DNA of 62,044 bases, the filler included, from Asterionella formosa (taxonomy: Eukaryota): the NCBI GenBank assembly GCA_002256025.1. It is 25 parts of 25 records of this genome, joined end to end, with 100 filler letters (N's around TTAATTAATTAA, not from the genome) between each part and the next. Parts side by side here need not be neighbours in the genome. Positions count along the whole stretch, not along the records: positions 42,309 to 44,690 come from NKIB01015341.1; 24 more parts are not named here. One strand, 5' to 3'. Of the stretch, positions 1 to 62,044 are shown piece by piece. The position numbers and the translations under genes were made by a program. Within the stretch, counting starts at the first letter, position 1. The number at the start of each line of letters is the position of its first letter. Under the pieces are notes generated by a model, which had not been told where the DNA came from, did no database searches, and worked only from the letters and a program-made list of their open reading frames with translations.

Positions 1-70
1 ATGATGTTGTTGTTATTGTTTGACACGACGGTTCATGTTCTACAGTATAGATAGAGTATCGGCTGCTACA

Positions 71-907
71 ATGTCCACTTATTTGACTCCCCTCATGCGG
101 ACAAAAATACTGCGGGGACTTTTGATTGCAATAATAGTTCTGGCGTTTCGTTGTCACGAAGGAGCTTCAAGCTTCATGATGGAACCAGCACAGTGCCATC
201 ATCAGTCAACCGCATTGAAGCAGGGGTCTGCTACTGAGGAAACTCCGTCGTGGAAGCAGTATTGCGCGTTGCATCATTCTCCATTGAAACACAGCTTTCA
301 CAAGGCAGGAGGCATCCTGTATCGTACATCAGTCTTTTCGAAAGCAGAATTTGCTGCAATCCAGAAGGATCTCGAACAGCAACAGAAACTTCTCATTGAC
401 GAGACGACAAACACGGTAGCCACAAATCGCATGGGGGCAGTTCTGTGTCCAGAAAACAGTAAGACTGTAGATATTTTTAAAACAGGAAGCTTGACCACAT
501 TGGTCCAACTCCTCATGGGCCAAGACTACCATTTGTCAAGCCACGTCCCGGTGGAACTGAGAACTTATGAGAAAATTGGTGCTGGTATGCAGTGGCATGT
601 GGATGATGTCTTGTATGATCCCCCACAGCTGGAGGTGGTTTGGACATTGGAGAACACTTCCGATTGTCAAACCATGTGGATCGAGGATGACGCTGCGGCT
701 ACAACCCTCCGGACGGTAGAAACGGACGCCAATTCAGTGGTACTTTTGAAAGCAGGAGGGGTGCAGCACTGTGTATCGTCACTAAAACAAGGGAAACGTA
801 TAATTGTCAAATGTGTGTACATCAAGGAGGGGGCCAGATTTAATGCTCAAGAGTTGGTTGCGCAATTTGGATCCAAAAGAAACAGGACAAGGAAGCGGCG
901 TCAATGA
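71..907 (+). CDS. 2OG-Fe(II) dioxygenase-like protein with N-terminal signal, possibly a plastid presequence
   Basis: WHVDD (HxD) ... VQHCVS (distal His) ... GKRIIVK fits the double-stranded beta-helix dioxygenase triad. Hydrophobic N-terminus followed by GASSF. Start could be ATG at 35, 71 or 95. Confidence 0.7.
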   Translation: MSTYLTPLMRTKILRGLLIAIIVLAFRCHEGASSFMMEPAQCHHQSTALKQGSATEETPSWKQYCALHHSPLKHSFHKAGGILYRTSVFSKAEFAAIQKDLEQQQKLLIDETTNTVATNRMGAVLCPENSKTVDIFKTGSLTTLVQLLMGQDYHLSSHVPVELRTYEKIGAGMQWHVDDVLYDPPQLEVVWTLENTSDCQTMWIEDDAAATTLRTVETDANSVVLLKAGGVQHCVSSLKQGKRIIVKCVYIKEGARFNAQELVAQFGSKRNRTRKRRQ

Positions 908-1101
908 AGAATTGATGGACCTTCATATCAAAATTCATTAAATGCAAAAGGAAGATGATTGCTTTCATTTGGACATGATTACTCTGGTATTTTCACCGGA
1001 AATATTATTCTTGCGAGGGAACACGAACCGGTAAAGTAGGAGATTGCAATGCATTGCCTTTGTCAAAAGCTGACGCTAGAGAATAATATCTGCACCATGC
1101 C

Positions 1102-2385
1102 TCAAACATCAAGGACTCTTGTGAGGAGGCTTCTCCAATCAATATCATTGCTCCACCATTGGACTCGTTTCATCATTTTCCTTTCTTCCTCTACGCTGTT
1201 AATGTTTTCAAGCAGTCGTGCTGCTGTGGAAATGAGATCCTCCTCTCGCGAAAATACAACTCCCCCACAGGTACTGTACACATCAACTCCAATTTTATCA
1301 CTCCATTCCTCCATCAATGGTATGCATCCCATTGGGGCAACATCTGAGAGACGGTGGTATTCTCCTCCTGAAATATTTCCAAAAGCATGCATGGTTAAGC
1401 AAATCTTGGCATCGAGGTACGCCTCTACAACATTTTTCTCTCTCATGTTCCTCCCAAACCGAATGTTCCATTCAGGGTGAAGAGTTTCCATTGTTGCCTT
1501 GAGATGATTTCTTCTATTTGTCATCAAGGAAAAGAAAACCACATCATATTGACGCTGTGCTATTGGTTTGAGCGGTGGAATTCTTAGTGGAGTATGTTTA
1601 GTTCCCTTCTGTGGAGGCAACATCGTATTATCATGACCCACCAATCGATTTTGTATCATCATTGGAATTAATAGCATACTGCGATCCCCAGTATTTAAGC
1701 TCCACTGTTGTGCCAGGAGGTAATTGTGGTCCGAAAAGTCAATCACCAAACAGTTGGGCGAGTCAAAGCATTTCAGTATATACGCCTTGAAGTTCTTCGT
1801 TTGAAAGTATAGTTGCTCGGCTTGGATAATGATCCGAGGTTTGGAGAAATTTGAATCGAATTTTCCGTGAAAGCTTGTTTCAACAGTAATGACGTTGTCA
1901 TGGTAGGAAGGATTAGTAGACCTGTTGAGACCATATCCCTCCAACATTCGGACCATGTTTTGTTCCACTGATGTAAATATTTTAACTCGTAAATTGATGA
2001 AAAAGAACTGAGAAAGAGACAGAATGTGTTTGGTTTTGTTAAAGGAAGCGGATGAATAAGTTGCCATGTGCAAAGCAATGGAATCAAGTGATGACGTTTT
2101 ATTGGTCAAACTCGTGCACACTGAAGGAGAGTGCTTCCTATAATTGTTATTGTTGTTATGAAGACTCTTGTTGTCGTCGACAAACTCGGACACAACATTC
2201 CATTTCATGTCGTTTGCATTACTTCGTATGCGAAATAGTAGCAACACCAGTACCATCAGTGCAACAATGTTGTATCCGCCACGCAACTTCACCCATGATG
2301 ATGGGCGATCCATACCACGCTGATGGGAAGAAGCCAATATCATGGGTCGTCGATAGCAAAAAGTCATGTACAATGGTCGAACCAA
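1102..2385 (-). CDS. Type II membrane protein, probable glycosyltransferase (GT-B-like C-terminus)
   Basis: 427-aa ORF with a single N-terminal TM (IVALMVLVLLLF) and an Asn-rich stem. C-terminal YDVVFFS...RR...YLDAKICL..H...GEYHRL....G resembles GT-B nucleotide-sugar-binding regions. Confidence 0.55.
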   Translation of the reverse strand: MVRPLYMTFCYRRPMILASSHQRGMDRPSSWVKLRGGYNIVALMVLVLLLFRIRSNANDMKWNVVSEFVDDNKSLHNNNNNYRKHSPSVCTSLTNKTSSLDSIALHMATYSSASFNKTKHILSLSQFFFINLRVKIFTSVEQNMVRMLEGYGLNRSTNPSYHDNVITVETSFHGKFDSNFSKPRIIIQAEQLYFQTKNFKAYILKCFDSPNCLVIDFSDHNYLLAQQWSLNTGDRSMLLIPMMIQNRLVGHDNTMLPPQKGTKHTPLRIPPLKPIAQRQYDVVFFSLMTNRRNHLKATMETLHPEWNIRFGRNMREKNVVEAYLDAKICLTMHAFGNISGGEYHRLSDVAPMGCIPLMEEWSDKIGVDVYSTCGGVVFSREEDLISTAARLLENINSVEEERKMMKRVQWWSNDIDWRSLLTRVLDV

Positions 2386-2393
2386 AGAACATT

Positions 2394-2493
2394 NNNNNNN
2401 NNNNNNNNNNNNNNNNNNNNNNNNNNNNNNNNNNNNNTTAATTAATTAANNNNNNNNNNNNNNNNNNNNNNNNNNNNNNNNNNNNNNNNNNNN
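2394..2493. other. Artificial 100-bp contig spacer (N44-TTAATTAATTAA-N44; stops in all six frames); first of 24
   Basis: Identical spacer starts at 2394, 4887, 7384, 9877, 12369, 14860, 17348, 19837, 22326, 24814, 27305, 29791, 32276, 34761, 37245, 39727, 42209, 44691, 47172, 49652, 52132, 54611, 57087 and 59566. Intervening contigs are 2376-2397 bp. Confidence 0.99.
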
Positions 2494-2658
2494 CTGCACC
2501 GCCATAACATCACACCGGGTTTGTTGCAACAGAAACCGAAGATCGGTTTTTTTCCGCTGCAGCCCGTTGATGTTAAGGGTGCCCACCACCAGTGGTGCCC
2601 CACAGCCATCTGGTGGTATCATGGGCGTTGGGGATCCGGGTGGGTTTGTCTGAGCACC

Positions 2659-3540
2659 TATTTTTTCAATTTTTATTTCTTTTTTCCTATTTTTTTTATA
2701 ACTCTTGTCGCACCCATTGTTGTTGGTGGTGCATTTGTACCCAATCTTCTTCTCCCCAGGTTAGGCTTCCACCTAGTTTAACCACATTTCGGTGAGAAAG
2801 TTGATGAACCACATTTCCGGTGGCTTGACGCCCCAGGCACCCACCTAGTTTTGCCACATTTCGGTGAGATAGTTTAACCACGTTTCCGGTGGATTCTATG
2901 TTATTTTTTTCAGTTTTTATTTCTTTTTTCCTATTTTTTTATAACTCTTTTCGCACCCATTGTTGTTGGTGGTGCATTTGTACCCAATCTTCTTCGCCCC
3001 AGGCTAGGCTTCCACCTAGTTTAACCACATTTCGGTGAGAAAGTTGATGAACCACATTTCCGGTGGCTTGGCGCCCCAGGCACCCACCTAGTTTTGCCAC
3101 ATTTCGGTGAGATAGTTTAACCACGTTTCCGGTGGATCGACCTGCCAGGCTTAGAGAGAGGTCCCGCGAGTAGTCATGATAGTGAATACTCAGGTGGGAG
3201 TGGGGTAGGAGACAGAACTCCAGTGCATGCCACCCATAGCATCAAGAATCCTATCCCCTCTCCGTTGTTTGGTGGGGGAGGTAGTGGCAATCACTTCACT
3301 TTTGAGCACAAAACAGTACTAAGTTGTGTTGCTACTTGCCATTTCCCTCCCAGGGCCGGGTTCCTTTTCTTCCCTTTTTTTTCATTTTTATTTTCTATGT
3401 TATTTTTTTCAATTTTTATTTTTTTTTTCCTATTTTTTTATAACTCTTTTCGCACCCATTGTTGTTGGTGGTGCATTTGTACCCAATCTTCTTCGCCCCA
3501 GGCTAGGCTTCCACCTAGTTTAACCACATTTCGGTGAGAA
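2659..3540. repeat. Complex tandem repeat, ~243-bp unit (two full copies and one partial)
   Basis: Units start at about 2659, 2902 and 3401. Each has a T-rich head and up to four CCACATTTC(C)GGTG(G) sub-repeats. Confidence 0.9.
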
Positions 3541-3950
3541 TTTTTTTTTTTTTGGCTGTTCCAAGGCGCCAGGAGAAAACCTATCCGGCCGCTTTGCCCG
3601 CCTGCCCCATCGATGTGGGGTGCTTGGGGGGCATCATGGGAGGATTCGAACTCCTCCCACCAGTTCACGTGTTCAGGAATGTTTTTGAGGCACCCCGTCA
3701 TCCAATCATGTTCCAGTGTCCGGTGAGGCACCCCGCCCCTCTAACCTGGGCGAGGTAGTGTGAGACTTTCACTCACTAAAAACCTGTGTGCAGCCCCAGT
3801 CTTGACCAGTACGCGGTCTGCCCTACCCGTCGGGGCGTTGGCCCGTGGAGGTGTGTGGGACCCCGTCAAATGCCTCACTTGCGTAAGACCCCCAACGGGA
3901 CCTGATTATGTTAGCACGAAGGCTAACAACGCTCATCAGGAACCTGGCAA
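3541..3950 (-). mobile_element. Poly(A)-tailed, GC-rich retroposed sequence (SINE or LINE 3' end) interrupting the tandem repeat
   Basis: T13 run at 3541-3553 lies exactly where repeat unit 3 breaks off. Hairpin GGGAGGA-GTTCGAA-TCCTCCC at 3638-3658 and several other stems. Confidence 0.55.
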
Positions 3951-4750
3951 CATCTAAGCCGCGTATTACGTGAAGTGACCATCACGTAAATAAGCCTAGT
4001 TGATTTTGAATGGATCACATGAATTAGTTGAATACATCAAAATGCTTACTTGAATAAATCTTTATATTATCTGAATACATCACGTTCATTATTTGATCAG
4101 AGTATCATGCATGCATTCCTGATCATCACTATATTACGTGATCACCTTCACATAATTATTTGAAATACTTCACATAATTATTTGAAATACTTCAATTAAT
4201 TCTGTAATTCAGTTCACATTGCCTTAAATTTTTGTTCACGTAATTCTATAATATGGTTCACGTAATTTATTTAATTTTTACGTATTTTAAAAGTACTATC
4301 AAATAATGTTGATTACTAATTCAACAACCGGTATTTCACATTACATGGGAAACAAATCTCGATATGCAATCAAACAAAGCTGTTCTGTCAGAATGGAATC
4401 TTCAGTCTTGAGAAGGCAGGCATTATGAGAAGTCTGTAAGGACAATGCAAGACAAACAGAAGCCATGCATTTAGAAGGGGGAAATTATTCACTCTTGAAC
4501 AGGCATCATTCTACGAATTTGCAACATGAATGCATCCTCACACACTGATTTCCTTCTTGTACTTGAAATGACTTCTTCATTGACCTGCAGAGATTTTCAT
4601 AACAACAGTGTGTCAGTAATGTATATGATAGAACTAGCAACAGCAGAAAGCAACACACAGTTCATTCCGGACCTCATTGTCCCTGCCTGTTGTCAACAAC
4701 AATGCGTGAGCTGACAAGCCATACTAGCATTTAGGTACACAACAAGAACA
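3951..4750 (+). mobile_element. Terminus of an unclassified repeated element, probably a DNA transposon, starting CATCTAAGCCGCGTATTACGTG
   Basis: About 800 bp matches the reverse complement of 20057-20858 with a sharp common boundary and different flanks. Many TCACGTAA/TTACGTGA-like subterminal motifs. Confidence 0.75.
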
Positions 4751-6846
4751 CACTCACCATTCAACTGTATTGCAGAGTTCTTTCATTTGAGTCGAGGATT
4801 CAATTGACATTGCAGCAACCTATGCAGTTACAGAAACAATGAGAAGGAATGATTTGTTAGCAAGTAGTCATGTTACATTGAAACAANNNNNNNNNNNNNN
4901 NNNNNNNNNNNNNNNNNNNNNNNNNNNNNNTTAATTAATTAANNNNNNNNNNNNNNNNNNNNNNNNNNNNNNNNNNNNNNNNNNNNCAATTCCATCGTAT
5001 CCTCTTGCTTCACTTACCACAAATCAATGCAACTGATGCATAAGTCTGTAATAGTAACTTGTCAGTAAGCCAGATTCTTGAATAAGTAAGTTTCTGGTAT
5101 CCAATGTTGTTGAATAAAACTTACCGGTACATTTTTGTCATCTTAACTTTGAGAGAAGGTAAACGTTTTGTCAGCTTTGTTCCAACAGAAGTGAATAGGT
5201 CCAACGAGCGACAAGAGCACTTACGCAATTTGGTTTTGTTTTACATTGGTGCTCCCCAACAAGCGAAACGAGCTGTTTAATGAGCATCAACTGAGAAAAA
5301 AGGTAATGTGCATTTAGTTAACAATTTGTTGTTGTCCTGCCTCCCAACGATTGTCATCCAAGTACCACATTGATGGCTTCATTACCTTAAACATTCTCCA
5401 TCCTTCGAATGCGCAATGTGTCGAAGTCACAATGTTTTTCGTTATGTATTGTGAAAATTTTCTTTTCTTTTAATGTGCTTTACTACGACGTATCTTTTCC
5501 TGAAGCAGCTGGCATTGTCTGTTAACATGACAGAACGATTTCAAAAATATATATGCCATGAATATAGAAATAAAATTTGTAAATATATACATTTATAAAA
5601 TTCAAACGCGCTCTCGATGTGGAACATCTGATATGGTTGAGATGATCATACTCGCATATACATAATTCGAAAATACTCAATGCACTGTATGTCCATTGTT
5701 TTCCACGACTACGTGTACCGGTATTATCTCTGAAATTTGTTTGCATCGATTTTTTCTACATCCGTTGAAACTAATTATTTAGACCGTTAAATAGCCGCCA
5801 GGGTTTAGTAGCAAATTGTTTAAGCCCCTTTTTTGGTCGGGAGCTCTTCATGTGTACCGGTACATCATATGACAATAACAATATATATATACGTACCAGT
5901 ATGGATGCGATTGATTTGAATTCAAATCATGTCCATCATAGTGACTCCTATGTACCGGTATGTTGCACAGATATTTGTATGTAAACGTACTACGTGTACT
6001 ATTGATTTGAATTTGAATCATGCCCATGATAGGAATAGGGTTAGGGAGTGACTTTGGTATACAGGTATCTAAAGGTGATTGAGGGTACGCAATATCACGT
6101 AGTCGTACAACAATGTGGAATTGGTATCTGTTGGTGATGAAGGGGACGCAATAACACTTTCTCGTCCAAGCCTATATTGAAGTCTCCACAGTTACAATCC
6201 AAAGTAGCAAGGAAAACTGAAAGAACGACGCTTCAACGCACACCATGATGATAAACCTTGCGGCTTAGAAGCAAGGATTGAAAATGGAAGAGAGAATGGA
6301 ATCTAGCTATGGTATGTGAAGAGTACATGCCAAGGTGATCAATTGTTGGGTTCACAAAGACAAAATGATTGCCTCCTTCCCTAACAATTCAAAAGCACAT
6401 TTCGCATTCAGCGGGATACCACCAATGTCGACCAAAAACTTGTAAATGCTCTTGTTGGATCAATGAGCCACTGTTATAACATCACTGACACATGTTTGTT
6501 TTTCAATCTTTCAGGATAAATTTAATCAAAGATTTTTATTGTAAGTTGTAAATGACATTCTTGGTGGAACGGTTTATTGATTTGTACTTATGTGATCATT
6601 GACTGAAACATTATTTTGCAGAATTATGAGAAAAGTTCATCGATTTATGGTAAGTGGAGCATGCTAAAATGGGACTGCAGTGTTGAGATATAAACAAGAC
6701 ATGGCTAACAAGCGAGTAATTCCTTCTCATTGTAGTTAGTATGATTAGGAAATCAAAATAGATAAAACAGAATTGGATCAAAAGGAAATGGGATTTGCAG
6801 CATGAAGTCAGATGAGTTTCAGAATCTGAGTGGAAGGGAGGCGGGA

Positions 6847-7010
6847 TGCATGCATCAAGAGATTTAAAGGCAGGATGCAATGCATCCTTAAGAGCATTGA
6901 AGGGAAATGGGGGAGTGGCAGGCATCCTCAAGAGCATTGAAGGGAAGCGGGAGGGATGTATCCTCAAGAGCATTGAAGGGAAGCGGGAGGCATGCATCAA
7001 GAGCATTGAG
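6847..7010 (+). repeat. Minisatellite, ~33-36-bp unit (CATCCTCAAGAGCATTGAAGGGAAGCGGGAGG)
   Basis: Four to five degenerate copies, in frame within a short ORF (ILKSIEGKREG repeats). Confidence 0.8.
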
Positions 7011-7483
7011 ACAAGAATAGAAGAGGGGAACATTGGCTGTTTAACCACACAAAATGTAGAAACATAAAAATGATTTCGTGATATTACAGTAAAATTACAA
7101 TCCATTTCAACCTATTTTTAACAGCTATTTCGATTAGAGTTACCATCATATAAGGGAGGATAGGTTTATGATAAAAGAATATACATCATAGGATAATGTT
7201 TTGATAATTATATGGTGGTTTGTTTATTATGAGTAAGCTTAGCCTGTTCACTTTCATAGTATGCATTTATCATACATATAACGAAATATGTATCATGCAC
7301 AGAAAAATTCTGTGCCAGTTATTGTATGATACCCCTGATCTTATAAGTACGATATTTTTTATTTGCAGACGATTCAGTCCAAGNNNNNNNNNNNNNNNNN
7401 NNNNNNNNNNNNNNNNNNNNNNNNNNNTTAATTAATTAANNNNNNNNNNNNNNNNNNNNNNNNNNNNNNNNNNNNNNNNNNNN

Positions 7484-8358
7484 AGGTTTGTTATATTGGC
7501 ACATTACTACCTTGTTTCATTTCTGCTGATCGTACACTCGAATTAGAAATGTCCTTGCCAAACACTGTTGAACTTCCCCATTATCGCCGACGGTCACTTA
7601 GTATTCATGCCCTCAAACGACTTGGATATGAAGTTGATCATCGCCTTCGCCGACATGGGAACCTCCTCTGGTTAAAGCTCCCTAATGGAAAAGAATACTC
7701 ATTTAAACTTCTTACATTTGATGACGTCGATTATCTAATTGTGCGCCTCCATAAGCCTGCTCTCACGATCACTACATCTGCTATTAACCTAGTTAATACG
7801 ATGAAACCTGAAGGGCTATATCACCTTATTCACTTGCGAATGGGTTGTCCTGGCCGTCGAGCCATGGAACTACTGCTCAATGGGAAGAGTGTTATTGGTC
7901 TTCCCCCAAATGTTCCTATTCCCACCAATTTCTCATGCCCTATCTGTCTAAAAGAAAAACAACCATCACTTCCTAAAAATCACACCAAGGAATCTCCATT
8001 TAAGGTAGTGGGACAATTATTGCACATGGATTTTGGTTTTTATGGGAAGCAATCATGTCGTGGTTTCAAATGTTTTCTTGTCGTCACTGAAGCTATTTCC
8101 AATCACCGATGGACATTCTGCCGCCAATCCAAGGCAACCCCGGTCAAACTCATTTTATGGATTATTCAACATATTCAAATTCGAACAGGTCACAACGTTC
8201 GTCGCATTTGTATGGATGGTGAATTATTCGCGAATAACACATCAAAAACGCAATTGTCACTGTTGCATATCACAGCTGAACCCACAGGAGCATATACATC
8301 TTCTCAAAATGGCAAAGCAGAGGTATCTTTCAAATTGATCGGTCTTAATGAACGAATA
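7484..8358 (+). mobile_element. Ty1/Copia pol fragment (GAG-pre-integrase and integrase core), truncated by a second insertion
   Basis: HLRMGCPG...CPICLKEK zinc-binding region, LLHMDFG, ICMDGE, SQNGKAE. Homology is lost abruptly at about 8359. Confidence 0.85.
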
Positions 8359-8613
8359 TTGCAGTGCAGTGTGGGCGCGTGGATGAACGTACCGTGTCAT
8401 ACGGTACAGGGGACTAACTAGTCGTTAGAGTGTTTTAGCGATAGTACAGCGTGCAAGCTTGGAGCAGCGAATGCGCTAGAACGGCGTAGGTTTATATATC
8501 TTTAAGTCTATCTTTTCAACCTTTATCTTTCTTTCCTTGTGCACCATGTAAGTTGTTCTGCCGACAACACTAGCGTATTTATTCGGTTTATCAGACCCAA
8601 CGCTCTACCGATT
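8359..8613 (+). mobile_element. Putative 5' LTR and PBS-like sequence of a CoDi-type Copia element
   Basis: Begins TG where the integrase breaks and has a TATA-like TTTATATAT at about 8491. TTATCAGACCCAACGCTCTACCGATT (8588-8613) is complementary to a tRNA D-arm/anticodon half. A gag ORF follows. The LTR 3' end is not resolved. Confidence 0.55.
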
Positions 8614-8928
8614 ACCACTTGAGTTATCTTTGAATCGAAGAAGAGCGTACAGTGCGAGCGAATAGGAGCGTCGAATTCGAACCATCGAGACAAGGAGTCT
8701 GGCATTACGTGTTCGTAACGAATTTTTCATATTCAGTATGTAGTGTCACGTGTGCGTACCGAATTTGGATGATGACGATCATTCGCAGGCGTCGGTGACC
8801 GTGTGCACTCGAGTCGTACCGACGGGTATCCGCAGACGACCAGCGAGCGATAGCGATTGTGGCCGGAGTTGAACTGATCACTCAACGACGGCATTGGCGT
8901 AACTGTGCTGCCTGCACACAAGTACTAT

Positions 8929-9022
8929 TCGTTACAGCGGGAATCCACTGACGACATGCGTTTGCGTTTGCGAAAATCGTTACAGCGGGAATCCACTGAC
9001 GACATGCGTTTGCGTTTGCGAA
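8929..9022 (+). repeat. 48-bp tandem duplication in the retrotransposon leader
   Basis: TCGTTACAGCGGGAATCCACTGACGACATGCGTTTGCGTTTGCGAA at 8929 and 8977. Confidence 0.95.
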
Positions 9023-9062
9023 TTACTATCATTCTCTTTTCCCAGCAAATCCACTCATTATC

Positions 9063-9876
9063 ATGGCGAATAACTTGGTCGGAGTCGCCCACGTTCTGTT
9101 GGCAATCGGTTTTGAGGTCGCTGTCGAACGTTTGAACATCATGGCAGCAGGTATTAGCGAGTTTGAGGACTTCCGTTATCTAGTAGAAAAGGACATTCGT
9201 GACATGGCGGACGAATTTGCGAAGCGTAGCGTGGCAAACATTAAGATTGTTTTTGGACTTGGACGCACAAAGAAATTGACAGGCGTTATGCATTGGGTCC
9301 AGGATTGTCATCGAGTTAACGACGTTCCGGACCACAACGATTTCAATGTTGAGATTCTATATCAATCGTTGAGCCTTGCGCAGATCAGGAAGTCCGACAT
9401 AGATCTCGTGGCTACTAATTCCAAGGCTGCCAATCCGGGAAAATTCAAAGATGAGAGGAAGTGGCCTGAGTGGGAAAAGGCCTTTATCAACTACTTGGCT
9501 GTCATTCCCGGCGTTAGCGGCATACCGTTGTCTTATGTGGTAAGAGAAGCGGAGGATCCCGAAGCTGAGGCCGATTATGGCTCATTCAACGAGCGCATGA
9601 TCCATCGTGCCCCCCTTAACGGTCAGTATTACATTGCGGATGCGAGACGTGTGCATACACTGTTACTTGGTTTTCTACAGGGCGAACAGACAGAAAATTG
9701 GATTCGTTCCATCTCTCGTTATCAGGACGGTCGTAGGGACATGGTCGCGTTGAGGCGGCACTATGCTGGCGAAGGAAATTCCACACGTAGGATTGCTGAC
9801 GCCAAGAAGATTCAATCGTCCCTCCACTACAAGACAGAGCGTGCGTTACCTTTTAACAAGTTCTTGGATTCACTAC
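9063..9876 (+). mobile_element. Gag ORF of a diatom-type Copia (CoDi-like) LTR retrotransposon, 3' cut by contig end
   Basis: Open 271+ aa. KWPEWEKAFINYL..IPGVSGIPLSYVVR and DGRRDMVALRRHYAGEG resemble CoDi gag motifs. Confidence 0.75.
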
Positions 9877-9976
9877 NNNNNNNNNNNNNNNNNNNNNNNN
9901 NNNNNNNNNNNNNNNNNNNNTTAATTAATTAANNNNNNNNNNNNNNNNNNNNNNNNNNNNNNNNNNNNNNNNNNNN

Positions 9977-10080
9977 CTTTGGAAGCTGCCGGAGTGCATA
10001 TTTCCAGATCTCCTGCCAGGCTTGGAAAGACAATGTTGGAAGCGATGGGTCTCCCGGATCCTTCAGCTGCTGCAGTGTAA
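9977..10080 (+). CDS. SUCLG1: C-terminal fragment of succinyl-CoA ligase alpha subunit
   Basis: Translates as LEAAGVHISRSPARLGKTMLEAMGLPDPSAAAV*, matching the conserved SucD/SUCLG1 C-terminus (ALEAAGV..xSPAxLG). Below the ORF-track cutoff. Confidence 0.7.
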
Positions 10081-11365
10081 TATTTATCGTCAAAACATGC
10101 ATCTAAGCCATATGAAGACTTGATTGTCGTGTGTCATTTCCATTATCCCCGATTCTCCTTTTCGCAACTGTCTACATCATCCATGTACGGTACCTGGTAG
10201 TAGACTACATACAGCACATATATATATTTCATAGTATTTTATGACAGGTGGTCATAGTAAAAAATCAGCAAACGAACTACCCAGGTATTGGTGGTCTACA
10301 GCAGTAGATGCCCATTTTGATTAGCTTTCAATGTAAGTACGAATGATGGTTAAACAAATTTGAAAGTGACTACTCGGAGTACCAGTTGAAGTGGTACCTG
10401 GTACCTTGTAACATGATCTATTATGATAGAGCATGCAACAAAGATTTATACTTGTGCACTGCTTGATGAGCAGATCAAACCTTGCTCCAATATCGAAGAT
10501 AGACATTTTCGTCAAAATTACTACGAAGCAAAATCAATTACGACTGCATGACTAAAGATGACTATGGTATGTACAAATTACATGGTATTTTCGTAAGACA
10601 CTTTATGGCTATGAAGTTGAAACAACAACCACTGTTGGTGAAAAAATCGCAAAAAGATGTATCTATTGTATTACGCAACAACCAACCTGCCTACCTATGT
10701 AGACACAGGGGGGTATTCTTTATTCTTTTTGAATGTTCATTGTCAGCCAATTCTAGTCGTTATCATCAACTTCTAATCATTGCCAGCAAGTTCTAGTCGT
10801 CTGTAGTCACCAACTGGTTCAGTAATTGAGTCATTTTGAAGATGTCAATGGACTGTTAATTGATATAGCTATATATAGAGAATCAAAAAATTGGTTTGAC
10901 CTCCAAATTGCCATAGTGTAGAGTGAACTTCGACATTTGAATTGTGTGTTGTCTAAAGTACCATGGAGCAATGCGCCATTGGTGACTTCAATTTTCGTTG
11001 TCAATATTTTAGTGTTATTACAGTTGTTTTTTATGATTGTATTATCTATGTTGTGTTAGATACATGTACCCAATAGCAAAGCATCTTTCTCGTTTTTCGA
11101 GGAGAAATTTGCTATTTTCATCATCGTCAAGGCGGAGATAGCATGATGCAGCATTCTCCAGCCGCTTACAAGAACCACACTGAAGTATTTACTATGTATA
11201 TATCATGGAAACAAATCGCAACATCTAAGCTAAATTATTATATCCTAGTGTCTACAAGAGCTACCTTGGGTACCCTGAGACTATCTTATATCCTACAGTA
11301 TGTAGCCACAGTATATGTGATACGCATGTATTGTAATGCAGTGGTACCAGTACCCCGGTACCTGG

Positions 11366-11566
11366 TGAAGTATCTAACTAGAAGTACCGGTACTAGCATT
11401 TGTTGAATATATGAGCTTATTAATTAATCCTTATGTATAACTCATTTCCTGAACTGACATCAAAGTATAGAATGGGTGTTAGTCGAGTTCTCTCATTATT
11501 GAATTCCGATTTATTTGACATAACCCTAACTCTATATATATCTGTATCGATGTGCAAGATTGCTCA
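11366..11566 (-). mobile_element. 3' LTR (201 bp, TGAGCAA...TACTTCA) of a Gypsy element, preceded by polypurine tract GGGAGAG
   Basis: Lies downstream of the integrase on the minus strand. PPT at 11567-11573. Homologous to the LTR at 29086-29280. Confidence 0.9.
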
Positions 11567-11592
11567 CTCTCCCACACTTGAGGGAAAACCTT

Positions 11593-12368
11593 TTACCTAT
11601 GAAAAGGTTTGATACGACGAATATTAATTCGTTCGGTAATATGCATAGTGCGTTGAAAAGTAACTGTATCATTGGCATGTACTTGAATAATAGTATAAGG
11701 ACCTCGTCCACGATCATCCAAAGTAGTAGGATTATCCAATAATATTAAAATCTCGTCACCCACTTTATAACCATAAGATCGACGACGGAATTAGCACGAC
11801 GTAAACGTTCGTCAATTATCACTTGTCGACGTTGATGTATAAGTTGTAAATCTGTAATCAAAGGAATATTTAATATCATATCACGTTGAAAAACCCATGC
11901 TCCTGGTGAAATACGTAATATACTATGAATAGTAGCGCGAGCTGCATATGACGCAGCTGCAAAACATGTATCCACAATATTTTGGGCTTGAAATTCATTG
12001 ATTGGAGGATGAGCCTTTAACATAACTCGTAGACTATTGCTGATAGATTGATGTAAACGTTCACAGTTAGCATTTGCTTGTGGATTCTTTACTGTGGTAC
12101 TAGTCACATCTTTGATTCCATTCAATACTAACATGTGTAAGAAAGGAGCACCAGTAAATTCACCTCCATTGTCATGTATACAACGTTCTGGACGGGGATA
12201 TCTGGCTAACCAATCATTTTCAAATTTCATTGCAATATATTCTGATGTTTTATTGGTGATAAGCGAAATTTCTGCTAAATTGGTGACTGTGTCAATACAA
12301 GTTAGAGCACGAAATTCAATCATTTGAGCAGCCACTGTTATCTTCCATGGACCAATTAGATCTACTGC
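11593..12368 (-). mobile_element. Ty3/Gypsy integrase (frameshifted)
   Basis: AVDLIGPW...TCIDTVTN...WLARYPRPERCIHDNGGEF...NPQANANCERLH. After a frameshift near 11790 it continues YKVGDEIL...GPYTIIQVHAN...ERINIRRIKPFHR*. Confidence 0.9.
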
Positions 12369-12468
12369 NNNNNNNNNNNNNNNNNNNNNNNNNNNNNNNN
12401 NNNNNNNNNNNNTTAATTAATTAANNNNNNNNNNNNNNNNNNNNNNNNNNNNNNNNNNNNNNNNNNNN

Positions 12469-14859
12469 TCATTCTGCCTCTCAAGGGGAAGGATCCAGGG
12501 ATCAGAGAGAGTAAGGAGGGCAGAGGTTTCATCCATAAAATCCCAAGTAGTGGTAAGCCAAGAAGGTTCAATATATTGTGCAATAGAAGAGTAGGGGTAA
12601 GTGAGAGGGGGGAGTGGAAAGCCAAGGTGGAGTTGAAAGTTATCCAGCGTGATTCGGAGTAGAACACCGACTTTGTCCTCTGCATTAAGATGGCCCAGCA
12701 AATAAGTGAGGTGTGTTGTCCCCTGGCTCACCCAAAGTTCCGGAAGGTTGAAACCGCTATAGTGAGAGGAGCCAAAGATCAGCGCTCTTGAAGTGGTGCT
12801 TGCTATTCCCATTTGAGATAGAAAAGTGCCAGTGTAGGCTTTTTGAAGGCGGAGGCACTGGTCTCTTGTGAAGGAAGTGACTGCTAGGGGATACTCTATG
12901 GCAGGACGCCACATTGCGCTGAAGGCGGTATAGACTTCTGTACGTGTTAATGGGGATTTTGCAATATTGGTTGCCCATTGTTTGGCCTGGGTGAGACGAA
13001 ATTCAAATTCTTGATGGAACGACCCATCAGGAGCTGGTCTTACTCCTAGGGATAGATGGCCCATTGTGCATTCAAGTCGGGGAATGGTGGAGAGAAGTTG
13101 CGAGTGGCCTGAGGTCATAGTGATGTGCAGGTGTGCAGTAGAAGCATTGGGTAATAGGGTGGGACAACCGTGCTTATCCCAGTGCCAGTCCATAAGATAA
13201 TAAAAACACTTCTGCAGAGCAAGAGCTCCTCCACTTGCAAATAGCAAGCGCTCCCAGTGTTGGGCGACCTTTTGCATAGATGCCGTGATTTCCGAGCTGG
13301 ACTGTGTATCTGAAGTTAGCCAGAGGTCAGCATCATCTACAAAAGCTTCGCCAGGTCGGCGAGAGTAAAGAAGAAGGCGGGGGCAGTGTGCTTGGAAGCC
13401 ATCAGTAAGAGTGGTACTAAGGGCTCGGAAAAGAAAATTACTAACACACATCCATATGCAAGGAGCTGCTCCACTTCCTTGCAGGACCCCCAGAATGAGA
13501 AGATTGCTAGTGGTTGCAAAGTAAGTGGGTGAAACACCATAGGCCGTGCGGACAAAGAAATGCATTGCAAAGATAATAGCTAGCATACAGGTGGCTGCAG
13601 AAGGCGGAATCCCAAAACGCTCTGTGGCCATCAATCCGAAGGACGGAATAACCCGATCGTAGCAGGCCTTAGCATCATTATTGAAAACAATAGCTGCGGT
13701 TCGGCAAGCGCGAATATAATCATAGGAGACCACTTTAAGAGGAGTGCACTCAGGCAGCTAGCTCCAGGAAGATTACCAAAATTCCATTTTGTGAGCCAGA
13801 ACGTCATAGGAGAGGGCATGATATACTAGTCGCCTGCCCCAGAGGAGTCGAAAGGCCAGGTTCATATCTGCCTCGAGTAGCTGGATGACTCGCAAACGGT
13901 GTATCTGGGGGTCCCCTGAATCTTTTTCTAGCATAATCTGAATAGCAGTGGGCCAGCGACTTGGTGCAAAGCCAATTCTAAAGGGGATACTGATCATCAT
14001 GGCAATTAGACCAGACAGCCGTTCATCTCGAGCACGAACTTTGTAGTGGGAAAGGTGATGGCCAGAGGGGCTGGACGCTATGTGTTCAGGGAGTTTCTTG
14101 AAGCTAGATCGAAAATTCTCTCCAGTGATGGTGATATCAATGGAATCAATGCCCTGGAGAGATGTGGGTTTAGCCATTGTTTGAAGAAAGAGGCTAACCT
14201 CCTCAATCGGGTCAATGTTGGGAGTGACGAAAGTGCCTGCCAATATTTCATCTGTGTACTGATTCCGGGAGAATGGGGGAATGAAAGTGCTCAGGCGGCC
14301 ACTAGCTCCGGGGAAAGAGGTGGCCTGACTGAAGTGTTCTTTGTTTTGATTGATAATCGCTGTGAACAGTTGTGCAGGATCAGAAATAGAGATGGTTGCC
14401 CCAGTGGGAGATCCATCTGGGTGTAGAAGTGGCATTTCCACTCGTTGGAGAGTAGAGTGGTGTTGAACTTTTGCATGTTTTCTAAGTTTTTGAAAGGTTC
14501 GGCGAACCTCTTCAGCCTTGAGGATGTTGTTCAGAGCAATTTCTGCGTTACAATCTGATGTTTGAGCTGCATATAATGCTCGTTCTTCAAGATGTGCGGT
14601 GCGTAGTGATTTCGAGTGGGCCTGACACTCATTAAGCTTTCGACGGGAAGCTTGAAGACAATTTGTCAGGTAATCTAGATCCTGTCTATGGTCAAGGAAG
14701 GTGGGTAGGTTTGGAAATTAAAGAAAAGAGAGATTTGATAGGCTTGCCAGAGAATCACCAAAGCGGATAAGATCGGAGCGTCGCTTTTTCCAAAAAAGGT
14801 AGTCCTGTCCACAGCGCATCAGTTTGGGAGACCAGGGATAGCCATATGAAGCTCAGGCC
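12469..14859 (-). mobile_element. Non-LTR retrotransposon reverse transcriptase region (Ambal-like), degenerate
   Basis: LEKDSG...RLRVIQLLEAD, NDAKACYDR, GVLQGSG, FVDDADL, LFASGGALALQKC. Broken by frameshifts near 13770 and 14440 and a stop near 14718. Confidence 0.88.
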
Positions 14860-14960
14860 NNNNNNNNNNNNNNNNNNNNNNNNNNNNNNNNNNNNNNNNN
14901 NNNTTAATTAATTAANNNNNNNNNNNNNNNNNNNNNNNNNNNNNNNNNNNNNNNNNNNNA

Positions 14961-15010
14961 ATGGGAATCAAATGTGCACCGGACATTTTTCAAGAAAAAA
15001 TGTCAAACTT
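14961..15010 (+). mobile_element. Short Gypsy RT remnant
   Basis: Translates as MGIKCAPDIFQEKMSNF, the Gypsy RT (P)MG...P..FQ motif, and then stops abruptly. Confidence 0.6.
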
Positions 15011-15391
15011 CGCCTCTTTTTACAAACTCTTAAACCCTAGCCTACATAGTTACATACCGGTAGTAGCCTTCATAGTAGCCTTCATATAAACCATCTTTTA
15101 CTACATGGAAATCAGTTGGCTCGATGAGACTGCCGTGACGGCTGCTACTCATAGCTAATACTCATACATGCACAGCATCATTGTGTTCGAATCGACTCCG
15201 ATGCCTCAACCATAGTTGTTGGAGCCTATTGAGTGGACAATACAGAGGAGGGACTGGACGGCCCTATACAGGCGTTCTACGGCGCTGTCATTTGATGATA
15301 CAGAGCGCATTTGCGCTCTTTGAACATTCACTCATCAACGACATAATTCATTCAGCATACTACTACATGATCATGTCAAGGCAAGATTATT

Positions 15392-17347
15392 GTGGACCTC
15401 ATCATCTTTGCTGGCTTCCATAAAAAGCAGACCAACAGAGGGAAAGCGACGGTTACTCAAGCCCTGTTGAAAGATTGTCCTGAAGCTGCAAAGGCGCAAG
15501 ATCGCCATGGAAACACTCTGTTGCACTTTGGCATGAAAGTCTGGGCACCAGTGGAAATTATAAATGCCCTTTTAAAAGCTTGCCCTGAAGCGGTGACAAT
15601 AAAAGCCAACAATGATGAGACTCCTCTTGACTGTGGTCAAGGAGGGGAAAAGCGAGTATCACTAGAATCCATCCAAGCTTTTGTAGACAAATATCCCAAT
15701 GCCATTAACTTCATGAAAATGCCCTTTATTCCACTTCATTTGGCAATTTTTCGACATGAAAAAGCTCCAGAGATCGAGCAGATCATAAAGGACAACCCAA
15801 ATTCAGTTGCAAACTATGGCACTCCAAACCTGCAGTCACCTCTTCTTCTCGCTTTGCAACAAGGAGATTATCCTGATTTCGATGTCATCCGTATTTTGAT
15901 TGAAAAAGACCCAGATGCGACTAACACTCTTGATAATGAAACGAGGTATAATCCATTTGAATATTTTGTTTCCAGGCTCCTTCAATTGATAAAGAAATAT
16001 GCAACCCTTGATGTTGGAGATGACCAGCGGTCTTCCAAACAGTACGAGTTACAAAAGAAACTGTCAAATCCTATTGAAATTTGGTATAAGGTTTTGCGGC
16101 TTTTGAGAAATTGTGCATGCTAAACGCACCCCAAGCTGAGAAAGTTCCAGAGAGCGAGGCGGAGAATTTTCTTTGTTCCAGAGCCGCTGGGCTTTTTCTT
16201 TTGGGTGCTCGCCACCAATGAATTTGATCGAAGCAGGACTCTCCCATGCCTCGATTTGAATCAAGAACCAATAACTAATTGGACTGTTTTGGAAATCTTG
16301 GTGGATCTTGGAACAAAAGATGCGACCATAATATTCTTCCAGATAGAGGAACAGCTGAGAAGGTCTGAAGAACAGGATCAGCTGGAAATTTCCATCTATA
16401 ATCATAGCAAAACAAAAGTGGCGTCATTTCAATCAATTGCTCAAGTTAAAAAAGAGACATGGCAAAAGGTTGCCAATAGGGCAAAGTTGTCCAAGCTTCC
16501 CAAGCTCAAAGAGTGGGGTGATAAATACGGAAGGTTTCTTGGAAAATATCAATTTGAGGAGGAGAAGCATTTCTCAGGTACCTGTATGGTTATGTTTGGC
16601 ACTGAATTGATCGTTGTATCTGGGGCCACGCAATTGACCAGTGTAGCATTCAAGCTCTTTACAGAAAGGCCTGCATTCCTGCGCGAATTGGCAAAGCGGA
16701 ACAAAATCATGAGCATTCATGGTGCAGAATTTTTTTTAATTGCCGTGAGGGCTGCATATACTGACAGCATGGAAGGGTTGGATGAATTCATCTGGGTATT
16801 GAGATTCAACTTAACCTGACAGTCAAATGGCAAAAGGAGACATTGAATTCAATCATCTCCTAGTCATGGAGTGCGGGAACAAGAATGACCTCAGTGATGT
16901 TATATCGCATAAAAACATTGCAGGCAAAGCCATTTTCATGGTGCGTTTCATTGCAATCCAAATTGCTAAGTGCCTTCAGTTTCTAAATGAAGAGTGTAAG
17001 GTTATGCACGGAGATGTGAAGGCTCGAAATTTTGTGTCTGGTAGCGAGGGTGTTGGATATGCTGCAATTGATCTTGATAATGCGGCATTAATTGACAAAG
17101 AAAATGCTGGTCAGAAGCGAACAAGCTCTGGATACATGCCTCCCAAACAGGCTACTGTTAGTACCATATTCGAATAGAGCAGGTTGCTGCAAAAGGAGTT
17201 AAAACGAGTCCCATGCTTCCCGAACAGGCTGCTGTTGAGTACCAGATGCAAAAGAAGGAGCAGGGTGCTGTAGTCATTAAAGCCAGTCCCTAATATGACA
17301 TGTGGTGCTTTGGAGCCCTTCTATATAATCTCTGCACTGGTCGTCAA
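15392..17347 (+). pseudogene. Ankyrin-repeat plus Ser/Thr kinase pseudogene
   Basis: Ankyrin-like DRHGNTLLH, ETPLD, PLHLAI, SPLLLAL. Kinase motifs VAFK, HGDVKARN, IDLDNA, SSGYMPP, *YDMWCFG. Stops or frameshifts near 16121, 16817, 17175 and 17291. Decayed coding sequence probably extends up to about 15105. Confidence 0.8.
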
Positions 17348-17498
17348 NNNNNNNNNNNNNNNNNNNNNNNNNNNNNNNNNNNNNNNNNNNNTTAATTAAT
17401 TAANNNNNNNNNNNNNNNNNNNNNNNNNNNNNNNNNNNNNNNNNNNNACACACAGATATATTTTGCTTCTTTCGCATCCTGACCCCACGAAGGCAAGG

Positions 17499-17807
17499 AT
17501 GACTATCAAGGACGAGAAGGGTGTTGAACCCGAGATTGCCGTTTTCAGTGTTGAGCCCATTGTAACACAAGAAGATCAGGGAAATCCGATTCCTGCTCAG
17601 CACTCTCGATTTTATTGCGAAAAGTGCCATACAGTGAGTAGAGAATCGTGTCTGCTACCTTAGTGCCATCTCCAACTCACACGACTCGTTTGCTTGCTGC
17701 CGAAGCCATATGATCTCCCTGACAGAGCAACGAGCTGGAGATGCTCCAACTGCTTAACTTTCAACTCTATTACGCCAGGAGAGTGCGAGTGGTGTGTCGT
17801 TCTGTAA
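17499..17807 (+). CDS. 78-aa LSD1-type zinc-finger protein with C-terminal CaaX (exons 17499-17633 and 17706-17807)
   Basis: Removing a 72-nt GTGAGT...AG intron gives CEKC-x14-CSNC and a C-terminal CEWCVVL*. Confidence 0.8.
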
Positions 17808-18405
17808 TTTGTTTCTGCTGCAAGAGATAGTTTGAGCAATTGGTTGTTTGTTAGCAATGGTGAAATGAAGCACTATCAAGTTCCAGATCATCGTGTTTAT
17901 GTTTAGCTCCGAACAAGTGAATCTATCGCTTTTATACCATAAAACTGAATAGATTCTAATTTTCATTGTTCATCGTCTTGGTATTCTACGTCACCACTAA
18001 GGGTATATTTTTGCCGGAGGTAGTACCCGGGACGATCAGTGTATTACTGTTTAGTACTTATCATGTGGATATGCGACACCAATAAATAGAAAACTTTCAA
18101 TTTAGTGGAATTTCCATTTCTGTGGCAGCTGGCTTGTGAAGGGGAAGGGCCATAGGCTTTGCAACTCGTGATGATCTTCCACTGTCCTCAAAATACGCTT
18201 GCATAGACACTTCAGTTTGCCATCAATGCTGTGTGGGCAAGTGACCGTTTTGCTCGTGCTCCATCGATGACGACGATTGTGAAGCAAATGGCTGGACTAC
18301 TGCAACAGATCGCTCCGTTCTAAATTTGGGAAGTAGACATTTGATTTATGTGCAAATAGTCTCAGTGTAATTATATCCTTCTACTACCTAAAACACTCAG
18401 CAACA

Positions 18406-19724
18406 TCAAAACATCCCCATGCGCACCAATTGAGATGACACGGCTTCGTATGTCGCAAAAGTAATGGCTTGGCCGGGCATGATACGAAGCAGCCGAGGCG
18501 TAATGCCCTTCCATAACGCCAACACGCCTTCTTCCTTCGCAATGAGTTTACACGAATTCAGCAGTCCTACATACTTCGGTGATTTTCCTGGAAGAATGAC
18601 TTGCTTTTGCATTCGAGTCTTTACAACATCTAAAGAGAGGAATGATATAAACTTGTCAGCGAGTCAAACTGAAAAATCATGTACCCTTCAAATAGTCAAC
18701 TGTAACTCACCAAGTGGGTTGTTGACCATTGGCCCCATTCCACCACTCAACCCGCCCAGTAACATAGTTTCCCAATGCATCAACTCCGAAACTTTTTGTC
18801 GTTCACATAGCTTCTTTTTGAAAAATTGGTATGCCGTAAAGTTGACCGCTTGGTTGCAACCCTGTCTCAACATGGTTGGTACGACACCTTTGTATAAAGC
18901 CCCCAATCCCTCTTCGCGAACGATAGTCAATGCTGTCTGCATCACGTTGGTGTACTTCCGGTGTGCCATCTGGGCGGGGTCTACCAAGGAATGGTACTGA
19001 GACTGCATACGGATTTTACAAACTTCTGCAGGTGTCACCACCAAGATCGCTTCGGTTAATCCACTCAGCAAGCCTGCAGTAAACGTGGTGGTATTGCCTG
19101 AACCCATGATATTGCCCAAGAATTCTTTATATTGTTCGAAACTCACGAACCTTATGGCCATTTTGGGAATAATACCAGTATAGACAGCTGACAATCCCTT
19201 GTACAACGCGAAAAACCCTTCTCGCTTCACAATTCGAGTTGCAGTACCAAAGGGACCAAGAGTTGCCGTGATGAGTCCTTGTGTTGGAGTGGAGCGGTAT
19301 ATCGTCTTTTTGGGGACCACCATGTTAGGTTGGGCCATCATTTTCAAGCTAGGCTCGTGAACATTCGAGCGCTGAAATATTGTATTTGTGGCGGGGTCGG
19401 CGAACGACGCACCTCGTTGAATATATGCCAATGGTTCCGACAAGGAATGCTTCAATCGCAAGGCAGGCTCAACTAAAGAGCTTCTTGCTTGAATAGCTTC
19501 CACAGTGGCGGCTTGACGCCGCAACTGCATACGAGTCTTGATCGTGTCCTTTATTCGCCAGGTGCCAGGTGCTAGATGTTAGATGTGATTTGTTTCGAAC
19601 ATCAGTTTAAGTCTCAAAAGGAAAAGCTTACCAATGGATGGCAAATGGACGATTCAACAAGTCCAGCACATCCCCCAGCCACTAATTGCTGTAGAGCGCT
19701 GTCCTTTTTCTTTGCAGTACTCAT
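18406..19724 (-). CDS. SFC1: Mitochondrial carrier, succinate/fumarate (SFC1-like); exons 19724-19632, 19548-18711 and 18629-18406
   Basis: Three Px[DE]xxKxR signatures (PLDTIKTR, PAEVCKIR, PLDVVKTR) are restored by two GT-AG introns. PKMAIRF, RQGCNQA and RIMPGQA contact points are typical of SFC1. Confidence 0.88.
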
Positions 19725-20056
19725 GGTGACTTTATGTGACTCTCGAGGTGTTCGAAAATTGACATTCTTGATGACGAGCACTTTTGTTTGCGAGAAAGGT
19801 GTCAACAATGTGAGCGCCAACATCATATAAAAAAATNNNNNNNNNNNNNNNNNNNNNNNNNNNNNNNNNNNNNNNNNNNNTTAATTAATTAANNNNNNNN
19901 NNNNNNNNNNNNNNNNNNNNNNNNNNNNNNNNNNNNTTTTGCCACACAGCAGGAGAGTCCACACACACACAAATTAGCATGGTGAAAAAGTAAGCAATCA
20001 ATGCAGCCAACAGCCAATCACCCCCTACTGGCTCTTCAGCAGCTAGATTAACATGT

Positions 20057-20858
20057 TTTTGTTGTGTATCTAAATGCTAGTATGGCTTGTCAGCTCACGC
20101 ATTGTTGTTGACAACAGGCAGGGACAATGAGGTCCGGAATGAACTGTGTGTTGCTTTCTGCTGTTGCTAGTTCTATCTTATACATTACTGACACACTGTT
20201 GTTATGAAAATCTTTGCAGGTCAATGAAGAAGCAAGTCATTTCAAGGACAAGAAGGAAGCCAGTGTGTGATGCATTCATGTTGCAACTTCGTGCAATAAT
20301 GCCTCTTCAAGGATGAATGATTTTTTCATTCAGAATGCATGGCTTCTGTTTGTCTTGCATTGTCCTTACAGACTTCTCATAATGCCTGCCATCTCAAGAC
20401 TGAAGATGCCATTCTGAAAGAACTGCTTCGTTTGATTGCATATCGAGATTTGTTTCCCATGTCATGTGAAATACCGGTTGTTGAATTAGTAATCAACATT
20501 ATTTGATAGTACTTTTAAAATACGTAAAAAAATTTAATAAATTACGTGAACCATACTATTATAGAATTACGTGAACAAAAATTTAAGGCAATGTGAACTG
20601 AATTACAGAATTAATTGAAGTATTTCAAATAATTATGTGAAGTATTTCAAATAATTATGTGAAGGTGATCACGTAATATAGTGATGATCAGGAATGCATG
20701 CATGATACTCTGATCAAATAATTAACGTGATGTATTCAGATAATATATAGATATATTCAAGTAAGCATTTTGATGTTTCAACTAATTCATGTGATCCATT
20801 CAAAATCAACTAGGCTTATTTACGTGATGGTCACTTCACGTAATACGCGGCTTAGATG
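20057..20858 (-). mobile_element. Second copy of the CATCTAAGCC-terminated element
   Basis: Reverse complement of 3951-4750. Its end abuts Copia RNase H sequence at 20859. Confidence 0.75.
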
Positions 20859-21284
20859 CAGTCAAGATTGATGGAAGGTATAATTTTGCAGATGTGCTCA
20901 CCAAGGCCCAGACTAACAAGGTGTTTGCCATGTTAGTTGGGGAGGTGATGCATGGATAGGGATTAGGGATTAGGGATATGCATATTCTATGCAAGTATTA
21001 TTCTATAATGGTCAATCAAACTATTGGGTTATTGATTCAAGAGGAGTGATAAATACGGGAACGAGATTGCTCGGGTTCTCCGGGGAATTGGTGACTTACC
21101 GCTCACCGCACCAACTGATGAATCACCCATCCGGGTACTGGTACAACGTGGTTGTACCATCTACGTCGATACATACTAACCTAGTAAAAAGTACTGCTGG
21201 AACGGCCTCAAGTCACAACTTGTTGGACCTACCATTACAGCAGGGCACTAACAGACCAATTCGTCTTTAGAAAGCACCTTATCA
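20859..21284 (+). mobile_element. 3' end of a CoDi-type Copia: RNase H tail, PPT and 238-bp LTR (21047-21284)
   Basis: Near-identical to 56585 onward. PPT AAGAGGAG, then an LTR with inverted ends TGATAA...TTATCA. Confidence 0.9.
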
Positions 21285-21570
21285 CATTTTTGAGGTGTCC
21301 TAACTTTTTCCCATGAAAATTCTACTCCTGACATTACCTGCTGCTCAAACTTAAAATTAACTGCCGAAAAATCCACTATGCCCCATATTGCCCCTAAATT
21401 AAAAAAATTGCTTAAAGACACCAAAAATTACTTAGACAACCACAGTTCTCATCGAAAAGCAAGACGATAGCTAGGGATGGGATTGCCGGTACATATATGT
21501 AGATGGTAGAGAAAATTAGGAAACAAAGCATAAAATTGCCGAAACTCTGCATGACTTTTTCAAATTAAAT

Positions 21571-21652
21571 GACTGCGTGGCCGAGTGGTTAAGGCGATGG
21601 ATTGCTAATCGATTGCACATTGTGCGCGTGAATTCGAATCTCAGCGCTGTCG
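21571..21652 (+). pseudogene. Degenerate tRNA-Ser(GCT) (pseudogene or SINE head)
   Basis: 82-nt cloverleaf with TGGCCGAGTGG A-box, GCT anticodon, GCAC/GTGC variable arm and TTCGAATC T-loop. Mismatches in the acceptor, anticodon and T stems. Confidence 0.8.
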
Positions 21653-21682
21653 CGGAGAAAGTAAATAGAGGTCGTCACAGTG

Positions 21683-21915
21683 GCACTTTACCATCTTGTG
21701 TAATACTTTTAAATCGGCCAAGTTAACCATCTTGTGATCAGGCACTTTACCGTCTTGTGTAATACTTTTAAATCGGCCGAGTTAACCATCTTGTGTAATA
21801 CTTTTAAATTGGCCGAGTTAAGGAAGTTGTCTGTCGACCATCATGTAATATACTTTTAAATCGGCAGAGTCCAGGAAGCTGACCATCGGGCATAACTATA
21901 CTTTAAAATCGGCCT
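21683..21915 (+). repeat. Minisatellite ACCATCTTGTGTAATACTTTTAAATCGGCCGAGTTA, about five degenerating copies
   Basis: Directly visible repeats starting about 30 bp after the tRNA-like sequence. Confidence 0.85.
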
Positions 21916-22939
21916 GTATTAGACAACTAAATTGCCTTTCATCCAACATATATCAAGTCTATTATATAATTTTGGTTGGAGTTACATGATATTGTTCGGC
22001 TTATATCAATGTCGATATATATTCTTGGTTAGAGTTTCATGAGATTCGGTTTTTTTCTTAAAGTATTGACTACCGGAAAGTAAAGTTAATTGTGATTTGA
22101 CTCTAGTGCTATTTCAGTCTCTTGGAAAAATATGCGATTTCTGCAGCTTTTCCGGCCCAAAATGGATTCCATCGCTTACCCACATCTTTATACCCTATAG
22201 TTTGATACAGTTTCAAAGCAGGGTCATTATCAAGATCCACATGGAGATACAGACGGTCATAGCCCCATGACATCGTCACTATGTCCTCAAGACAGTGGAC
22301 TAGGGCCTTACCAATCTTTCTCCCANNNNNNNNNNNNNNNNNNNNNNNNNNNNNNNNNNNNNNNNNNNNTTAATTAATTAANNNNNNNNNNNNNNNNNNN
22401 NNNNNNNNNNNNNNNNNNNNNNNNNTAAGAGCCACATGGGCTCCTTGCCTGATTCCAATGTCCTACATCTACAATCCTGGCCTTCTTGGCCATAGTGCAA
22501 CCCAACAAACTCCACTATATTCGAGGCTCTATAACGCGTAATTAAATATTTTATTAGCAATTATCATAGACAGTTGATGGATTCATGTTAAGGGTATCCG
22601 ATGTAGCCCACAAAGGCACTAGAATGTAATTATTTAGCTTAGATTATGCTTTTTCTCTATTTAAAACACTACAGTGTAGTCATTCTGAAAGGCTGGAGAG
22701 CAAATATTGCATAATTTTATCACAGCCTTGACCATCATGACAAAGATAACAAACAACTAATTGAAGAATCAGAACGAAGCTTTGCTAAATTATTAAGTAA
22801 ATTTTAATAGCACGCTATTTTTAAAGAACTCGACAATTGTGGAGGTTGCGAAGTTGCAGTTGGCCCCCCAGAGGGCCTAAGACCTGTTTGTTGTCTGCCT
22901 CACCACCCGTAACCCAAGGGACTATGTAAACAAAGCAGG

Positions 22940-23003
22940 AGGAGAATGCAGGAATCGAACCCACCACCTTGGAAGGTGAGCTAACCAACTAAGCTATTCC
23001 CCT
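22940..23003 (-). other. tRNA-derived sequence with shortened anticodon arm (probable SINE head)
   Basis: Minus strand reads AGGGGAATAGCTTAGTTGGTTAG...GGTTCGATTCCTGCATTCTCCT: A-box, B-box and pairing acceptor ends, but only about 64 nt. Confidence 0.65.
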
Positions 23004-23376
23004 CAGAACGACGCTTTGCTATTTAGTACATACAATAACGACATCATCAACAATACAATCATAAAAGAATTATGCTGATTACACTGATATTGAGAACGAA
23101 AATTGAAGTCGCTGATGGTACATTTTTTCATGTAAATCAGTGATGCACGATTTTTAAAATGACATGTTACAAGGAGCTTTGACATTTTGCAGTAGTTACA
23201 CGACAAAATAAGACTAAGACTACATCGATAACATGAATAATTGGAGCAACAGATGTTAAATAAGTTATTCATCTACTGAGAATTGATTGATTAAGAATTG
23301 GCAAGTTGTATAGTGGTGAAAGCTGACAAATGTGCTGAAGTATGCTGTCAAACCTTCTAGAAATACCCTAGATTTG

Positions 23377-24470
23377 ATGTTTGGCAGCCCCTTCATGCAG
23401 CAAAACCATTATGAAATAATGCTACACATAGCGATCCGCTGTTATTACCACCAGCACATTGTAGACATACAGGTAGATCAATGCTGGTTAATAGCTTTCC
23501 TTCTATAGTGACACATGCAGCCATGTACATATGAATTAAGGACTGTGCATGGTTGTCAACAAAGTTTCAGGAAAATATTCCTTAAAGTTGAGTCCATCAT
23601 TTGCTTAAACCTAAATAGTCTTTCAGTACTGTAACCCAAAATATTGCTTTAATCTAAATAGTCTTTCAGTACTTTAACCCAAAATAAACAATTTGGAAAG
23701 CAAATGGCTGTTGATCCAGACTACAATAGTAGTAAGACACCAAAGACGCTAGTTGTTCTTTGACAGGAAAGGGAGGTTGGGATTGGAGGACAAAAGCCAG
23801 CAAGGCTCTTTACAAGGGTTGAAAGGAGTAGACTGAAATTTATTTACTGCTGGTGCAAAATTCTGTGGGAGACAGAGGCAGCAATGCTAGTTTGTGCTTG
23901 CTATAATCCTGCAAACACATCAAGCAATAGACTGAATTTATGAGCCATATGGCCAAGACAAAACAGTGGCATACATACTCATGCATCTGAGACATTCGAT
24001 TGTTTCACTGCTGTGTGTTTAGATATTTTCATTGAAATTTAAAAATTTGCAATCTCTTTGGTATTTACATTGCTTGTTTACTTCCTCAATTGTTATTAAC
24101 TATTTTATCTTCTAGAAATTTTGCTTTTCATGTTTTCATGCATATTACTAGAAAATTGGGGAAGTACAACAAGGGATTTCATTCCATGACAAGACTATTA
24201 GAGGCGATGGTATGGTATTATCCACTCTATACTAGGCAGTATATATAGCGAGCTTTGTCCAACAAGGTGCTAGTGAACTACCAATGGGTACCAGGTACTC
24301 CGTTGACTACCAGTGCACAATATAGCTACGACGTTATGACTATATGTACCGGTACCCAGCAGTCTACCCGGTATACAAGTATATGCACATCGCGAGCTTT
24401 GTCAAAGGTGCTATACGTAGTATATAGGAAGTAAAGTACCAGTGCAGTACAAAACTACGACAAAATGTAT
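23377..24470 (+). repeat. ~1.1-kb dispersed non-coding repeat, copy 1
   Basis: Colinear with 42317-43385, with many substitutions and small indels. Confidence 0.9.
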
Positions 24471-24913
24471 GGCCAGAAAAGGTTGCACTGAGAGTTAGTT
24501 ATTTTATACTCGTAGTAACTAATACAAGTACCAGGTAGGTTATCTACTCCAATACTTCAATAATCTCTATGCTTCAATAATCTCTATGCTTCAATAATCT
24601 CTATGGGTGCATTTATTGCCCAAACTTATTCCATCATTAGCTACTCTTGGTACTTTCACCACCAGTACAGGTTGCCTGGCGAAAATATCATCATCTTTGA
24701 ACTCCAAGGCCCAATAAAGGTGAGACAGCAGTGGCATTAATGGAGCAGAAGAAGCTCCTTCATGCAGGAGTATGGCTAAGAGCATTGCCAACTAGCATCT
24801 GTGAGTGTTTCCANNNNNNNNNNNNNNNNNNNNNNNNNNNNNNNNNNNNNNNNNNNNTTAATTAATTAANNNNNNNNNNNNNNNNNNNNNNNNNNNNNNN
24901 NNNNNNNNNNNNN

Positions 24914-25112
24914 GCTCATTGTTGTTGTCGGCAGCGTCGTCAGTTCCATACATTCGTTCTAAATATCGATAATGCGAATTAATCTTGATTGTCCATGATA
25001 TGGCCGTTAGAAAGGCGAAGAGTGTCAATACTGTCATTACAGACCATGTAAAGGCAACTAGGGATCGTTTCGATCCAAGGAAGGAGCCACATAGGGCTGG
25101 TGGAGTCGCCAT
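24914..25112 (-). CDS. N-terminal fragment of a membrane protein of unknown function
   Basis: ATG-initiated ORF with one TM helix, running into the spacer. Confidence 0.55.
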
Positions 25113-26115
25113 GGTGTAATGGAAATGGAGGAACCGGAGGCAAAGCTAAATATTATCATGTCAAGTATATTCCGGTATATATACACCTATATACATATTA
25201 ATCGTCGTCCGGATCAAGGCAATAACAATGATTCTTGCTGATACGGTACCTGGTACCTAGTACCTGGTACCTGGTAGTATTCTTTAAAGATGAGAACATG
25301 TTACCAGGTACCAGGTACCCCGTTTCTACTACGGTTACCGTAGCTGTTGTTCAGCCAGCCAAGCAAACCTCATGATTCTCAATTTCCCGCCTGCCTTTGT
25401 GTTTTCATATGGTGCGGCGTGTGTTCAAGGTGATACCAGCAAGTGGTTGGAGAAACTTTCACCTGCAACCTTTGCCGTAGTCAAACGTTTGTGTTTTCCG
25501 GCGTGTTTTAGTCTGTTCTTCTTATACATATATAGGTAAAACTTCTTCGAGTTTCACCGAACTTTTAGTGGAATCTCTCAACAAATGTCTTGAGTTCTTT
25601 ATGTAACTCCTTGCTTATTTTGGAAAAATCGGCCATTGAAATACCCCTCAAGCACAATTTGCCATGACAAAACCACTAGCAATGCTAAATCAACCAATTG
25701 ATTGACAATGGTGGTGCTTTTGGTAGTGTTGGTAACCTCATAAACAGGGCAGGGTAAATGATAGCAGACTATACTAGCTAGGAATTAATGATTATCAACT
25801 ATTATATCTTTTGGGGCACTTGGATGAGCGATCTGATGGATCAGTGGGCTATTCACTAGTAAATAATTTGCATGCACAAAGGTTGCATGTGTTGCTGAAA
25901 TGGACAATGTGAAACAGGACAGGTGCTCAAAGATGCACAATAAATAGAGAACATCATCAACTCTATCTTTGAATCAACAGTATCACAACTTGACATAAAG
26001 AATTATTTTGTCTACATGCGGAAATGTCAAAACAAGGCAAATGACAACAATTCCCAGAGTAATAGAGGGGCAGCCCAACAAAGCCAAAGTGGTAAGCAAG
26101 TCTTGTCGCTCTTGC

Positions 26116-26227
26116 TTACTTTGCTTTATTCTCCACACTCAAAATCATTCTCTTTTTCCAGTTGAAGCAAGTTACTTTGCTTTATTCTCCACACTCAAAA
26201 TCATTCTCTTTTTCCAGTTGAAGCAAG
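26116..26227 (+). repeat. 56-bp perfect tandem duplication containing a splice-acceptor-like TTTTTCCAG
   Basis: Units at 26116-26171 and 26172-26227. A GTAAGC donor-like site lies at about 26092. Confidence 0.9.
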
Positions 26228-26862
26228 TGATGAAAACAACCAATAAAATGAACGGTTCTAGTACTGTTATATTTATTAGGATTTGAATATTCTGCTGTCC
26301 TGGTACCACCTGGTATTGGAGGGAGGGGTAGCACTCGCAGGCGCCTCTATTTAATTATTTAGCTGAGATTATTTCGATTCTTTTCAATGTATGTATACCG
26401 GTATGTATACCGTCGCAGGAAATGCGAACTCCAAAAAGTAGGTTGGACCTTGCCGTTGTACCAGGTACCTACGTACCAATTTCAATAAGCACCACAGCAA
26501 GGAGGACATCGATTGACATACTACCAGAACAGTACCTACCTGGTACGTACCTAGTAACAGGACTGTGTAGATATAGGTAAATACCTACGATACCAGTACA
26601 CGGAATGCCGGAACAGGGGCCATCAGCAGACGACAAAAATCACAGCATGATTATCAACACATCTGTGCCATCATGTTTGAAGCATGTAAAGATTTCTTGA
26701 CATGCTTTGACAAAGAAATTGAAATGTACAACAAGAACGCATCCATTTAATCATCATCGACAAGTCCCTATTAAAGCCGCTCATTGAATCAAATCTAATC
26801 AAGAACACACATTCGATAAAATCATTGTCAATTGTGTCAAAAGAACATTGCAACGAACAAAA

Positions 26863-27304
26863 ATGGCATTCCTCACAAAGATGTACTCCTTGTTGTTACT
26901 CTTGTCGCCTTGTGCCCATGCGTTCATGCCCATCCGACAACAGCAACTGCATCAGCTACAGCAGAAGAAACAGCAGCACGGTTCGTTGACGAGATTGCCC
27001 TTGACTACGAAAACCAATCCCTCTGCTGACGATTTAGTGGGGAAGCTCATTCATCAAAAGGCCTTTCATCGTTTGAGAGATGATTCAGATGTATTCAATC
27101 CTCGTGCCATGTCCATGGAAGAAAGGATTGTGCTGAAACCGAACTTTTCAAGAAAGGTATTGGAACCCTTTGGATCACGAGTCTTGATTTTTAGAAATGA
27201 CCGCAACGAACAAGTGCTGCGCTTCAGGGTTCATGAAACGGAACAGTGCACATTGCAATCATCGACCATTGCTACGATTCTGTATTTGGCATGCGATGCT
27301 GCTA
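26863..27304 (+). CDS. N-terminal fragment of a probable plastid-targeted protein
   Basis: Signal peptide followed by AHA-FMP (ASAFAP-like) and a Q/T/R-rich transit-like stretch. Open to the contig end. Confidence 0.65.
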
Positions 27305-27404
27305 NNNNNNNNNNNNNNNNNNNNNNNNNNNNNNNNNNNNNNNNNNNNTTAATTAATTAANNNNNNNNNNNNNNNNNNNNNNNNNNNNNNNNNNNNNNNN
27401 NNNN

Positions 27405-28728
27405 ACATGACATCTGACAATGTATATGCTGCATCACCAACAAGATAAAAACCAGAATCAAATAATGCAGTTTTGTTGGGTAGAGCAGTTCTCTCAAATG
27501 CAACTTGATCACTGCATCGTCCAGGAGCAATCACCCCAAAAAATATAAATCTACTCTCAACATCACAGATAGCCTGAACATTGATACCATAAGTCATGTA
27601 ATGTCCAGAATAAAAAGCTCCTGGATTGTTTCCACAGTCACGTAGCGTGGGGCGACTAATTGTGGCTAAAAAACCATCAATAGCACCAACACACCCTCTG
27701 ATCAACCCTTCTGTGCTCTTTTGTTCAAAGGCTATAGCCAATTTCACCAAATCACTCCTTGTTTTAGGAAATATAATTTTCAGATAATCACAGTTAAGCA
27801 CGGCTTCAAGAAATAAATCTCGGCATCTATAGATTGAAGCTATGCTACATCCATAGGCATGACGAATGTCAATGTAGCTGCCTCTAGCCAACCATCGAAT
27901 GCCAATGGCCAGCACAATTTCTGGGTAAATGGGTGTAGCTGTACCGCACTTGGAGAAATTCCCAATGACATCACTCTCCAGCAAGTAAACCAACTTCTTA
28001 AAGGCTCGAAGGGACATTCTATAAGTCTTTTCAAATGCGTCCTCATGACACAGCTTCTTGACATGAGAATGCCATGACATTCTTTCATGCTCCCATTTCG
28101 CCTTCCTCTTTTTAACTTTCGTTTCAGCCTCCAGAGCCAGATGACAAAGGATAAAGAATTGATCATGGTCATCGTAATCAAAGAATTGATGGTTGTTTTC
28201 ATTATCAAAAAATTGATTACTGATGACATCATTACCATCATCATCATTGCCATCGTTGATATTCACGGCACCTTCTTCAGTCCAATGTTGATCCACTTGT
28301 TCGTTATTGTGCACTGACAATGATGACATGGTGCTGATTGCTTGTAAACTTGAAAGGGGATGATGGCAAGCGGAAGTGTAAGAAGAAGTGTATAGAGGAT
28401 CTTGCATGTCTGTGTTGACTCATGGCAAATCAAGAATTAAGCAGGTATGTCAGCTATATATTCCATACTGCTGCTACATAATACGCGTAGTTTTCCAACA
28501 TGGTTTTAGTAATGGAAAATTATCGAAATAATCTGGAGGGAAGCCTGGAGGGATATGCACATGATTGTAGCCAGCCCGTAAACGTTGAATTTTCGTGATA
28601 CTTTTTGGGTGATACAATTTTATTTTTATTTTTGTGGAGAATGGATTTTTTCAGTTTAAATCGAGTAGCCGTTACATGATACTTTTTCAAAAAAAATGAT
28701 ACCAAATCGAAAATGATAAGAACGGCCC
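27405..28728 (-). mobile_element. PIF/Harbinger transposon left end; DDE transposase ORF 28329 to contig edge
   Basis: YRMS...F, GIRWLARGSYIDI, GCVGAIDG, NVQAICD, PGRCSD, YLVGDAAY (HARBI1/DDE_Tnp_4 family). TIR GGGCCGTTCTTATCATTTT starts at 28728 after TAA. Confidence 0.92.
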
Positions 28729-29085
28729 TTATACATTTAGAAAATTCTAACGGTTTCGCGCTGGCCAATAAATTTCATTATTACCAAAATCTGATTTTAA
28801 GGGGTAATTTTCTGAAAAAACCAGTTTCCGAGCCTTTCTAAGATTATGGGGTTTTGGTTTGGGGCGTTTTCGATTGGTTCTTTTTTTCCCAAGCGTAATT
28901 TTGAGTTTCAAGACTCCTTATTCCAAAATCTCCTACCGGTAGTTTAAATGCATTTCTCTACCGGCATGAATGTACCGTACAGAAGTGCAAACAGTGGTTG
29001 TGGTAAATATCGGTACCTGTATGCATCATACATAGGCGTACGACGTACCAGTAGTACCTGTACATAAATCTTGCATGGTACATGG

Positions 29086-29790
29086 TGAGCAATCCTGCAC
29101 ATCGATACAGATATATATAGAGTTAGGGTTATGTCAAATACATCGGAATTCAATAATGAGAGAACCCGACTAACATCCATTCTATACTTTGATGACAGTT
29201 CAGGAAATAAGTTGTACATAAGGATTAATTTATAAGCTCATATATTCAATAAATACTACTACTTCTAGTTAGATACTTCACTTTGAATTCAAAAAGAGTC
29301 GAATTAGAAGACAACAAACATGGCAATGTATTCAAGAGTTCCTGTGATTCCTTTGATCAAAGACTACAATGTATTGACTATCAAAACTAAAACGTTCAGA
29401 GTTGCTTTAACCGGTGGAAGATTGAATCGTTTGATCAAGATATGATCGATGGAAGCTCAGTGGAAGCATTGTTAATTGGAGTGAGTCAATTTCGTGATAT
29501 GGCTAACACATGTGACTTTAGCCCTGCAGATACCTTTTCCTATTTTAAAAGGTGTTTGACAGACATTGCCTTATCGGATTGGTTGAATGTGGAAATACAC
29601 CCAGAAGATCAATCTTACGATAGTTTCGAAGAAGCGATGGCTTTATGGTTAGACGATCGTTTACCAAATGAGAGTTTTCAACATCAACGACAATGGATGC
29701 TACGTTATTTATCTAAACCCTTTTCCATGTTGGTAATGGATTACGGAGCTCGTATTAAAACTTTAAACAGGCTACTTCAACTAATGCCTC
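29086..29790 (+). mobile_element. Gypsy element 5' end: 195-bp LTR (29086-29280) and frameshifted gag-like ORF (from 29320)
   Basis: LTR TG...CA homologous to 11366-11566. The following ORF contains QRQWMLRYLSKPFSM....RIKTLNRLL, similar to diatom Gypsy gag. Confidence 0.85.
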
Positions 29791-30414
29791 NNNNNNNNNN
29801 NNNNNNNNNNNNNNNNNNNNNNNNNNNNNNNNNNTTAATTAATTAANNNNNNNNNNNNNNNNNNNNNNNNNNNNNNNNNNNNNNNNNNNNGGAATCTTAG
29901 GTAAGTTCTTGCAGGGCGGGAGTTGCTCCGAAAGCATGATGTTTTGAGTCGGTGATTATATTCTTATCAAATATGATTCAATTTATAATTGCTAACGTAA
30001 TTCATGACACACCAGCTGTTCTAACAGAACGTTGATAAATATACAAGAATAATATAAATGATAATGGTAACAATATAGTTTCGCATACTCAATTGGTTAT
30101 TATGAGGTTTTCACAAACTACAATTTCCTAAGAAATTATTATCCAATGATTCTGCTCTATACTGCTATTACTATTAGTGCCGCCTGTACTATATGTAGCG
30201 GTATACCTCTATTTTTACTACTATGGTGGAGTGATAATCTCTCGACTCAGTATTTTCCAGCATAGCATGTTCGAAGTGGCGCTCAATATATTATAATATA
30301 TTAATTCATTTTCATTCTATCCTTTTCATATCCTGACTTGGTCATCATTTGCATTTTACAATGGTGTTATCTCTGTAACTACAAATTTCGGAAGAAAAAA
30401 TCCCCATCTGAGTC

Positions 30415-31994
30415 TCACTTCCTTTCTAATTGCAATAGAGTTTCCAACACTTTCACAATTGTAAAAGGTCCACATGACCATCCGATGTCATCTCCTGGTT
30501 GAAATAACATGGAATCATGTTCAGTGTCCATACTGATCTGCAATGGTGCTTTGGTGCCAGTATAGAAAGATTCCAAGAACCCAATTTCTTCAGGTATATG
30601 GGATTCTTGTGGAAGATATCCTGTATCGGTGCATAACAATTCCAATTCTTTTCTGCATCCGGGGATGATGCAGTACTTACGGGCAAGGTGAAATACTTGA
30701 TCATAATGTTCATCCAAACTTGCATCTTTTCCTGGATCACGGACTTGACATAATCCATCATTTATAGCAAAAAGATAATGCACAAAATGATTTTTTTCCT
30801 CCTCATCTGATCTTTTGCAATACACAATTAGCACATAGTGACTTTCGTGATGAAGCGGATTACAATCACCTTGGTATATATATGAATTGTTATTACCCTT
30901 TTCTGGGTTCTCATCCAGATCAAATTTAACCTTTACATCAGTTGGATGAAGCTCATGAATTTTATAATGGATCATAGAGGTAATTGTTTCAAGATCCCAA
31001 TATGCAAGATCTTTAAAATATGAAGATGATTTTTCGATACCTTTCACTACATAAAATGCAGTGGCGTAATTGCATATTTCTTTTGGGATACGTGTGTACA
31101 AATCTTTCCACAATTTTAGTTGTCCATGCGTTTTCGGCAAACTCAAGGAAAATGCCGTTTGCTTTGCTTGGCATAATAACTCTACACATTTCACATGCCG
31201 ACTTTTCACAAAAGTAGCTGCCTTCTGGATTGTTTTCAATGATTTTACAAAGAAATTCTTTTTCTTCCATGTATGATATGGAAAAAGATTCAATATTTTG
31301 CTTCAAACTTCGTTCCCTATTCAGAGCATCAACTGCCTTAGCCAGCATGGTCATCACATATCTGTCTGCGTTGATCTTCTTGAATTCGAGGTCTTGATCT
31401 AGCTCAGACTTTTTCTTGAATATCTGTTCTTTTAGAAATGCAATAGTTCCTCTGCTTTCATGATGTTCATCTTGATGTTCTGGACGGATAGTGAGATATG
31501 TTTCTTGGTTTTGCAACTTTTCAACCATTTCTACTTCTGAAGAAATGTCTGTCACATTTCCGCCGATATTTTCATTCATCGCATGATTTTGTTCATCAAA
31601 TGAATGAGAATCACTGAGTTCTTTTTCATTATCAGCGATTTCGGGAGAACGAGCAGCAAAATACGACACTGAATGGTGGAACTGTGACTCTGTACGAATA
31701 GAGTCTTCATCTACAAAGACCAACGTTTGGGTTTCCTCTTCGAAAGCAATCTTTTCTTCTTTTCAATCTCTGCCACTATTGTATCGGCACACATCACTTC
31801 ATTATTTTTTCTAGAGTATTATGAATCTGTTCAAATTCATTTGATCTTTGAGTGTATTCAAAGGAATCTTCGATTGATTTCATAAGTTTCTTCATCTTCT
31901 TTTCCGAAAACATAAAGTCGTGTAGTGTAAACAAAGGAAGTAAGTCTCGTTTCTTGTTTGACTGATCCTTTCCATGAAATCCGTGAAATGCCAT
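30415..31994 (-). pseudogene. Frameshifted ORF with a C-terminal Ulp1/C48-like cysteine protease signature, probably TE-borne
   Basis: Overlapping ORFs in different frames. NHFVHY...VRDP...FQPGDDIGWSCGPF gives the H-D-Q-C order of clan CE proteases. Confidence 0.45.
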
Positions 31995-32385
31995 TTGGAA
32001 AGTTGTCGAAGGGCCAGAAGACTATGATGTAAAACAGTGGAAGGGAAACGCGGAGCTAGCTTTTTGTGGCGCTTATTGCGGTGCTTGTGGAGGTGGAACT
32101 GGTGTGATGGTAACCGAGTGTAGTAATTGTTGAACAGAGCACAGTGTAATGCATGTTCCGCCAGCGTAGTGTTTACACAATACACATGCCGGCTTAAATA
32201 CAGCTATAACAAGGAAAAACGACACAACAATTAACGTGATGGCTGCTTGTTGAGGATACCGGTATGTGTTATGCANNNNNNNNNNNNNNNNNNNNNNNNN
32301 NNNNNNNNNNNNNNNNNNNTTAATTAATTAANNNNNNNNNNNNNNNNNNNNNNNNNNNNNNNNNNNNNNNNNNNNATTTCTGTTG

Positions 32386-33774
32386 CTATTTCAGGTCTGT
32401 ACCCCATTCATCAAGATTTTCCTGCTGCTGCGTCAATCCAATCGATTCATCCAATTCTGAAGTGAACGAATCTGCGTTGCTTTCTCGCTTTCCATGGGCA
32501 GTAAATAGGTCCTCAACTTCTCTGATGTTTTGGTGACAATGCGATTGTGACTTTACCACGTTCACCGCATCGTCACGATTTAGTTTGTAACTATCAACAC
32601 GCAGCGTGTGATTGCAGCTCAGCTGTCGAAGAGTTTTCTCAAGTTGCATCTTTACTTCTGAAGTCTTCGGCTCGATGGCAGCTGCTTCTCTTTCGTACTC
32701 CTGCATCATTTCACGTTGAATTTGAACTAATTCATTGATGCGTTCCTGCATGAGTTCTCTTGGAATAAGGAGAGCGTCAGTCTCAAACGACATATCATCG
32801 AGTGAATCATTCAAAGTCGAAACCTGGTCCCTTTGCGTACCCGGATAATCCCGATTTGTTCCGCATACAGCGCAGGTCAAATGCAACACATTGTCGTTCT
32901 CAAAGGTGCAAAACACACAGGTCCAAGCTTTGCAATCATTGTGGTTCCAGCTGGCAAAGCTCATTGTGAGAGCCTTGTCAGATAAGGCCCCCTTTACGCG
33001 GGTTTTGATTGAGCTGCTGCCTCCTTTGACCGATGAAGGAGTCTCGGTACCGAAAAGCTCTCCTTTGAATGATTGAAGGGGCTCACAATCATCACGGCCT
33101 CGATGAGCGAATTCTTCTGTTCTTGGTGGTAAGTTATCCCATCGTCCGCATGACTTTTGAACGATAATTTCTTGGCTTGGAGGATGAATGATAAACTTCT
33201 CATCAAAGCGTTTTAAGCCTAACATTTTTGGCGAGTCATCTCTTTCGATTCTACTGGGGAAGCTAGGAAAACAAACACGATTTTCAACTCCATGTGAATA
33301 GATATGGCCATCGGCGCCCCCCGACAATTTGACTTCTAAATTTTTCTGAAAACAATCATTCCTTGATCCCATGTTATGATGATTTTGGAATATCTTTCGC
33401 CCAACATCTCCTACTCCAGTTTTGGGCTTTGAACTTCTCGGACTGAAAGGTGACGAAGCTGAAATCGTACTGAAACTATGGGATTCAGTAGTGGAGAGTG
33501 ATGAGGCGCATCGAATGTCATCATGAATAACACCACACATTGCGCATCGTTTTTCCATCTGACTTGGAGAGTTGGAAAATGAACAGCACGAGCACACCCA
33601 TACTTCTCCTTGTGCCCTCTTGGCGTTAAGTCCAGTTTTCTCAGGTTTTCTCTGCCCAGTAACTCTTCCAACAGTGCGAGTGTAAGGAAAACAACCAGCC
33701 TTTTCGGGGATCTTCAAAATGTTTTCATTCCCACTCGACTTGGAGATTGTGCTTGGCGACGACAAAGGCGACAT
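32386..33774 (-). CDS. Protein with two RanBP2/NZF-type zinc fingers and a coiled-coil C-terminus
   Basis: WVCSCCSFSN...RCAMCG and WTCVFCTFEN...TCAVCG. 462 aa. The 3' end is near the contig edge and may be incomplete. Confidence 0.8.
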   Translation of the reverse strand: MSPLSSPSTISKSSGNENILKIPEKAGCFPYTRTVGRVTGQRKPEKTGLNAKRAQGEVWVCSCCSFSNSPSQMEKRCAMCGVIHDDIRCASSLSTTESHSFSTISASSPFSPRSSKPKTGVGDVGRKIFQNHHNMGSRNDCFQKNLEVKLSGGADGHIYSHGVENRVCFPSFPSRIERDDSPKMLGLKRFDEKFIIHPPSQEIIVQKSCGRWDNLPPRTEEFAHRGRDDCEPLQSFKGELFGTETPSSVKGGSSSIKTRVKGALSDKALTMSFASWNHNDCKAWTCVFCTFENDNVLHLTCAVCGTNRDYPGTQRDQVSTLNDSLDDMSFETDALLIPRELMQERINELVQIQREMMQEYEREAAAIEPKTSEVKMQLEKTLRQLSCNHTLRVDSYKLNRDDAVNVVKSQSHCHQNIREVEDLFTAHGKRESNADSFTSELDESIGLTQQQENLDEWGTDLK

Positions 33775-36132
33775 TTTCTTGTGCGATTTCGAGACGAGAT
33801 TTGCATATATAACGACGAGAAATGTTTGTGCTTGGATTTCACTCTTTCTCGGTTGTCAGTTCTCTTGAAGGTTTTTCAGAAGTCTCTTGATTCGCTTTTC
33901 CAGTGCTGCTGTTGAGCACAGTAATCTCAAACAAAAACGATCAATTCTCCTACGTAGTATTCTCCAACTTCGCTCGGGAAACATTGATTTCAAATTGTCT
34001 CGCTAGCCACGACTGGTACATACCCATCAACACAAACACATGAATCAATTCTGCTCACTTAGAAGTAAACTATGAGCGTTGTTAGTACTGTAGGAGTCCT
34101 GGATGTGACTGGGCTTCAGCTTACTGATATTGTCAAGAAGCGAAGGCGGTTAATTTTACAAGTGTGCGTACCGGTTGATTCCCGGTAGGACATAAAGTAT
34201 TTTATACGCACCATCGCAAATAGTACAGATTTTCTATAAGTACCATACCGTACTCGTTGTTCGTCTCCGACATCCGTTTTGTCATAGCTATGTCTCCCTA
34301 CAATCAGACTGTCCACAGATCACGACCCCCAAAGCTGAATACAATAAGTAGGTATTTCATAGTGTATCTGGTACGACAACCGTAATATAGGTGCCAGGTA
34401 CCTGGTACCAGTAAAGGATGCAAATGTCAAGCAAAACTCACACGATTACATAAATGTGTTTGAATCATTACTGGTAGGTATTCTTTACTATTAAATTCAG
34501 GCTAAAGATGAAAAATAATTTGTACTCAAACAAAAAAAGGGGCTTAGTACCGGTACTTACATTTAACATACATTTCAATATATATTCTACTGTATAACAA
34601 CCCCGGGCGTTGTAGATGCTATATACGTGAACATGTCCGAATCACATTTCTATAAATAGTCGCGAAATATCCAGTACGATATACATAATGAGTTATTCGA
34701 CGAAGTTTTGTCGCTTCGAACAACAAAGAACAAAATGCAGTCAAAATTTGAGGCATCATCNNNNNNNNNNNNNNNNNNNNNNNNNNNNNNNNNNNNNNNN
34801 NNNNTTAATTAATTAANNNNNNNNNNNNNNNNNNNNNNNNNNNNNNNNNNNNNNNNNNNNAGATTAATGTAATGCATCAGAAGAATTCTCCAACGATGAT
34901 GCTGCCCTGCAAAAGTGTAAAACGTTAAGTAATAAGAAAATAATTTTTGTAGTATTAACGGAGTAAAAATAAACACGGTTTGGGGTGAAAATATATACAT
35001 GTACAGATAGAAAAATATGCACTGTAAGCCACCGCTATGCAATAATCTTAGTGACTTTGGAAAAATTATTTCTTCATGGCTAGATACACTGAATCAGAAC
35101 TGATTCCTTAATAGTATAGCAGAGAGCATTGTCTAACATAAGCTTTGTACTTGCGTCAAGTTTTGATCGTTGAATTACATAAATATTTTTAGTCGAAAGA
35201 TAGAGTAAAATAGCGGTGGCTTACAGTTTTTAAGTGGTACGAACGGATTCAATTCATAGCACACAAAATCTTTAATCGGAGTACCGGTATAGAGTGTCTG
35301 TGCATATATGTCGATCGTATTCTTAGGGTATATATACATCCAGCGACTAAGGGTGTTTATATATATATTTAGCGATTTCGACAAGGAATCTATGTACCTT
35401 TTCGCAAATTTCCACTGATTTAAATATTTCAAATGGAATAACGTCATTCAAAAATAGCTAATTAAATTCTTAATTCCAGAGAATTTTGGCAACCCTAAGC
35501 AATATTTTAAATATTGCCTAGGGATTCAAATGCAGCACGCTTACCGGTATATTAATTTCATCACGATCCAAGTGGTAGAGGCTACGCAAATTAATACTTT
35601 TTGTAGCATTAGGTACAAATTTGTACACACTCTAGGAATTACTATTGATGCCATCACAAAACTCGGGCGCACCGGTGCACCAAAAAATAGAAATTCTATT
35701 GATCATAGAAACTGTTTGAACCTACAACAATATATCTTTTAATGTTGCTAATCACGTTTTAGACTATGGCGAAAATGATGGTGAAATTGGTTTGCTCGCA
35801 GCGTTGGATTTTCGAAAAAGTTCCAGTGTCTTGTACTCCCCTCTAAGTAAAATCAGTCATGGCTGTGTACATTGAGGGGTACGAGACACCAGGTTTTACG
35901 GTATGGATATATTCATGACTATCATTTCTTCTAAACTGTAGATTGCTACAGCAGATATTTACATATACCCATATACGACTGTCCTACTCATGCAACACGA
36001 ATGATTCAAATTCAGATTGAGCGGTTGTTGATGTTTGCTGCCAGTGATGGTATACATACAAAAATACATCTATCGATATATATATATACATACAATATTC
36101 TACATGACGATAAATATTAGGTTCTCATTTTA

Positions 36133-37244
36133 GGGCCGTTCTTATCATTTTTTTTCGTGTAGCACGGAATTTGAATTTTTTTGAAAATGTATCAGCAACG
36201 GTAACTCGATTTGAATTGAATTTCATTCATTCCAAAAGTGTCACTGTATCACTAATTTGTGATCACATTGTATCATGGAGTAACATGGATCTTCAACGGC
36301 AACTGGCTGGCAAAGATCATGTGTATATCCTCCGGAATATAATGATGGTCTTGATATCAAACAACAACATAAAATATAATTACCGGGAAACTAAATATTA
36401 TATTAAAAACACACATTTGCATGAATCATGTCGTCGCCATTTGATTTACTTGATGATAATGATGATGACAGTAGTGATCTTGATTTCTTCTTCCTCTGTC
36501 ATTTAGCTAAGGAAGCAGAGGAAAAAGAACACTCATCCAAACGACAAAGGCGACGCTGTAAACGGCAGCTTCAGTCATCTGAACGACGACAACAACGAAG
36601 GCACAAGTGGCACCACGAAAGAATCTCCTGGCAATCACATGTCAAGAAACTGAATCACGAGATTGCTTTCGAGAAGACATACAGAATGTCACACAGAGCA
36701 TGCAAAAAACTCACCTCCATGCTGGAAATTCAGATTGCAGGGAATTATTCCAAATGTGGCACTTCTGAGCCCATAATTCCCGAAATTGTGGTAGCCATTG
36801 GTTTGCGATGGCTGGCTGGTGGCAGTTACATCGACATTCGTCATGCCTACGGTTGTAGCATTGCTTCACTTTATCGATGTCGTGATTTGTTCATTGATGC
36901 TGTACTAAACTGTGGAGAACTCGAAATTGTTTTTCCAAAAGAAAAAGAAGAATTTATCAAATTGGCTTCCAGCTTTGAATGCAAAAGCTCAGAGGGCATG
37001 ATGAGAGGATGTGTTGGTGCTATTGACGGCTTCCTAGCCACCATCAACCGCCCGACTATAGTTGAAAGTGGCAACAACCCTGGTTCATTCTTTTCCGGTC
37101 ACTACATGACTTATGGAATCAATGTCCAGGCTGTTTGTGATGCTGACTCAAGATTTATTTATTTTGGTGTAATTGCACCGGGAAAATGCAGTGACCAAGT
37201 AGCTTTTGAACGAACTTCCATTTTCGATCGAGTTGCAGCATTCA
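36133..37244 (+). mobile_element. PIF/Harbinger transposon left end; transposase ORF 36428 to contig edge
   Basis: TTA followed by the TIR GGGCCGTTCTTATCATTTT at 36133. The transposase is homologous to 27405-28329. Confidence 0.92.
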
Positions 37245-37344
37245 NNNNNNNNNNNNNNNNNNNNNNNNNNNNNNNNNNNNNNNNNNNNTTAATTAATTAA
37301 NNNNNNNNNNNNNNNNNNNNNNNNNNNNNNNNNNNNNNNNNNNN

Positions 37345-38179
37345 TCATAGAGACAGGACAAATGACGAATATCCGCAAGTCGCCGTACGTCTCTCTCATT
37401 GACTTGGCCCACACACAACCAATGATGGTCTTTCCTAGACCGCAATCCAACGCTAGGATGCACCGACGCATAAGAAGGGCTTTGAGAATGGCCCGCTTTT
37501 GATGTGAATATAATGTCCATCCATTGTTGAGGGTTGCCGATAAATTTGCGTTTTGAACTAACGCTTGACGATACTCGTCGTTTACTGGTTGTACACGGTC
37601 TTGTGAGAACTGCAACACTTTCGGCATCACAGAAGCCGCCAAATTAGTTTCAGATAAGTTTGCCCATTGTGATGGTCGATCTAGGCAAAGTGGCTCCTTC
37701 ATCTTTTCTGAAATGTCACTGCTTTGCTTCATGATTTTATGTATGTGAGACATCAATGGCTTGCTTGATTGGTCAGCTGAAGGTGGTTGAGTCGGACCAG
37801 TGCTAACACTCATTCCAGCACCGCTCGAGGTAGACGATGATATTTTGTTCTTTAGTGCTACTCTTTGATGTGTTGTCTGGTCCATAATTTGAATAGCTGC
37901 CTCCCAATCGATTCCAGAATCATCAAAGTTGCCGTCAAGACTATTTTCTCTTTTCAGGGAAGTGGCGAGAGAACTTTGAACGGAGGCCTGAGCGAGGTTT
38001 CTACCAACTTTCGGAATTTCAATCGACTGTAAACGTGAATTCTGAGTTTTTCCAGACGAAATGTTCCAAGACGACTGATTCTGCTGTCGCTGATCCGCAG
38101 GAATGGCATAGCTCACACTTAAATCTTCGTGCTGTCGAGTTCGCTTGTTGCTTTTCAGATATGGATTGACAACGGGCAT
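37345..38179 (-). CDS. SNF2-family helicase, SMARCAL1/ZRANB3-like, N-terminal fragment
   Basis: LYSHQK (Q motif), CILALDCGLGKT (motif I), VICPVS (motif Ia). Truncated by the contig end. Confidence 0.8.
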
Positions 38180-39530
38180 TCTGTCGACATCATCGATCGC
38201 TGAACCCCACAATGTATGCAGCAAGGAACGACGCCGAGCACTTTCGCTGTGTAGTGACTATACCGATATAGATTATCTGGTAAAGTACCAGTACTGTTCC
38301 AGGTACCGGCTTGAACTCTACTTCGATCCTTTTGTTGTTTCCTCAGACTCGGTAGAGTGTACCGGTATACATGATCGTCATTGGTGCAAATGGAACAATT
38401 GGTGAATAATATTTTACTCCTACATAAATTAGCAGGTTCCTGGTTACCGACTATCATCAACTGTGGTGTGCTGTGCACCAGGTATCATCTCTGATCGGTA
38501 CGATGGTGCTAGGTTCTGGAAGGTCCGGTAATCGAGATATTTAGCATAGTCTGTTTTTAAGTAAAAACCGTGTTTTACCGGACCTCTTTCCCTACTGGTA
38601 CGTACCGGGTATAAGAATTAATACAATCGCTCTTGAATCGAACGAACATAAGAAAATTCCCATTACCAAGATTAAATGATTATTAATTTTCGATTTTTTA
38701 CAACTGCTTAACACTATTATTAGTTTCTTAGATAGAATACACGTGTAGCTAGCAAGTAGTGAAAGAAACGAACACATAGCTTTGATATTCATTGCGAAAT
38801 AGCTAAAATAGAAAATCAGTGGAAGCAACATGGCATTCGACCGCAACGACAATATCTCCATGATTTCTTGCCGGATCAAAACCCGAGTAGTTCGTACATA
38901 ACCGTTGTACATCAAGTAGAAATATTCTATAATATCAGAAGCTGAAAACAACATTTGGTTTATAATTCGTAATTTATCTGTTTACAATAGGCGTATCATC
39001 ATTGTCATGATGTTACCGGTAGTCTACCGGGACTTTTCCCAAACAGGGTTGAAAAAGAGAAAACTATTCGTAAATTCAACTGCCCATTGGCATTTGCAAC
39101 ACAATTGCACCACCGATTGCACCACTATCACTTAGAGAAACCAAAATTGCACCATCAGACTACCTTTATATAAAATCCGTGCTTCGAGCTGCACTACCGT
39201 AATGATATTTTCTACATAGGATCACGATCAGGTTCATATAAGACATGTATTTTGTAGCAGCCAACGGCCGTAGGCTACCCGTTCCATACATGTTATGGGA
39301 CATACCGGTACTAATAAAATATTGCAAGCATTTTGTATCATACATATATGTTACTGCCGGTAATGAATTTTTAACCAAGGCACTCCTTGCTGACGTCATA
39401 TTGTCGCTGCACCACATTGCACCACCATAGACCTACTGGTACCAAACCGGCAAACGTCATGTTCCAAGAACATACATGCTTGTAGCTATTTACAACAGCC
39501 ATAAGGTATACTGACATGAAGTCAATTGTA

Positions 39531-39626
39531 CCAGGGTGGTCCTGGTACCTGGTACCAGTACCATTATGAATCATTACCGTATACTTCATTGTCCTGGACC
39601 CCCCCTATGGTTGCTGGACCCCCCTG
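39531..39626. mobile_element. Candidate ~95-bp TA-flanked MITE
   Basis: TA-(C)CAGGGTGGTCCTG ... CTGGACCCCCCTG-TA, an 11/13 inverted match. Confidence 0.4.
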
Positions 39627-39826
39627 TACATTTTTCTCGAGGTGGAACCAAACACCCAATAATTTTCTTGTCATAGACAAAGTAACGTGCCATAATTCTT
39701 TTTGTCCTCGTAGGCACTAGTATGTANNNNNNNNNNNNNNNNNNNNNNNNNNNNNNNNNNNNNNNNNNNNTTAATTAATTAANNNNNNNNNNNNNNNNNN
39801 NNNNNNNNNNNNNNNNNNNNNNNNNN

Positions 39827-40150
39827 TCAGACGAAACTCAACATAATGGGGAAGGCGAACTGAAGACATGGCCTCTGACGGCTATTGATTGCACCTTATC
39901 ATTGGACGTGACATCGAGAGCCGCACTTGATAATCCGATGGATGAAAATCTCCGAGTCCTCAAGGATGTCATCCAGAACTTTCATATGAATTCTCCAGAA
40001 CAGGTGTTGATTTGTGCCCTCCGCATGCTGGGGGGTAGAGGGGATTCACATGATTGTGACGACATTCCCGGTTCAAAATCTTGCACCGAAATAGGTACTG
40101 ACAAGGTTTCAAATGACCATATGTTTGGCGGATACTATGGGCATCCATAG
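39827..40150 (+). CDS. C-terminal fragment of an unknown protein
   Basis: Frame is open from the contig start to TAG at 40150. No recognisable motif. Confidence 0.45.
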   Translation, partial: SDETQHNGEGELKTWPLTAIDCTLSLDVTSRAALDNPMDENLRVLKDVIQNFHMNSPEQVLICALRMLGGRGDSHDCDDIPGSKSCTEIGTDKVSNDHMFGGYYGHP

Positions 40151-40752
40151 TGCTGGTCCCTTTCATTGCTATGAACATTAATAGAGTTTGTTACTAAAAA
40201 GTGTGAATGGCAGCGTATCTAATTAATACACCATCAATGTAGGAACAGGCAAGGTTGTCTAGAGATCAGGATGCGAATTCACTTACCGATGGGTCTAATA
40301 TTAATACACATGCTATCTGGAAATAGATGTTTCAAATACAAAAAAAATATTCAGGACACTTAGCTATTGAAAGTACTTTGCCATATGTACTGTACATAGT
40401 TCGCTGCATTCAGTATTCGCTAGCTGTTGTTTTCATTGATTTGGAATCAAACTTTCTCCAATAGTTCTTTGACTTCCAGATACTTGCGACTGTATTGAAA
40501 ACTGTGATTAATTCATGAGCAGCATGATCCCTAAGAAATGCAAATAGAACATGCATGTAGCTACTAGCAAAAGAATTAGTCTCGATCACTAGTTGGATTG
40601 TCACGACCTCCATGCGAGTTGGAGTGAACGAACAAACGAAAATTTGTTGAAAACTTCTATGGGTTATTATCAAACATCCATACTACTCCACCCACAATCT
40701 CCCTACTCAATTATCACTTCTTGTGTTTGAAGAATAGCAAGGTGCAAACATC

Positions 40753-41931
40753 TCAAGGCGCCGAACTAATAGCGTCTCGCCTCAAACACTCATATCTTGT
40801 CCTTCGGTCCAGATCCAACTCAATCAATCAATCTAGACACTCCATAGCCCCATCTTGGTTCTCCTCCATCCTCGATAGAACATTGTACAAACCCAACCAA
40901 ACCCATTTGCTTTCCTTTTCATCTGCCACCAATTCCTGTAACATTTCCTTCTCTGCCACGAGCTGATCCTGTGACAACAACCCTTGCGACAACAAAAATT
41001 CTAAATACCACCATGCTGTTTGATCATCAGGTTCTGTAAATATGGCACTATGAATCAATTCCAATTCTTGTTGAATAATCGTAGGCGCATAATTGTCTCC
41101 AATAATGTTCTGATGTTACATAATAATGTATGGCAACAATTTGCTTCGATAATGCAAGGCCGATCCATTACTAAAGTTTTCATTGATTTTGGTGGTTGTA
41201 AATGTAAATTCCGACTGAATTAGAGATTGCAGTTGTTCCCTTTGTTCTTTGGAGATGTTGTAATTATTTTCTTCCAACTTGGTCGATGGAGAATGCCCCA
41301 CTTGACTACCCATCATGACTGTCGTGGCAGTAGTTGTTTTTGTCGTCCACCATGTCCATTCCCCACCACCACCACCACCACAACTACTACTATCACCTAA
41401 GATAGCTGCACCATGGATTCCAATAATGAACCTTCGATAATTCCAACAATGAAAATTTCGTTCATCCAATAGTAAGAATTGTGTTGTCAAATCCAGTTCG
41501 TTACGTATTCGGTTCTGATCTGTATGACAATACGTTCCCATCAACCACTTTCTATGAAACCAAACACTGTATGCTTTTGGATTTCTTCCTAAGCATTGTT
41601 GTGTCAATGTCAATTCCTCGTCCAACATTGTAGTAGTCGTAGCAGTGGTATCTGTATCAGCTGTTTTGTCTAATTTAGGATTCTCCAGCTGTTGCGGCGG
41701 AGGCAGTTCTGCTAATAAAATATCCCTACGATGATTCCATAAATACATGGGATCTGGATTGACTAATACTAATTTGGACAATACGTCAAGTCGATCCTTG
41801 TTGTTTTTCGTTGTTACAGAGACGATAAGTCCTGACAAATGAAACCATTGCGATGCTTTTGATTGCAATTTGGCAGCCAAAATGGGATCACGAGTTTTCA
41901 TTTTATACTCGTTTCGTTTTTGACCGTGCAT
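40753..41931 (-). pseudogene. RABGGTA: Rab geranylgeranyltransferase alpha subunit with two in-frame stops
   Basis: MHGQKR start and PPTA repeats NPDPMYLWNHRR, NPKAYSVWFHRKW, DERNFHCWNYRR, NFSNGSALHYR, EPDDQTAWWY. In-frame TAA at 41116-41118 and TGA at 40828-40830. Confidence 0.88.
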
Positions 41932-42316
41932 GATGATGATAGTTGGATGGATGGATGGATGGATGGATGATCAAAAGGAGTACTAATGGATGGATAGTGC
42001 CAATGAGAGAGAGAGAGTACCGGTAGATCGATTCAGTTGATGCAGTCAATCAGGGTTTAGAAATCATTTCTATTTTTATGTTCATATGATGATTATTTTT
42101 GCTTTTGCTGCCGCCACCTATCGTTCAGGACGATCTGCTAATCATGTGGTGTGTCAATGCTGTTGGTAATGGCTAATTATTGCAGGTATATAAATCACCA
42201 TTCTTTATNNNNNNNNNNNNNNNNNNNNNNNNNNNNNNNNNNNNNNNNNNNNTTAATTAATTAANNNNNNNNNNNNNNNNNNNNNNNNNNNNNNNNNNNN
42301 NNNNNNNNTATAGTTA

Positions 42317-43385
42317 ATGTTTGACAGCCCCTTCATGCAGCATACATGTGAGTGCTTAAAGGAGTACAGAACATCATTATGAAATAATGCTACACATAGT
42401 GATCCACTGTTATTACCAGCATATTGTTAACATAGTACCAGTAGACTAATGCTGGTAAATCTCTTTCCTTCTGTAGTGACACATGCAGTCATCTACATAT
42501 GAATTAAGGACTGTGCATGCTTGTCTACAAAGTTTAAGAAAAATATTGCTTAACGTTGTCTTGATTAAATTAGATTCCATCATTTGCTTAAACCTAAATA
42601 GTCTTTCAGTACTTTAACCCAAAGTAAAACGATTTGGAAAGTAAAATGGCTGTTGATCCAGTCTAGTACAATAGTAGTGGCTAAGACACCAAAGATGCTA
42701 GTTGTTCTTTGACAGGAATGGGAGGTTGGGATTGGAGGGCAAAAGCCAGAAAGGCTATTTACAAGGGTTGAAAGGAGTAGACTGAAATTTATTTACTGCT
42801 GGTGCTAAATTCTGTGGGAGACAGTTGCAATGCTAGTTTGTGCTGGTGATACTACTCCTGCAAACACAGCAATAGACCGAATTTATGAGCCATATGGCCA
42901 AGACCAAACAGTGACATACATACTCATGCATCTGATTAAAGATTGTTGCACTGGTGGGCATTCACTACTGTGTGTTTAGATAATTTCATTGAAATTTTGA
43001 AATTTGCAATGTCTTTAGTATTTACTTTGCTTGTTTAGTACCTCAATTGTTATTAACTATTTTATCTCCTAGTAGTTTCATGGTTTGCATGTTAACATGC
43101 ATATTACTAGAAAACTGGGGAGGTACAACAAGGGATTTCATTTCATGACAAAGCTATTAGAGGTGATGGTATTACCCAGTCTATACAAGGCAGTATATAT
43201 ACTGAGCTTTGTCGAAGGTGCTAGTTAACTACCACTGCACTACATAGCGACGACTTTATGTGCCAGGTACCTGGTACCAGGTACCCAGTCTAAACGAGTA
43301 CCGGTACATTGCTACATAGCTTTTTTGTCGAAGGTGCCGGTGCACAACAAAGCTACGACTATATGTACTGGTACCTGGTACCAGT
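42317..43385 (+). repeat. ~1.1-kb dispersed non-coding repeat, copy 2
   Basis: Colinear with 23377-24470. Confidence 0.9.
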
Positions 43386-44009
43386 CAAAAACTGCTTAAG
43401 ACCACTATGAACTGCTTAGACCACTATAACGGGGTAATCTTACACTATTTCAATTTTAGCAATACGACAATATTTACTATGAACAAGTCATTTGTTTCAC
43501 GCATCTACATATAGGATGTCTTAACGCCCGATCGATGTTGTGTTCCAGTTGGTGAGATACCGGTAAACGACTTCGAAAATGTTGAGTGAGGCACATCGGA
43601 AGAAAATAAAATTACCTCGTTTAGCTGGGCCGACATTTTATATTCATATACGATATCAAATAATGTTTTATACTCCAAATTAATATAGCTTCCTTTAACG
43701 CTTTTCTTGAGGTGGATTATAATTAGGGCGCGATTGTGTGCGACATCCCAATGTAAACATGCGCACTAGTTCACACCATAGCAATTTAGTGATTTTTTAC
43801 TGTCAACATAGATGCATCCTGAAATGCTCTCGAGACCATCACAATATACCACATTTTCATTTCTCCGGATCTTACAACTTAGTATAATGAACCGAAGAAG
43901 TACCAAACCTCGAGCAAGTACAGAGTTATTTGTAAGTCTCTAGATAAGGATTTAGTAAAGTTTGTTCTAAACAACAATGTCAGAGAAGTAGACGTTAGAA
44001 AGGCTAGCG

Positions 44010-44462
44010 GTGGAGGAGTTGTTTTACCAAGTGGCGCTATTGCTATCTAGATTATTAGTAGCAGACAAAGTTGACACAATAACGTGGCTAAAAAAAGACA
44101 TGGTGAAGTACCCTTTGAAGAAATTGAATCATGACAGCAAAGATCTAGTAGTAGGGGGTTTGAATTCAATAGTGCTATTGGATTGTTCCCCAGCAGAACG
44201 AATCGAAACTAGCAGTACACTTACCTTTGGAACCAGAGCCACCACTACTGCATCGTCCACTTTGACACCAGATACATGTAATGCAGATAAACACAGCAGT
44301 GAGAGAAACAATAATCTAGCCGATAGACCGGAACAGCATGAGACTCAACAAACACAACCTTCCGGTGAGAAGGGGGGGAACAAATACAAACGAAAAAAGT
44401 GTTCCATTGAGACCATGAAACTTGCTCCAGCACCACAAGCATGTGGTGGGCATCAATCTTGA
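44010..44462 (+). pseudogene. Degenerate kinesin motor C-terminal fragment
   Basis: KDLVVGGLNSIVLLDCSPAERIETSSTLTFGTRA resembles kinesin QDSLGGNSKT....CSP....ETLSTLxFGxRA. The rest of the motor is absent. Confidence 0.55.
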
Positions 44463-44790
44463 TAAGATGACTTGCCAGTTGGCGCTATTGGCGATCGCGC
44501 AAAATAAATGGTTCATGTGGTGGCTGGACGCTTTAAACTGGGAACGGAAGCACTGGACGATAAGACTAGGAGAAAAGAAGAGCAGAGTAGAAGGAGAGTG
44601 AGAAAGCGAATAAGAAAGTTATGGATTATAAAGCAACATTGAACGAGGTGCAAGCGATCAGAGCACTCAACAAACGGGCACACAAATGGANNNNNNNNNN
44701 NNNNNNNNNNNNNNNNNNNNNNNNNNNNNNNNNNTTAATTAATTAANNNNNNNNNNNNNNNNNNNNNNNNNNNNNNNNNNNNNNNNNNNN

Positions 44791-44936
44791 GGTACCAGCA
44801 CATCATGCAGAGTGTAATGTCGGCCCACATTGAGTTGTACAACAAGACAATTCATGATCGTGTGAGAAGTGAATGCAGTGGTAACTTCAAGAAATTGCTT
44901 CTAGCAGTTTTGACGGCGGCATGGCCCGAAGAGTAA
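44791..44936 (+). CDS. Annexin C-terminal fragment
   Basis: YQHIMQSVMSAHIELYNKTIHDRVRSECSGNFKKLLLAVLTAAWPEE* matches the end of an annexin repeat (Y.K.L...I.SE.SG.F.KLL.A). Confidence 0.75.
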
Positions 44937-47074
44937 GCATGATGATAGTTTGAGGAACACGACGAAATTGCTCTCAAATATTATGTAACAGTTAGAAAAT
45001 GCATATATACCCTATTTTTGGTCCAGGATGAATCCTACATCAATGGTTCATATGTGATACTTAAAGACATGCATTACTGATAATGATGGCACTTTTCAGC
45101 AACCAGAATGTGATCCTCGACAGAGTGTGATGTTCGCTCAAAATTGTCAAAAGTGTTTGAAATGCGAGGTAGAACCATGATTTGGCGAAATCCTGGGGTT
45201 TTGCCTGTGAAGACCAAGGTGCTTTTTTGATTGATGCCAAGATTTGTATATAAATCAAAAAGTTTCCACAAGGCTATGTTGATTGAAATTTTGTTTTATT
45301 CCATTTCATACGATGAATTATGAAAAACCTCTTATATAATTCAGATGAATTTCACATACTGCAGCTAAGAATAATTTTCTGTTTCCATTTCAATTTATCA
45401 TTTGATCGAGGAAATCAGAGTTGTATTTCTACAATTAAAATTTATCCAAGTTACTAGCCATAGATAAGCCAGAAGTTGCAATTTGCTCCTTGTTGAATTG
45501 TACTTGATGCTAGCTAGGAAGGGCAAATAACGCGTACAAAATACTGCAAGGAATGGCAGCCAATGGATACACTCTGAAAGGACAAAGAAGAAGAATAACG
45601 ATGCGACTACTGCTACCAGTATTATGTTGTGGTGTTACCAAGCAAAAAACGATGACAAGACTAATGGGTTAATGAATCCCAGTAACTTCTTTACACTATC
45701 AGAAGTTTCATGATTTGTTTCAGCTGTAGTGGTGACATGTTGGAAGAAGATAATATAGCAGGTGATTTTCTAAACCAGCTAGTAATACATATCATGCATG
45801 TACAAAATTGGGGCATGATGCATGAAATCTACTGTTACTATCTGCCTCCTAGTACTAGAGGAAGCCACTGACATGAAAACAATGCAGGAATCCCAATTAC
45901 TGCCTAAAGATGCATTAGTATGCAAAGTACTTTTTAATTATTTTTCTTGCTCTTGGACCAGTGATCCTTTCATTTAGTTTCCTTCACAAAAATTCTTTAT
46001 AAGGAATGAAGATTGCACAAGAGACAAAACAAAGAAATTTTGATAGCCTCAATGTCACCTTGGATTCAGATTTTCTAATAGCTAGTGCTCCTCATGCTGC
46101 CTGCATCAGCCAGTTGAATCATTGTTTCTTATAGCTAGGACTTTAAGTTATGAGCAACAAAGGTGCATTGCTCATTACATGACCACTACCTGCTATACAG
46201 ATGTTATTGCTCAAGATTCATCCATTCCCCTTATCATTGTAGTAGCCGGTCAATTGCAATTAAGCACTGCTGTGTATGATGATGGCAATTTATCAAATAC
46301 TTCCAAACTCATGATCCCATTTGGTTGTCTAGATGACTCAAAGCAGTCGAGGTCTGTGTATAGATAGTTCGCTGGCATCTTATTCTGTCTTCTGACCATT
46401 CAAGTAAGAATTTTATGTGACTCAAATCATAAAAAGTGGGTCCAACAGGAGTTTTGTTAAGTATAGGTACTGAGGTACATACCACCACATATAGGTGCTA
46501 TTTACATTTTTTGAATGATCTTGATACACCATGATTTGCACGGCGTAGGGACAAAATAATGCACAAGCTATAATAAAAGAGGAACAAAGTACAACGATCA
46601 TGTCCAGTTTTGTCCAGTATATAGATCAACGGGATCGAACACGAGTCAACATTGTAATCAACAAAAATAATTACCTCTCCACGATCCAGAACGTACAAGA
46701 GATCTCTACCGCGTAGTTGCGAGATTGAAATTTAACGAATACTTTATTTGCTGGGAGGCAAACGTATATACGGTATATCATACAGAGTAACCTGTTACCT
46801 ACCAGGTCCCGGTAAATTTCGGTACCAGCTACCAGGTACCAGGGAGTAGTTCCTGGTACCATGTACCGGTACCTGGTACCGTATATCAAGTCATGGCTGT
46901 GGGCGGCGAAGAAATCATTGTACACAATCATGCCTTGGGAGAATGTGATTCGCGGTAAATACGTAATACTAGACATTATCTGTGGCTGAATATTTCCTGT
47001 TCCAAGATTTAATCATAAAATATAGCGAGTCCACCAGAGAAACCCAACAAAACCAACCTAAGCAACAAGGAAAC

Positions 47075-47171
47075 ATGACCATTAACCTCTTCCCTGACAT
47101 TGTCATTCAACAAGATCTTTCTCCCGATGCTTTCGGACAAGACACTGACGAGCGCTGCGATGAAATCGTTG
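47075..47171 (+). CDS. Probable annexin N-terminal fragment
   Basis: MTINLFPDIVIQQDLSPDAFGQDTDERCDEIV ends where an annexin repeat 1 (D...I..A.KG.G) would begin. Preceded by a CAA-rich 5' leader. Confidence 0.5.
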
Positions 47172-47271
47172 NNNNNNNNNNNNNNNNNNNNNNNNNNNNN
47201 NNNNNNNNNNNNNNNTTAATTAATTAANNNNNNNNNNNNNNNNNNNNNNNNNNNNNNNNNNNNNNNNNNNN

Positions 47272-48124
47272 GGTTTTGAATATCATTTAGTAAAACACTA
47301 CCAATTGAATTATTTTGGAGAGAAAGTTCAGTCAAGACAGTATTGACCTTGAGAGCCTCTGCAATGGCCTTGGCTTCGTCATCACCAATTCTATTACCAA
47401 TGAGATAAAAATTTGTCAAACTTGGATCATTCGCTTTCAACTGTCTGACATCTTTTTCCAAAGACTTGCGGTTCTTGTGTGCATCAATGAGTTTGTTTAT
47501 ATCATTTAGTAAATCGTCACCAATTGAATTACCAATGAGATCAAGTGTAGTCAAGACAGTATTGACCTTGAGAGCCTCTGCAATGGCCTTGGCTCCGTCA
47601 ACACCAATTGAATTCTCATAGAGATAAAGTCTATTCAAGACAGTATTGACCTTGAGAGCCTCTGCAATGGCCTTGGCTCCGTCATCACCAATTGAATGAT
47701 AAGAGAGACTAAGTGTAGTCAAACTTGGATCATTCGCTTTCAACCGTTTGACATCTTCTTCCCATCCAGTCTCTGTTGGAAGTATGATGGTTACTAACAA
47801 GCCAATTACCAAAAATAGCACCAAGGCAGTCCGCACTTTACGTTTACATTGATCCCTTGCTTCTGCTTTAATGTCAACAACAGAGGCACTGGCAAGTTCT
47901 GGATCAACCAGCACTAGCTCAGCATTGAATAGTGTTGCACGTTCTAGCTGGCCATGTTCACTCCTAATCTCGTTGGTGTCAAAATCAGAATCAACATTAC
48001 CATTCACAAAGGAATAGTTCTGTGAAGATGTCCATAATCCCTGAAACGCACCAGGACCAGGAAATGAATCAACTCCGAGATTCAAACATTCTGTTTCCTT
48101 TTTCGAACCAAATGCTCTTAGCAT
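47272..48124 (-). CDS. Single-pass membrane protein with RNI-like (NLRC3-type) leucine-rich repeats, 3' truncated
   Basis: TM LVLFLVIGLLVTIIL. 28-aa repeats SIGDDGAKAIAEALKVNTVLTTLDL, nearly identical at DNA level. The LKANDPSLT cap is duplicated. Confidence 0.85.
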
Positions 48125-48975
48125 TGTCAATGTCGTCTTGAATGTAATGAGAGTTGTTTATTGTTTATTCGAGCTACTTCTTTGTTTGGTTCTTGTTTGT
48201 GTTAAAAATCCTTTCTCGTCGTCGTCGTCGTCGTTTTAGTCGTGATTGAAAAGTAATTCTTCAGCCCTTCTGCCAAAGTAGTGTCTCGGCAACTTGTCGT
48301 AGAATTCTACGCAACTCATTCCTCCTGCATGCCGAAACCTGTTCGCATATGTAAAAATAACATTCATTTGCGTGTGTGTCGTATCATGTCGCTCGTGTTT
48401 GTAATTCTTGATACTTGTCCATCAAAGTGCTAGTCTACACGAAATAATTTCTCTACCACCTGATGTCGTTGAGTTCTACATGAAATCATCACCATGATGA
48501 TGCCGGAACTTTTGTCCATCATAAAATATGTTTGTACATATGCCCTTCGTGATAGTACACCGGTATCAGTACAACAGGTACATTTATTGGAAAAATACCA
48601 TGTGGTATCACTCCACATGGTTCGTTATATTCTTCATGTAGAAGAAGGTTGAAGTTTATTCAAATGTATGTTTGATACCAGTATTTAACATAGATTAATG
48701 ACCCCGAGGGTCATTTTAGCTTACCCGGTATTCAGCTAAGCAAAATTCCGGAAATGATTGAGAATTTTTCCCTTTCCACCTACTGACAAAATGTTGGTAC
48801 AAAAGCCTCCAAGACAAAGTGAAAGTGAGAAAACTTGCTTACCGGTACCATGTTTCTGTCTCACGATCAACCAGCTGTCATGCATGCATGCAATATTCTT
48901 TTTTAATTGGAAGAGACGAGAGAAGTGACACAGTAGAGCGTGTGATAGACCTACCACAGCTATGACAGGTACAAT

Positions 48976-49651
48976 TTATTTCACCCACTGCCTGGGTACC
49001 TTGATAGTAATTCTGGTTTCTTTAACAACTGTAAATGAATGCTGACAAACAAAGTATATCTCCACTTCCAATTTTACCAGGTTGCTTAGACAAGTCGTGA
49101 GGTTGCTTGAGGCCCCTGCTTGTTTACTGAGTTGTTTAATATAAACAATTCTGGGACAGCTCTCCTTTAATTCAGCATCGATAGTACGAAGAGTCTTCAT
49201 TATTTGTGGTATTTTAGCTTTCAAATAAGAGAACATGGCCTGGCCTTGTTGATTTAGTTGTGTCACTTCACTTTTTAAATCTTGCACTCCAAGATTTATT
49301 TGTTTCACTTCAGTTGGCAAACCTTGCAAACCCTGAACTCCATGATTTATTTGTTTCACTTCAGTTGACAGACCTTGCAGTCCACGATTTATTTGTTTCA
49401 CTTCAGTTGCAATCACTTGCATTGAGGTGAAATTTTTTTTATTAATATCACCTTCACCTTCACTAAAATTATCAATTCAACAGTGATAGCCTTTTCCTGG
49501 ATCTCTCTCAAGCTTACTAATAATATCCCCCCACCAATGATAGCGCTCGTTTGGATCCCTCTTCAGCAATCCTTTATGCAGAGTTTTCAAAAAAGTCCAG
49601 TCTTTGATTTTTGGCAAAAATGTTTCGACCTTTTCTTCACAAACTTGGTCA
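48976..49651 (-). pseudogene. Coiled-coil repeat plus partial COR-like segment, apparently truncated
   Basis: EVKQINxGxQGL repeats, then CPRIVYI...IYFVCQHSF...IKVPRQWVK*, reminiscent of ROCO/TORNADO1 C-terminal regions. Frame is disrupted upstream. Confidence 0.35.
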
Positions 49652-49751
49652 NNNNNNNNNNNNNNNNNNNNNNNNNNNNNNNNNNNNNNNNNNNNTTAAT
49701 TAATTAANNNNNNNNNNNNNNNNNNNNNNNNNNNNNNNNNNNNNNNNNNNN

Positions 49752-51055
49752 ACTCCAAATCATTCGCGCTGGTGCACCAGCATACAATGCTTGGATCCCT
49801 TCGGTTCGTACTAAATATTGGATTGAAGCCACCAGTCCTAATTGGGAAGGAATTGTTTGTGTTACCAATCGTGTCTTGATGACATCAATGGGAGTCATAC
49901 ACCCACTTGCAATGGCCCCAGCCATAGCCCCAGCCATGAATAAGACAGGTATACCATGAAATGGTGTTTTCGTTGTTGGTGGTGACTGATGTGAGTTTGA
50001 CTCATGTTGGGTCCATTTGTATTTGAATTCTTCATACAAGGCAAATCTTAAAATGGCACTAGGCACATTTCTTAATAATGTAGCTTGGTATCCACAATAC
50101 AATCCTTGTATACCATGTGCCTTGATGGTGGAAGTGATAATACTTTGAATAGTCATTGATTCCATTGTTGCTGTTGTGGCCGAGTATTGCAATTGCTGTT
50201 TAATAAATTCCTTGGGAACAAAAATTAAGGAAGACAATGCATTTCCACTAGCTGCAGCCAATGCATGAATGTAAAGTCTTGAAGAAAATGTCGTTGTAGG
50301 TATAAATTTGGCAAGAATAGTTTTCATTGTTTCATATGCTCCAAAGTACAAGGCTGATGATGGGATTGCTCCAAGTGTTGCTGGAATGACCCCTCGATAG
50401 GCCCTTTGTACTCGCAAGATGCGTCGTAGTTTTGGTACTATTGACTGATGAATGTTATTTGTTGATGTGAGTAATAGTTGTGCGGTTGTTGATGGAAACA
50501 TGAGATCCATAAGTGCATGTCGGACAGACTGATATCGAATGGGATTGGCTTGTCGGAGACTATACCCAAAGAGAGAGCGAGAGAGAGAATATGTTAGAAT
50601 AATGATCAAGATATGTCTACACATAGTTTATAGGTTACTTACGTCTTTGCAGTATCCACTGGATAGAGAACAGCAGTTCCTACAGCTCCTGCAATCCCTC
50701 CTGCCAATGCCACTTTTAAATGATGAGCAAAGGACGATACTGATGATGATGATGACGATGCCACCACCAGTAATGGAGCTGTCGTTGTTGATCCTCCTCT
50801 GCTTTGGATACTCAGCCTCAGTTTGTTGCAATAATGGGATGGCGCATTGTTCTTCCAATTGTAATTATACTTTGTTGGCGCAGCAGCAGCAGCATCATTG
50901 CTTCTGATTATATTACTGTCTATACCACCAAGAACTGAATGTAGCAGTAGCGGTAGAAGGAGTAGGGGTTCCAACCAACGATGCTTCCTACCGACGGCAT
51001 TGAATGACAATGACTCTGGCCGAATTATCCGAGAGAATGAATTTTTTGTTGTCAT
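49752..51055 (-). CDS. Mitochondrial-carrier-family protein (SAM-carrier-like) with long N-terminal extension; intron 50560-50642; 3' truncated
   Basis: PVDTAKT|LRQ (spliced), PKEFIKQQLQ and PIDVIKTRL signatures. PSSALYFGAYE and LLRNVPS resemble SAMC/PET8-type carriers. Confidence 0.85.
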
Positions 51056-53271
51056 CTTGCAGATGCAGGTGCATTTAATTTTAAATACAAAAACCTGTTT
51101 GTATTGGGTGATGCGACTGTTCAAGTATGATGAATAAATACAGTACTAATAATCATCCAGTACTCAGTAGTGACTGTAACTGTCTCCAACTAATAAATAC
51201 CGAAAGACTTTGAGCGAGACCAACTGATGGCAGGTACTATTTTCTGTCAGCTAAGCTATCGTTGATGGTAAAAAGGGTGGATGTTGTGGACTCCTCCTAC
51301 TAGCTAGCATACCGGTATGCATATGCATATAATGATAATAGCAATGATAATGGCAATGGCAATGGAATTGCCAAGTATGTGCGTATGCAACTAAGAGCAA
51401 TAGCCACTTACAAATGGTCAATGTTGAACAGATCAGATCGGTAGTTCTGTATTCGATCAAATAAAGATGGAAATGATTTTTGTTGATGGTCGAATTGCAT
51501 ATCTTTACTTCACACGCACACGCGCACATCATGATCATGCACATACATACCGGTATCCTATAAACAGTATACATATGGTGTTTGGCAGTATTGTACCAGG
51601 TACCAGGATACCAGGTACAAGTGCTGTTACCGTACCAGTAACCAGCACCTGGTACCAGGTACCTGTACCATACATACCGGTAGTTAGTATACCGGTAGAC
51701 AGGTATTGCCGGCAGAAGTATCATATACTCTATGATATGTAGGCTCTGCTGTCTGTGATAAAGTAAGTCCACCTGCTTAGTTCGTACGCACATAGCTGTC
51801 ATTCACGTTCTGGCACACGATGTAAAAAGAGTACAAATATGGTATATATATTGGTTACACCATACAGTACAGCCAGCATATACCAGAAGTACTCGGAGTT
51901 ATATATTCATCGTGAGATATTTGTAATGGTCAATAAATATTTAGACCGGAATATTCTAATGTATGAATAATATTTTATAGCAATGGATATATAACAATAG
52001 TAAGTGTGTTTATAATAACCTTTTCTTGATACCCCTTGTTTCGATTCCAGATATCATGGAATCTTCGCCGTCGTCGCCATCGTTGTCGTCTTCACCTGGC
52101 GACGCATCTACAACAGAAGATTCATGGGATGNNNNNNNNNNNNNNNNNNNNNNNNNNNNNNNNNNNNNNNNNNNNTTAATTAATTAANNNNNNNNNNNNN
52201 NNNNNNNNNNNNNNNNNNNNNNNNNNNNNNNGACTGACGAACTATTGCACCAGCATACCACGTGGATCCAAATTGATGTTCCTAAATCTGAGCTTAGCGA
52301 CGGCTCAAAATCTTTCTCACAATGCGGTAAATTCTGATTGCCGACTTGATCATTCTGGTTATATGGTCAGCTGTGATGTTTGCTTGACAAACTGATCACA
52401 CATTGCTGGAGAGTTGTTTTGTGTCTGTCAAGGTTAACAACACCATGATGCAATGAAGAGGTAGAGTTCCTCATCTTCCCTGTTTTCAGTACATAGCGAA
52501 GAGTATCTGCTCCATTTACATAATTTTCTTAGTGTGGAACCTTATCAAGTGACAGCAAGAACTTAACTGATAAGTTGAACAATTTTCCTAATTCCAGTTA
52601 CCATTGCAGCCATGTCGACCTTAACAAGATTCTCTGACGCCAGAAAAATTAGTGATTTAATGGCAGTTAGTCAACTCTAGATCCATCAAAGGCTGTTGTC
52701 AGGTTCAGATAATGATGAAAAATCAAATAGTTCTATCCCACCAAAGAGATTTGATAGATCATCCAATCTAGTAGTCCACATGGTTTACCCAAATCATCAT
52801 GATCATTGTAATATATTTTTTTCTTGTTTTACTTTCATTTCTATTTTCTTGTTCTTTTAATTCTTGGATCCTTTATTTTCATGGGTTTTTCTCTACTTTG
52901 ATTCTCTCACCATCATCATCATCATCATCATCATCATCATTTTCTCCTGCTTAATTTCTTGATAAATGCCATCCATATTCAGATAAAGCATTCAGATAAT
53001 CTAGCATTACATTGTAAGCACAGATAGTGGTAGTAGCTTCTGAATGCCATTTTGATTTTTGGTAGAATTTTTGTTTTCTGGTGTAGAACTGGGGAGTGAA
53101 GGGCGCTGAAAGTCGCTTCAGACATTGACCCAATCCAAGTGATAATCCGCAACAAATCAATACATATCATTACCAATAACAAGTATACCGAGCAAATCGC
53201 TAGAACTCATTCAAATGAAGGCGAGGAGATACTCTCTTGGAAAAATGGGATACAAGTAATCATTTCCCAAA

Positions 53272-53720
53272 GTGGTAGTAGTCTATGGACTCAGCTCACA
53301 TGGAGGACTGAATATCGTGGATCTGTTAGTAGAACAAGAAATTCGAGGAATCTCCAATCTCCTCTACCATATCTACGTACAGGACAGCATCTCCAAGCTC
53401 AATCAAATCTACATCCAAGCATCACAACTGGAATCAGGACAATTCGAAGAAGCTATGATGAACACTCAACTTCACATCCCATATCTTGCCCAAACATGGA
53501 TTACAAAGAACATCAGGGGATTTATGGCGCAACATGACTTACGCATAGAAACCACCGAAAATTGGACACTTAAAAACAAATTTCCACATGATAGATCCCT
53601 TATGGAGTTATTCTCAGAGTCAAATATCAGCAACTTAATGAATTATTTCATGTGAACAGCTGCAAGCTAGTATGTCTACAAATTATATCAGTCGCAGACA
53701 TTGTGACAGCTGATGGCATG
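53272..53720 (+). mobile_element. Degenerate non-LTR retrotransposon fragment (post-RT region)
   Basis: YGLSSHGGLNIVDLLVEQ...QLESG...YLAQTWI aligns by eye with FGSSHYSGFNLPELWVSQ...QLHLG...YIEPSWL in the 12469-13733 element. Confidence 0.65.
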
Positions 53721-54879
53721 AAAATCAGAGAGGAAATTTCCACTGTCAAAGTATAAGTGACATAAAAACAAGACTTGTATGGCCAAATCAGCAAGAACAC
53801 ACACCACAAGTCAGACCGGAAAACAGCTCTTTACAAATGTCTTCTTTAGTCCAAATCTCCAAATTACAAAAGTCAGGAAAATGGTACACATATCCAAGGG
53901 AATGGCTTGGTGGTTTAGCACGTTGCCTTTGATCTGAGTTTGTGAGGTTCAATTCCCACAATATTTTTGAAAAGCAATTGTTGGGTTTGACACCCACACT
54001 CCTTACCCTACTGCATGGTCTTGCCTGATGTGCAAGAAATAGTGGGTTGCCCCCCTACAAGCAGCTTGTGCCGCCTTCCTGGGCAGTTGGAGTTTCCCCT
54101 AATGCTGTAGCTTTGATGATCACCTTTTGCGAAAGATGGAAGTCAATGCTGACTGGTCTGTAAGTTCGACAATGCTAACGTCTCCTCAGAAAATTGATTT
54201 TCTTTATTTCTGACACAAAATAACTTTATTTATTTATTGCATGACAATACTTATTACCTGATTGCATATCGTACTTTGATTGTTCAAAACATCATGATCA
54301 ATTTTTATTGATATTGCATGTTACAATCATTCTCATGTGCTTGATGCTCATTTTACCATCAATACAACATATATATTACTCTTACTCCGGTTGTAATACT
54401 AAAATCTGCTATTTTTTGCGAAAAAAGGAACCTCGTTTTGCCCTTAAATACATAAATACTTAAGAAGCTGTCATGATATAAATTTGCTACTACGACACTC
54501 TGGGAAATGAAGTGAAGGATCCATCAATACTGAAGAAAAACTGCTTTTACCCAGCACTCTTTGACGGAAAACCTAGTCCACAATCTCATGAGCATAGACT
54601 AAAACAGAAANNNNNNNNNNNNNNNNNNNNNNNNNNNNNNNNNNNNNNNNNNNNTTAATTAATTAANNNNNNNNNNNNNNNNNNNNNNNNNNNNNNNNNN
54701 NNNNNNNNNNGCTCGTTGTGTTTGTACTTGACTTGGCAGCTGTCAGCCAAGAGCAGCCATGGCATGTCACCATTTATTGTCTATACAAGTTTCGAATGCG
54801 TTCAGCTATGATATCTTTTGCTCCCCCCTCCTAAACACTATCTCACCACCCTTGTCGTAGATTTTTCTTTATCCTTCGG

Positions 54880-55200
54880 CTTCACAGGCCCAGGTTACTC
54901 AATGCCTTCATCTGCAAGGAGTTCAGCCAAGCAGGTCCACGTTGGAGTCAAGAAAACCTCAACCCCGATTTTCCTCACATGCTCCACCCATTGACTTCTT
55001 CATTGATGAAGTCAAGGTAGCTATACTGACGACATCAGGTGGCGCAGGCTTGTGTATAGATTGATGAAGCTGAAAGCATTGCTTCCTTTTCCGGTAGGTA
55101 TCTATTTGTCAACATTGTTTGGTTCAATCCATTCTTGTTCCCGCAAGACCAGAAGCAATTATCCCTTTACTTCTCCTCCCAATAACCTTCATTTCTCTTT
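54880..55200 (-). mobile_element. Fossil IS630/Tc1/mariner-related transposase
   Basis: Across frameshifts it reads LLLVLREQEWIEP, SLRHLMSS..DFINEE, VFLTP...AEL.ADEGIE..W. This fits the KG..QVL.ERG / DF..E / PK.H.EL...IE..W pattern. Confidence 0.55.
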
Positions 55201-55854
55201 CACAATTGTCCTGATGATGTTTGCAGAGCACCATTTTTAGTTCCCTTTTGATTTTTCCACTGGTTTCGATCCCTTTTGCATTCAAGTCAAGAAACAAGCA
55301 ACTCATTGAGATTTCTGGAGGTCTCGGTCAGTGGCACCATAAAGCAACAATCAACAGATCATGGCGGCTGTTCTACATTTTTTGTAGCAAGTGACATTCA
55401 AGAAGAGACTGGGATCATTGGGAAGACAAATTAGTAGGATTCTCTGTGTTTGCCCCCGCCCGGCCCTGTTTGGCAGCCATTCTACCATTGCTTCCTCTCA
55501 ATCAATACTAGTATAGCTAATGAAAACCGTAATTAGATGAAATGTGACTTCCGGTTTCTAATTTTTTCGTTCCTCTCGACATGGCTGCTTTGTCGTTGTT
55601 GCAAGAATCAGTGTGAGGACTGGAGAGGATGATGAGCCAAACCACATTACTTTCACTGGTACATTCTCCTACCAAGAAATTTAAATAAAGGAACCTAAAA
55701 GAAACAATAAATATAATAATTAAATATCCATAGTCAAAAGGGTTACTATTTAAATTACGAGGGCATTTATCACAATTATTAGATGATATAACGAAAAATT
55801 ATGATCAGATGATCATAATCCTATGATGCATCATGGAAATATGATGGTTTTTAT

Positions 55855-56882
55855 TTGCAGACGGAACTTGATGACACCACACTACTTAGTGATGACGAAC
55901 ATCGAAAGTTTCAGATGTTAATTGGCATGTTGAATTGGGTAGTAACAATTGGGAGATTTGATGTCGCACACGCCACAATGTCATTGTCAAGATTCTCTGT
56001 ATGTCCAAGAAAAGGACACCTTAAGCGGGTATTGAAAGTGTTTGGCTACCTTAAGAGGAGGCCAAATAGGCGAATTGTTGTGGATTCTAGGTCGCCTGAC
56101 TTCTCAGGATTTGAGGAAGATTTTTCTAAAGACTACGCAAGTATTCTTGCTGAAGACTACCCTGAAACATCTGAGGAGGTTGACTGCAACCTACCAAAGC
56201 CATTAGTCGATGAGTTGGACATAACTGTGTTTGTTGACTTAGATCATGCCCATGACAAGATCACACGCAGGTCAGTGACCGGTTTGATTATATTTGTTGG
56301 AAGAACAACTGTATTCTTTATGAGTAGGCGACAAGGAGCAGTGGAGACATCAACATACGGCGCTGAGTTTTGTGCTATGCGCATTGCAGTTGATGAAACC
56401 ATAGCTATTCGTTAATTGCTACGCTCAATGGGAGTGTGGGTGGCTAATGCCTCATACCTGTTTGGTGACAAGAACCTTGGAGTAGTTCAGAATGTTACTA
56501 TCAAGGATAGTATGTTGAAGAAGAAACATGTTGCCATCTCATATCACAAGGTGAGGGAGGCGGCGGCATGCGGAATTGTACATCCAGTCAAGATTGATGG
56601 AAGGTATAATTTTGCAGATGTGCTCACCAAGGCCCAGACTAACAAGGTGTTTGCCATGTTAGTTGGGGAGGTGATGCATGGATAGGGATTAGGGATTTGC
56701 ATATTCTATGCAAGTATTATTCTATTGTGGTCAATCAAACTATTAGATTATTGATTCAAGAGGAGTGATAAATACGGGAACGAGATTGCTCGGGTTCTCC
56801 GGGTTGTACCATCTACGTAGATACATACTAACCTAGTAAAAAGTACTGCTGGAATGGCCTCAAGTCACAACTTGTTGGACCT
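55855..56882 (+). mobile_element. CoDi-type Copia RT/RNase H end with premature stop, plus a deleted and truncated LTR (56766-56882)
   Basis: FQMLIGMLNW, VFVDLDHAHD..TRRSVTG, VETSTYGAEF, LKKKHVAISYHKVRE, NFADVLTK. TAA at 56413. The LTR lacks about 70 bp relative to 21047-21284. Confidence 0.92.
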
Positions 56883-57186
56883 GCTATCCTTAATAGTAAC
56901 ATTCTGAACTACTCCAAGGTCGTCACCAAACAGGTATGAGGCATTAGCCACCAGCACTCCTGGTTCATCTAGAGGTTCAGGAATAGGACTGGTGGGAGCG
57001 TTCCTTTTGCGTTTACGATCCTTCATTTTTGTTATTCTGGACTTGAGCGTAAGGTCACCATAAGGTACCTCATCACTGTAAGGCTCNNNNNNNNNNNNNN
57101 NNNNNNNNNNNNNNNNNNNNNNNNNNNNNNTTAATTAATTAANNNNNNNNNNNNNNNNNNNNNNNNNNNNNNNNNNNNNNNNNNNN

Positions 57187-59565
57187 TTTGTCTGGATTCA
57201 TTCTGAGAACAATTCCTGGAAATGCTGGGGTTGATGCATCTCTTGGATACTTTCCAAAAATATCATGATAATCTTGGAGCATAACATGCACAAAATCCTC
57301 CATGCTCGACTCCAAGTAGCGTCCCACTTTATCTTGGCCCCAATCGTACCACACTCCCAAATGCTTCTTCAAAGGGCCAAGCTCCTTAATTGTGAAGTGT
57401 TTCTTGATTTCATTTTTGAACCATTTAATATCATTTGGCTTTCCAGCAATTGCACAATCATCGACATGTGTGGCAATTATTAGGATTAGTGCATTGTTTT
57501 CCTTGATGAAGAATACACATGGATCGACCTTGCTCTGCCTCAATCCAACTTTGGTTAAGTTTTGAACCATCTTCTTGAAGAATTGTAGCGCTGCTTGAAC
57601 TGTGCCATACGTGGCCTTCTCCAACTTAATGCATTTGTTTTTCATTGTTTCTTGTGTTTCGAAACCAAAGTCTAAAACCCCATCTGGCCATTCAATATAG
57701 ATTTGCTCTTCCATGTCTCCTTCAAGAAAAGCAGCTTCAACATCAATGATTTCACAAACCCATCGTATTTCTTCAGACTTATCCCATTTGTATAACGAGA
57801 GAGCGAATATCATACGCATTGAAGCATCTTTTGCAACTGGAGCAAATGAATCAGTGAAATCCAGTCCTGGGATCTGAACGTAGCCTTTCACTATAATACG
57901 TCCTTTGTATCGAATACTTTTATCCTGCTCGGATTTCTTCTTGAATACCCAGCGTGTGCCTAAGGGTTTTCTGCCCTTGAGATTGTCACGAGGAACCATT
58001 TTCCAAACATTTCGCTTGTAGAAATTGTTGATTTCATTTTTAATAGCAACGGTCCACTGCTTGCTCTCGTCTCCTTTCATAGCCTCCTTGTAATGCTTTG
58101 GCTCCCCGGGATCCGAAGCAAGCGTTGTAGAATATGCATAGAACCTCTCTACTCCTTCTTCACTTTGAAATAGTTCATCATCATCCTGATAGGCCGCTTC
58201 AGAATAATCTATTTCTTCAATTGATCCTTTGTCCTTGTCATCTAGTTGTAAGCTGCGCCGAGCACTGCGTTTGCCAGTAACTTCTTTCCAACCATCAAGG
58301 CGTTTCAATTCTCGTTCCAATTTTGCTTTCTTCTAAGCATCTTTGTTGATCTCATCACCTAACTTCCCCACTGCTTCGGATAGCTGAAATCTTGTTTGTT
58401 TCACAACTGGAACAGGTGTTTCCAAATCAATATCCTGCTGGATAGGTGGCACAACAGGAAGAACATCTTCGTCCTGCTTTGCATCATCAATTGGAATAAC
58501 AACCACTTCTGTGTCCCCTTCCACATTGAAATCCCTCAAACCTGCGATTGGACTTGTTTGGCCATGCCAATCAGCCCAGCGAATGTTTCGACTATTTAAA
58601 ATCTTTCTTGTCTGAGGGTTAAACATTCGGTAAGTGTCTCCAGCATGATCATGAGAATAACCAACCATCACACATTTAATGGCCTTTTCTTCGAGTTTAT
58701 TTGTTTTCTTAGCACCAATTTTCACCCATCCGATCCTGCCAAAATGCATTAGATGATCGTAAATCATTGGAACCTTTTTGTAAAACTTCTCATCTGCACT
58801 TTTTACATCATTAGATGTGGCCACAATGTTCGTGATTCGTGTGTTGGTGTTGATGGCCTCTGCCCAAAGTAAACCTTGAAATTCATCATTAAATTTTGCA
58901 GCAAACATTGCTGCACATGCTCGTTGACGAATGGTTACAAACTTTCGCTCCACAATTCCATTCTGTTGTGGTGTGTAGGGTGCCGTAAATTCGATTTGAA
59001 TATTGAATTTCTCGCATAGTTTTGTCAAACCTGAGACGTTTTCACCCGCATTGTCACAACGGAGAAACTTGGTAACATACTCAGCCGTTTTGAGTTTAGT
59101 CAACAAATCTTCAATCTTTGAAGCAAGCTGTGACTTCTTCTTAACAAAGAAACTCCAAGATTTTCCGGTGTAATCATCAACAACAAGGATCCAATAGTCA
59201 TTTCCTAAAATCGACTTTTTATATGGACCGCTGATATCTGTGCACAAACGTTCGCCCGGTTGAGTAGCCTTGCTCATAGTGATTTTAGGAACACTTTTTG
59301 CTTTAGCCTTAGCTAGCGCACATCCTTCACATGTATACATCACACCTGTCATTTTGATACCAAGCGATTTCATAGTAGCCCGCAATGCCGCTTCCCCAAT
59401 ATGTCCGTATTTAGCGTGAGCTTCATTAATGTCCATACTGGTCAATTTCGTTGTGATGACCTCTGCAGATAAGATATCACTCCCACCTGGGTAAATTCCA
59501 CGAGTTCCTTGGAAATAGTACAAAACATCTGAATGATCACGTTTGAAATCTAGCGTCTCAGTTTT
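57187..59565 (-). mobile_element. Ty1/Copia pol (integrase-RT), copy A, in-frame TAG at 58333-58335
   Basis: HAKYGH...CEGC, CTDISGP, RCDNAGE, QNGIVER. RT motifs RWVFKKK, DVEAAFL, HVDD. Confidence 0.97.
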
Positions 59566-59665
59566 NNNNNNNNNNNNNNNNNNNNNNNNNNNNNNNNNNN
59601 NNNNNNNNNTTAATTAATTAANNNNNNNNNNNNNNNNNNNNNNNNNNNNNNNNNNNNNNNNNNNN

Positions 59666-62044
59666 AAAACTGAGACGCTAGATTTCAAACGTGATCATTC
59701 AGATGTTTTGTACTATTTCCAAGGAACTCATGGAATTTACCCAGGTGGGAGTGATATCTTATCTGCAGAGGTCATCACAACAAAATTGACCAGTATGGAC
59801 ATTAATGAAGCTCACGCCAAATACGGACATATTGGGGAAGCAGCATTGCGGGCTACTATGAAATCGCTTGGTATCAAAATGACAGGTGTGATGTATACAT
59901 GTGAAGGATGTGCGCTAGCTAAGGCTAAAGCAAAAAGTGTTCCTAAAATCACTATGAGCAAGGCTACTCAACCGGGCGAACGTTTGTGCACAGATATCAG
60001 CGGTCCATATAAAAAGTCGATTTTAGGAAATGACTATTGGATCCTTGTTGTTGATGATTACACCGGAAAATCTTGGAGTTTCTTTGTTAGGAAGAAGTCA
60101 CAGCTTGCTTCAAAGATTGAAGATTTGTTGACTAAACTCAAAAAGGCTGAGTATGTTACCAAGTTTCTCCGTTGTGACAATGCGGGTGAAAACGTCTCAG
60201 GTTTGACAAAACTATGCGACAAATTCAATATTCAAATCGAATTTACGGCACCCTACACACCACAACAGAATGGAATTGTTGAGCGAAAGTTTGTAACCAT
60301 TTGTCAACGAGCATGTGCAGTAATGTTTGCTGCAAAATTTAATGATGAATTTCACGGTTTACTTTGGGCAGAGGCCATCAACACCAACACACGAATCACG
60401 AACATTGTGGCCACATCTAATGATGTAAAATGTGCAGATGAGAAGTTTTACAAAAAGGTTCCAATGATTTACGATCATCTAATGCATTTTGGCAGGATCG
60501 GATGGGTGAAAATTGGTGCTAAGAAAACAAATAAACTCGAAGAAAAGGCCATTAAATGTGTGATGGTTGGTTATTCTCATGATCATGCTGGAGACACTTT
60601 CCAAATGTTTAACCCTCAGACAAGAAAGATTTTAAATAGTCGAAACATTTGCTGGGCTGATTGGCATGGCCAAACAAGTCCAATCGCAGGTTTGAGGGAT
60701 TTAATTGTGGAAGGGGACACAGAAGTGGTTGTTATTCCAATTGATGATGAAAAGCAGGACGAAGATGTTCTTCCTGTTGTGCCACCTATCTAGCAGGATA
60801 TTGATTTGGAAACACCTGTTCCAGTTGTGAAACAAACAAGATTTCAGCTATCTGAAGCAGTGGGAAAATTAGGTGATGAGATCAACAAAGATGCTTCGAA
60901 GAAAGCAAAATTGGAACGAGAATTGAAACGCCTTGATGGTTGGAAAGAAGTTACTGGCAAACGCAGTGCTCGGCGCAACTTACAACTAGATGACAAGGAC
61001 AAAGGATCAATTGAAGAAATAGATTTTTCTGAAGCGGCCTATCAAGATGATGATGAACTATTTCAAAGTGAAGAAGGAGTAGAGAGGTTCTATGCATATT
61101 CTACAACGCTTGCTTCCGATCCTGGGGAGCCAAAGCATTACAAGGAGGCTATGAAAGGAGACGAGAGCAAGCAGTGGACCGTTGCTATTAAAAATGAAAT
61201 CAACAATTTCTACAAGCGAAATGTTTGGAAAATGGTTCCTCGTGACAATCTCAAGGGCAGAAAACCCTTAGGCACACGCTGGGTATTCAAGAAGAAATCC
61301 GAGCAGGATAAAAGTATTCGATACAAAGGATGTGTTGTAGTGAAAGGCTACGTTCAGATCCCAGGACTGGATTTCACTGATTCATTTGCTCCAGTTGCAA
61401 CAGATGCTTCAATGCGTATGATATTCGCTCTCTCGTTCTACAAATGGGATAAGTCTGAAGAAATACGATGGGTTTGTGAAATCATTGATGTTGAAGCTGC
61501 TTTTCTTGAAGGAGACATGGAAGAGCAAATCTATATTGAATGGCCAGATGGGGTTTTAGACTTTGGTTTCGAAACACAAGAAACAATGAAAAACAAATGC
61601 AATAAGTTGGAGAAGGCCATGTATGGCACAGTTCAAGCAGCGCTACAATTTTTCAAGAAGATGGTTCAAAACTTAACGAAAGTTGGATTGAGGCAGAGCA
61701 AGGTCGATCCATGTGTATTCTTCATCAAGGAAAACAATGCACTAATCCTAATAAGTGCCACACATGTCGATGATTGTGCAATTGCTGGAAAGCCAAATGA
61801 TATTAAATGGTTCAAAAATGAAATCAAGAAACACTTCACAATTAAGGAGCTTGGCCCTTTGAAGAAGCATTTGGGAGTGTGGTACGATTGGGGCCAAGAT
61901 AAAGTGGGACGCTACTTAGAGTCGAGCATGGAGGATTTTGTGCATGTTATGCTCCAAGATTATCATGATATTTTTGGAAAGTATCCAAGAGATGCATCAA
62001 CCCCAGCATTTCCAGGAATTGTTCTCAGAATGAATCCAGACAAA
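59666..62044 (+). mobile_element. Ty1/Copia pol (integrase-RT), copy B, in-frame TAG at 60791-60793
   Basis: Reverse complement of 57187-59565 with identical endpoints and scattered SNPs. The RT frame is open to the window end. Confidence 0.97.

Follow-up and report, generated by a model that had tools for sequence, protein, structure and literature searches.

The window analysed here, a stretch of 62,044 nucleotides from the Asterionella formosa assembly GCA_002256025.1, comprises 25 unlinked contigs, each of ~2.4 kb, joined by N-linkers: TTAATTAATTAA flanked by N-runs recurs every ~2.5 kb (for example at 42209–42308) as an artificial linker, across which adjacency is meaningless. The interval of primary interest, 43251–43385, covers the end of a partial copy of a non-coding repeat, ~2.25 kb long when whole, and the first bases of a transposable element that starts four bases before the interval ends (Table 1). 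The last TA of the chain in subrepeat 2 (43379–43380) is the target-site duplication of this element, which derives by internal loss from a 3.5-kb autonomous element on contig G000:C14068 (a deletion derivative). The diverged second copy of the host repeat lies on a different contig. Most copies display a fixed end, GTTCGTAR followed by TA (window 24490–24510; loci L004–L016, L030 and L155), which in L030 is found on both sides. Elsewhere in the window, two adjacent contigs at 57187–62044 carry the same pol region in inverted orientation at 98% identity, a region labelled copia-like by reading the translation, and two related frames at 27349–28419 and 36425–37300 share 73% DNA identity; we take these frames to resemble PIF/Harbinger transposases.

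Table 1. Features of the window; positions count along the whole stretch.
Feature	Position	Strand	Remarks
Diverged copy 1 of the host repeat	23370..24505	+	Deepest branch in the midpoint-rooted tree; 24343-24373 is subrepeat 2
TACCGGTA at a three-state TA	35282..35289	+	2.46-kb CCGTA-ended DD35D element in paralogue L051, empty in paralogue L159
End of a CCGTAAAACC-family element with TA	35882..35903	-	TIR starts at 35901 on the - strand
TA and end of a CCGTATAC-family element (~650-bp MITE)	39575..39726	+	TIR from 39577; contig end cuts the element
Non-coding multi-copy repeat, partial copy hosting scars (copy 2)	42320..43380	+	179 candidates, 40 scored; three ~95-bp subrepeats in the 3' part
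Chain CCAGG-TA-CCTGG-TA-CCAGG-TA, subrepeat 1	43263..43283	+	Third unit gained
TACCGGTA in subrepeat 1	43299..43306	+	Common to close copies, older event
TA-CTGG-TA-CCTGG-TA, subrepeat 2	43366..43380	+	Earlier-branching copies have CCGG in place of CTGG (C>T at CpG)
CCA-ended element, end and body	43381..44690	+	26-bp TIR starting CCAGTC; contig end cuts the element
TACCGGTA inside the CCAGT element	43558..43565	+	Missing from four sister sequences

A preliminary description of this DNA had drawn attention to a profusion of short TA-bounded motifs and had read them as stacked excision footprints of TA-targeting transposons, an interpretation that the present analysis supports. Every motif string it quoted is found where it was reported, and their density is far above chance. 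With both strands counted, the window contains 50 copies of TACCGGTA, against 0.9–3.4 expected, and 21 of TACCWGGTA, against 0.5–0.8. In a 394.5-kb sample of seven long contigs, the two words occur 154 and 169 times, respectively, versus 3.7 expected for each, an excess of 42-fold and 46-fold. Their joint density is ~0.8 per kb, no TA-bounded word other than (TAC)n is more over-represented, and extrapolation from the sample to the 68.4-Mb assembly (15,436 contigs) gives ~56,000 sites. The same sample harbours lesser cores: CCAG/CTGG (91, 5.6-fold), CCG/CGG (61, 2-fold), CCAGGG/CCCTGG (19) and CCSGG (17). No enrichment was detected in it for the 3-nt cores CCA/TGG (62 versus 74) or for CCATGG and CATG.

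The motifs shun coding DNA: only 11 of the 323 in the sample are located inside long open frames, which contain 5,279 of the 24,076 TA sites (22%). Confinement to non-coding DNA would suit palindromes selected as cis-regulatory or structural sites, as has been suggested for TACATGTA and GTACCGGTA in oomycete promoters, where GTACCGGTA/ATACCGGTAT and TACATGTA are candidate binding sites (PMC3520976, PMC10031896). Such an origin is very improbable here, as the depletion in frames is what selection against 6–7-bp insertions is expected to produce, and the motifs include private insertions inside transposon copies, decay by CpG transition and have flanks that track transposon target preferences, as detailed below. 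Some motif copies may have acquired a secondary regulatory use.

Evidence that the motifs are gained at TA sites stems from a catalogue of indels. All-against-all alignment of 210 loci and the window yielded 730 distinct indels of 2–30 bp, after removal of pairs below 80% identity or 120 bp and of indels close to another gap or flanked by three or more mismatches, a filter that discards many events within chains. When tandem duplications are excluded, 26 of 42 six-base indels consist of a core plus TA following a TA. The core is CCGG in 14 of these events, 12 of which have no other CCGG within 30 nt. Core-plus-TA events make up 9 of 23 seven-base indels; only three are CCWGG, and all three have a local copy of the core. 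Four insertions carry the core CCAG. Other TA-linked insertion cores are a single C/G (37 events), GC (12) and CTAG (3), as in L059, L077 and L100; TAGCTA is enriched 2.3-fold and TACTAGTA 5.4-fold. No donor for C/G and GC, the commonest TA-linked indel cores, or for CTAG was found among resident elements; the host repeat is a possible source of C/G or CTAG.

The history of the host repeat tells the direction of change. In a midpoint-rooted tree of 36 copies, built from the upstream 780 bp, a CCGGTA was gained on the stem of a clade of 20 copies (support 100/99); the four scored copies that fall outside this clade lack it. In subrepeat 1, 12 scored copies have two units at one particular TA, where separate lineages have added CCAGG, CCCTGG, CCGG or CTGG: CCGG was added in L011 and CTGG in L020, the sister of each being without the insertion. 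In L026 a CCAGT element occupies a TA neighbouring the chain at 43263–43283. The tree displays gains rather than losses, which speaks against ancestral motifs later deleted, a counter-explanation that the preliminary description had put forward against itself. Its two other refuting conditions, cores explained by slippage or local templates and a genome devoid of matching TA-targeting elements, did not overturn the idea either.

Independent gain at TA is accordingly upheld by the many-copy indels and the tree, and mostly not by the pairs of sequences originally quoted for it. The comparison of 24343–24357 with 43263–43283 set subrepeat 2 of copy 1 against subrepeat 1 of copy 2 and is non-orthologous: the true orthologue of 24343–24357 is 43360–43380. 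The chain at 43263–43283 does contain a true gain, its third unit, although it had been compared with the wrong subrepeat. A supposed gain in copy 1, GTCTA-CCCGGTA at 24362–24373, is a substitution, as CCCGG at 24365 is CCCTG in other copies; copy 2 has no counterpart because the transposon breaks the repeat at 43381. The GGTA-TGGTA near 24209, taken for a footprint, is a simple 5-bp tandem duplication, and the pair 23466/42431, cited as a further insertion difference, aligns free of gaps. Finally, the unit GAGTA-CCGGTA at 43296–43306, described as absent from copy 1, is shared by close copies and so is not private to copy 2.

The words also decay. CG methylation is present in diatoms, and CpG deamination would convert CCGG into CTGG or CCAG: in subrepeat 2 the CCGG of earlier branches has become CTGG in the crown clade through a CpG transition, and such transitions represent 20 of the 61 single substitutions at aligned copies of TACCGGTA. 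In the 394.5-kb sample the flanks of CCAG/CTGG resemble those of CCGG more than those of CCWGG. These cores, formerly attributed to trimming (CCA+G or C+TGG), are largely products of CpG decay of CCGG; this is the main source and not the sole one, because the four CCAG-core insertions occur.

Two groups of resident transposons bear ends that match the dominant cores. The first consists of two CCGTA-ended families, with 284 and 89 exact ends genome-wide and none in reversed-pattern controls; their CCG...CGG termini correspond to the 'related' ends mentioned in the preliminary description. The families include ~650-bp MITEs and 2.3–2.5-kb elements that encode transposases with a DDE_1 domain (PF03184, E 1e-21), a D35D spacing read in the translation of L051 and a weak, sub-threshold BrkDBD match. 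The DDE_1 domain, the DDD triad, short TIRs and TA duplication are traits of the pogo superfamily, and 64 of 66 examined CCG ends follow TA. The ends of Tc2 of C. elegans are likewise CCGTA. The DD35D elements harbour a second, convergent frame of ~145 aa, conserved between both families (L051:781–1215, L056:2317–2751, L160:3813–4310) and without a match in Pfam. A third TA-flanked pogo family has CAGTG ends and DDE_1 (L032, which is G000:C10314, and L159); the scars expected from it, CAG/CTG and CATG, are not clearly enriched (1.2- and 1.1-fold).

The second group carries the CCA...TGG ends that the preliminary description had predicted next to TA; like the first, it has transposases of the ITm type. 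There are 234 exact CCAGT and 420 exact CCACY ends genome-wide, against none in reversed-pattern controls, and they fall into CCAGT, CCACT and CCACC subfamilies; all 65 examined ends follow TA. Behind its CCAGT TIR the 3.5-kb element of G000:C14068 maintains an intact frame of 779 aa. Searches of Pfam and of PDB sequences returned no match for this protein. It has 285 homologues, two of which are named and come from the diatom Fragilaria crotonensis; D211, D360 and D398 are kept in 83–84 of 84 aligned homologues and the D37D spacing in 80. The best fold matches of its structural model (pLDDT 92) are Mos1, SETMAR and Sleeping Beauty (Z 12.8, rmsd 3.3 over 195 residues), the next family scoring 8.9, and its Atlas neighbours are DDE_1 clusters at 0.91–0.96. 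An hhalign comparison with five DD35D fragments aligned the three aspartates with a score that was not significant. The family thus combines an RNase H-like DDD transposase of Tc1/mariner fold with TIRs and TA duplication, the traits of ITm elements.

The spacing of the DD37D triad agrees with maT, of the Tc1 family, but the Atlas neighbours are DDE_1 and a search of the genome with the PF13358 profile matched none of 16 candidates, revealing no classical Tc1/mariner donor. The DD37D protein probably functions in the manner of a pogo transposase, as a putative member of one of these families. Donors appear to be pogo-like and not Tc1/mariner proper, as had first been proposed. A CCGG/CCGA-ended DD37D subfamily, which metagenomes do contain, was not found in this genome with one pattern, its 6 matches comparing with 4 in the control. 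Shorter element ends with a longer target duplication of 4 or 6 bp (GTAC, GGTACC) were considered and rejected, as the flanks outside TA are unequal in the full elements L022, L091, L099 and L147.

The two groups differ in the sites they occupy, and the scars differ in the same way. A G precedes the TA at 59 of 65 CCA ends versus 13 of 64 CCG ends, the background being 26%; CCAGT ends follow GG-TA in 39 of 51 cases, against 7% of TA sites, and a T stands at -3 in 36 of 65 CCA ends. Flanks of isolated units have G in 109 of 154 instances for CCWGG and in 65 of 244 for CCGG (p 4e-18). In this respect no difference separates the flanks of CCGG from the ends of CCG elements (p 0.34), and G is somewhat less frequent at isolated CCWGG flanks than at CCAGT element ends (p 0.001). 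These counts indicate that each scar retains the target context of its donor family, and CCGG, once thought to arise from trimmed CCA ends, most likely comes from the CCG-ended families.

At two TA sites three states were found among paralogues. Site 43379 holds the element in the window, is empty in 12 loci and bears an extra CCAGGTA in L005 and L023. The second site, at 35282 (Table 1), has flanks that are 77–89% identical among paralogues. These empty, filled and scarred sets are paralogues, not alleles; public contigs compared with a 10-kb stretch gave indel rows that were mostly repeats and no usable strain polymorphism.

Taken together, the observations make it very probable that two groups of pogo-like cut-and-paste transposons, both targeting TA, left TACCGGTA and TACCWGGTA behind as excision footprints, which have built up in neutral DNA. 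Insertion would duplicate TA, and excision would leave short 3' overhangs of the terminal bases of the element that end-joining seals; both steps are established for ITm elements, and the second is inferred here. The CCG...CGG ends of DD35D elements would give rise to TA-CCGG-TA, plausibly because the central CG lets the overhangs anneal, with CCG/CGG and CCSGG as minor products. The CCA...TGG ends of DD37D elements would generate TA-CC(A/T)GG-TA, that is CCA+GG or CC+TGG. Under a rule of 3-nt removal such as that of Sleeping Beauty, CCA overhangs would be unable to pair, whereas CCG overhangs would pair through CG. Mos1 leaves 3-nt scars from its CCA ends. The scarcity of CCA/TGG scars here and the skew between CCAGGG/CCCTGG and CCCAGG/CCTGGG (19 versus 1 in the 394.5-kb sample) hint at a 4-nt cut, and so do the CCGT/ACGG cores, 19 versus 5 in the same sample. 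Against a 4-nt overhang, CCACGG/CCGTGG occurs once, even though CCAC ends outnumber CCAG ends. Excision itself, the length of the overhang and the feedback dynamics considered below are conclusions that we infer from sequence.

The footprint interpretation carries costs. The surviving donors amount to ~510 counted end pairs, a lower bound as only exact ends in a fragmented assembly are included, so that each surviving element would have to stand for ~100 scars. Moreover, clean excisions were a small minority in rice, 8 of 94 (PMC4423477), and scars as uniform as these therefore need unusually tidy repair. Also counting against it are the 3-nt cores at background level, the local core copies beside all three CCWGG insertions, the lower G content of isolated CCWGG flanks and the common C/G and GC cores, for which no donor was found. 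The first cost would be eased if the cores derived from incomplete, transposase-dependent events, such as 'self-inflicted wounds' from open-and-shut cleavage of a single end, gap repair that is broken off, or insertion of short pieces of element ends. Damage at element ends has been described for Hsmar1 and Tdr1 (PMC5224488), and 22 of 65 CCA ends adjoin CCWGG-type units. This origin is nonetheless unlikely, for the cores join bases of both ends (CC...GG) and mostly lie far from elements, 372 of the 451 chains in the 394.5-kb sample consisting of single units, while CCG-ended elements have no adjoining units at all (0 of 64). Deletion of whole elements between short end repeats, independently of transposase, could also produce CCGG through the CG common to CCG and CGG, and CCTGG or CCAGG through the C/G common to CCAG and CTGG. 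Equally possible products of such deletions, CCACTGG, CCAGTGG and CCGTACGG, are all absent from the 394.5 kb, and the larger subfamily, with CCAC ends, would be unable to yield CCAGG; we give this route hardly any weight.

Stacking of the scars had been ascribed to the new TA that each event creates. The chains are real, but the fresh TA explains less than the GG-TA-CC preference of a single family. Units belong to chains in 92 of 169 cases for CCWGG versus 32 of 154 for CCGG (394.5-kb sample). A CCWGG-type unit adjoins 22 of 65 CCA ends, 0 of 64 CCG ends and 0.8% of TA sites, and of 316 GGTACC sites 224 are in contact with a unit. Scarring of GGTACC by CCWGG would create two GGTACC targets and could thereby account for the stacking: insertion and excision at the site preferred by the DD37D family would leave GG-TA-CCWGG-TA-CC, to which the family may return repeatedly, drawing a fresh A or T each round. 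CCG-ended elements, which have no preference for G, would leave mostly single scars. CCA-ended elements insert directly against each other's ends as well (L144:3789, L063, L298), because an element end followed by TA and CC re-creates GGTACC.

A count of CCWGG dimers allows stacking to be set against slippage. Genome-wide there are 5,576 such dimers, with 2 in the reversed control and ~5,200 predicted from the 30 in the sample: 3,074 identical (by subtraction), 1,500 CCTGG-CCAGG and 1,002 CCAGG-CCTGG, copies carried by repeats included. The excess of CCTGG-CCAGG fits the frequent T at -3 of CCA ends. Slippage or templated repair at the GGTACC palindrome would turn the chains into a true 7-bp microsatellite with no involvement of transposons. 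It would account for GG-TA-CCWGG-TA-CC as GGTACC+W+GGTACC, for the local copies beside the three CCWGG indels, and for long pure runs, such as the ~8 CCTGGTA units near a CCAGT element end in L112:1650–1715, a run probably extended by slippage. Identical dimers should reach 50% under independent draws and include nearly all dimers under slippage; they stand at 55%, and slippage therefore probably explains roughly one dimer in ten. The 2,502 heterodimers (45%) are at odds with the identical neighbours of a slippage microsatellite. Just 9 of the 77 CCWGG units that stand alone are bounded by GG...CC on both sides, the CCGG gains mostly arose without a template, the skew towards CCAGGG departs from the predicted symmetry, and the agreement between donor ends and cores would have no explanation. 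As the main source slippage is largely refuted, and we rate it as quite improbable; alongside excision, it would add a minority of identical neighbours.

The excision reading invites a wider proposal, towards which the balance tips only slightly. The scar of the DD37D family would regenerate and double its own GG-TA-CC target, so that most GGTACC landing sites would be written by the family itself; the loop would steer insertions into scarred, neutral DNA and build pseudo-microsatellites without slippage, and the same general mechanism would lie behind TA-bounded palindromes elsewhere, for example TACATGTA and GTACCGGTA in oomycetes. This feedback would offer a slippage-free route to tandem repeats and may limit harm to the host.

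Relatives of the DD37D protein in metagenomes suggest that the scar word changes with the element end. Among 79 loci obtained from the best 80 of 349, ends following TA are CCAG, CCAC, CCGG or CCGA. The 24 CCA-ended loci contain 9 CCWGG and no CCGG, and the 8 CCG-ended loci contain 17 CCGG and no CCWGG, two of the 17 being element ends and many lying in a coding low-complexity tract; 47 of the 79 loci have no classable end. The loci stem from few samples, and the correspondence is only suggestive. Stacks of TACCGGTA, TACCGTA and TACGGTA lie beside those relatives that end in CCGG or CCGA (L257, L260, L269, L271, L282, L283, L286).

Knowledge of footprints comes from single loci and from assays; in this genome they appear to be a leading contributor of small insertions. 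The scars seem to record past transposition ~100-fold beyond the surviving copies, in words particular to each family that lend themselves to counting and dating. Mostly open-access papers, represented by main texts of the top-ranked matches, contain no report of genome-wide footprint words, of a CCA-ended DD37D family or of feedback between target and scar; the supplements of PMC7386202 and PMC7325037 may list the family. The word 'footprint' does not occur in the main text of a review of repeats derived from transposable elements (PMC9659126).

Among known systems, the footprints of Tc1/mariner elements are the closest parallel. Sleeping Beauty has three nucleotides removed and leaves cag/ctg (PMC5224488), Tc1 leaves taCATGta, as cited in PMC3520976, and footprints measure 0–3 bp for ZB (PMC7913693) and 0–4 bp for Passer (PMC9976928). 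As in these cases, a TA duplication encloses terminal bases of the element and both orientations are equally likely. In contrast, the dominant cores here are 4 and 5 nt long, the latter exceeding the footprints of ZB and Passer, and occur at ~0.8 per kb. A counterpart to stacking has been described in intron 4 of the Triticeae beta-amylase gene, where several different Stowaway footprints share one TA and an earlier footprint later received a new element (PMC1925063): that case concerns a single plant locus, whereas thousands of chains occur here, with a sequence-level reason in the GGTACC preference.

As regards the donors, Passer has been reported from stramenopiles (PMC7386202), and the CCGTA-ended families resemble pogo/Passer/Fot-like DD35D elements through DDE_1, D35D, the weak BrkDBD match, TIRs shorter than 40 bp and TA duplication. 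The CCA-ended family stands apart by its D37D spacing, its 779-aa frame without a Pfam match and its strong preference for GG-TA-CC. The oomycete motifs, TACATGTA (motif-1) and GTACCGGTA (motif-9, a promoter motif of Seidl et al. according to PMC10031896), are comparable in being abundant TA-bounded palindromes in stramenopile non-coding DNA, and one word is identical. For Phytophthora, Seidl et al. discounted a footprint origin of TACATGTA on the grounds of abundance and conservation (PMC3520976). The present finding reopens that call, which judged the motif too abundant for a footprint, and motif-discovery studies in stramenopiles may report scars as promoter elements. In A. formosa abundance is accompanied by insertion polymorphism and by matching donors.
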